NCBI GenBank assembly: GCA_033442325.1
Contig: JAWQFM010000024.1
Coordinates: 571,716-635,715 of the forward strand
From: Salpingoeca rosetta
Lineage: Eukaryota; Protista; Choanoflagellata
Direction of reading: 5' to 3'
DNA length: 64,000 nt
In this document: positions 1 to 64,000 of the stretch, one piece after another
Position numbering within the stretch: position 1 is the first letter of the stretch
Layout of the letters: the number at the start of each line of letters is the position of its first letter
Made by a program: the position numbers and the translations under genes
Notes under the pieces: model-generated
What the model saw: only the letters and a program-made list of their open reading frames with translations
Told to the model about the DNA's origin: nothing
The model's database searches: none

Positions 1-140
1 GCACACACACACACACACACACACGCACACACACACACACACACACACGCACACACACAATAACACACACACACAATAACACACACACACACAATAACAC
101 ACACACACACACGCACACACACGCACACCATAATACACAC
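1..140. repeat. (CA)n microsatellite with AATAA interruptions at the 3' end of an intron
   Basis: Directly visible; precedes the acceptor CTGCAG at 150-155. Confidence 0.95.
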
Positions 141-155
141 AAATGCCCGCTGCAG

Positions 156-3100
156 GCCACCGGCTCAACTCGCAGTCCGTGGTCATCACCATCACGGACG
201 GAGGCTCGACGCAGCCGGACCAAGAGATCCAGGACGAGGCAACGCGCCTGGAGAACACCGGCGCACTGCTGGTTGCCGTCGGTGTGGGTGCAAGCACCGA
301 TGATGAGCTGACGGAGCTTGGCATTCTCTCGCAGTCCCCAAACAGCATCTTTGACCTGGATGCGGCGGAGGAGGCATACAACAACGGCTCCGACACGTTT
401 AACCAACAGGTTTTGCAGCCCGTGTTCAACCCACCGCCAACAACGACGACAACCACAACGACCACGACCACGACCACTACAACCACCACAACCACAACTG
501 TGGTGACGACCACGTTGCCGTTGGAGCCACTCAACGCGTCCATGTTCCACCCGCTCGACGCAATTTTCATCCTGGATGGTTCGGGCAGTGTCACGCAGCC
601 CAACTGGGATCGCCAGGTGGACTTCCTCACCTCCGTTGTCAGCCTGATTCCCGTCTCTCTCGATGACATTCGGTACGCGGCGACATTGAGTCTGTGTGTG
701 CGTGTGTGCATGTGCGCTTGTGCGCGGGTGTGCATGTGTGTGTTTGCGTGTGCATGTGTGTGTGTGCGTGTGTGTGTGTGCGTGTGCGTGTGCGTATGAG
801 AGAAGATTGTGCGTGTGAGAGAGTGTGTTGGCCGAGCAGCATCCGCAAGTAGCACATGTGAGGTCCATTCTTTCGTGTCAATTTCCGCTCACACACTGCC
901 TTCTTCACACCGGGTCCTCTGTTTGCCTGTGTGCTGTCAGGGTCGGCGTGTGTGTGCTGTTGGGCAACGCGCAGACGCTGATTGACCTGAACGGCGCCAC
1001 CTCCCCCGGCGCTGTCGTTGCCGCAGTCAACGCGTACACGTACGAGAACTTTAACCCGTCTGCCACGGGCGAGGCTCTCAACCAGGTGCACACGTCCATG
1101 CTGCTTCAGGTACAGTCGAAGAAAGAGACAGGAAGAGATTTGGCCGGGAAGGGGGGGGGGGCCGCGATGTTGCTCAGTGGTTTGGGCAGGGAGGGTACTT
1201 GGCTTGCTTGCACGTTCAGCGAGCATGCGTGGTTCTGCGGTGATGAGTTTCTTTCGTGTGTCATGCGGTGTGGAGGCGCCTACGTGATGCTTGCAAGTCG
1301 CGTTCACCCCCTCCCACACACCTTGCCAAGTTGCCATGTCACGACTGAACACCCCCATGTTTCAATCACCAACACTATCATCACCGCCATCACCATTACG
1401 ATCGTCATCAGGCCAACGGGCGGCGGACGGATGTGCCTGCCGTTGTCGTCGTCATCACGGATGGTGACTCGCAGGAAACCGACGAGTATGTGCAGGAGCA
1501 GGCGGACATTGTGCGCTCTGGTGTTGACCGCATGTACAGCATCGGACTCGACACGACCGATCCCGAGCACGCTGCGGAGCAGCTGGTGGTTGCCGGCAGC
1601 GCTTCTCGCGTCTACGAGCTGTCCACGCTGGAGGGCCAGCTTGCCTCTGATCAGCCCGCGTTTGAGGAGTCTTTCATTGGGCCTGTCTTCATGGGCACTG
1701 CGCAGCCAGAGGCATCGTCATCATCAGCGGTCCCACTTCCGTCGTCCTCGTCCCCAGCGCCGCTCCCATCATCCTCGCGGGCGTCGTCTGCCGCGCTCAG
1801 CACATCCGCTATGCTCAGCAGCACCGTGGTGCCAACAAGCTCGATGCCAGCAGCCAGCACCCCACAACCAACGCCAACACCCTCCCCACAGCTGTGCGCG
1901 TTTCTTCCCACCGACATGGTGCTTGTGTTGGACGCGAGTGGGTCCGTGGGCCAGTCGCAGTTTGACGATCAGATCCAGGCTGCCATCGGCCTCCTTGAAG
2001 GTCTTCCCTTGGGTGGCAGCATCAGGTGTGTGTGAATGTGTTTTGCTTTGCTTGTTTGTGTATTTGCATGCTTGGCTGTGTTGTTTGTGTATTTGCTTGG
2101 TTTGTTTTGCTTGTTTGTGTATTTGCTTGCTTGCATGTGTATTTGCTTGCTTGCTTGTTTTTTGTTTTGTTTGTTTGCTGCCGCAAGCGTGCGTGCGTGC
2201 GTGGGCGTACCACCACACACGTTCCAGTTGCGTGCATGCATGCATTTCACTTTTTCCCCTCCAACCCCCCTCCCACTAGTCCTTTCGCAAAGCTTTGACG
2301 CCTTTCCTCACTCATGTCAACCACCATGCACAAACCACCATAAAACTCTTAGGGTTGCTGGTACTGAGATCAAGTCCTCCCCCGAGGTTGTGCTGACGTA
2401 CGACCAAGGCTCCAGCTACGACACAGCCGCTGCCACCCTGCAGTCCATTGCGTACGGTGGGAACCAGGGCTCAGCGGTCGTGGGTGCCCTCAACCTCGCA
2501 GCGTCCACCTTTGGCTCTGCTGCACGCAACCTCTTTGTTGTGTTCACGGACGGCGACCCTGCGGACGGGTTTGATGAGCTGCTGGCGCTTGTGTCCGACA
2601 TTCGAAGCACCGGCGACCTTGTGCAAGTGATTGGGCTGAGCGGGCCCGGTGGCACGTTCAACACGACAGCGCTCGCCCTGCTCTCGGATGCCAGCACGCC
2701 GTACACCACGCTCCCAGCGCTCTTGCAGCAGCAGCAGGACGGCACCGCGTTCGGCTCCTTTGTGCGGCCACTCCTCTGTATGCTGCCTTCCACCAGCAGC
2801 CCCCCCTCGTCCACCCTCCTGCCTTCCTCATCCATCCCGCTCATCTTGTCCTCGACGGTGCAACCATCGGCCTCATCCCTGGTCACCATCACGCCGTCGT
2901 CGTCCTTGGCGCTGCCCACACCCTCGCCAACACCGACACCCACGCCAACGCCGCCCTACTGCGACTTCCTTGACTTGGACGTCGCGGTTGTCATTGATGG
3001 TTCCGGTTCCGTGCCCCGCGCCCGCTTCGACGAGCTCAAGGCCTTCGCCTCGCAGTTCGTGTCTGAGCTGCCACTGGGCGTTGCAGGCTCAACCACGCGT

Positions 3101-6100
3101 GTGGGGGTCTCCCTGCTCAAGGGCACACCAAGCACGGTTGCCCCGCTTTCCTCGGACACGGATGCCATTCTCGCTGCCATTGCCAACGAGCCCTACGTTT
3201 CCAACCGTCCGTCTGCCGCGGCCTCCGCCCTCGCCTATGTCACAGACACGCTCTTTGGCGCAGCGTACCAAGGGCGCGGCCTGGTGGTCGTTCTCTCGGA
3301 TGGCGATTCCCAGGAGTCGCTCGAGCAGGTGCGGGCTGAAGCCGAGCGCCTTGCAGCCATTGGCGCCCGCACGGTGGTCGTCGCCTTCCCTCCGCCTGGC
3401 GAGGTGGCACTCGACACGGCCAGCCTCTCCTTCTTCGTGCAGTCACTCGCGCGCGATGTGTTTGCGCTGGAGGACTTGCTCGCGTTGCCCCTTCCGGCAT
3501 ACCGAGACGCCTTCCTGCTGCCGACCGTGTGTAACGTCACGCTGCCTGTGTCGTCCACCTCCTCCGTGGCGGTGCTGTCGTCCACGCCGTCCCCCACACC
3601 GTCACCCAGGCCCTCATCCATCACCATCGTGCCCTCGTTCACACCAACCACGTCCGTGGTGGCGCCATCGACGACGGTGCTGGTCTCGTCAACCGTTCAG
3701 CCGTCTGCCTTCACGTCTGTCGCGTCATCCACGGCGACGCCGACGGTGACGCCCACAGCGAGCCCCACGCCGTCGCCAGAGCCGCCCTTCTGTGCCTTTG
3801 ATGGCGAGGACGTGGTGTTCATTATCGACGGCTCTGGCAGCGTGCCGCGCATCACCTTCAATCGCTCCATTGACATTGTCGCTGCGGCGGTGACCACGTA
3901 CGCCCGCAGCAACATCCGCGTTGGCGTCGTTCTTCTCAAGGGCACGCCAGAGATGGTGGTGCCGTTCACGCCCAGCAGCGATACGGACACCGTGCTGGCG
4001 GCCCTGCGCTCGCTCGTGTACGTCCCGCGTCGCCCCTCGGCCACCGCGTCCACGCTGCGCTATGTGCGCGAGGCGATGCTCACCGCCGGCAACGGCTACA
4101 GGGGTGGCGCCCTGCGCGTGGTCGTGGTGTCCGATGGAGATTCACAGGAGAATCCCAGCGACGTGCGCGAGCAGGCACGCCTCCTTCGCAGCATCGGGCC
4201 ACCGTCTGTGCTGCAGGCGATTGCGTTCCCACCGCCATCCACGCCAGGCCAGCTGGACACGGACGCCCTGCTGGACATTGTGCAGCGCACAGCCAACATC
4301 TTCTCCTTTGAAACGGCGGCGCAGCTGCTGAACATGGACCTGACGCTGTTCCAGCTCAACTTCTTTGAGCCCATCTTCTGCGACTTCCCGCTGCTGCCGT
4401 CGCCCTCCGTCTCCTCCAGCACAGTGCTGCCAACGCCGTCGTCGTCACCGGCCATATCTGTGATTGCCTCGTCCTCCTCGCCGGTGCTCACCCCTTCGCC
4501 GACACCAACGCCAGTTGCGTCATCACCAGCTGTCAGCAGCACCCCTGCCTTGTCCTCCACACCAGCCGTGTCTTCGACCCCTGCCGTGTCGTCTACACCA
4601 ACACCGGTTGCGTCATCACCAGCTGTTAGCAGCACCCCTGTTCTGTCATCGACCCCAGCCGTGTCACGCGTGGTGACCTCGTCCACTGTGCTGGCGACGC
4701 CGACCCCGTCCTCGTCGTTGGTGGTGTCGTCGTCCACGGTAACGCCAACACCGACGCCAACATCGTCCTCCGTTGCCGTGTCCACGCCTGTTGCATCGTC
4801 GTCCTTCAGCAGCCTTGTAGCGACGCCAACCCCATCATCATCATCATCATCATTTGTGCTCGTGTCCACGGCCTCGCCGAGCCCTTCGCTCTTCACGCCT
4901 TCGCCCAGCGTTTCTGTGTCTGCCTCTGTATCGGAGGTTGTCAGCAGCACGCCGGCGCTGTCACCGTCACAATCATCATCCGTGTCCGTGACTGTGTCCC
5001 CGACCCCATCTGTGGTGAGCTCGCTCGTGGTGTCTACCCCATCCCCAACGCCGAGCGCCATTGTGTCGTCTTCGCCCGTGTTCTCGTCCACTGTGCTGCC
5101 ATCCTCATCGCTGGTCACCCCCTCCCCGAGTGTGTCACCCATTGCATCGTCTTCGACCGTGGTGCCCACGCCGTCACCGAGCCCGTCGGCGATCGTGTCC
5201 TCCACCGTGTCTGCCACTCCCTCTATCAGCAGCAGCGTGGCGCCCTCCTTCATCTCGACCGTGGTGCCAACGCCGACCACAAGCGTTGTGCAGCCGTCAT
5301 CGTCGACAGCTGTGCCCAGCCCATCCATCTTCACGCCGTCGCCAAGCGCGACTGCTGTGAGCAGCACGCTCGTGGCCACGCCGAGCCCAAGCCCCGTGTC
5401 CAGTACGCTGCTGTTCACACCGTCGCCGTCCGTGTCGCTGTTCTCCCCGACACCGAGTGTGGCTGTAAGCAGCAGTATTGCGACGCCCAGCCCGAGCGTG
5501 TCGCCCATTTCGCCCACCGTCACCAGCAGCGTGGTGCTCACACCCTCGCCCTCACCGAGCATCAGCACGCCTGTCGTGTCCTCGGTGCTGGTGACGCCAT
5601 CCCCATCGCCCAGTGTGGTCGTGCAGCCCACCCCAACAGCCTCCCCGAGCCTGTTTACCAGCAGCGTGGCAGCGAGCAGCACCGTCACGGCGTCTGCATC
5701 GCCAAGCCCCGTGGTGTCTTCGTCCCCGAGCCCGTCTCCCATCAGCACGAGCGCGAGCACGAGTGTGGTGGCGCCCAGCCCGACCACGGCAGCACCATCG
5801 CTTGTGTCCACTTCGACCGTGGCCGCGTCTCCGTCGCCGTCCCTGGTTGCCTCGCCGTCTGTCAGCGTGTCCACGACGTCACCCGTGGCCACCAGTACGA
5901 GCGTGGTCACCAGCAGCGTCAGCAGCTCTGCGTCTGTGGTTGCGTCGCCGTCACCTTCTGTGTCGCCATCTCCAACGTCGACCCCTGCTGCGTCGACCAC
6001 GCCCACCACGCCCGCACCGTCACCGACACCAACGCCCGTGCCTGTGGACCAGCCGCCCCTCATCCTCAACGAGCTGCCCCGCAACCTGGCTGCAACACCC

Positions 6101-7414
6101 GGCAGAGGCCTGTTTGAGTTTACGGTGCCCGAAGACACGTTTTGGGATGCCGAGGACGGCTTTATTCTCACGTACGTCCTTGTGCCGCTGACCAGCACCT
6201 GGACAAACTGGCTGCAGTATGACACCGTGACGCGCATGTTTTCGGGCGTGCCCACAAACGCGGACGTGGGCGCGTACGGCTTCCTGCTGCAAGCGCGCGA
6301 CTCTGCTGGGCAGTACAGCCCACCGCTCTTCTTCACCATTGGCGTGCCGCGTGATGTGCGCCTCATGCCCGACTTGGTGGTCACGTTGGTGCTGGAAGAG
6401 TCGACGCAGCCGCAGGTCTCCGGCCGTCGCCGCCGCCGTCAGGCCGATGTTGATGTCAGCGATGCCAGTGGCGCAAGTGCTGTTGCTGTCACTGGCGCAG
6501 GTGCCGTTGAAGAAGGTGCTGCCCACGTGCACCGCGTGGGGCGTGCGACTGCGTGCCCGGCCGGCTCGCTCACGCTGGACCCGCAGGAGCGGGAGGACCT
6601 GATCACGGCCCTGGCGCAGTTCTTTGCCGTGGAAGCGAGCGCCATCAACCTGGTGAGCATCACGCCCGTCCCGGAGACGTGCCGTGTTGCCGTGGCCATC
6701 AGCGACAACACCGCCAGCGACTGCCGGGCCGTGGAGCGGCGCGAGCAAGAGATCAACAGCGACGAGTTTAGGTTGCGCGCCGTCGTCAACGCGGTGTCGC
6801 CCACGCTGACGGTGGTGGACGTGCAGGTTGACGCGGAGCCGTGCCCTGCGGTTGGTTTGCCGACGGCGACAGCCGCGGCGGAGGAGGTGCTGACCAAGAC
6901 GGTGGTGCCTGCCATTGTGGCGGCTGCGGTGCTGATCATGCTTGGCATCCTGGCCATGTACGCGGCTTCGCCGCCGAGCTCTCAAGGAGAAGCGCGGCGT
7001 CAACAAGGAGACGTTCCACCCGCGCTCGCCAATTGTGCTGCCCTCCGACCGCCAGCTTGCGCACAACGAGTTTTCACGCCGTGGGCCCACCACGCTCATC
7101 TCGCCGCCCTGGCTCTATGACAAAGGGCCTGAAGACGAGGACAAGGAGCTGTTGCACGGGCCAGACAGCCCAACGTACAAGGAGTTCCTGGCGCAGTCCA
7201 TGCAGCCGCCCCCCTATCGTGGTCCGCGAGAGGGTGGGGAGTCTGAGACGTACATGTCTGGCGCCGCTGCACCACAGTACCGTCCACCACCCGCATATCC
7301 GTATGAGGCAGGCCGCGCCTTTGATTTTAGTGAGTTGTGACTGGGGCGGAAGGTTGGAGGGTGGTGGGTAGTTATGTTGTTGTTGTTGTGGTGTGTGTGT
7401 GTGTGTGCTTTGTT

Positions 7415-7457
<43 letters not shown>

Positions 7458-8670
7458 TTGTTGTATGCGTGTGCTTTGTTGTATGCGTGTGCTTGTGTGT
7501 GTGTGTGTGTGCTTGTGTGTGTGTGTACGTGAGAGAGAGAGAGTGTGTGTGTGTGTTCGGGACAGACTTTGGCAGACCAGATTTTGTTGTGATTGAGCCT
7601 AACTGTTGCTGTGTCCCTTGCTTCGCTCGTTCCGCGGTTCTGCCCTTGTTTTTCTTTCAGGTGCGAGCGCTGGCACCGATGAGAGCGTGGCTGGGATGGA
7701 GGCATACACGGGCGAAGGGGTGACAACCATCACGACGACGACAACGACGACCACGCGCTTTGGCATGTTCAAGCCCGCCCCGCCGTACATCGACCCGCCA
7801 GATTACGCGTCTGCGCTGCACATGGAGCCCACGGATGGCTCGTATCCGTTTGTGTTCATCAACCGCGACACCATGTACGATGTGCCCGTGCAGCCCGAGC
7901 GCGTGCACGACGTGCGCCTGCCCACCACCAGGACGGGCACCACAGGCAGCAGCACGAGTGCCAGCAGCGCAGGCCCAAGCGCCAGCAGCAGCGCGGCCAG
8001 CAGCCACCGCCGCCAGTCGCGGAGTGAGGCTGGGCCGCAATTCGACTCTGGCAACACAACATCGCTGCTGGATGAGACGGCGACATACGTTGCCACGCCC
8101 ACATCTGCATCGCCGCAACGACAGCGCGCTGGCGGGCGCAGATCAGATGCGGGTGAGTTTGGTGACGTGTCGTATGCACAGGCGCAGCCCCGCGCATCAG
8201 AGCCAACCTACAACATGGCAGCGGCTCGCCAAAGCGCGGGCTCTGTTGATGCACGCCAGCAACAGCAACAGCAGCAGCAGCAGCAGCAGCACGAGCCCAT
8301 GTATGATCGCAGTCGACCATCGACGGGAACTGTACCGTCCTCGTCGCTACGGGAGCACACATACGACCGTGGTGTTGGCGGCAGTAGCAGACGCCGACGG
8401 GCGGAATTTGACACGCTGGATACCTTTGTTGATGACGACGACGACGACGATGGTGATGATGATGATGAGGAGGGTGATTTTGGAGACGAGCAAGGCGTGT
8501 ACACGTTCTCGGAGATGGGCGATGAAGACGAAGCACAAGCTGACGATGGCACATACGCGGCGCCACGACCGACGGGGACCTCTGAAACCTATGCCACGCC
8601 CGTGAGGCAGCAGGAAGAGCAGCACATTTACGCCAGTGCAGACAACCCGGATGGCTCTCCTCCCCAGTAG
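156..8670 (+). CDS. Dystroglycan-like type I membrane protein: >=5 VWA domains, mucin-like stalk, CADG domain, SEA-like module, TM helix and long PPxY/Tyr-rich tail (5' end outside window; one frameshift near 6963)
   Basis: Phase-compatible exons 156-672, 941-1109, 1412-2025, 2353-7329, 7661-8670. Four intact MIDAS motifs (FILDGSGS, LVLDASGS, VVIDGSGS, FIIDGSGS) plus the C-terminal half of a fifth VWA. S/T/P/V-rich stalk ~4395-6045. CADG: QPPLILNELP..FEFTVPEDTFWDAED..WLQYD..MFSGVP..LLQARDSAG. TM: KTVVPAIVAAAVLIMLGILAMY. The tail continues in another frame (RLRRRALKEK..FHPRSPIVLPSD..PPPY..PPAY) and splices A|GTGAGT(7330) to TTTCAG(7660). Confidence 0.85.
6047..6345 (+). other. Dystroglycan-type cadherin-like (CADG/He_PIG) domain
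   Basis: The pattern P-x-DTF-x-D-x-ED, W-L-x-[FY]-D, G-x-P and A-x-D-x-x-G is typical of the dystroglycan Ig-like domain (recalled human DAG1: KIPSDTFYDHED..SWVQFNS..MYGLP..HATDKGG). Confidence 0.85.
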
Positions 8671-8820
8671 CCTTGCGGTAAACGAGGACGAGAGAAGGAG
8701 AGGAGAGAGAAGCGTCTGCTCTTTGTCTGTTCGTGGTTGTGCTTGTGAGATTCCACCTGCGTTTTACTGCTGTTTGTTAGTGAGGCGATGAAGAAGAAAG
8801 ACGCATGCATAGGCTGGTCG

Positions 8821-8870
<50 letters not shown>

Positions 8871-9108
8871 GAGAGGGGTGTGTGTTTGGAGGGAGATGAT
8901 GAGGAGAAAGAGTGGAAGGACCGTTCATCTTGTTTTATGTACACAGTTGATATCTGGCCATGTTTCCCATAAACTTTCGCTTGTTGTCCCCCTTGCACAA
9001 ACAAAAACCAAAACAAAGCAAGCCAAGCAAGCAAGAGAGGCATTTTGCTGTCTTCCTTGCCGCTCCTTGCTCTGTCTTGACCAACAAACAACAACCCCCA
9101 GCGCCGTT

Positions 9109-9740
9109 ATGGGGAAGAGTGCTGCTGTCGTGGTGGTTGCGTTGGTGGCGCTGACGGGGGTGTTGAGCACCCTCACGTCAGCACAGTCATCCAGCACTGC
9201 GCAACCAGGCACCACAACCAACGACATCACTGAACCCAGCATCACCACGAAGAACGGCGATCTCCTCATCGAATCGCCGGTGCGTGTTTGTGTTTGTGTT
9301 TTGTGTTTGTTGTGTTTTATGTTTGTGTTTGTGTTTGTGTTTGTGTTTGTTGTGGCTGCTCGTCTCGGGCTCATCTTGCAGAGAGCAACTGTTGTACCGA
9401 GATGTCGGTAGTGTAAGTAGTGTAATGTGAAAGTAGACAAGACGAGAGGTGCTCATCTCACACGCCCTCTTGTCCTTCATTGCACTCACACGCACGGTGG
9501 TGCATTGCTCAGGGTGGCATTTGCTTTGGCGTGAATGGCGTTCCTGCCGGTTTCTCCGCTTTCAAAGGCGATCAAGGCCCCGCAGGTGCGTACGTTCCTT
9601 GCACACAAGGCAGGAGTTGTTGTTGCGCGTGCGCTGAGATTGTGGACTTACTGTCGTCTGCATACCTGCTGCACTGAGCGAACACACACGCACACGCACA
9701 CATACACACATACACACACATACACACATACACACATACA

Positions 9741-9811
<71 letters not shown>

Positions 9812-12097
9812 CACACTCTACAGGGCCGGAAGGGCCTCGAGGCCCTCAGGGTGACGTTGGCCCACGCGGTGAGCCAGGCGCAGACGGGCGCGACGGGCGC
9901 AACGGGCTCGACGGTCGAGATGGACGGGACTTTGACCCGTCCAGCGATTACTTCGACACCTCCATCACCCTGCCCGTGTGGGTGAGCATGCACGTTGGCG
10001 CTGCGACATCGGGTGCCTCGCGGCGCATCGTGTCGCCCTCTGGTGGCGCCACCTTGCGCGTGTCTGGCTTTGGCTTTGAGCCCTTCTCCACCCGCCAGCA
10101 CGACGCAGATAACGCGTGGGACGACAGCCTGATTGTGTGCAGATTCACGGACGACGACGGCACGGCAAAGGAGACCAGCGTCTACTTCACAGAGGCGCAG
10201 GGCGTCGCCAACACCCACCTGCCCAATGACCGGTTCACAAACGACCCGAGCACGGCCACGTACCGCCCCATCATCAACGCCAACTGCCTCGTGCCTCCCC
10301 TGCCGGAGACCACAAACGCCACCGTGGCCCTCATGTGGAAGGGCACGCCCACGCGCGAGCTCCACTTCCGCGGCATCCCGGGCAACAACGTGCTGGAGGT
10401 CCTTGAGTTTGCCACGCACATTGACCACAGCGAGGGCGTGGTGGAGGACAAGACGGCGGTGCCCATTGTGCACGGTTTTGGTTTCACCTCTGACAACACC
10501 TACTACTGCCGCTGGGCGCTGGCCAACGACGACGGCGTGTTTGTGGTTGAGCGCGCGTCGTTCCGCTCCTCCACGGAGCTCGCCTGCGACTCCTTCCCCG
10601 CGGGGGGCATCGCCGCCAGCTTCGACAGCGACGAGGACGTGCAGGTGACCATCACCGTGTTCTTCTCCGTGCCCGGTGACAGCACGAAGCGGCCCATGGC
10701 AGGGCCCCCACCAGGCTCCGTGTGGGCGGATGGTGCGTCGTCCGCCTTCACCTTCCCGTACAAGCGCGGCGCGTGCGGCGACGGCATTCAGAACCAGGGC
10801 GAGATTGGCGTGGACTGCGGGTACGCGGCTGGCTGCGGCTACTGCGAGCCAGGGTTTGCGCAGGTGGGCATCAAGGGCGCGTGCGAGCTGACCACGGACT
10901 GCGCCACGCGCGACGACACGTTTGTGTCGTGCCGCCAGGGCCAGTGCCTGGCCGCCTTCTCCTGCAAGGAGATTTTGGAGCAGAACCCGGAGGCGGAGTC
11001 TGGGCAGTACAAGATCTCGGTCAACAGGGACGTGCTTGACCTTGACGTGATCAACCCGGAGGATGAGCTCGTTGGCGTGTACTGCGAGATGGACTACGAC
11101 GAGGGTGGGTGGACGCTGTTTGAGATGGTGGGCTCGTCGCAGTCGCCCTCGTCCCCTTTCAACTACATTGGCGACGGCGCCGACGAGGGTGCGTATGTGC
11201 CCGGCGGCGACATTGGCGTGCTGTTCGCGGTGAACCAGAACCAGCCCGCGCGCCTGCCAGCCCGCATCATCCGTTCCATCTTCAAGCACTCGGCCGGGTA
11301 TGTGCAGATGCGGTATGCCAACAACGCCGACGGCTACCAGCTCACGGACGTGTACGGTGTTCCGGAGACTGGCACGCACTTCCTGGACCAGTCGTGCTCG
11401 CACAAGCCCGACTTTGACATTGCCAAGGCGATGCGCCCTCGCTCGGGCTCGTCCATGGGCTTCTGCTTCCGGAACGGCGCTGTGAACACGGCGAGCAACT
11501 GCGTGTGCGGCGACCGCGTGGATACGACGCAGCAGTTCAACGCGTGTCCGCTTTCTCCCGGAAACCGACGCCGGTACAACTCGTTCCTTCGCGACAAGCT
11601 CTGGTGCAGCGGCATGCACCGCAAGTGCTACAGCGTCTCCTCCCACTATGTCCTTGGCGACACGTACTCCTGCAACAAAGGAGGTGCGTCACCCAGTGTA
11701 AGGTCGTGGTTGTGGTTGTGGTTGTGGTTTTTTGTGTGTGAGTGTGAGCGTAATTGTGTGAGTGTGTGCGCGTGAGCGTAATTGTGCGAGTGTGTGCGCG
11801 TGAGCGTAAGTGTGTGAGTGAGAGCGTGTGTGTGAGTGAGAGCGTGTGTGTGTGATTGTTGAACTGTGTCGTGGAACTGTGTTGTTTCCACATTTGAGCG
11901 AGGCAACGTCTCTTTCTGACACAAAAGTTCGTGGCCTTGTATGTGACCATGTGCACGCTGTGTTGGTTGTCACGTTGTGTGTTTCAGGCCAGCGCTCTGT
12001 GGAAGGACACATGTGGCGCATGTACAGCGGCAACACGGGCATGCCATGCACCGGATACGGGGCCTACGGCTGCTACGGCTCTGTCTGGATGCGCTAA
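9109..12097 (+). CDS. Secreted collagen-repeat / IPT-like / Cys-rich / fibrinogen-like domain protein (~737 aa)
   Basis: Exons 9109-9279, 9513-9585, 9824-11683, 11988-12097 total 2214 nt, in frame. Signal peptide [25 protein letters not shown]. 14 consecutive Gly-X-Y triplets ([42 protein letters not shown]). Two IPT-like starts ([15 protein letters not shown]; VHGFGF..YYCRW). Cys-rich motif [16 protein letters not shown]. FReD-type motif [26 protein letters not shown]. Ends SVWMR*. Confidence 0.85.
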
Positions 12098-12657
12098 CTC
12101 TGTTCGCGCGCGTGAGTGTGGCGGTCGTTCTCTTCTCCTTATTGTGGCGCGGCTTTGGGCCCCTTCTGTTGCGAGAGTGGCCTGCGCTCTTCTGTTACGA
12201 TTCTGTTTTGTCTCTCTTTGCTCACTCGGTTCAAACCACGCGTACAATCTCACGGTGCGTGGCTGTGCTGCTTTCCCGTCGAAGGAGAGCGAGAGAGCGA
12301 GAGCGTGCTCCTGTTGTGTTCTGCTCCAGTCATCTGCATTGTCTTTCGTCGTCTGTTCTTCTGTGCTTTCTCTTCTTGCGTGGTTTTCATAGCCAACTCA
12401 TGCCGTGGCTGTCGCTCGCGCCTGTTTTTGTCTCATGCGATGAGGCAATGCGTGCTTCTCTCTTTCTCTCTTATATGAAATACATATACCCATGATGCGA
12501 AGACGAGCGTGTGGAAGAAGGTGTGTTGCAAGCGCGCTGCTTGCGACAATTATGCACAACGCGCACCAAATTTCCACAATCGATACCCGCAACAACAAGA
12601 CAGTCGCAACAGCTCCAACCTGCAACACTTGCTTGTCTGCTTTGCTGCCACACAAGA

Positions 12658-13028
12658 ATGCGACTGCCACCGCTGCCGCAGCTGGCGTTTGTGACTGTGC
12701 TTGGTGTTGCCACGGCCTGGTACTCCTTTTCGCCCATCCTCAAGGTACGCACACACATGTGTGGGTGTACATGTTTGTTTGGGTGCGTACGTTTGTGTGT
12801 GCGTGGTTGCATGCACACTGTGCTCACGTGTGTGTTTGATGTTGCGTGCCGCAACCGCCTTGTTCTTTTTGTCCGCCTCACGTCAAGCCCCACACGCCAT
12901 GTCCTGAGCAGAAGTGGGAGCAGACGCAGCTGGAGCTGGCAGAGCAACGTGATTTGCAACGCGCACAAGCAACCGTGAACCAGCAGCAGCAGCAGCAGCA
13001 ACAACAACAACAACAAGAGCAACAGTGA
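12658..13028 (+). CDS. PIGBOS1-like single-TM microprotein (~67 aa)
   Basis: Exon 1 12658-12744 (MRLPPLPQLAFVTVLGVATAWYSFSPILK|GTACGC) joins exon 2 12912-13028 (KWEQTQLELAEQRDLQRAQATVNQQQ..EQQ*) at a phase 0 junction. The QL-F-TVLG-A---Y-F-P pattern matches recalled human PIGBOS1 (AQLLFATVLGIAGGVYIFQP) and is followed by a polar helical tail. Confidence 0.7.
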
Positions 13029-13310
13029 GAAGAAGGGTCAGTGGCGAAAGTTGGTGACTGCAGTCAGTTTGTGGCGGCAGCAGTTAGCACTAGCAGTCGG
13101 TGACAGCAGCTTGCGGTGGCAGCAACCACTTGCTCCCCGCGCCCGTTCCATACTCACACTCTCCACCAAACGACCACCCCCCCCCCCCCGGCGCGAAAGC
13201 AACACTCGCCTCCGATCAACACGCAACACACCCAAGCAAGCGAGCAGACAGCACAATCAGCACAGCCGTCACACCACCTTGCTCTCATCCACGGCAAACC
13301 CGAAGACAAC

Positions 13311-14126
13311 ATGGCGGGCCGCACGACAACAGCCACAACAGCCGCGGCCGCTGTGGCTGCGCCGTGGACTGCACTCCTGCACAAGGCATTGAAGAAGAAC
13401 GGCAGTGTGCCAGCACACCGATACTGTCAGCTGGCAACGATAGGCCTCGATGGTGGGCCTCGCGTGCGCACCATCGTGTACCGTGGCCTGTTTGACGACG
13501 AAGCACTGGCATTGGCATCAACACCATCATCATCTTCAACGGCGCCGGCGAGCGGGGCGCGGGATGGTCATGCGCGCGAGAGTGCGGCGCCAGACCTGGT
13601 GTTTATCACGGACGCGCGGTCGAGCAAGGCAGCGGAGATTGCAGCGGATGCACGGGCGGAGGTGGCGTGGTACCAGCCGCTGACACGCGAGCAGTTTCGG
13701 TTTCGCGGCCGCCTCGTGTTTGCCGACGGCTCCGCCACGTCACCGGACAAGCCGCAGCCCTCACAGCCCTCACAGGTGCAAGCGCTGCGCGCGCGCGTGT
13801 GGGCTGGCCTCAGCGATACGATGCGCGCGCAGATGCACTGGCCGGCACCTGGTGCCCCGCGCGATCCAGCAGTACCTGATTCGCGGTGGCGCGAGCCGCC
13901 CCAGGGCTTGGACGTATCGTCGCAGTCGCCGCCACCAGACACGTTTGCGGTTGTGCTGCTGCAAGTGGAGCATGTGGACCACCTGTGCCTAAAGAGCAAC
14001 AGCCGGCGCCTGTACGATCGACGTACAACCCAGAATGGTGATGGTGGTGATGGTGGCGGTGATGGTGATGATGGTGAGGAGAAGACTGTGGTTGGAGACT
14101 GGGTGGTAACTGAGGTCAACCCGTAG
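13311..14126 (+). CDS. Pyridoxamine 5'-phosphate oxidase-family FMN-binding protein (Alr4036/PPOX2-like), 271 aa, intronless
   Basis: Motifs APW..L..AL, QLATIGLDGGPRVRTIVYRG, FITDARSSK, AEVAWY..TREQFRFRG, WPAPG, VDHLCL..NSR, and a C-terminal W..TEVNP*. Confidence 0.9.
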   Translation: MAGRTTTATTAAAAVAAPWTALLHKALKKNGSVPAHRYCQLATIGLDGGPRVRTIVYRGLFDDEALALASTPSSSSTAPASGARDGHARESAAPDLVFITDARSSKAAEIAADARAEVAWYQPLTREQFRFRGRLVFADGSATSPDKPQPSQPSQVQALRARVWAGLSDTMRAQMHWPAPGAPRDPAVPDSRWREPPQGLDVSSQSPPPDTFAVVLLQVEHVDHLCLKSNSRRLYDRRTTQNGDGGDGGGDGDDGEEKTVVGDWVVTEVNP

Positions 14127-14295
<169 letters not shown>

Positions 14296-14641
14296 GCACT
14301 TGCGAACGTTGGTGCTCGATCGGCTGTCTTCTCTTTGTTGGGGTTTGTCGCTTGTGAATCATGATCACAACTCTTGTTGGTGGGACAACAGTCCAGGCAA
14401 TAAACCAAATGTAACTCAAACTTAAAGCAAGTTGGAAGAAAGGGCAAGGGATGGAGGCATCACGGTGGACGCATACGCACTGTCGACGAAAACAGAAGCC
14501 GCACGGCACAGCTGTGGCACCCTGAAACACAACCGCACACTCAAACCCTGCGTAACTGAGAAGACAAGAAGAACACACGTGACCACGGCTGCATGTAAAG
14601 AGCGAGCAGGAACAAGAAGGAGACGTCTGGCGTGGCAGCTA

Positions 14642-15209
14642 TTATTGGAGGCGCTTCAAGAGGGCGTGCCTGTCCATAACAGGACCATCGTACCTGCAAA
14701 GACGCATGAACAACACGACACAGAGAGTTCGGGGAAGGGGGCGCGTGGAGAAGAAGGGGGGGGGGGAGGTGGAAGCAGTGAGCAGAAAAGGGGAGACATA
14801 AGGGAGGGTGGGTGTGGCAGGTGGACAATGAGTGGGGATCGGCAAGAAGATAGACAGGCAGTTCGACAAATAGATAGACAGATAGATCGATAGACTGACA
14901 GACAGATAGACAGATCGACAGATAGACAGACAGATAGATCGATAGACTGACAGACAGATAGATCGATAGACTGACAGACAGATAGATCGATAGACTGACA
15001 GACAGGCAGATCGATAGACTGACAGACAGACACACAGCTACACACACACAGACACACACACACACACAGACAGACACACACACACACAGACAGACAGACA
15101 AACAGACACACAGCCACACACACACACACACACAGCTACAGCCACACACACGCACACACACAGCTACACGCACACACACACACACAGCTACACGCACACA
15201 CACACACAG

Positions 15210-15266
<57 letters not shown>

Positions 15267-15760
15267 CTCTCTACCGACCTGGTGTTGCACCACACGTCCC
15301 ACAAGGGCCAGTAGAGGCTGTAGTTGAACGAGTTCTTGCGCCCCTTTCCGGCACAGTGGTGGTAGTAGTGGTCGTTGATGTCCCACTGCCGGCCATCGTG
15401 TGCAGCGACGGCAAAGACGGAGCTGAGAAACCCAAACGCCGCGTGCGCTATCGGGTGGATGGGGAAGAACAGCGTGGGGAGGTAGTGGCCCAGCGGCCCT
15501 TGCAAGATGGCCTCGAAGGGGTGGACAGCGTCCTGTGCAAACGCAGACGGCTCCTTGAATTGGTGGTGGATGCGATGCACGTGGTCCCACAGAAACGGAA
15601 TGTCGTGCAGCCAGCGGTGCGTCCAGTAGAACCTGCCAACCAAGCACAGCGGGTGGATGGTGCAAGCAAGTCCACGAGACAAACATCAGGCCTGACGCAA
15701 ACTCATATGTGTACAATTCAGCGCACGGCACACATGTGACAGCACACGGAGGTACAGCAA

Positions 15761-15837
<77 letters not shown>

Positions 15838-16405
15838 AAACACACAAACACACACACACACATCCGCTTGCCGATGACAACAGACAAGCATACCAGGCGT
15901 CAAAGATGAACATGTAGATGGGGATGGAGAGGAGGAACCAGGTGAAGGAGAAGGCGTGGCGGTCAAAGTAGCCGTAGGTCCAGACCAGTGGCTCAATGTA
16001 GCGCATCCAGATCATGGTGACGCTGATGTTGGCGATCATGGCGCCGACGCCGAGGAGGAGCTCCTTGCGGACCTGCTCTCGGCGCTGAGCACGCTGCTTG
16101 GCACTCAAGGATGCCGACATGGCCCCAAACGGATGCGTGAGCTCAAACAGGCCCGCAGAGCCGACGTACTGCAGCGTGTAGCCAGCGAACACCAGCAACG
16201 ATGCCACTGCAAAATCGGAGGTGGTCTCCATCTCCAACAGGTCCACCGCCAAGTTTTTCGCCACCCTGACTGCCGCTTGGCACTGCCCGCAGCACAGAAG
16301 CACCAAACCAAGCACCCGCACTGCCCAGCCAGCAACATCAGCAGCAGCCAGTGCTGCTGCACCTGTTGTTGCGGCAACAGCAGCCACCTTCTGCGTCGTT
16401 CTCAT
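14642..16405 (-). CDS. Sterol desaturase / fatty acid hydroxylase superfamily protein (lathosterol oxidase-like), ~305 aa
   Basis: Exons 16405-15894, 15632-15279, 14693-14642 total 918 nt, in frame. His boxes FYWTHRWLH, HRIHH, HDG and HYYHH. Motifs HPFEA and NYSLYWPLWD..CNT. Several hydrophobic helices. Confidence 0.9.
14870..15267. repeat. Compound (GATA/GACA)n then (CA)n microsatellite in intron 2 of the sterol desaturase
   Basis: Recurring GATAGATCGATAGACTGACAGACA units followed by CA tracts. Confidence 0.9.
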
Positions 16406-17250
16406 GATCAAGTTGAAGTGGTTGATGTGCAGCGGCGGAAGTCCAGCCAGCCAGCCAGCGATTCGAGCCGAACCGATGTAAATAAACAAATGACGACATG
16501 ACAAACAGTAGTGGATTGGGGTACGCGCGTTTAGTGGCGAAGCAGTGGCGAAGCAGCAGCGAAGTGTTGGGTCCGTTTTTGGTTGGGGCAAAATTGTGGG
16601 AAGCACCCAAAAGGCAAACAAGAAGGCAGAGCGATTGCTGCCTGCAAGCAGCAGCAAACATCCAAAGCAGCGAAAAGCAGCGAAGCGACAGCGAAAACAG
16701 CCGCCTCTCTTCCTTTTCCTCGCTCGTGCTGTCGTGTCGTGTGGCTTGGCTTGTTGCTTGGTTGCTCGTTGCCTCTCCTTCCTCCGCCACATTGTTGTTG
16801 TTGTTGTTGTTGTTGGCTGCCACACGACCCACACTTCTCTTCTGCTTTCTTTCTTGTTTCTTCGTGTCTTCTCCTCGTTGCCCTGCCACTGCTGTATGTA
16901 CGCTTGTGTGCTTGTGTCGCTGCAGTGCAAGCAAGTGAGAGCACGACAACAGACAAGACATCAATCACACGACTTGAGGTGAGGTGGTTCTGTTGGGCGT
17001 TGTTTGGGTGGTGGTTGGTGGTGATGGTGGCAGTGGTCATGTGTGACGTGTGTGACACACACTCATAACATATTGATGGTGATGGACGGATTGACTGGAT
17101 TGTGAGTGCCGGTCCCTTCTGTCTGTCTGTGCGGCTTCGTTTGTTGTTGTTTGGTTGTTCTGCGCGTGCTTGTTTGTGCATGCACAAGAGATGACACAAC
17201 ACGAACCGACACTCTCATGTCGCTCATATCACACGCACACACACACACAT

Positions 17251-17330
17251 GCACACACATGCACACACATGCACACACATGCACACACATGCACACACAT
17301 GCACACACATGCACACACATGCACACACAT
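17251..17330. repeat. 10-bp minisatellite (GCACACACAT)x8 in the divergent desaturase/kinase upstream region
   Basis: Eight exact copies counted. Confidence 0.95.
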
Positions 17331-17422
17331 GCACACACACACACACACACATGCACACCCCCCCTCTCTCTCTCTCTTTTGTGTGTCTTGAGCAGACTTT
17401 TTGGCCAAGCAATCGAGAAACG

Positions 17423-24792
<7,370 letters not shown>

Positions 24793-25586
24793 CGCTTGTG
24801 TGGTGTGTGTGTGTGTGTGTGCCGAATTTCGTTGCATCATTCGTTGTGTTGGATTTGCTTGTTGTGATGTACACTGCCATGCTGTCACAGTTGCCACTTG
24901 TACGTTCAATGTGATATCTGCTTATTCATTCGCCGTCTGGGGAGTTGTTTCGATGTCCGTCATACGTGTGCGTGTGTGACGTCAAGGGAGGCGACTGTGT
25001 CGCAGTTGTGTGCGCTTGCGCAATGTTGTTGTTCGAATGTGTGGCTGCTGTTTTTCTGCCGTTTTGCTTGCCGTGTCCTGCTGTTGTCTTCGCGTCCTGC
25101 CGTCGCTCCTATCGTTCGTCTCGCTTGCTTAGAGTTGCTTCGACGCTGTTTTGAATCCCTTTCATAGAATGAAGTCGTTGTTCAACACGGTTTGTATCGG
25201 GGAGGTGAAGCAGCACTCAAGCAGAAAACAGATGGGAAAAGAAGCGGAACGAGTGTGGCAAGGGCAGCGTGATGAAAGTCAGTCAAGAGTGCGCTGGAAC
25301 AGGACAGTGAAAACAACAAGGCGGACAGTGACAATGGCACGTGCGCGTGTGCAACTCAACGTCAAAGCAGTCGGCAAAGTGATGAGGAACGTCGCTTGCC
25401 CATTCGCACATGCATCGGGCAAACAAAGAGCAAAAGGAGCAAAGGGAACACTCCGTCGCAAACAGAGGTGTAACACAAACACACAACATCCAAGGTGAAA
25501 AAGGAAGGCACCAGCAGCAACACAGTAGTGGCAGTGGCAACAACAACGCCAACAACAGCAGCAGCAGTCGGGCGTGATGCCGGCGC

Positions 25587-27058
25587 TTATGACCAAATCT
25601 GGCGCACGCGACGGTTGCGGCGGTCAACAAAGACAATGTTGTTGGTGCTCGGGGAGAATGTGATGCCTGTTGGGAAGTTGAGGTTGGCCTCGGTGGCAAC
25701 ACCGCCATCGCCGCTAAAGCCGCGCGCACCCGTGCCGGCCACCGTCTCAATGACGCCAGCACCCTGGCCGCCGACGTTGAGCGTGCGAATGCGGCTGTTG
25801 CCCGTGTCGGCAATGGCAATCTCGCCTGCTGGCATGGCAGCGATGCCGCGTGGGGTGTTGAGGCGAGCAGCCATGGGTGCACCGCCATCACCGCGGAAGC
25901 CCGCAACGCCCGTGCCGGCCAGTGCTGTGATCACGCCAGTGCGCATGTCCACGGCGCGGACGCGGTGGTTGCCGCTGTCTGCGATGTACAGCGTGTTGTC
26001 GGCAAAGGCAATGCCAGCGGGGGCATTGAGCTTGGAGCTCACGGCCAAGCCATCGTCGCCGTCGTCGCCAGCAGCGCCGGGCGTACCAGCCACCACGGTG
26101 ATCAGGGTTGTGATGGGGCTGTACATGTACACGACGTGGTTCTCCTCGTCCGAGAAGAGCAGGTTGCCGTTGTCCATCCAGGCCATCGACTGCGGGGCGT
26201 TGATGCGGGCAGCGGTTGCTGTGCCGCCCATCCCGCGGTGACCAGCAGCGCCCGTCGTGCCTACCACGACGCTCAGCTTCTTCGTCGCAACGTCCACCTT
26301 GGACACACGATTGTTGCCTTCCTCCGTGATGTACACGTTGCCGAAAATATCGGCAATGGCGCAGCGGGGGCGGTTCAGCTGTGCGCTCGTGGCAGCGCCG
26401 CCAACGCCGCTCGCACCCATCTCGCCCGTGCCGGCGACCAGGGATGACGTGCGCGTGCGCAAATTCACGCGGATGACGCGGTGGTCAGAGACCATCGTCA
26501 CCAGCATCTCGTGCTCGCCGTCAAAGGTGACACAGTCGGGTTGGTTGAGACCCGTGTTGAGCAGGGTTGCCGACGAGTCCCACGTCGTGCCGCCGTTGCC
26601 AACAACCGTCTGGATGGCCTTAGTGATGGCGGGCGTGGTTGTGGTTGCGCTTGTCGTTGAGCTCGCCAGGCGCGTGAGCGACACGGACGGGGCGTCTGTG
26701 ACAACACCTGTCTCTGTGCCCGTGTTTTTCAGCAGCTGACAGCGCAGCATGCTGTTGACGACAACCACGACGAGCCCCTTGCAGTTTGTGTCGGCGCTGC
26801 AGTACCGCAGGCATTGCAGCATGGATTCGGCCTCCAGGTTGGCAATGGATGCTCCAAAGTCAAACTCGGTGGAGAAGGCGCGAGGGTCGTTGTTGTTTCC
26901 GACAACACCCGTGAAGGTGAGCTCGTAGTTGTAGTCGCCGTAGGGGAAGTTGAAGGCGCTCGTGTCGGGTGGCGGTTGCGTCAGCGGGCCGCTTGCCGGC
27001 GTCGTCGGGGCGTCCCCATCCACGCACAGGCACACCTGTCGCGTGTATGTGATGTGTG

Positions 27059-27126
<68 letters not shown>

Positions 27127-28910
27127 TGCGTGTGTGTATGTGTGTGTGTGTGTGAGTGATGCGTGCGAGTGCGTGCGTGTGTGAGTTTGCATACGTACGA
27201 GCGAGAACATAGAGACACTGTGAGAGTGTGTGTGTGCAAATGTAGACACGACCCAGCCAGTATTGCACTCCTTGCTACAGGCGCACCTTGCGGCACCCGA
27301 GGTGCATGTCGCGGTAGACGCCAGTGAGGCCTTGGTCAGCGCAGTGGGCAGAGCATCGAGCTGCATCCTTTGTCAACTTGAAGCGCTTAGCGCATCCACA
27401 TGAGCACACCTAGGAGTAAAGGACGCACGCATGCACGGGTTCGCGTGTTGAATGTGAGCCGAGAAGGAAGTGGAAGCAATTGCCTTCTTGCTGCTTGGAA
27501 AGCGAGCGATCCAGCGCCACGACCCCATTCAACCCACACATACACGCACATACATGCATGTGTTGTCAGAAACACCCAAAAGAACAGCGCAGTGATCAAC
27601 AACGCACGTTTGAGCAGCTGCCGTAAGTCTTGGAGAAGGTGGCGTCGCCCTGCTTCAGGTACTTGCACTGGGACCGGCAAGTGGCCGGGTTGGCCGCAGT
27701 GTTATAGACGCTGCAAGCGTCCACTGTCACAGCTGCAGGCGTAGTCGACGTCGAGACTGTTGCCAAAATAATGCGCATGTATGCGTGTAGATGTGAGAGC
27801 GGCAGACACGCAGAGACATTGGAGAATGCGTGCATTGGTCTTGCGTGCGTGTGTTGATGATGGCGTTCGCACGTGTTGTGCGGAGTTAGGCCTTCCTGCA
27901 ATTCTACTGCAGAAGCGAGCACGATGTTCTGCGAAGAAAAACGGTCGGCAAGTGCACGTTCTGAAGACTTACGCAGGCAAGTCTTTGCGGCACCAGTCCA
28001 AGTGGCGGAGCCATCGATGATCTTGCACTCGCGTTGAGCACTGCCTTCCCTGGACAGCTGATAGCCGGCATCACACTGCAAGTACTCGCACTGATCGCCT
28101 GGCAGAGACAGAAGTGGTGATACAGGTGATACGTTGTGGCGGAACGCGTGAGGAAGCACTCAAACTGACTGTTCTCCGTGATCAAAACGTGTGAAGTGTT
28201 CACGCGTGCATACAAGTGAAAGGGTACAGGTGTGACACAAGTGATCGCAAAATGATCACAAGGACAAACACGCACACGCACACACACAACAGCGCACCGA
28301 TGTTGCCGTCGCATGTTCCGGCGACCTGGCCATTGTCAATGGTCAGTTGGCCGCAGCCAACGCCTACACACAAGACACAGAAAGCATTTCCAAGCAAAGT
28401 AACGTGTGGACGTGAGATTGCAAGTGTCACAGCCTGTCGCGTGGTGACGATTGAGATCAAACGGCAAGCAACGACAGTCCCACAGCAGAGAGTTTATTGT
28501 CACATGTCAAGGACAATAAGGCCACATGGACAACACTACTCACGCTGGCATTCTCCGCCGCCTGTGCTGAAGTACTCGTCCTTTGCGCGACAGCGCACCT
28601 ACATCCGAGAAAAGAGATGACGATGGTGAGTGATCTGAATGAAAATGCTTGATGACAAAGGGTGTTGTTTAAGTTGTTGTTTAAGTTGTTGTTGTTGTTG
28701 TTGTTGGAGGTGAAGGAGGTGTGCTTGTGTTTGGTTGCATGCACTGCACGGATCACAGCGGACGAACCTCACACGTGCGATACTGGAAGGTGCGCTTGCG
28801 GTACGTGGCGAAATAAGTGGAGGTCACACCTGTACGTCAACAAAAAGTGGACGAGAACAGGGTCTATGTCAATGGTGCGTCGTAAATGTGTAGCAACCAC
28901 TTCAAAGCAT

Positions 28911-28974
<64 letters not shown>

Positions 28975-31022
28975 GCACACACAAACAAGCTCCTGCACAC
29001 ACATCCGCTCACCACTACCTACCAACGACGACGTGTCCATCTGGTGCTCTGAACTGCACGCCATACGAGTAGAGGGTGCGCTGCTGGCAGTTGACCAGCT
29101 CTGCACCAAACACGGTGGCGCACCGAAACTCCCACAGCCGATCCCGTGCGGTGGCATCGTACGTTGTCGTCATTCCAGCCAGGTCTGAAAGTGGTTGAGG
29201 CAGCATGATGTCGAGTTGGTGAGTGCAAAAGGCCAAAGCACCACGGAAGCGGCACCGAACAGCATGCGTCCGTACACTTGCATGCTTGCACGTGTTACAT
29301 TGCACGCAGCATACAGCACGTGCGCGCACATGAGGTGCCGTCGGGGCATGTGAAGGAGAAGTCCTCTTGGAGCTGATGGACATCCTCGTGTTTGCTCCAC
29401 AGACGGGGGGAGTCGTTGCTGCCAATATCACTGCAAATGATGTCCCAGTTCACACGATCTGGGTACGAATCAACACAATGGCATGCCAGTACACAGGTGA
29501 GTGGTGGTGGTGGTGGGTATGATTGTTGTGAAGGTAGTTGTTGTGAAGGTATGGATGTGTGCTTGGGAGGTGGAGAGTGATAGCGTAGCAAGCAGTTCAG
29601 GAGGCTGCAGTGAGCAGAACCAGAGCGCATGACAGCGTCGAAGTTAAGTCGTCAAATGAGAAAACACAGCTGCGTCCATGCAGATCAAGAGGATCAGCAC
29701 GTGTCCTTACCGTATCCACTGCCATACTCCGAATAAAGGCCAACCACGCCCTGGCCACTGTCGCACATGAGCGAAAACGGCCTCGTCTGAGCGGTCGCGG
29801 AGAGGCGAGCTGTCAGGGCAACCACCGGCACGAGCAACGCAGATGACGCGAGGCCGTGAGCGCACTCATGCATGCACTGCATGCAAGCAAGCAAGTGGGC
29901 AAGCAAGCAAGTGGGCAAGCGGGCGAACAAGCAAAGAGAGGAAAACGCAACGCACGAGACATTCCGCAGGGAAGAACGCAGGGGCAAGCATGGGTGGAGT
30001 TAATTGCTGCTCACCATCGCAGCGATCTTGCTGTCCGCTCCAAACACCAGTCGCGCCGTCTTGCTGGCACGTGCGCAAATTCAAGCCTCCAATGGCGATT
30101 TGAAAGCCGTTGTCACAGCCGTTGTAATAGCACGTGTCACCTGAACACAACGAAGAGGAGCAAGAGACAAGGGGCGGGGAGGGAGAGAAACAGCGTGCGT
30201 GCGCATGAGTACCAGGGAACGCAGGACAGAGAGGCCACCCAGGTCGGGCCCAGCAGAGCAGTCACAAGCAGCAATTGAAGCAGCCGTTGGCGATGCTCGC
30301 ATGCGCACCTGCCTGCCTGTTTGCACCATCAACTTACCAAGGTTCCCAGAACATTGGCCGCCAACGCTGCCATGGTTGAGCTTCAGAGGCGGGCACTTGA
30401 CGGCTGTCATCGTGTGTACACACAGCACAATGTCAGCATGAGTGAATTGAAAGGGCGCAGACAGACAGACAGACAGACAATTGGACCTTGAGATGCACGA
30501 CGGGGTTCAGCACAATGCAAACACGCAAGCAAACACGCAAGCAAATGACCTTCGCATGTTGGAAGATCGCCGCTCCACATGAGCTCCCCATCGACCTCTG
30601 TGCACGTGACGGTCGTTGTGCCGCTGTTGGATGGCCAGTAGCCGCTCGAGCACGCATCGAGCGTGCACGTGTCACCAACTAAACGAGCATAGTAGGGCAG
30701 GGTGAAGTTTGGTGGTGGGCGTTGCACTCGTAAGTTGTATCGAATCGATCACATTATGGTTGTTTCAAACTGGTCTCCATCGCAAAACATGCGTGATGCG
30801 TGGTATTGGTTGCGCTTACCTGAGAGGCCGTCGCACTGGCCAGCCACCTGCCCATTGACCACTGACAGGGCAGGGCACCGAATGCCTACAACATCGACAA
30901 TACCGAGGGCATCAACTTTGTGAGAACGCGTCAAGAACAGGGCTGAACTTGCACAAGTGCTCCATCAGGGCGCAGGGATGACTGCTGCAAAAACCTGACA
31001 CCCACCCACACCCACGCACGCA

Positions 31023-31110
<88 letters not shown>

Positions 31111-32447
31111 AGGTGGACGAGTGCACAAAACACATGGGACCAGAACTGCGCAAAGGAGTTACGTACGCTCGCAAACAGGAAGGGATCCACTCCAAGATCC
31201 GTCTGGGTTGCACGTGATTGCGGTGGTGTCGCCAATCTGACGGTAACCGGTGTCGCAGCTCACAAAGGAGCACTGATCGCCTGCGGTGGATGAATGCATG
31301 GCAGTAAGGCGGCGGACGTAAGGAGGTCAGCACAACATTAGACTGGGCCGTCCACGCGTGCATGCGCACGTGCACATGCCAATTGTCCCAAGGGGAAGTC
31401 GTGACATCAAGATGACAATACACACGTGCAAACGCATGCACTCACGCACACGCATGTACACATTCTCCTTCTTCACGCGTACCTTCACGGCCGTAGCAAG
31501 TACCGGAAACGGTGCCAAATTGAACGGAAATCTCGGGACAGATGAGCGCTGTTGGTGCATCGAAGGAGTTGGGGGGGGGGGGCGGGGAGGAGAGGTAAGG
31601 GTTCGTTTGGTTTTGGATGAGCATCTGTGTGCGTGTATGTGTGTGCATGCATAAAACGAGGTTGCAAGCAGATGACCCAGGGCTTGTCGACACTGGCAAT
31701 AAAGTGATATGTTTCTCACGAATGCAGCCGCGTGCGCCGTCGTAGAAGAAGCCGTCGTCACATTGCACCTGAAGAGGAAAGACGGAGACAGGTGAGACAG
31801 AAATTGTCGATTCAGTCAAATGCAATGCAGTTTTAGAGTGCACACGCGCACACGCACACATGCACGAGGAGACATAACCACACATGAACGCAGGCAATAC
31901 ACAGTCCCACGGTACGATGCTCACGCGGCAGAGTTTGTAGGTGAAAGCGCGATCGTTCTGGCTTGCGCCGAATGTGGTAGAAATGCCTATGATCCAAAAA
32001 AGTGGAAAGGAACTAAGCGTCAGCGAATTGCATCACCAGAGGACAACGACTGACAGCGGGGGCGCGTTTGTGTCCGATTGGTGAAGGTCGCCACGCGCAC
32101 ATGCACAAGGGCACGTGCCCCAGCACATAACCCACTCGTGCTCACAGCAGATGGAACAAAACCACGCACAGAACACAAACGAAATGCAAACCAACCACTG
32201 ACACACCTGCAAACACGCGGTTAGTTCCAGCATTAAAACCCGTGTCGGCGTCGAACGCGTTGGGGCCCACTGTAACGCAGTCCACCAAAGTCGCTCCTGT
32301 GATGTACTGGCATTGGAAGCTGTACACCCGGTCCAGGCTTTCAAACACATACGATGACTTGACAGCTCGAATGTCTGTGTGTTTTTGTTTGTGTTTGTGA
32401 TTATGTGCGTGTGAAAGGTGTGTGGACGTGTGAAAGGTGTGTGTGAA

Positions 32448-32497
<50 letters not shown>

Positions 32498-32771
32498 TGC
32501 ACGTGGCATTTGACGGTGTTAAGAATGGCGTGTGAATGAAACGAGGTGACTGCCAGCACGAGAAAGCAGCAGCTTTGAGGAGCAAGCAGCGCGCATAATC
32601 CCCCCAAGTACTGACAGGAGTTTGGTGGGCAGTCGTAGGAGAAGGCTGCACGCAGCTGGTTGTAGGTCGGCTGGCTAAACGCGACCAGATTGCCATCAGT
32701 GGGACCACCAATGTTGTCGGCGCACAGGAAGCGCCAACGACGATCCTCCTGCATCAGTGGAGGGGGAGGGA

Positions 32772-32819
<48 letters not shown>

Positions 32820-33451
32820 AAGGTGCAACAGAAAGGTAATGGTATGTCGAGGAAAGGAACACGCTTGATGCGTGTGACAAACACAGCTGTGGTGCGCGGA
32901 AGCAATAACACAACATGCGTGCTGGCTCACATTGGCCGAGTAAGCCGCCATTCGCACGAGCGCCTGTCCCGTCGGGCAAGCAGCATGGAAGCCCCCGTGA
33001 ATGTTGAACTTGTACGTGTAGCTGGTGTCGATCGTGGTTGGAGTCAGCGCTGCGTGTTCGCGCGTGTGTGAGGGTAAAGAGGCACGTCAGGTCATGAGTG
33101 AGTTTGACGGAGATGTAGCGTTGGTAAAGGTTTCAGGTCAACACCCAAGTGCAGTTGCATGCATGTACACACGCAAACATTCGAAAGCACGCGAGAACAC
33201 ACACACGCATAAGGTAACTTACTGATGCATCTGCGACCAGAATTCACATAGTCAAATGCAAGGTTGCAGACAATCTGCAAGGGCAAGAGGAGGAGGGGCA
33301 GGGGAGGCGATGACAGTGCAAGGACACGTACATGAGGAAGAGCAATTGTACGAGCATATATGTGGGCAGCAGGCACTCAAACACACGCACGCACGCACAC
33401 ACATACATACATACATACAGACAGACAGACAGACAGACAGACAGAGAGGCA

Positions 33452-33503
<52 letters not shown>

Positions 33504-33804
33504 AGCATACATAATCCTGACCTCGCAGGTAGCGACCTGCCACCGCCTGTCAAATGTGGAGTAATGATAGTAGGGGGTTCCGAACAAGGAGTAGCCAGTG
33601 ATGTACGTCGAGTCCTGGTAGGACCTGACGCCTGCACGTGAGGAGGGCATGATGACGATGATGATGATGATGATGATACCAGGCGCACCAGACAGGTACG
33701 TGGACAGCCGCGCAGGGTAGCACCTGCCCACTGTCACATATCACACAGCGACACCGACACATGCCCATGTCACATCACCGGCGCAAACACGCCTCACCCC
33801 CCCC

Positions 33805-33861
<57 letters not shown>

Positions 33862-34567
33862 GCACACCTGTGATGACCCGACGTCCGCCCGAGTTGTAGT
33901 TGAAGCTTCCCGTGAAGCCGTTGAGGTATCCAGTGGTATAGCAGCCACGGAAGTACGTGTATGCTGAGCGGCGGCACTCCCAGTGGAACACGCGGTCTTG
34001 GTAGTAGTTGTTCACCGCTGACTCCATTGTGATGAGGTAGTACTGATTTGGGCAGTAGTACGCGATGGACTGGGTGTACTGGTTGTAGTTGAAGGCACCA
34101 GAGCCAACAACATCAGCGGTTGGAAAGGCGCCAATCTGATCGTAGCCGAAAGCCCATTGGCGATCCTGTATCAGAATGAAACAACAACAAAAACGCGTTG
34201 CAAGGACATGTGAGTGTCATGGATGCAAGGAGAAGCAAAGGCACACACGCGCACACACTGGGGCATCGCCCATCCAACACGGTCAGCACACACACGCACA
34301 CGCACACGTACACACACGCACACACACACACACACACGCACACACGCACACACGCACACACACACACACACACACACGCTGCAAGCATACCGCGTAGACG
34401 CTGTTGAAGACACTGCTGATGGATGTGATGCCGGTGCCATATGGGGTGACATAGCGGAAGTAGCAGTCCAGGCAGTTGACATAGCCATCACTCACGCCAG
34501 CCAGAGCGAGCAGGCATGCGCATGCCAGCAGCAAGAGCCTGAGATGCTGCACAACAAGGCCCGCCAT
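25587..34567 (-). CDS. Secreted mosaic protein: ~3 dermatopontin-like units, 4 Sushi/CCP modules, PAN-like domain and C-terminal NHL beta-propeller (~25 exons)
   Basis: Signal peptide [28 protein letters not shown] (exon 34567-34391). Dermatopontin-like repeats [68 protein letters not shown]. Sushi halves such as [17 protein letters not shown] / [28 protein letters not shown]. Last exon 27035-25587 has [13 protein letters not shown] (PAN-like) and NHL repeats GDGG.A..A.LN.P.GIA....[11 protein letters not shown]. No TM seen. Some internal exon borders are approximate. Confidence 0.8.
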
Positions 34568-36078
34568 CGCTCGATCGCGTGGTTAATTGTGTGGCGGGAT
34601 CAGGGGAATTCCGGTGATCTCAAATGCCGATCGCGGCCGAGCACAAGGGCACTCCAACAAACAGACAGACCACACGCACGGAGCGGATGGCTGGCTGCAG
34701 TGTGTGTGGGGAGGATGCCGCCGACAAGACGGGCGGATCGGTGAATGTGCGTCGATGTGTGAGATCGAAAACAGACTTTGACAGGGGAATGCGAGAAAGG
34801 AAAGGTTGTTATGTGTGGCTGATTGGCCGGCTTGGAAGGCTTGTGGCTGGTTGATGTTTGACAAGCGATCGAAAACCAGGTGGAGTGGAAAATGAACGCA
34901 CACGGTCTTGGCACGCAAAGAGAAGAAGAATTCGCGGCGCTTGCTTGCCGCTTGCTTGCCGCTTGTTGCTTGGTTTGCTGGGTGTTTTGCTGTTGTTTTG
35001 GGTGCAAAGCACACACACAGACAGCAGCAAGAAGCAAGGAGCAAGACCGTGAGAGGAGCAAAAGCACGCACGCACGCACGCATGCACAAAGCACACAAAG
35101 CACACGCACCCGCCTCAATCAATGATGCCAAACAACCGTTGCGGTGGAGGAACAACAACAAAACGAAGGGAGGAACGCATACCGAAGTGGGACACTTTGA
35201 AGCCAGTCGGTTGAGGGCAGATCAGTGAACAACGCTTGGATAGGTCGTGGCGTTCAAGAATAGTGATGGAAATCATATATGAATATTCTCCATATCCTTG
35301 AAGATGTTGGGCAGGACCTTCCTTGAGTTGCGAAACGGAACTCACTAACGGCAAGCAACCCAACCCAAGGTGGACACAACGAACAACCGCAACTTAGCTG
35401 CGCCTTGTGTGCGCCTTTTTTTGTGGCGTGCATGCGTGTTTGCGACGTTGGGAAGGAGGAAGGCAACAAGGAAGAGGAACGCTTATTGTTGTTGTGCGTG
35501 CGTGCTTGCTCCACTTGCTTTGTGTGAGGCACAAAACATTCGTTGTTGCCACTCCTCTTCTCGTGCTTCTTGCTTGCCTCGTTCCTCCTTGGTGGCTCAC
35601 CTTGGTGTTGTTGTGCACAACAACAACCACTCAACGAGTGAGCAAGTGTTCAAATACCGCTCCACCCAAACGGCAACCACCCAACAACAAGCAAGCAAGC
35701 AAGAAAGAAAAAGACAAGCGATCGCCGACACGAGCACAGACACACGCACGCTCAACACAATCAGGTGCGGCATTTTCTTTTCTGCTCGATCGCATCAACA
35801 TCCTCCACCCGATCAAAGCGCACACACACACACATACATACACGCACGCACACACACACATACACACACGTACGCACATAAGCGCACGCACACTGCGTTG
35901 TTTGGCCTCATTGTGTGGCCGATCCCGCACCCCTTCATCCGTTCGATTCTTGTCTTGACGCTGATTGTGCCGATACTTGCCCGCTCGCAGAGCTCTGGTT
36001 CCTCTGGTCTTCTGGTGAAGGCATCAGCACAGGTGCAGCCGATCCATCGTCGCTTTGTCGTCTGCGATCGCAGCCACC

Positions 36079-36871
36079 ATGGCGGTGTCGTTCGCGGCCA
36101 CTGCGGCCGGCATCGTGACCGTCCTTGTCTTGTTCACCACGGCTAAAGTCAATGCAACAATCTCATACATCAACAACTTGGACGCTCCCCGTCAGTCTGC
36201 TTGTTTTCTGCCCGCGCACTTGTGTGTCCATGTTCGTCAGACTCTGTGTGTGTGTGTGTGTGCCTGTGTGTGTGTGTGTGTGTGCCTGTGTGCCTGTGTG
36301 TGAATGCCTATGCCTGCGTGCCGGTACCTTGTGCCTGTGTGTGGATGCAGTGGTCATACACACACACACACACTCACACACACACACACTCACACACACA
36401 CACTTGTTTCCTGCTGGCTTCATCCCTGTTGGTTGAGTGCAGTTTCTTTTCGGTGCGGCACTGGCCAAGGAATCTACGCCGTCAACAGGTACGCGCGTGT
36501 GTGCGTGTGCGTGTGCGTGTATGCACTTGTGCGCACGTACACATGTACGTCGATTGTCCTTAGTTTTGTAGTTGGAGGCCATGTTGCGGGCTGGTTGTGG
36601 AGTTGCGCAGCATGCTCCGCCTCTGACGAGTGCTTCACCATGCATCCCATGCGCTGCTCCAATAATTGATGTTCTGTGTTTGATCTCATCAACCTGCCAT
36701 CCCACTTTCGTGTGTCTGTGCCTCGTTGAATCTCGCCGCAACGTACAGCTACCACGACAATGCTCGCGTACGTTTCCTCTGTTTGCTGATTGTTCGCACT
36801 CACATGCAGCAGGCATGCTCGGGCTAGCTTGTCACGTTTACCTCCTGAATTCCTTTTTGCAACAATCTCCT

Positions 36872-36963
<92 letters not shown>

Positions 36964-37622
36964 CACACACACACACACAAACACACACACCATCAAACAC
37001 ACGCACAAACACACACACCATCAAACAGGAGGACCGGTCATGGGCATTCTCGTGCATGCAATATGGTACCCCGCAGTCTGGAACATTTACCACTGAGGTT
37101 ACCGGCTATGTCAACGCCTGGGACGCACCCCTGGACTACCAGTGCAACACCAACTTCTTTCTGAGCGGTGCCAACAGTTATCATGGTAAGCGCAAAGCAA
37201 TGACTTGCTCCCGTGCTGAAGCGCATGCTGTGCTGCTGAAACTGCAATGAACTCCACCGTTTGCACACATCCAACTGCTGCTCCTAACCCCTCCCCCCCC
37301 CCCGTTGAGCGCAGCATCATGTTCCCCATCACCTGTCTTGCATTACATCGCGTTGTAACAGCACACTTCAACCCCATCCATCTGTGTGTTTCGTCTTTCT
37401 TGCAGACAACCATCGTGAAGACAGGCGCTGGTCTTTCGAGTGCACACGCATCCAGGGTGCCACACTGTCTGGTTGTTCAAAGACAGGGTACTTGAACGAC
37501 TGGGACCAGCCCCTTGCCTTCACCCCTTCCGATGGCTTTGCCGTCACAGGCGCGTTCACTGTGTGTGTGTGTGTGTTTGCGTGTACGTGTGTGTGTTTGC
37601 GTGCGTGCGTGCGTGTGTGTGT

Positions 37623-37704
<82 letters not shown>

Positions 37705-38455
37705 ACCAGCTTCCTTCCTTCCTTCGCTGTGGTTTGAATTTGCTTGTGCCTATTTTTCTGCGGGTTGTTTCCGTTGTGCTTGCTCCGTACCCGCCTCACT
37801 TGCATTGTTTTGTTGTTCTTTGCTTCATGTCCCGTCCTCTCCCCTGTCTTAACCTGACCTACCTGCACGGCTGTCCAACCGCTGCACCAACCCTCGGTCC
37901 TCTCTTTCCGTCCTCCTTTTTCGCGCCCGAATGTTTCGTCTTCTCCGTCCTCTTGTTGTGCCGGTCCTCCATTCTTTGATATGCCATTGTCGTTAACAAT
38001 GCCACGGCTTCCACGTCGCACATTATGTGATGGTGTGCATCTCACGTCACCCTCTGCTCATGTTGGCTCTCCGACATACATGTACACCGCCACACAACTA
38101 ACCACTGCACATGTACACCAAACCACACACACCCATTTTCCACCTGACAGGGTTCGCCAGTGTTCACGACAATGGCAGGGAAGATCGCAGGTGGCAGGTG
38201 TACACCTGCAAGGTAAGCACCTGCACACATGTCGCGCTATGTGTCTCTCAACACTTTGCTTGCAAGCAAGGCCGAGCGGCTCTTTGTTTGTTTGTCAGTT
38301 GTCGTGCGTGCCGCATCGGCATCTCAATTCAATTATCCGCACACATACACATACACATACTCTGTCTGTCTGTCTCTCTCTCTCTCTCAACAATCACGAC
38401 GACGACGACAACAACAACAACAACAACAATAATAACAACAACAACAACAACAACT

Positions 38456-38489
<34 letters not shown>

Positions 38490-39194
38490 CTTAAACAACA
38501 ACAACAACAACCACACCACCACCACCAAAACCAGGTTGACTGCGACCGTAACAACGGCTATGTGCCCTCTGGCAAGGCGGAGTGCACTCGTGAGTCCAAG
38601 CTCGTCCTGCATCCTTGCCTGCAAGCACGAATGTGTTCAGCACGTAAATGCAGTTGTGACAACCTGTGTTCTCTGTACAACTGCGATGGCTTGCTGTCAC
38701 GCAACTCACAACCCCATTTGCACCTGCCTTTGTTGTTGCTTGCTTGTCACCGAATATACCAGGCGTGACCTGCGGTGCTCTTTCGCTGGCACATGGAACT
38801 CTGAGTGGTACCTGCAATGGCAACTTTGGTACGTCGCACAACCTCAGGCGATATCTTGCATGTCATGCTCAAGTGTGAGCGTATGCAGTTGTGTGCGTGT
38901 GCGTACGTGTGTGGTTGCGCACGAACAAGTCTTGTCCGGGTGCTTGCTGCCGCACACGCATTCCCTGATTGATTCATATGTCACAATCACAGGCGACAAG
39001 TGCACGTACCAGTCGTGCGATTCCGGGTTTCAGCTAAGCGCGTCCGGCACAGTCGGTGCGCGTGAATGCGTCGTCTCGGGGTATTCTGGCAGCTGGACCG
39101 GATCAGCACGCACATGCGATGGTACGTGGCGCGCGTGCATGTTCATTTGTGTGTGTGTGTGTGGGTGCGAGTGTGTCTGAGTGTGCGTGTACGT

Positions 39195-39264
<70 letters not shown>

Positions 39265-39833
39265 GGTGTGTGTGGGTGGGTGCGAGTGTGTCTGAGTGTG
39301 CGTGTACGTGGTGTTGTGTAGTGTCGTTCATCTCAAGACGCAAAGCTCATGATGTTCCTCACACCCCATTACGCACGCTTTTCAATCGTACCTTGAACAC
39401 AGACATCAACGAGTGCCTGACGGGCGCCCACGATTGCGTTTCTCCGGCTGTGTGCGTGAACGATGTTGGCTCATTCCACTGCGATTGCCCTTACGGCAGC
39501 CTCGACGGCACTGGCAAAGCGTGTGATGGTGAGTTTCTTTGCACAGCGCATGCCTGCGCGCGTTTGCGCGCGTTCGTGTTGGAGGTGTTGGACGGAAGAC
39601 CCTGACACAACGTGTTTGGTTGTGCCTTTTGGGGTGCGAGTCGCAGCGACAGTTCGTGCAACGCATCCTTCCTGGACAAGCCTCACACATTCCGATGCTC
39701 ATTCACACGCTTTCTCTTCCTGTCCTTTTGTGTATGCGTGCAGCCAACAGCCCCTCCGCATCAGTGAGCTCAACAGCGACTTCACTGACCTTGACTGTTA
39801 CGGGCGCCAGTTCCTTTCCGAAATATGAGGTGT

Positions 39834-39931
<98 letters not shown>

Positions 39932-42900
39932 GGTGGAGGGATGCGTTGTGTATGTACATCAATTGTGCGCACGTGCAAGCGCGCGTCAATTTTGTGTAAG
40001 CGCGTCTTCGTCATGAGTTTGTTTCCGTTTCTCGAATTGTACCTCACAACAAAGTGTAACGGCATCACCCAGGTATCCATTGGAGAGTGGCCTCTCGACT
40101 TGACCCAGCCCACTGTTCTTTCCAACTACCCCGTGCGGATGAACAGCCCTCTGACTCGTTTGGACTTTAACAACCTCAACAGCGGGCGCCGCTTTCAGGT
40201 TCGCGTCGCTTCCCATGTTGCTGTCTACTGTCTCGTTGGTCTGGTTTCGTGGTTCTGGTGTTGTGAAGGTTGTGACGAACGCGGTGTGGCGACTGCGACT
40301 GCTTTATTGTCCGTGTCATCTTCGCCTGACCAGTCTTGTGGACACATGCAGCAGCACTCACAGCACAACGCCTGGATACATCTCTCACATCACCAATATG
40401 CAGATCACCATCACGCCCCTTGACAACAACGACAACTTGGTGTCGGCCTCGCGCTACCAAGGCGGGAACACCGACGGTAGCATCTCCACGCACTGCGGAT
40501 GCATGTCTTCCGACCGAACCGGCGCCCCCACGGCACTTGCCCTTGAGCAGTCGTACGGCAAGGTGCTCTTCTCTTGGACGGACCAGAGCTACTGCGAGTC
40601 TGGCTTTTCCTTCTTCCGCGACAACGTTGGCCTGTCTGCCAACTACGACGTCACCTCGTCGCAGGCGTGCGGCGGCCAACACGAGCCCACGGACGTGTTT
40701 GACGATCTTGCCGTGCAAAAGGACGACGTCTACGCAGGTGTTGAAGGCACGGGCTTCTTTGGTCTTCCCGAGGGCACCGTCTTTGTGCCGGCCGACATTG
40801 ATTCCACGGCAACCCGCTTCGCGTACCCCGTGGAACTCCTCGAAAGTAAGGCCGCTTGCTTGATCTGTTGGCCCTGTGCTTTGGATGCTGTGCCGGCATT
40901 GTTGTTGTTGTTGGTGGTGTTGTTGTTGTTGTTGTTGTTGGTGTTGTTGGTGTTGTTGGTGTTGTTGTTGTTAAAGTCGACCTAGCATTGTTATCTGCAA
41001 CATACTGCGTACTTGCTTTCGTCGGTGCGTGCTCATGGACACACTTTGATTCTTGTGTGTGCTTCCTGTTTGGCGTTGGCAGCTGGACACTTCACGTCCA
41101 CAAGCACTTCTTCCTCCACATCCACCACGTCCTCCACATCGACGTCAACATCGTCTTCGGAAATGACGTCCACATCCACGTCGTCGTCCACGTCCACGGA
41201 GACAACAGCTAGCACAACCGCAGGCCAGGATGTGTTCACAACGCCGGGCATTGCCACCACGACCACAACAACAACGACAACAACGGCTGCGGGCAATGGC
41301 GCAGCCACCACCACAAGCACCGTCGCCAACGAGGTTGAGTACTCCACTGGCATTTCCACGAAGATCGACCGCCGCCAGGAATGCGCCGCGCTGTGCTTGC
41401 AGCGGTCGCAGTGGTGCGTTGGCATTGTTGTGCAGCGAACAAGCGCAGGCCAGCTCGTGTGCCACCAGCTGAAACTCCTTCGCTACACGGCCATCTCGGC
41501 CAACGACGCCAGTGCGGACTCGTACGACATTGTGACGGTGTCTGGCACAAACGTGCAAGGCTCCTACCTGTTTGGCGGGTCCAAGGACGACTGCATGCAG
41601 GCGTGCTCTGCTGACGCCGACTGCAAGATGGTGTACGTCGGAAAGGGCTTCTGCGCCACTGCCAACAGCATGACCAGCACAACCACCAACCCCACCACCT
41701 ACCACGAGAACATTCTCCCAGCGTACTTTCGCCGCTACATCGGCACAGCGCCCGGCTCCACACGCCAGTACTGCGTTGTCGCCACCAACCCGCTTGGCTA
41801 CTCGAGCTCCTCGTATGCCTCAGCGGAAACTTGCCAAGGCCTCACCATCCAAGTGCGTCAAGGGTCTACGAATGCGTGTGTGTGCGTGTGTGTGCGTGCG
41901 TGTGTGCGTGTGTGCGTGTCTTACAGATGTGGCTTAGTTGTGCACGTGGATTGTGGGCGTGTCTGTGAGGCGCCCCTGTGTGCCATGTTGTCACTGCTAC
42001 TGCTGCTGTTACCGCTGGTAACGTGCGGTGTGTCGTGTACTCACCGTTTTATAACTGACACTCCACCACCACCACCACCACCACCCATCATCCTCCATTC
42101 CCCACCCCCCCCCCATCCAAACTGTTCAGTGGGAGGCCGTCGTTCGCGGTCAGGTGAAGATCGCTTCCAACGAGGTTCGCCTTCCTGTCGAGGGCGTCAC
42201 CATCGAGTTTGAGATTGGCGGCGTCACCGGCACCCGAACCACAAACGCGGACGGGTTCTTCGACATCCACGTGCTCACGGACCAGATTGTGACGCTGCGC
42301 GAGACAATGACCATTCGCTTCTTCAAGTCGACCGGCAATATCCAGCACACCTTCTCCTGTGGCGGCAAGCCATGCACAGAAACCACGCTCATTGTTGAAC
42401 ACCTCCGCTTCGACCACGAGGTTGACATCCGCGATACGACTTCCATGCCCTTCTCTGGCCGCGTGACGATCCAGGGCACAGAGCACCCGGGCCTTCCGCA
42501 CGGGTGCCCGCTGCGCGACGCAGAGGTGTGCCTGTACGACCGCAACCAGGGCGACTACGTTGTTGGCTGCGCCATCACCGACGCCAAGGGCTTCTACACG
42601 GCGCAGGCAGTGCTCGGCGCCTCCGTGGGCGTTTCCGTCACGTTCGGCAACTCATCGCACAGCTTCGAGCGCGTCCCCTTTGTTGATGGCACGCCCAACG
42701 CGCCCAGCGGCTACTTCATCCGCGCAGACCCGAGCACGGGCAAGGACGTGCGCACGGCGTACTACGACATTGGCGAGAACAATCTGTGGGAGGGCGTTGA
42801 CTTCCGGGACGTGACGACAGACACAGCAACAGTGGACGTGGCGGGCGGCAAGTGCAACCTCACGCTCGGGCGCGCCACCATCGAGTTCCGCTACGACAGC

Positions 42901-44669
42901 TGCCCAACGTGGGTGCGCACGGAGAGTGTGGTGGACAGGATCACCAAGTGGAGGCTCCCCGCGCAGCTGATCACCGTGCGCTTCCAGCGACTCGTGCGCG
43001 CCGGCAACGTGCGGGAGGAGATTACGCGGTACTTCTCGGCGGCCCTTGGCGAGTCGCGTGCGCTGTACGCGGACCTGCGCGACCCCGAGAACAAGAACCA
43101 GACACTGAAGACGACTCGGTTTGAGTACCACCCACCGCCAAAGCTCGAGGTGAGCTTCACCGGCGAGCAGTCGCAGACATGCACGTACTCTGATGGCCGC
43201 CCCTACCGCGTCATCACGCAGAACACGCAGAGCCAGGTGACCATCAAGGTCATGGAGGACTACGGCACCGGCGTCGGCATGTGCGACATTGTGCCGGGCG
43301 TCATCCAGGTGGAGAACCAGCTTGGCGAGTCCCCGGACACGGTGGCCGTGCTGAACAAGACAATGCCTGGGCTGACAAACTCGCAGCTGAACATGCTGAA
43401 GCGGTGCTACTATCCTTGCGAGCTGCCGGTTGTGATGGACTCCACATCCACGGCGTCCGGCACGGTTGTGTCAAACTCGCGCGCAGAGTTTACCATGCTC
43501 ACAGGCATGCCGCAGACCAACCCGGGGGCGCTGGACAGCGACCACCCGCACACCAAGCTCTTCCGCGCCACCATGCACAACAAGCCATATGACCCCGTGA
43601 CAGAGTCGCTGTATGTGATTGTGACGGGCGAGCTGGCGCAGGGCACAGGCGCGTCCATCCCCTTCCCGCGCTACAAGCCTCTGCTGGTGGTGCAAGACCC
43701 GCCTGGTGGGCTGTCCTCTGCCACGTACGCCAACACGTACGCCAACTACCGCATCGAGAGCAACGAGTACGAGTCGTACGGTGGGTTCTTCCTTGGCCTG
43801 GAGGTGACGCCGTTCCGTGTGGACGCCGAGCTTGACCTGTGCGTGGGTCTGGGCGCGGCCAGCTGCATCAACCTGCTAACGGCAAAGACGGCGCCAGTCA
43901 CCATCATGGCGGAGACGACAAACCTCTTTGGCACCAAGGACGGCAACGACAACTACGAGACGGACAAGGTATGGTCGTTTGGGCTGGACGTGTCGACGAG
44001 CAAGGCGGCGGTGCTGGCTGGCGAGCGCTCCGACATGTTCCTCGTGCCGGCGCTCAACGTCATGTTCCTGGACACGGACATTGTGGAGTTTGACGCTGCA
44101 ACGTGCGACGTGACGCTGCGAACGGAGACCATGTGGTCACTGGCGCCAGGCGCAAACGACGAGGTCATGTCCTGGCTGTCCGCGTACGAGATTGAGACGA
44201 AGGAGATCCCGGATCTGCGCGCGCGGCTGGCCAACGCCAACGCCAACAACGACACCGCGGAGCAGAAGGCGGAGCTGCAGAACGCCATCAACGAGTGGGA
44301 AGCGAACTTGCAGCGCAACCGCGATGTGCGTCAAATGGCGGCCACGGGCATGCTTGACACGGTGCAGCAGCTGTGGTCCACAGACAGCTTCACGCTCTCG
44401 GGCAAGAACAACGTCAACGGCCAGCTGAACAAGGGCGTGGCGCTCGCCCCGCACGACCTGATTGACAAGGCCCTTGGCCTGAACGGCACCGGTGTGACAG
44501 ACGCCCAGAAGGCGGCCCTGCGGGCCATCAACACCATCAAGTTCTCTGGCGGTGGATCCACATACACGTTTGAGTACGACGCAAGCACGGACAAGTCTGT
44601 CACCGACGGCACCATGAGCAAGCACGAGTTCCGCGGCGGCGCCGCCGTCTCCTTTGACGTGTCTTCCGG

Positions 44670-44727
<58 letters not shown>

Positions 44728-47476
44728 ATGTGTTTACATGTGCGTGTGCGTGTTTGATATATGCGCGTCCGTGCGTCGAATATTGTGTGCGTCTGCGTAT
44801 TGGTTTCATTGTGCTGTGATGATCAAGTTCTTGAACGGATTGGTTGATTGGCCCTCGTTCATCGCTCACACATGTGCAATTGCGATTGCAGGTATTGGCG
44901 CCTCTTTCAAGATTACGCCACTTGGTCTCTTCCGGTCGTCATCGGCGCATGAGGTTCAAGAGGGATACAAGAAGGATGAGCACATTGAGTTCACGGTAAG
45001 CTTGAAGCTCATGCATGCATGCAAGCTGTTGTTGCCTTGCATAATATGTTCTCTTGATCCTCGAGTCTGCAAAGTCTTGCCACCTGTGTCATACACGCTG
45101 TTGTGAACAACACACACACACACGCACACACACACACGCGCGCGCGCGCACGCATACACACACACGCACACACATACACACAAACAAACAAACAAACGCT
45201 CATAACCGCAAATGTACCATGCTCACGAAAACCCCTCACGTGGCACACGTCACCACACTGACATGACCACCACCACAACAACAACACCACCACCACAGCT
45301 GGGCGATCCCGACCCGTTTGACGTGTTTGACGTGCAAGTGTTCAAGCACCCTGATTTCAACACGCTGGTGTTCCACACCACATCTGGCCAGTCGTCGTGC
45401 CCGCACGAGTTCAACACGCTTGCACTGGAGCAGCCTGGCATGACGATTCTTCGACGCCCAGAGGCCCCCGTGCTGCCGAATGAGCCGGCCGTGTTTGAGA
45501 TTGTGCTGCGTAACGACGCCGACTACACGACATACATGCAGCTGTACACCGTCAACAGCCAGAACCAGGATGGGCTCGAAATTACCGTCGATGGGCAGTG
45601 GCTGGTGGACCCCATCGACTTTGTGAGCTTTGCGCCTGGCGCCAAGCACATCACGCTGGTGATGAAGCGTGGGCCTACCGCCTACAACTATGACCCGGTT
45701 GACCTGTGGTTCTCATCGCTGTGCGAGCAGGAGCGGCTGGCGGAGACGGGCTACCTGAGCGACGAGGCCGCGGCGCAGGTGCGCGTGACGCTGGATGTGG
45801 AGTTCCTGCAGCCGTGCTCGCCCGTGCAGCTGGTTGGCAAGATTGGCGAGGACCAGACCTTTGTTGTGAACAAGGCCACGGACGAGCAAGCCATGCGGCC
45901 GCGGCAGCTGCGCATTGTTGCGTTCAACCCGGACTTTGCGAGGCGCAAGTGGACAGAGGACGACCGGCTGGTGAGCGTGCAGATTGAGTACAAGCCGCGC
46001 GTGTCCAACACGTGGTTGCTTGCGCGCGACACAAACGGCGACGCGCTGGAGATTAGCGGGCTGGAGAACGAGTACGGCTACGTGACCGTGTGGTGGGACG
46101 TCGGCACGTTGGCAGAGGGCGAGTACGAGCTGCGCATCCGCGCGCAGTGCCAGCCGTCCATCAACGAGGTGCCCGAGGGCATTGACGAGCAGTACTCGAT
46201 CACGGTGGCTGGCAGCGTGGACCGCACCCCGCCCCAGGTGCTGGGCTTCCCGGAGCCCGCGGATGGCGAGTACGAGCCCGGCGACGACATTGCGTTTGAG
46301 TTTGATGAGCCACTGCAGTGCATGAAGCCGTTCCAGTTTGGCGTGCGCATGGAGGTGACTGGCGTGAACCGCGTGTTTGACAGCACGAACATGGTGATTG
46401 TGTGCGAGGGCCGCCGCATCACCATGTCCCTTCGCCGCGGGTTTGCCTGGGATGACGTGAACGGGCGGTCCGCGCGCGTGATGCTGACGGCAGTGGAGGA
46501 CCCATACGGCAACAGCGTGCAGCAGGACCTGACACACCTCTTCGCGTTTGCAGACCTTGCACTCGATCTGGCGTCGGTGCAGGTGTCTGGGCTCCGCTTG
46601 AGCGTGGCGTTCCAGGACGCCTACTACAACTCCACGTCGCCGGCGTTTGCGAGCGTGGCCAACACGATTGAGAGCGACATTGCGGCTTCGCTGGGCATCA
46701 GCCAGGCGCGCGTGCAAGTCGTTGCCATTTCGCCCGTGGACCAGACAGACTACACGGCAGGCGTCAGCGTGGACATCCACCTCCTGCCGCCCACGGTTGG
46801 CGACTTGACGAACCGGCGCCGCGCGCAGGGTGACGTTGTCACTGCATCGTCCCTTGCCACGCAGTTTGAGATGCTGGTTGGCATGGCCGCCAACACCAAC
46901 ACCTCCGCCTTCAGCGACAAGGAGCTGCTGCAGTACGTGTCGCAGCAGCCGAACATTCAGCTCACGGTGGTGACGGCCACCTCCACCGCAAACACCACCG
47001 CTGCCCCCAGCTTTGTGACTGTCCAGGCCTCCTCTTCCACCAAGAACACCGATGTCGAGATTCCAGTTTGTAAGTTTGTTGTTGTTTTTGTGTGGGTTGA
47101 GAGGGGGAGGCGGTAGAAGAAGGGGTTGCGTGAGGTTTTCTTGTGGTGCGTAGCATGTGTGCGGCAACAGGCTTGCATGTGCGTCAGCTCCTTTCACGTT
47201 TCCAGTTGTGTGCATGGCGTGGATGGAAGATGGCTGTCAAGACACAAACTCATCTTGTGCTGAATTGCTTTCTCTTCATCGCCTGTCGCTTGCTTTCTGC
47301 CAGACATCAACATGGTGCTGCTGATCATCATCCTCGTGGTGCAGCTGGTGTTCTTTATCCGCTGCTGGCGCAAGCCATCTGCATCCTACAAGATGGACGC
47401 TGAGCGCACTGACGCTCCAATGCCCAAGCGCCCCAGCTTCGAGGAGAACCCGGCCCTCAGCCTGTCCCATGTCTGA
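36079..47476 (+). CDS. Type I membrane mosaic protein: dermatopontin domain, Sushi, cbEGF, FN3, PAN-like, large beta-rich module, SEA-like, TM and short PDZ-ligand tail (~18 exons)
   Basis: GCCACCATGG start and signal peptide. Exons 36079-36190, 36443-36488, 36749-36767, 37029-37185, 37406-37549, 38151-38212 give three canonical dermatopontin repeats ([16 protein letters not shown]; [16 protein letters not shown]; [17 protein letters not shown], each preceded by YxNxxDxPL). Sushi in exons 38763-39121; cb[25 protein letters not shown] (39403-39528). Long exons 42130-44671 and 45299-47069. Last exon 47304-47476 encodes [33 protein letters not shown]. Confidence 0.85.
38409..38530. repeat. (AAC)n trinucleotide tract just upstream of an acceptor
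   Basis: Directly visible; acceptor CCAG at 38531-38534. Confidence 0.9.
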
Positions 47477-48833
47477 AACAAGACACAACCTGGCATGAAG
47501 ACCTGACAACCGCCATGCCTCACATGCAAGACGTTCACTTGTTCTGGGCTCTTCTTGTGCTGGCGTGTTGTCAGTGTGTTGTGTGTTACTGCCCGCCTCT
47601 CCTCTGCCCCCCCCCCCCGCTTTCCCTCTTTCCCACTGCTTGTCGTTTTCTGCGGTTTCCTGTTGTTTCTCTCTGCGGCTCGCTTGTTTGATTGATGCAC
47701 CGCAACCGTTCTGCCACCGCGGTTGTTGTTGTTGTGCCACCCGTTACTTCGTTTCATTCCCATTTTTGTTGTTCGCCTTTTTTTGTTGCCGTTTCCACTT
47801 CGCATGTTGTTTCTCACCCGACGCCACGTCGAGAGACCGTTGTTGCCGTTGCCCATCTATGCATTGCTTCGCTCCCCAAATCGTAGTGGACCTCCAGCAT
47901 GGCAATCATGCTTTACAGTCCTGACTTGCTCTGATTGGTTGGTTGGTGTTGTGATGGTTGTATGTTGCCTTTCGTGCACGTGCACGTGGGAGTCGACAGT
48001 GCTGTGGTTTTGCATGACGTCGTTCCTGTTCGTTTGTGTTTCGTTCTCTCCGCCGCGTTGTTACTTCCACCCCCTCACAAGCCTCACACTACACAAGAAG
48101 CAAGACGAAGTAGAAAGCAAAGAGTGGAGTCGGGTGGAGGCGATGCGGAGTTGGAGTCGGAGCACACGAAGGTGCTAAGGTGAGGATGGGAAAAGGGAAG
48201 CTTTCAACAAGGGCAGACAATGCAACCTTTATGGATCATCTGTGAAAGATATGAGCAGTTTTCTGCGCGCGCTTGCGAAGGTTGGATGACGCACGATGAT
48301 GAGCCAAGAACTGCTGCTCCAGCCACACCACTCATTTTGAGTTCGCCATCAAGCTCCTAAGGCTCCCAAGCCCTGAGCCCTCGCTCAAGATCTCAAGATG
48401 CGCTCAGCCTGGACGGTTGCTAGTGTTCTTGTGCTCGGTGGCTTCGTGCTTGCGCTGAGCGCTCAGCCTCAGCCATGTCGTGCCGCCCCACAAGTAAGCT
48501 CGTGAGGGCAGGATCCGATTTTCTGAAGGAGTGTGTGTCTGCGTGTGTGTAGGTGTGTACTGTAGGTGTGTGTATGTGTGTTTGTGTGTGGTGTGGTGTG
48601 GTGTGCGTAGGTGTGTGTGTGTGTTTGTGTGCGTTTGTGTGTCTGTGTTTGTGTCTGTGCGTGTTAGTGTTGATGTGTGTGTGTGTGTGTGTGTGTTTTT
48701 TGTTTTTGTTTTTGTTACGTCCTATGGTTTCTTGGGTGGGTAGTTTCTTAGTTTGCTTGTTTTGTTCCCCTTCGTTCCATGTTACATTACCTGACGTTGC
48801 TTGTTGCGTTGGTATCTGTAGCAGCATCCTGCA

Positions 48834-49073
48834 TTGTGCAGTCAAGTCAAAGGCACGCTGTCGTCCATTGAGCAGATCTTCCTGCATTACAACGTGCCGT
48901 TTCTGCCAACAAATCAGAACGGCACTTCCAACTCTCAGGCCGCCCAAGGCATCAGGAGACGACACCCCTCACCTCCACGTTCACACGTGAACGCAGACGT
49001 GCCGCCAATTGACCTGTCGTCGATACAGAGAATGATGCAAGTGCTCGGGTGTAGCACCACCAGCACCACCACC

Positions 49074-49134
<61 letters not shown>

Positions 49135-52100
49135 CTAAGTATGCAACGGCTGCTGAGTGGGGATCGGCCTCACACGCGTCGCGCGACCATCATCTTCCCC
49201 ACACACCAGTCACGATGCAAACGAGGAAGAGATCCCGTCGCGATACGCCAAGTGCAGGCACGTGTACGCTCTCGAGCGTGTTGGCCGGGACCTGCGCTGG
49301 ATCTGCGAACAACGCCAGCTTAACCATTGCGTTCGAAGGCGAAACGACTGTCAACGGCTCTGGACAGGCAGCGGCAGCACTGCAGGGCATTTCGCGCTGG
49401 CTGACAAGGGCAAGGTTCACCGGGCACGTTCGGCGGCAGCCACTTGAATGGGTGGTACAACATGGGGACTGGGCAACCGTCACCTCGGTCGATATCCTTG
49501 GTCTGCAGTCACCCGGCTTCGACTTCAGCATTCTCAACCCTTTGCTGGACATCAAAGAGGTGCGCATGCAGGACAGCGACCAACTGCGAGAAATCACCAC
49601 GCAAGGGTTTGCCCACGCATCCCACCTCACCGCCCTGCGCCTGAGAAACAACACGCTCGCTTCCATACCGTCCAAGGCGTTTTCAGGCATGACAGCCGTA
49701 GTCGTGCTGGACCTGCTGCATAACCGCTTGAGTGCCATTGACCCCGCATGGTTCACGTCGCTGGTCTCCCTTGAGCGGCTGGTGTTCGGGCACAACATCA
49801 TCACAGCGGTCACCTCTGCGCACACGTTTCAACCCCTCATTGCCCTGGAGCGGCTCGACCTGTCCTACAACGACATCACCACCGTGTCTCACCACGCCCT
49901 AATGCCACTCTCGAAGCTGCTGGTGTTGGACCTTTCCAATAACCCGCTGCGCCAGCTGTCGCCAGCCTCGTTCGGCAGCATGACACTGCTTGAGACGATG
50001 GCCCTTCGCAGTGCACGCTTGCAGGCGCTTCCGCCACGCGTTTTTGCCGCAAACACCCGCCTCCGCGCGCTGGAACTCGAGGACAACCTCCTCAGCGCGC
50101 TGGACGAGGATGTGTTCCGCGGTATGACCACCCTGCGTCGGCTGCTGCTCGTCAATAATTTGCTCTCCTCCCTGCCCGAGCGCATATTTCGGGACATGCA
50201 CGAGCTGCGTTTCCTGAGCTTGTCCCTGAACAGGCTCACCTCGCTGCCACCAGCCCTGTTCAACGCCTGCACCAACCTGCGACTTCTCACCATGCACGAG
50301 AACGAGCTGACCTCGTTGCCACCCAATATTTTCCAAGCTGCAACCAGCATACAATTTCTGTATTTGACGAGCAACCGCTTGCGCAACCTTAGCCCCGTGC
50401 ACTTTGCTGGCATGTCCACCCTGCAAGTGCTGGATCTCGAGAACAACCACTTGCAGTCCTTCCACGCCGAAATCCCCTCCCTGACGACCCTGACCCTCAA
50501 CCACAATCCACTCACGTCATTGCCGGCAACCCTTGCCGTCAGCAGCAAGCTGCGCGAGCTACGCCTCAGTCGCCACCGAATCACGGCTTTTGATCTCACA
50601 TTTGCGTTTCGCTCCACGCAGCTGCGCGACTTGCAGTTGGATGCCGCCCCCGACGTGCATTCCGTGGGCACCGTTGACGCGGCTCATCCCCCACCACAGA
50701 CACAGGCGGCCAAAGATCTGCGCTCGCTCAGCCTTCTCAATGTGGACGTGCGCGACGTCCTTCAGTACCTGCAAGAGCTGCCGCCCCTCCACCTCAACAC
50801 AGTCCGGCTTGGGTGGCCCACTGCCGACGCCGGCTCACTTCCACTACAGCAGATCTGCCATCTATTGGCCGAGGACGTGCATGAGTTTGCGCTTGTCAAC
50901 ACCAGGCACGCGGAGATCCACCTGTGCCCTGACAAGAGCTTCAGCACCGTGTTCGTGCAAGACAACGCCTTTCTCAACAAGATCAGTGTTGCAAACGGCT
51001 TGCGCAACCTCAACGCCTCCGGGTGCCGGCAGCTCAGCGCCCTTGATGTGCCGTTTGTAGACGTGCTTGATGTGAGCGAGACCAGTGTCCACCCGAGTGC
51101 TGGGCTGTGTACGCGGTGGGGTCGCCGTACTCTGTTTGCTCGACATGCTCGCAGGGACTCGCTCACACTGGATGAGGTGTTACCGGCCTTGCAACGCTGT
51201 GTTCGAACTGTTAACGTGCTCGACTTGGCGCACTCTGCCTGGCTGGACCATCCTGGCAAGCTGAACAACGCTCTCGGTGAGACGGTCGCGCTCTCAGACA
51301 AGCGGCTGGCAACGCTCGGCTTTGATCCAATCCATTCTCGAGCAGCGCCACCTCTACTTCAAGTGCAGGGGACGCCAGTGGAGTGTAGCCTGCAGCTGCG
51401 GAGTGACACGTTTCGCTTGCAGGACAACCCCACCGACCTGTTGGCCGAGGTTGTGTACACCTTCCACTGCACGTGCGCACGCGGTTTCAAGCTGACGTCA
51501 GGCGGGCGGTGCGTGGTGGACAACCCAGACATTGCCGGCATTGCCGTTGGCTCTGTGATTGGCGGGCTGTTCTTTGGCCTGTTTGTGGCGTGGCTGTCAC
51601 GCCGCTACCGTGGCCTGACCAAGCGCATTGACCTGCAGGAGCAGCTGCTGGTGGAGCGAGACGAGGAGGTGATGGCGCTCAAGAAGGCTTGGGAAATTGA
51701 GTACGATGAGCTGAGGATGATCAAGCGTGTTGCTGCGGGTGCGTTTGGCGTGGTGTTTGAGGCAGAGTGGGACACGGTGATGGTGGCAGTGAAAGTGCTG
51801 CAGCAAGCCGTCATGGCGTTTGACGAGAGCACGGTGCTTGAGTTTGAGAAGGAGGTGGAGTTCCTGCAGCGGACACGGCACCCGAATGTGGTGCGATTCT
51901 TTGGCGCGGGCACAGACCCCAACGGCAGCCCGTTCCTGGTGCTGGAGTTTGTGGCAATGGGATCACTAAAGGATCTGCTGGGGAAGGACATGGACAAAGT
52001 GTTGATGGAAGTGAGGAGCAGGAAGGTTGAGGAGAGCAACAGCAGCAGTGGTGGTGTCAGGGATGATGTGAACAGTGTGTGGGAGTTGAAGCTGCGCTTG

Positions 52101-52783
52101 CTGCGTGACATTGCGAGTGGCATGGCTTTTATCCACAGTCTGGACCAGATGCATCGGTGAGTGTGTGTATGCGTGTGTGTTTGCGTGTGTGTGTGTGTGC
52201 GTTTGTGTGTGTTTGTGTATGTGCGTTTGAAGCTGCGTTTCTATGTTTGCATGCAGGTACGCACTCTTGCCCACTGCACCATCCTACCCTCAACCCACCA
52301 CCACTTCCACACTCATTCACACCCACAGAGACCTGAAGAGCGGCAACGTGCTGGTGTCATCGTCGCTTCGCGCCAAAATCACGGATTTCGGGTCCATTCG
52401 CCAGTGCTTTACACGTGGTGGCGGTGGAGGTAGCGGCAGAGCCCACGGCAGCAGCCACACTCGCCTGTCGTCCAGCCAAGCTGACGATGACCCGCAATAC
52501 AGCCAGCGCACTGGACTGCAGACAATGACGAGCATGACGCTGACGGCTGGCGTGGGCACGCCGCTGTACATGGCGCCAGAGGCATTGATGGGTGACAAGT
52601 ACAGCTTCGGCGCAGACGTGTTCAGCTTTGGCGTGTTGATGTGGGAGGTGGCGACACAGCGCACCACCGGATCTGATTGCGCAGGAGAAGGGGGGCGACT
52701 TCAGGGGCCCCCTGCTGGCAGCCATCGCGACGCTCCTGACTGAGGGCAAGCGCCTCAAATTTGGCGACATGGATGGTGAGTCC

Positions 52784-52823
<40 letters not shown>

Positions 52824-53142
52824 GTTGTTGTTGTTCAGACGTTTCCACACATATGTGCATGGCTTGTGCATATGTGCGTTGTTCACGCTGCAGTTCATGT
52901 GGCTGTTGTGTTCCATTGCCGTCACTTTTCACCTCACGTTGATCTCTTACCGATCATGCTCTTCTCTCATGTCCTTGGACAAATCGCTGTTCATCACACC
53001 AACCAACCACACATGCACACATGCGCACGTGGACAACGCAGGCATCCCAGAGTGGTTCAAGACACTGACACTGGACTGCATGGCACACGACCCGGCACAG
53101 CGCCCAAGCTTTTACCAACTCAAGGAAGCTGGCCTGATTTAG
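48834..53142 (+). CDS. Leucine-rich-repeat receptor kinase of the TKL group (start uncertain; frameshift at ~52663, possible pseudogene or sequence error)
   Basis: More than a dozen LxxLxLxxNxL repeats (49500-50600). Cys-rich juxtamembrane FHCTCARGF..GRC. TM IAGIAVGSVIGGLFFGLFVAWL. Kinase motifs AGAFGVV, VAVK, HPNVVRFFG, HR|DLKSGN (intron 52157-52328), DFG, GTPLYMAPE, DVFSFGVLMWE. Last exon 53042-53142 has CMAHDPAQRPSF. No clear signal peptide found. Confidence 0.85.
49074..49133 (+). repeat. (AAC)20, reading as poly-Asn in the LRR kinase ORF 5' region
   Basis: Directly visible; may or may not be coding. Confidence 0.9.
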
Positions 53143-53537
53143 TGTTGCGAACTGTCCTTCATTTACGCATGCATGTGTGTGTCCTCTCACTTATTGTATC
53201 AATGACAAGAACCGCGTTGAACGTGTGTATTGTGGTTTCATTGTCGATGTATGGGTGGCATTGCAAAGAAAACATTAACAGCACTTCTAAGACGCGCACT
53301 AGCGCATTCCCTCTCTCAGCACAGTTGAACACACATATCCACTCACTCACACACACACACACACACACACTCTCTCTCCCTCTCTCGCCCCTCCCTCCCT
53401 CCCCCCTCTCTCTCTCTGTGTCATTCGCTCCAACAACTCCCTTCCCTCCACACACACACACACACACACACATACACACACACACACATACACACACACA
53501 CACTCACTCACTCACACACACACTCTCTCTTTCTTGT

Positions 53538-55299
53538 TCATGAGTGCAAATCCAGCCACACGTACAGTGATGGTACATGTTTCATTTGCAGCGAAGATGG
53601 CAGTTGCATCTGCTCTTTGTTGAAGTGTACAGGCACAAACTCTGGTCTGTCAAGGAGCGCCTCCCAATAGTCGCTGAGCGAGTGTTCCGTGTTATGACGG
53701 TAGTCCAGGTAGTAGGAGCACACGAAAAAGTGTCGCAAACCGTACATGGCCGCTTCTGGCACAAGCTTGCCTTCACGGATGGCAGTTTGCAGCTCCTGCA
53801 CCACTGCCACTTCGTCTTGGATGTCGTGAGCGTGGCTTCCATGTGCATCCTGCAGAATCAGTTGCTCGTACACCAGCTCCAACAAGGAGAACACTTGGGC
53901 AACCCTGAGGTTGTGACACTCGCATCGGCGCAGGACGGTTGTGGTGGTGCTGTTTCCTTGCGGCAACACGGTCCTGACAAACTCCTCCAAACTCTTCTGC
54001 AGCATTGCCTCCACAGATATCCCACGGCTGGTTCTTGCGGGTTCGCTGCCGTCGTCCGTGTCCGCGCGATCGCTGTCCAGGTTCAGGCTTCCATCGCCAT
54101 GCACTTGTGCAAGGCGTGTCCTGAGTTGCAGCACAAGCACCTCGAGTGCTCCGCGCAGCTCGTCGACCCTCTGCCTCAACTCAGATGCGGTCGTCATTGC
54201 GTCCTTGCGTTGGGGCGGAATGTCCTGCCAGAGATTCGCATAGCGGCGCTGCAGCTCGTGGCACATTTGCAAAAAGTGTTCGCCCTGCTCTCGCCCAAAA
54301 CGGAAACCAAAGGTGGCTGGTTCCACGGGGCGGAAGCCCACCTTGCCCACAAACGTGTGCTGCAGAAGAATGTCCTGCACAGCTTGCCAGTTAGCGACGA
54401 GCTGATTGCCACTGCCAACACTGGTGTGCGCATACACGTGAGCAAGGACGTCTTCCGTCACCACGGCCGACACCACAAGCTGCGGGCGCGCCCGCGTCAC
54501 GCTGACGTTGGGAACGACGATGGACGCTCCACTCGCGTGCTGCACCGCCCTCTGCGCATTCACGCTCTCCTCGCACGTGGCCAACACGTGTTCAATGTGC
54601 TCGGTCTGAATGGCTGCAAGCCTTCGCAGCATAAAGTACAAGTGGCGTCCGCTTCCGCTGTCTGAGAGGAGAGAGAACCCCACGGGCATGTCGTCGTTCA
54701 TGGAGGGCATGCGCTGCAGTGTCGTGCAGTCCATGCGGCCAAACTCGGCCTCCTCGTCACGCACGAGCGTTCCATTAGCGGACACAGTCACACCACCAAA
54801 CACCAGCGCTTGATGCTCAACAACCTCATTCCAGGCCTGCTGGAATGCGTGAAAGCAGCGCTGTGCATCTTCGCCACGGCCACTCCCTTGCATTTGCTGA
54901 ATCAGTGCTGCATGCGTCATGGCATCAGCACCCTCCGTTTCTCCGCGGGAGATCACCTTGTCCTCAAAGTGCTGTCGAACACGAATGTACCACGCAGTCA
55001 ACGGAACGATCAGACGACAGAATGGCAGAACATGTCGCATGCGTGCACACGTGCCAATGAGTGGGAACTGGCGTTGCGCGTGGGTGTCGTTTGCGTACGC
55101 CGCCAGCAGTGACCCGGCATCAGGCTGCTTCGCAACACGCCAACAGCCCCAAAGCACGCCTTCGTCTTCTTCTTCTGCCATATCCTCCGCGTCGTTGGTA
55201 TGGTTGTCGTGGATGTTGTTCTGAGTGTCTTCACCATCACCATCACCATCACCATCACCAACATCAGGAACAGGGTCATCACCATCATCATCCTCATCC

Positions 55300-55335
<36 letters not shown>

Positions 55336-58300
55336 CCACCACCATCACCACCATTGGCAGCACCATCAGTATTGTCGTCAGTACCAGCACCACTCGCAAC
55401 ACTTCGACGCTCAAATACTTGGCGGGTCAGCCAGTTGCTGCGAGCACCGTGCTGGCGGTTGAGGTCCGATATGATGGCGTCGCCGCACTGCTGGGGATTC
55501 GTGCCAATGACCTGCTCTGCTAGTGCATGGAAGGCTTGCTCAAAGGCACCGCGTCCTTGCTCCGTGCGCAGGTCTGCATCCAGCGGAACTGATGCCGCCT
55601 CATCACCGGGCACAGGGTGCATGAGACGCTGCGCAATACGGTTTACAAGTCCACTCACGGCACGTGTGTTCGCATCAAGCGTGGTCTCCAGCCTCTCGAG
55701 CACGCCCACAATGCGACGAAGAAGCGCAGCCGCCGAGCTCTGCTCGGTGGCAAACGGAAGCTGCTCATTTAGGAGGCGACGCACAGCGGCATCAGACGCA
55801 GCGTCTCGGCACGCAGCGACAAGCAAGCTTGCATGCACGATCATGTCCAAGACGCCAGCGCTGCGTGCAGACAGGTGTCGAACTCCTTCACCGTCTCGTT
55901 GCAAATTTTGGAACGCAAGGGGGAAGTATCCTCGCTGCTGTCTCTGATGCTGAGGTCGCTGCTGCTGCTGCTGTTGTCGGAGGTGGTGGGTGTTGAGGTA
56001 ATGAAAGGGTGGTGGTGCAATCATGCCACGTCCAGCGACGCGGTTGTGCCCAGATTCTCTTCCGATGGGACTTCCACACCGCGCGCAGGTTCCACGGCCG
56101 CTCAATTGTCCACAATCACCAACAGCATACATTTCTCCACATTGGCATTTGTAGGTTGCTGAGCGGTCACGCACTGCGTTGATGGCGCCACTTGCTTCGT
56201 CGTTTGCGGATGCAGGCACGAACAGTGGGGACATGTCTTGAGGTGGTTGTGCAAGCATATGGAGAAGCCCGAGGTCCCTGCCTTCTCGCTCAGCATCGAG
56301 CAAGACACTCGCCAAGTGCAACACGAGCAGTCGCGCGTGCTCGAGGCGCTGGTTCAACAAGGTTCTCTCCGCTTCGCTGTCCGCCCGCAAGTTTGTGCCC
56401 CACACTTGGTGGCGTGGAAGGCGGTTAATGACCGCCGTCATGGCCTCGTGATGGGCTGGGGCGACTGTGAACACCGGGTGATTGAGGACAGCCGGTCGCG
56501 CTTCATCCGCAATCGGACGCATGTTCATGCGGGCCATGACATTGGCAACAACGCCCGGTCCAACGTCCGGTCCAACGTCTGCCCCAGCTGGCTGTTGCTG
56601 CTGTGGGTTGTGCTGTTGGTGGTGCTGTTGGTGCATTCGAAGCTGATTCCACTGTGCAAATGAGGCGGCTTGGCTGGGCACGGCAAAAGGAATGAAAGGC
56701 ACGAGCCAGGCATCCTGGTCCGGCCACTCGAGGCTGGTCAGCCACGGCAGGCGCCGCTCGTGCAATTGCAGAACGGCCCGAAGTCCCTGCAGGTCGCGGT
56801 TCTGTCGAAGGGATTTGAGCAGGAAGAGGCGACGTTGCTTCAAACTTGGTGGTGCAGCCTGCATTGGCGTATCGTCATCGCCAAACAGCATTTGCAAAAC
56901 GTCTGGAAACAGGTCGTCCTCCCGTTGCTCAAGGAGTGCATCGGCAATGAGGCGGATGCATGTGCGCTGCACGGCCACCCCAACAGCTGCATCACGCACC
57001 GTCTCCCTAGTGAAAACGCCGCGATCGTCCACCTGCTGTACGGCATCGAGACAGCGCGCAAGCACCCCTTGCACGCACAGAACAGCGACAGCGGGGGCAG
57101 CCTGGAGCATGCCTGGCAACACTGCGCCCTCAAGCACGTCCACGGTGAGCACAAGCATGGGCGAGCTTCGGGTGGCATCAAAGTCATTTGCACCCAAGAC
57201 AGCAGCCATTCCAGCAAAGAGTGGTCCCGGTGGCTGTGTCATCAAGGACTCAACGTCCTGAGCGCCTGTAGCAAACTTCAACACCGCTGTTCGCACTGCG
57301 CTGCCCGTGTGTGGGAGCCAGAGGTGAGCCTGTGACACTGCCCGCTCCGTGCGTTGCGTGGTGGCAGCCTCCTCCTGCGGCAACTGCTGGATGTCGGCCA
57401 AGCCGCGGAGCGGTCCTCGGCACAACGGGCACGGTTGCGAGAGCTGCACACATTGCTCAAGGCAGCTGTAGCAGAACGCGTGCTGGCAGGCGATGACGCG
57501 GTGTGTGAGCGAGTTTCCCAAGCACACACTGCACGCGTCTCGTGCAGCATGGGTGGTTCTGCGGCACAAAATCCCCAGGAGCTTCCGTTGTACATTGTGC
57601 CCCATGGCAGAAAAGCCAAGGTCCAGCAGCTGGCTGAACAGCGCCAGGGCATCCGACACCAGCCGTCGACGGGGCTCAGCAATCTCCCACAGCCTCTCGT
57701 CTTCCGCACACACGCTCTTGATGAACGTGGTGAGCGGCGTGGGTGAAGCAAACAGCGCGTCGATATCGCGGACGAGCGGGCGAACGGCAAGCTGCGGGTT
57801 TCGCTGCCAACCGCACAGCAGCGCATTGAGCACGTTTGCGCGGAGCACCTGTGCTGGCGCCACAGCAACGGCTGCGGGCGTAATGCCACCGGTCGTGTCA
57901 GTGGCGGTTCTGTTGCCACTGCCAAATCGGCGAACGCGTAGCGCGCTGTCGCGTGAGCGACTGTCGATCAGACCGCTGTCACGTGCGGCAACAGGACCAC
58001 CTGTTCGCTGGGCGGACCGGACGCGAACTAACGCTGCCAGGTGCTGGTTGAGAGTTCGGGCAGCATAGGCTTCGGTAACACCCTCCGCAGTGTTACCATG
58101 GTCCATTGCGCGATTGAAGCGTTTCACAATGTCCTGGCACACGAGTCGCACGAGAGTGGTGGAGGCATCACTGGGGGCAACACTGCCATGCCCGGTGCCA
58201 TCAATGTCCAGGCCACAATCATCAAGTATGTCTTCACCGTCGTCATCATCATGGTCACCGGCGTCTTTATCCTGTACACTGCCTTCGTCGTCGTAATCGT

Positions 58301-61300
58301 CGTAATCGTCGTAATCGTCGTCATCATCATCGTCACCAGCATCATTGGCAAGATGCGCACCCCTGCCTCGTCTGCGCTGCAGTGAACTCATGTTGAGCAG
58401 ATTGACGTGTGTGTTCGCTCGACGTGCAAGCGAGAGGAGACCAAAGAAAGCGCAGAGAGTGTCCTCATTGTCTTGAAGTATCTGCAATGCACGCTCGAGT
58501 TGATGCACGTTCGTGATTTGCGTCAGCTGGCCAACACACATGCGCAGTCCACACCAGATGTCCCGCGTGCTTGCGCCGGCGTGAAGGTCCTTGAAACGAA
58601 CCCAATCAACGAGCAGAAGCGCGCCCACGCACCGCGTGAGCGTCGTAACACTCGATGACGGAGGTGCAGACGTGGTAGAAGCCTCCTGACTGCCGAGTCC
58701 AACAGTCGCCAGGGTGACATACGCATCCAAGCGCACGACGCGGTCTGAACTGCTGGGCAGTTGCTCCAGCACAGCAAACAGCGCTTCCGACAGCGGCAGC
58801 ACGCTGTTGTACGAGACGTGCTTCTCTGGCAGCTGCAGCGACATTGCACCAAGCTGGGTGTCGATACCATTGCTGCTGCTGCCAACGACGCTGCTGCTGG
58901 GGCCAAACGCGTCCAACAAGCCGGGGAACATGCCAGTGACCATCCCGGCATATGTGCGCTCGGGAATGTGCAGCTCAGCCAGGATGGCGCGTGCGTCTGC
59001 ATCGGCCACCTGCGTGGCGTTTGGAACGGAATGGAAGCGCTCCAAGTGGAAGAGAACGCGCGCAATCGCGGAGAGCACCGTCTCCCGCACGCTGGTCACC
59101 AGCCGTTGCGAAAACGTGCCAAAGGTTGGCTGGTGCATGTCTTCCCCAGCAAGCCGGGTTACCCACGCAGGCGCATCATCCAGCGCTTGCACAGCGGCAA
59201 GTGCAATGCACTCGCGAAAACCGCGTGCCATCGCTGCCTGGCCGTGATGTGATCCTGCAGAACTGCCGGCGCCACGGGTGTCCATAGTGTCAAGTTGGCG
59301 CGCGTGGTGGTGCGGGAAAAGGCGCTGCATTGACGACCGCGCGCAGTCCAGCTGGTGCTGAACATGTGAGAAGTTCATTCGCGAGTAGCACCACCACCAC
59401 ATGCCTTCCTCGCGGACGAGATGCTGGTAGAACAGGAGCGAGTGCTCGTCATCCCGCACGGCACTCTTCAGAGACTTGCTGAACAGGTTCAACAGAGCAC
59501 GGTTGGTGCGGTCGGCGGGTGGCATGTGACGATGAGCCACGTCACGCGTTCGCCCTGCTTGCAGCTCTGCAGCTGTACCAGCAGACAGCAAGCCCGACAA
59601 GTCGTCGCAATAGTGCATGTGCCAACCCGGTGAGGCCATGATTGTCCTGAGCAGCGCCAACTCCTTGGTGTGCTCCTTGTGCTCCTTGGTCGTGGAGTGC
59701 ATGTGAATGCACAGGATGAGACGTCGAGGATGTGTTTTCTGCTGTCGCATTGGAGGACTGCCGTGCCGCAGACGCTGGTGTAGCTGGTGGCCCTCGTGCT
59801 GATCGTGCTGATCGTGCTGATCTTGCTGACATCCTTGTCGCTCTTGCTGTTCCTGCCCCCTTTGATGCCATCCTTGTCGCTGGTGCTGATGTTCAAGGAC
59901 AGCAATGTGCCCTTGATCAGAGGCAGGTGTGTTGAGAAGATGCTTGATTTTGTCCTGCGTGAAGGTAAAGTGGCGCAGGTCGCTGAGCGAGAACTGAACG
60001 ACCAGCGTACCGTTGTTGGGCGTTGTCCGCCATGCCTCATTCAGGCGGTGAGTCAGGGCGGCTTCAGACCTCACGTCGCACAGGCGCAGTGTGGAATGGT
60101 TTGGTAGCTCTGTAAAAGGGTGGAAGATGGCTGAGCGCGTGACCACGATGAGTTTTCGGACCGCAGCCCCGTTGGTGTGCGCAGATGTGCTTGCGGTTGC
60201 CTCGCGGCTGCCGCCGCTATCATCGGCATCGCGCATGTCGTCGCGGCCAGCATTGGCACCACTTTCTCCAACGCTGTCATCACCATCACCATCACCATCA
60301 TCACCATCGTCAGCATCATCATCATCGTCATGGTCAGCAAGGTTGCCGTCGTTGTTGTTGTCATCATCTTCGAACCAGCCAATGTGCTGCAGTAGAAGAG
60401 CAAGGGAATGATGGCTGGCACTGCGCATGTATTCTTCAAACACGGCACGCTTGTCGCGGCTCAACTCGTCCCTGTCTGACACTGAGGAAGAGAGCGACGC
60501 CACAAACTGAAGGGACATGAGGTTCACCAGCCCTTGCCGCACCACATCAAAGGCGTCGTGTTGGTGGTCCGCAGACATTGGCAGTGCCGCTGCCATCGCG
60601 CCACCTCGACTCGGGTCATGGCGCAAGTACTTGAGCAGCAGGCTTGGCACCAGGTTGTCGCTGTAGCAAGGGATGGCCCTCGTCTTGTCCTGCAGCGTTA
60701 CGGTGGACGTGTCCTGACCACGCGCAACGATGCGCGTGAGCCAGTTCTCCACCTGCGCGCACACGTCCCGCTGGTCCCTCGTCAACGCGTCTGTGAAGCT
60801 GAGCAGGTACTTCTCGAAGCGGTTGAGAAAGGGTGGGTCATACGTCTGCATCTTCTCGCGATCCATCAGCACGACGCAGCGGAACGTGTCGTGCACGGGA
60901 CACAAGGGGTTGCTGTAAGAGCCCAAGGCAATGGTGCAGTTGCGGCGACCCTGAATGACGGTGTAGCTCTGGTTCAGCATGTCGTACAGGCTGCCATAGG
61001 CGGAATCAAGATCCACCAGCACCAGCATGCCACCATGCTCCATCTTCACAATGATCCGGCTCAGCACGTCGTACGCGTGGTCCTCGCTGCTCATGTCCGC
61101 CTCAAACTGACTGCCGCGGATGATGAGAGCGTTGCTCGTGTCCAAGATGGACAGCGCTGCATCACCAACAGAACCAATGAGGAGATGGCGCGCTTCAAAG
61201 TCGCTCAGGTTCTCTTTGATGCACTCTGACATCCTGCTGCTGGCCGCTTCCAACGCGGTGTGCAGGTCGACTGCGAGCTCAACCAGATTGTGCTGTACCA

Positions 61301-64000
61301 AGTGCTGAACAACAAGCCGGAACATGAGTGCATGCTCGCTCTGTTGCTGCGGGTGGGAAGTGGCGTCAACACCTCCATTATCTGCTGGTGCCTCCCCACC
61401 AGCGTCCCCAACAGCACCGCTGCCATATCCTTCGCCCACACCGTCGTGGTGGCCGCTGCCAGCATTGGCACTGCCAAGCGTGCCGGAGAAGTTTCGGATG
61501 AGGGCGGTGGCAAGCACACTCGCCCCCAAACGCTGTTGGTTCCGACACACAGTCTTGCAGGCGCTGTAAAAGTCGCGAAGGCCAAAGAAGCAGCGCTTGT
61601 GCTTCCCGCCCAATCTGCTGTCAGTGCGTGTTTTGATATACTTGCTGAACGCGTCAGCCAGAGCACGCAGAGTAATATCAAGCAGCCTCAACCTCGAAGA
61701 CGCCCGTGGCCTCAGACCATCTGTCAGGCGAGGCCCGCTGCCACGTTGTGGATGCCCGTCGCTGCTGTGCGCACTGGCATGCCCGTCGCTGGACTGCGAG
61801 CGAAAGCTCTGCGCAATTGCGTCAGCGGTGCTCCGTAGCTCATCACGAGACAGCTCTGGTCGGGAGATGTGCAGTGCGCGGTTCATCTTCGCCGCATCGA
61901 GCGCCCAGTTGGAGATACCAACGACGCCAACACGGAGCTCGCTGCCGTCTGGCGGCTCAAGTTTTGCATGCAGCACCTTGAGCGGGTTGTGGCGCGAGTA
62001 CTCGGCCAGTCCAACCTCATCCAGCACCACCACGGGCAGCACGTTGTCGTTGCTGGCTGTTTGCAGATACGCTTCCGCACGAGCAAACACCTGCAGGATA
62101 CCCTCGCTCGTCGCCTCAACGCTGCCTTGGTACGCAAACACGGTGATGCCCGGGTACAACTTGAGCAGCGGGTCGCGCGAGTCTGGGCCGCGGAGACTGT
62201 TGTTGACGAGGCTCATGCTCACCGTCTTGCTGTTGCCCGGCTTACCGACGAGGAAGATGGGGATGCGGTTGAGCAGCGACACGACAATGGAAAACGTGTT
62301 CTCCAGCAAGGCCGCGTTCTCCGCCAAGTTCTGGAACTGCGGTGGCCGCCTGTCCATGCGGTCCACCATGTCCAGCTGCTCCTGATGCATGAACTTCAAC
62401 AATGCTTTGGCTTTTGCCTGCTGCTCATCACCACCAATGCATCTCCTCAGTAGCGTTCGGCGTTGCGTATTGTCGGACAGGCGCACCATGTAGCACTGCA
62501 TGAGCGACAGCCACGCGGCGTGCATGTTCGCCGTGAGCTCCGCCACGCGGACGTCACGCACGCACTTGTTGTGCGCAAGATCGCCACGGCGCTGCCGCCA
62601 CGTCTTGAAGAACTTGAAGAGCGTGCAGAAGCGCTTGACGTCACGCAAGCTGATCATGTGGTCTGTCTGCGTCCTCAAGAAGTCGTGGCACTGATACAGC
62701 ATGTGCACGACTGCGTTCTTCTCGTCCTGGTCCAGCCCAAGGCCGTCCACCATGCTGCCCATGTACAGTCGCTCGTCGCCAGCGGACAGCTCGCCAAAGT
62801 CCCACACGTACGGCAGCATCGCCTCCGGCAGCGGGTGCACGCGGTACATGAGGTGCGACTGCGCGTCAATGGGCTGGCGCTCCGTGGTGACCAGCCCTGG
62901 TGTTGGTGATGGGCGGTCACGGCGCTTGTACGGGTTGCACGCAGCCGCAATCTTGACGTTGTCCGGGATGGAGCGGGAGCCGCAGCGGCGGCGCACAATG
63001 ATGTCGGACAGCAGGTCGAGGTGTTCGCACGTGTTGATCTCGTCAAGGAAGACCCACACGGTCTTGCCTGCTGATTCTGCCACTGCCGCTGCCGTGGCAC
63101 GTGTGATGGCTGCGTTGACGTAAGCAACAATGTCCTGTGCAGTGGTGCCTGCATGGATGGCCAACGCACCGTCGTACACCACGTCGCGACGCATGTCTGC
63201 CAGCTGCTTGAAGAGGGACGTTTTGCCGCAACCTGCGTGGCCCATCAGAATGCACGGCACGTTGTTGGTGATGCGGATGTAGATCAGCACCATCTTCAGC
63301 ATGTTGTCCAGCGTCATGGCGTACTGGCCCTGCTCTCTGGTATTGGTGTGGTCAAGCAGATGCTGAACGCGCTCAAACAGCTCTTTCGAAGAGTGTGAAA
63401 CCATTGACCTGAGCGGCGCGAGCTGTGCCTCAAAGAAACGTTGCACCTCCTGTGGAACAGCCTGCGGGTCAGTGTAGAAAGGGTACACACACCCATCGTC
63501 AGCAGCGCACAGCATCCAGTGCGTCGCGCCTGATCCCGCGCCAGTCTGAATCCACGCCGGTACACGCTCCATGCGGCGCAGCATGTCATCTGTCATGGTT
63601 CCTTGCGAGTGCTGGTGGTGGTGCTGTGCTTGCCTCACTGCGTCGGCAGAAGGCACGGCAAACCGCCGAACTGTGTCCACCACAGCTGTGACCATGCCTC
63701 GGCGTATCTGGCGCGCTTGCTCTGGCGATAGCCCCATGTATGCGCAAAGCATCTGCTGTTGCACATACGCACTCGTGAACATGCGCGGCAGCTGCTGTGC
63801 TGTCACTCGAAGGAAAGCGTTGAGCTCGGCAAACGAGGCATGCCCCTCTTGCAGACGCGGGAAGTAGTGCTGAAGGAGCTCGAGGCAGCGCTCCCGCGGC
63901 AACGTTGGAATATCGACGAAGACTGTGGTGGCAATCTCTGCGCCGTACGTGAGGTGCGGCTCAACATATGCAGTGGACATGTCATTGGTGTGCAAGAGGT
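53538..64000 (-). CDS. RNF213/mysterin-like giant AAA+ ATPase / RING / RZ-finger E3 ubiquitin ligase (5' end beyond window; >10.4 kb single exon)
   Basis: The frame is open to the window edge. Motifs YAMTLDNMLKMVLI..R...VPCILMGHAGCGKT, WVFLDEINT, AACNPY, YRVHPLP, VWDFGEL, SLRDVKR, IPIFLVGKPGNSKT, VVVLDEVGLAE.S..NPLKVLH..LE, GISNWALDAAKMNR, FFGLRDFY, LYDMLNQ and PFLNRFEK are characteristic of the RNF213 dynein-like core. C3HC4 RING at ~57420-57533 and RZ finger at ~56045-56152. Confidence 0.92.
56045..56152 (-). other. RZ (RNF213-ZNFX1) finger
   Basis: YKCQCGEMYAVGDCGQLSGRGTCARCGSPIGRESGH compared with the family pattern C-x3-H..[VI]G[ED]CG......C..C...IGG..H. Confidence 0.85.
57420..57533 (-). 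other. C3HC4 RING finger of the RNF213-like protein
   Basis: CSVCLGNSLTHRVIACQHAFCYSCLEQCVQLSQPCPLCR. Confidence 0.9.

Follow-up and report, generated by a model that had tools for sequence, protein, structure and literature searches.

The window, the whole 64,000-nucleotide stretch of DNA that was analyzed, comes from the 55.4 Mb genome of the choanoflagellate Salpingoeca rosetta. Its minus-strand positions 53538-64000 encode the C-terminal 3,485 codons and the stop of a single-exon open reading frame (ORF) of 5,416 codons. Within the window, the ORF spans 53538..63995, with a TGA stop at 53538-53540 and without a start codon. As the original prediction had recommended, we followed the ORF past position 64000: on contig C24 (G000:C24), it runs in frame for another 1,977 codons upstream, bringing the unbroken open frame to 5,462 codons in total. 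The first Met is located at window-equivalent 69786-69788, so that the ORF reaches 5.8 kb beyond the window end, the N-terminal 1,931 codons lie there (to window-equivalent 69788), and the protein consists of 5,416 aa. On the contig, the gene occupies C24:625253-641503. Together with the E-values given below, an open frame of this length is far beyond chance. The following features were mapped in the window.

53538..64000, minus strand: C-terminal part of an RNF213-family gene (PDB matches to RNF213 alone, E 5e-87)
61800..63326, minus strand: pair of successive AAA+ modules (window-part aa 224-732), counterparts by alignment of the active AAA3 and AAA4 in mouse/human RNF213 (about 35-40% identity, E 3e-69)
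63219..63242, minus strand: Walker A of the first active module, GHAGCGKT (alignment to mouse RNF213)
63033..63059, minus strand: Walker B of the first active module, VWVFLDEIN (alignment to mouse RNF213)
62223..62246, minus strand: Walker A of the second active module, GKPGNSKT (alignment to mouse RNF213)
62010..62033, minus strand: Walker B of the second active module, VVVLDEVG (alignment to mouse RNF213)
60735..61211, minus strand: match to the next AAA module of RNF213 (8s24 residues 3075-3239; E 1e-16)
60276-60368, minus strand: further acidic run, similar to the Asp/Tyr-rich insert
58284..58337, minus strand: Asp/Tyr-rich insert of low complexity, located after the ATPase ring and before the E3 module
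57420..57533, minus strand: C3HC4 RING finger (full-length aa 4086-4123; eight ligands invariant)
56172..56225, minus strand: conserved helix segment ahead of the RZ finger, LFVPASANDEASGAINAV, with the F-x-P...D-[DE] motif common to RZ domains
56046..56153, minus strand: RZ finger (PF20173; residue roles from PMC11549300 and PMC12075652)
56145-56147, minus strand: first Cys of the RZ finger, predicted zinc ligand
56139-56141, minus strand: RZ Cys+2, predicted ligand standing in for the mammalian His ligand
56133-56135, minus strand: RZ Glu at the position of the mammalian His ligand
56112-56114, minus strand: RZ nucleophile Cys (role by mapping on human RNF213)
56085-56087 and 56076-56078, minus strand: RZ CxxC cysteines, predicted ligands
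56046-56048, minus strand: RZ base His (role by mapping on human RNF213)
53541..56045, minus strand: C-terminal domain after the RZ finger (38-43% identity to paralogues)
55275-55343, minus strand: acidic run in the C-terminal domain

The ATPase core is the most readily recognized part of the protein. A Pfam scan of the window-encoded part detected AAA_7/AAA/AAA_5 at aa 227-324, and a phmmer search of the PDB returned RNF213 chains only (6TAY/8S24, E-values from 3e-69 to 5e-87). In the alignment to mouse RNF213, GHAGCGKT and FLDEIN of the first module are in register with GETGCGKT and FFDEAN, and GKPGNSKT and VVVLDEVGLAE of the second module with GKPGSSKS and VVVLDEVGLAE, in full agreement with the original claim of an RNF213-type core with two intact Walker A/B sets. 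Thus, the protein possesses the hallmark of the RNF213 family, a dynein-like AAA ring with Walker A and B motifs in AAA3 and AAA4; beyond these two active modules and the next one, the remaining modules of the RNF213 ring are unrecognizable by sequence.

The E3 portion contains two zinc fingers. The predicted C3HC4 RING passes the zf-C3HC4 cut-off (window-part aa 2155-2192; 22.5 bits against 21), and all eight ligands are retained in the four S. rosetta paralogues described below and in RING-bearing relatives. The RZ finger, for which a match to the family profile was one of the checks named with the original prediction, is identified as ZnF_RZ-type (PF20173) at window-part aa 2606-2655, with 36.8 bits against a cut-off of 27 (E 3e-9), and scores 44.7 bits in a six-frame scan of the genome. 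It follows the pattern C-Q-C-G-E-x6-G-D-C-G-x7-C-x2-C-x9-H, so that the G[ED]C cysteine, the terminal His and the CxC in place of Cx3H had all been read correctly. When these residues are mapped on those of human RNF213 (PMC11549300), the equivalents of C4505, C4516 (the nucleophile), C4525 and C4528 are all present, as is that of H4537 (the base), shifted one residue later; the position of H4509 is occupied by Glu, and a Cys is found at +2 from the first Cys. The RZ finger thus has the four zinc ligands, nucleophile Cys and base His characteristic of the family, with Cys+2 rather than His+4 as the second ligand. The structural model of the RZ domain (moderate pLDDT of 64) consists of a helix and four strands, as does the fold of human RZ (PMC11549300); a Foldseek search of the PDB with this model yielded no matches at E <= 0.001, only small zinc-ribbon look-alikes.

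The CxC in place of the His ligand stands as predicted, but it is not peculiar to this gene. RZ fingers with CxC (or Cx2C) recur in other choanoflagellates (Choanoeca), in Mucoromycota (Glomeromycota/Endogonales) fungi, in a shark RNF213-alpha-like paralogue and in environmental eukaryotes. Alignment rows that are only 25-42% identical to the S. rosetta gene show no variation in the RING ligands, in either upstream RZ cysteine, in the nucleophile Cys or in the CxxC. Where the His ligand is missing, Cys+2 is always present, in lineages as distant as fungi and sharks, and the former His position varies (E/Y/F/A). This Cys-for-His swap is a recurrent, conserved RZ subtype, as judged from these alignments. 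The base His is more variable: it is absent from the sister paralogues C29a and C29b and from the Choanoeca proteins, and in the family this position is often occupied by Tyr, Gln or Gly.

The regions outside the ATPase core and the two fingers are far more divergent. In the N-arm (about 1,930 aa), the Pfam scan, which covered 1,929 aa, revealed no family at E <= 0.1, a PDB search gave no matches, and no similarity to mammalian RNF213 was detectable. The mammalian N-arm bears a CBM20 carbohydrate-binding domain (PMC11549300), which was not found here by Pfam or by BLASTP against a CBM20-bearing relative (P0033). Similarly, sequence searches detected no resemblance to mammalian RNF213 in the E3 shell between the RING and the RZ. 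A word search with the E3 region (window-part aa 2100-2700) returned nothing, and a HMMER search with aa 2100-2870 against 1.84 billion representatives produced 93 weak matches, all on the RING or the RZ; these near-empty searches reflect true divergence of the shell. A profile comparison (hhalign) of the S. rosetta-type E3 region with animal RING+RZ proteins gave a probability of 99.5% for a 183-column stretch surrounding the RZ, with the similarity extending only about 70 columns beyond it. An AlphaFold2 model of the E3 module (671 aa, 10-row alignment) was unusable, with a pLDDT of 44.9, and was set aside. The 785-aa domain that follows the RZ is conserved among the paralogues and showed no sequence match to RNF213 structures, in which the C-terminal domain is said to hold the E2 site (10.1101/2025.09.05.674436).

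The S. rosetta genome encodes four intronless RING-bearing paralogues, with a readable RZ in three of them; in the C22 paralogue, the RZ region is a run of N in the assembly, and the C29 paralogues also contain N runs. The paralogues are 25-37% identical in their N-arms and 38-43% in the E3 and C-terminal regions, whereas their ATPase cores are kept alike and are connected by gene-conversion-like tracts. A fifth, multi-exon family gene is located on contig C3 (about C3:258.7k-272k); its exons were searched singly, and one exon represents it in the trees. This gene encodes a canonical RZ (GH...GEC...CPDC...GGLNH), with no RING detected; one of its ORFs matches mouse RNF213 (E 2.4e-29), and its core is only 35% identical to that of the C24 gene. 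Assignment of the C3 RZ to ZNFX1 was rejected because the adjoining ORF matches RNF213 and not a helicase.

In the ATPase-core tree, the four S. rosetta copies and Choanoeca form a clade of their own, with Choanoeca as the sister to the S. rosetta clade (100/99); the named relatives nearest to the protein come from Choanoeca perplexa and C. flexa. The C3 gene groups with deuterostome RNF213 (96/96, with long branches), and a single choanoflagellate clade has p = 0.026 in the AU test, again with long branches involved. The C24 gene lies outside the deuterostome RNF213 clade in this tree, which does not support orthology to vertebrate RNF213 sensu stricto, and C3 is the closer gene. RING-bearing and RING-less members are interleaved in this tree.

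Compared with mammalian RNF213/mysterin (PDB 6TAX, 8S24), the S. rosetta protein is of similar size (5,416 against 5,207 aa) and has the same order of parts: an N-arm, an AAA ring with two Walker-competent modules (E 5e-87 for the core), a RING, an RZ about 460-510 aa further on, and a C-terminal domain. In the RZ, three of the four zinc ligands are shared, as are the nucleophile Cys and the base His. The differences include the second zinc ligand (Cys+2 for His+4), the displacement of the base His by one residue, an N-arm, E3 shell and C-terminal domain unrecognizable by sequence, the lack of a detected CBM20, the position on the ATPase tree, and an intronless gene with three long acidic inserts. 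The giant proteins of Choanoeca perplexa (EukProt EP00045 P018322) and of Mucoromycota (e.g. Jimgerdemannia RUS33191.1, annotated 'RZ-type domain-containing protein') combine the same ATPase core with a CxC-type RZ but have no RING, and the Choanoeca and Jimgerdemannia proteins carry Tyr in place of the base His. AAA giants described as 'RNF213-like' are also found in invertebrates (cnidarians, molluscs, echinoderms, amphioxus); they measure about 4,000-5,000 aa and are 40-44% identical in the two active AAA modules, but 114 of the 120 best matches showed neither a RING nor a convincing RZ. A single uninterrupted ORF encodes at least one environmental relative. A bacterial origin of the metagenomic homologues of about 4,000 aa was rejected for the one contig examined, which appears to be eukaryotic because of its sparse small ORFs and an adjoining reverse transcriptase. 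ZNFX1 is a superfamily 1 helicase with NFX1 fingers and a Miz/Z-RING. It shares with the S. rosetta protein an RZ finger with the Cys/His dyad, but the latter has no helicase part: neither helicase nor NFX1 families appeared in the Pfam scans of both parts of the protein.

Taken together, these observations make it probable that the gene is intact and full-length, that it belongs to the RNF213 (mysterin) family of giant ATPase-ubiquitin ligases, and that it is one of four intronless RING-bearing paralogues. The integrity of the gene, the membership of its ATPase core in the family and the conservation of the RING and RZ residues are direct observations. By analogy with mouse and human RNF213, we infer catalytic activity, gating by ATP and the geometry of the zinc site: the E3 module would be switched on when the two Walker-competent AAA modules bind ATP; one zinc ion held by four cysteines (C4548, C4550, C4568, C4571) would stabilize the RZ; and the RZ would accept ubiquitin from the E2 on Cys4559 and pass it to the substrate with His4581 as the general base, the RING serving as an accessory or second E2-handling site. 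The original proposal of an RNF213-like ligase in a bacterivorous protist agrees with the ATPase core, the RING, the catalytic-type RZ and the feeding habit of the host, a bacterivorous relative of animals, and a bacteria-handling role would be plausible for such an organism.

The RZ could alternatively be a structural relic in which the His ligand was lost to Glu and the base His shifted, such that any ligase activity would come from the RING alone. In mouse RNF213, each of the four zinc ligands, His included, is required for activity (PMC12075652), and the lack of the base His in C29a, C29b and Choanoeca points in the same direction. The invariance of Cys+2 wherever His is missing, against the variability of the old His position, argues for ligand replacement rather than decay; given also the invariant nucleophile Cys and CxxC and the match to the Pfam RZ model, we regard a relic as very unlikely. 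Convergence, whereby the S. rosetta lineage acquired its RING separately in a comparable position, is possible although doubtful. The RZ occurs without a RING in Choanoeca perplexa, the fungal homologues, the CBM20-bearing environmental homologue and the C3 gene, and the RING itself bears no specific resemblance to that of RNF213: a herpesvirus RING is its best match in the PDB. However, RING+RZ genes are found on both sides of the ATPase tree (deuterostome RNF213 with environmental L028, and the S. rosetta C24 type with environmental L027), and the RING precedes the RZ by a similar distance in both lineages: 462 aa here, 497 aa in hemichordate RNF213 and 508 aa in human (C3997 per PMC6400562; C4505 per PMC11549300). 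Repeated loss is also no harder to envisage than repeated gain, and genes of this size are frequently modelled incompletely.

A more specific proposal is that the protein is an antibacterial sensor-effector which, as mammalian RNF213 does, would coat cytosolic bacteria (or phagosomal membranes) and ubiquitylate lipid A via the RZ; if so, cell-autonomous LPS ubiquitylation would predate animals. The intact Cys/His dyad and ATPase sites, the bacterial diet of the host and the multi-copy family with N-arms and E3/C-terminal regions diverged around a uniform ATPase core are all compatible with this role. Such a combination of diverged arms and uniform core is a common pattern in immune gene families. 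In addition, the N-terminus of primate RNF213 evolves under positive selection (PMC11549300). Nevertheless, we consider this role, predicted from sequence alone, unlikely: the mammalian CBM20 is not detectable, neither the N-arm nor the C-terminal domain resembles its mammalian counterpart in sequence, RNF213 functions outside immunity as well, for example in lipid droplets (PMC6400562), and a functional link to flanking LRR receptor kinases was rejected, the ORFs adjoining the paralogues not being such kinases. Under a still broader scenario, which seems quite unlikely, the RING-RZ-AAA ligase would be an ancestral opisthokont/holozoan defense enzyme and S. rosetta would possess an immune-like family (the four intronless paralogues and C3) with diversifying recognition arms, an ATP switch kept uniform by gene conversion, and at least the C24 copy ubiquitylating bacterial surface lipids via an all-Cys RZ.

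With respect to age, the original prediction is upheld for the family: an RNF213-family ligase is present in a choanoflagellate, and the family predates animals. Because a single-celled close relative of animals carries the ATPase motor, the RING and the RZ, the enzyme design is older than animals. Mysterin/RNF213 has been placed in "protochordates and vertebrates" (PMC6400562), and only the RZ domain of ZNFX1 has been traced back to choanoflagellates (bioRxiv 10.1101/2025.10.14.682297); no report of a non-animal RNF213 was found in the literature searched. The complete design, including the ATP-switch ring, the RING and an RZ with the Cys/His dyad, is thus already found in a unicellular relative of animals, and S. 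rosetta can be cultured with defined bacteria, which makes it accessible to experiment. Given that the sequences are already public and partly annotated as "RZ-type domain-containing protein", these findings extend a known family rather than define a new type of system. For the study of the enzyme, it should be useful that many lineages, the shark paralogue included, naturally have Cys at +2 or +3 instead of the His ligand that the mouse enzyme requires, that the position of the base His varies, and that members with and without a RING intermingle.

The minus-strand reading frame of the RNF213-family gene on contig JAWQFM010000024.1 (hereinafter the C24 gene) is open from window position 63995 to a TGA codon at 53538-53540, with no start within the window and a leucine codon preceding the listed TTG of the window ORF. 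The interval 53538-64000 is the 3' two-thirds of the gene: in the next 10 kb of the contig (source assembly, 55.4 Mb in 68 contigs), the frame remains open for 1,977 further codons, and the first methionine yields a 5,416-residue protein. This start is supported by the paralogues described below, which align with the C24 protein from residue 4 onward. The ORF was read on contiguous genomic DNA with no splicing model; an open frame of 5,462 codons cannot be due to chance.

Intronless open frames of 16-17 kb in the S. rosetta genome include the C24 gene (window 53538-64000) and C22:1134538-1151970 (the latter count includes an N run), and at least one RNF213-like environmental relative, of ~3,800 aa, is likewise a single uninterrupted ORF. 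Long Asp-rich and Asp/Tyr-rich runs are located between the domains of the C24 protein (window 60276-60368, 58284-58337 and 55275-55343), with similar runs in the N-terminal arm, beyond the window; these acidic runs caused spurious PDB matches to sigma-70 and nucleophosmin.

The C24 gene is confirmed as a complete, new member of the RNF213 family in an informative organism. In a PDB search with the window part of the protein, the only significant matches were RNF213 chains (E 5e-87), and alignment with mouse RNF213 places all four Walker motifs, an A and a B in each of its two catalytically active modules, in register, in line with the AAA core and two intact Walker sets noted earlier; the AAA module that follows also matches RNF213 (E 1e-16). 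Pfam recovered dynein-type AAA domains, the C3HC4 RING, with its eight-ligand spacing complete (C-x2-C-x11-C-x-H-x2-C-x2-C-x10-C-x2-C), and the RZ-type finger, above the curated cut-off of the zf-RZ profile. The RING and RZ are 462 residues apart, compared to 497 in hemichordate RNF213 and 508 in the human protein, from C3997 (PMC6400562) and C4505 (PMC11549300). The nearest named relatives are Choanoeca proteins. With a complete family gene present in a choanoflagellate, the original reading that this ligase family predates animals is right.

Residue roles in the RZ finger were assigned from human and mouse RNF213 (PMC11549300; PMC12075652). The C24 finger retains the first zinc Cys, the CxxC pair, the nucleophile Cys (within G-D-C-G) and the general-base His, the latter shifted by one residue towards the C terminus relative to the consensus, and the His zinc ligand of the mammalian Cx3H is replaced by Glu, with a Cys at +2; the earlier description of CxC in place of Cx3H, with the nucleophile and terminal His kept, was exact. 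Among the fingers recovered by our searches, CxC is found in Choanoeca perplexa and C. flexa, the fungi Jimgerdemannia, Rhizophagus, Acaulospora and Racocetra, many environmental sequences and a shark "rnf213-alpha-like" protein that reads CSCGE, of the same CxCGE form as the C24 finger; Cx2C variants exist as well, and one finger carries both the extra Cys and the His. The site is therefore not peculiar to the C24 gene as originally thought, being widespread in choanoflagellates, fungi, a shark and environmental eukaryotes. In the alignments, where the other rows are 17-42% identical to the C24 gene, no change is seen in the two upstream Cys, the nucleophile Cys or the CxxC. The extra Cys is invariant, whereas E, Y, F or A occupies the former His position, a pattern that points to replacement of the His ligand by Cys and, likely, an all-Cys zinc site. 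The base-His position (H, Y, Q, G) is far less constant than the Cys positions. As modelled by AlphaFold2 at moderate confidence, the RZ region consists of a helix and four strands, as described for the human domain; a search of the PDB with this model found no structure match. We found no discussion of the CxC subtype in the searchable literature.

The genome encodes three further full-length paralogues: contig C29 carries two and C22 the third, and in all three the RING is intact and the two Walker A motifs are kept. The C29 copies have RZ fingers of the form CPCGE...GNC...CARC that lack the base His; among the S. rosetta copies, this residue is found only in the C24 gene. In the C22 copy, an N run covers the RZ region, which is unreadable. 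Identity to the C24 protein reaches 55-77% in the ATPase region, against 38-43% for the E3/C-terminal part and 25-37% for the N-terminal arm. Some tracts of the ATPase region are 92-99% identical among paralogues at the nucleotide level, and third codon positions there agree at 0.9-1.0 versus 0.2-0.7 in the flanks; this mosaic, which is limited to the ATPase modules, resembles the outcome of gene conversion among dispersed copies. A weak ATPase-core match (E 2e-6) at C25:888210-888581 (minus strand) lies inside a 4,719-codon open frame.

Features of the paralogues and the fifth, multi-exon gene
C24 protein, full-length aa 2256-2336, 2476-2616, 2860-3020: high-identity tracts
Window 61000-63300 versus C29:411-414k, C29:875-878k, C22:1142-1145k: mosaic-identity region
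C22:1149449-1150530; C29:417481-417594; C29:880806-881372, 883541-884046: N runs in all three close paralogues, inside their E3/RZ regions or immediately preceding them
G000:C3:258739-272078 (loci L031, L025): multi-exon C3 gene
C3:269012-269131: canonical RZ exon of the C3 gene (GH..GEC..CPDC..GGLNH)

The fifth RNF213-family gene, on contig C3, was reached via the one canonical RZ finger in the genome; a 1,870-codon ORF beside this finger matches mouse RNF213 (E 2.4e-29). The exons of the gene were searched individually, and a single one represented it in the trees of the ATPase core (LG+C20). In these trees, Choanoeca perplexa is sister (100/99) to a clade that unites all four intronless copies (100/99). 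The C3 exon clusters with RNF213 of marmot, shark and hemichordate (96/96; both sides have long branches), so that the C3 gene may be the true RNF213 orthologue. A one-clade constraint on all choanoflagellate rows, a group named after the tree was seen, was marginally rejected (AU p = 0.026).

Two environmental eukaryote genes also combine RING and RZ:
L028, ERZ23486764 scaffold_3377: giant AAA + RING + RZ gene
L027, JGI 3300038657 Ga0400656_000291: giant AAA + RING + RZ gene

Gaps of 44-60 bp, which are probably short introns, separate the called ORFs of these genes. The RZ is of the CxC type with the base His in one gene and of the Cx2C type lacking it in the other. One groups with C3 and RNF213 proper and the other belongs to the C24-gene clade, and the presence of RING and RZ on both sides of the ATPase tree favours an ancestral pairing that would have been lost repeatedly. 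The RING was not found in Choanoeca, fungal homologues, a CBM20-bearing environmental relative, most invertebrate "RNF213-like" giants and, with exons searched one at a time, the C3 gene; independent gain of the RING in the S. rosetta lineage is a possible alternative to ancestral pairing with loss.

Among 1.84 billion representatives, nothing from outside the S. rosetta genome matched the E3 module beyond its two fingers at E < 1e-10, and profile comparison with animal RING+RZ proteins was significant around the RZ only (99.5% probability, 183 columns). Neither the N-terminal 1,929 nor the C-terminal 785 residues have PDB or Pfam matches, and CBM20, a domain of the mammalian N-terminal arm, is not detectable in that of the C24 protein. 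Given that the E2 site of RNF213 has been reported in the C-terminal domain (10.1101/2025.09.05.674436) and the N-terminal arm has been linked to pathogen recognition (PMC11549300), the parts that would decide whether the two proteins share a job are exactly those that are not comparable. An antibacterial function, as originally proposed, is putative for the C24 protein.

In the searchable literature, RNF213 and choanoflagellates co-occur in a single paper, where the RZ of ZNFX1 is discussed, and fungal homologues are already labelled "RZ-type domain-containing protein" in database records. The C24 gene thus extends a known family into an informative organism and adds some useful comparative facts. 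On both sides, it is flanked by ORFs for receptors that combine LRR_8 with a tyrosine-kinase-like part (window 48834-52160, plus strand, and L008:7-3753, plus strand, in the adjacent locus); the neighbours of the C24 paralogues are not LRR kinases. The two receptors are paralogous, with ectodomains ~40% identical and the last ~240 aligned residues, spanning the ectodomain end, an apparent membrane-spanning stretch and the kinase start, ~97% identical, a pattern that makes the pair another mosaic.
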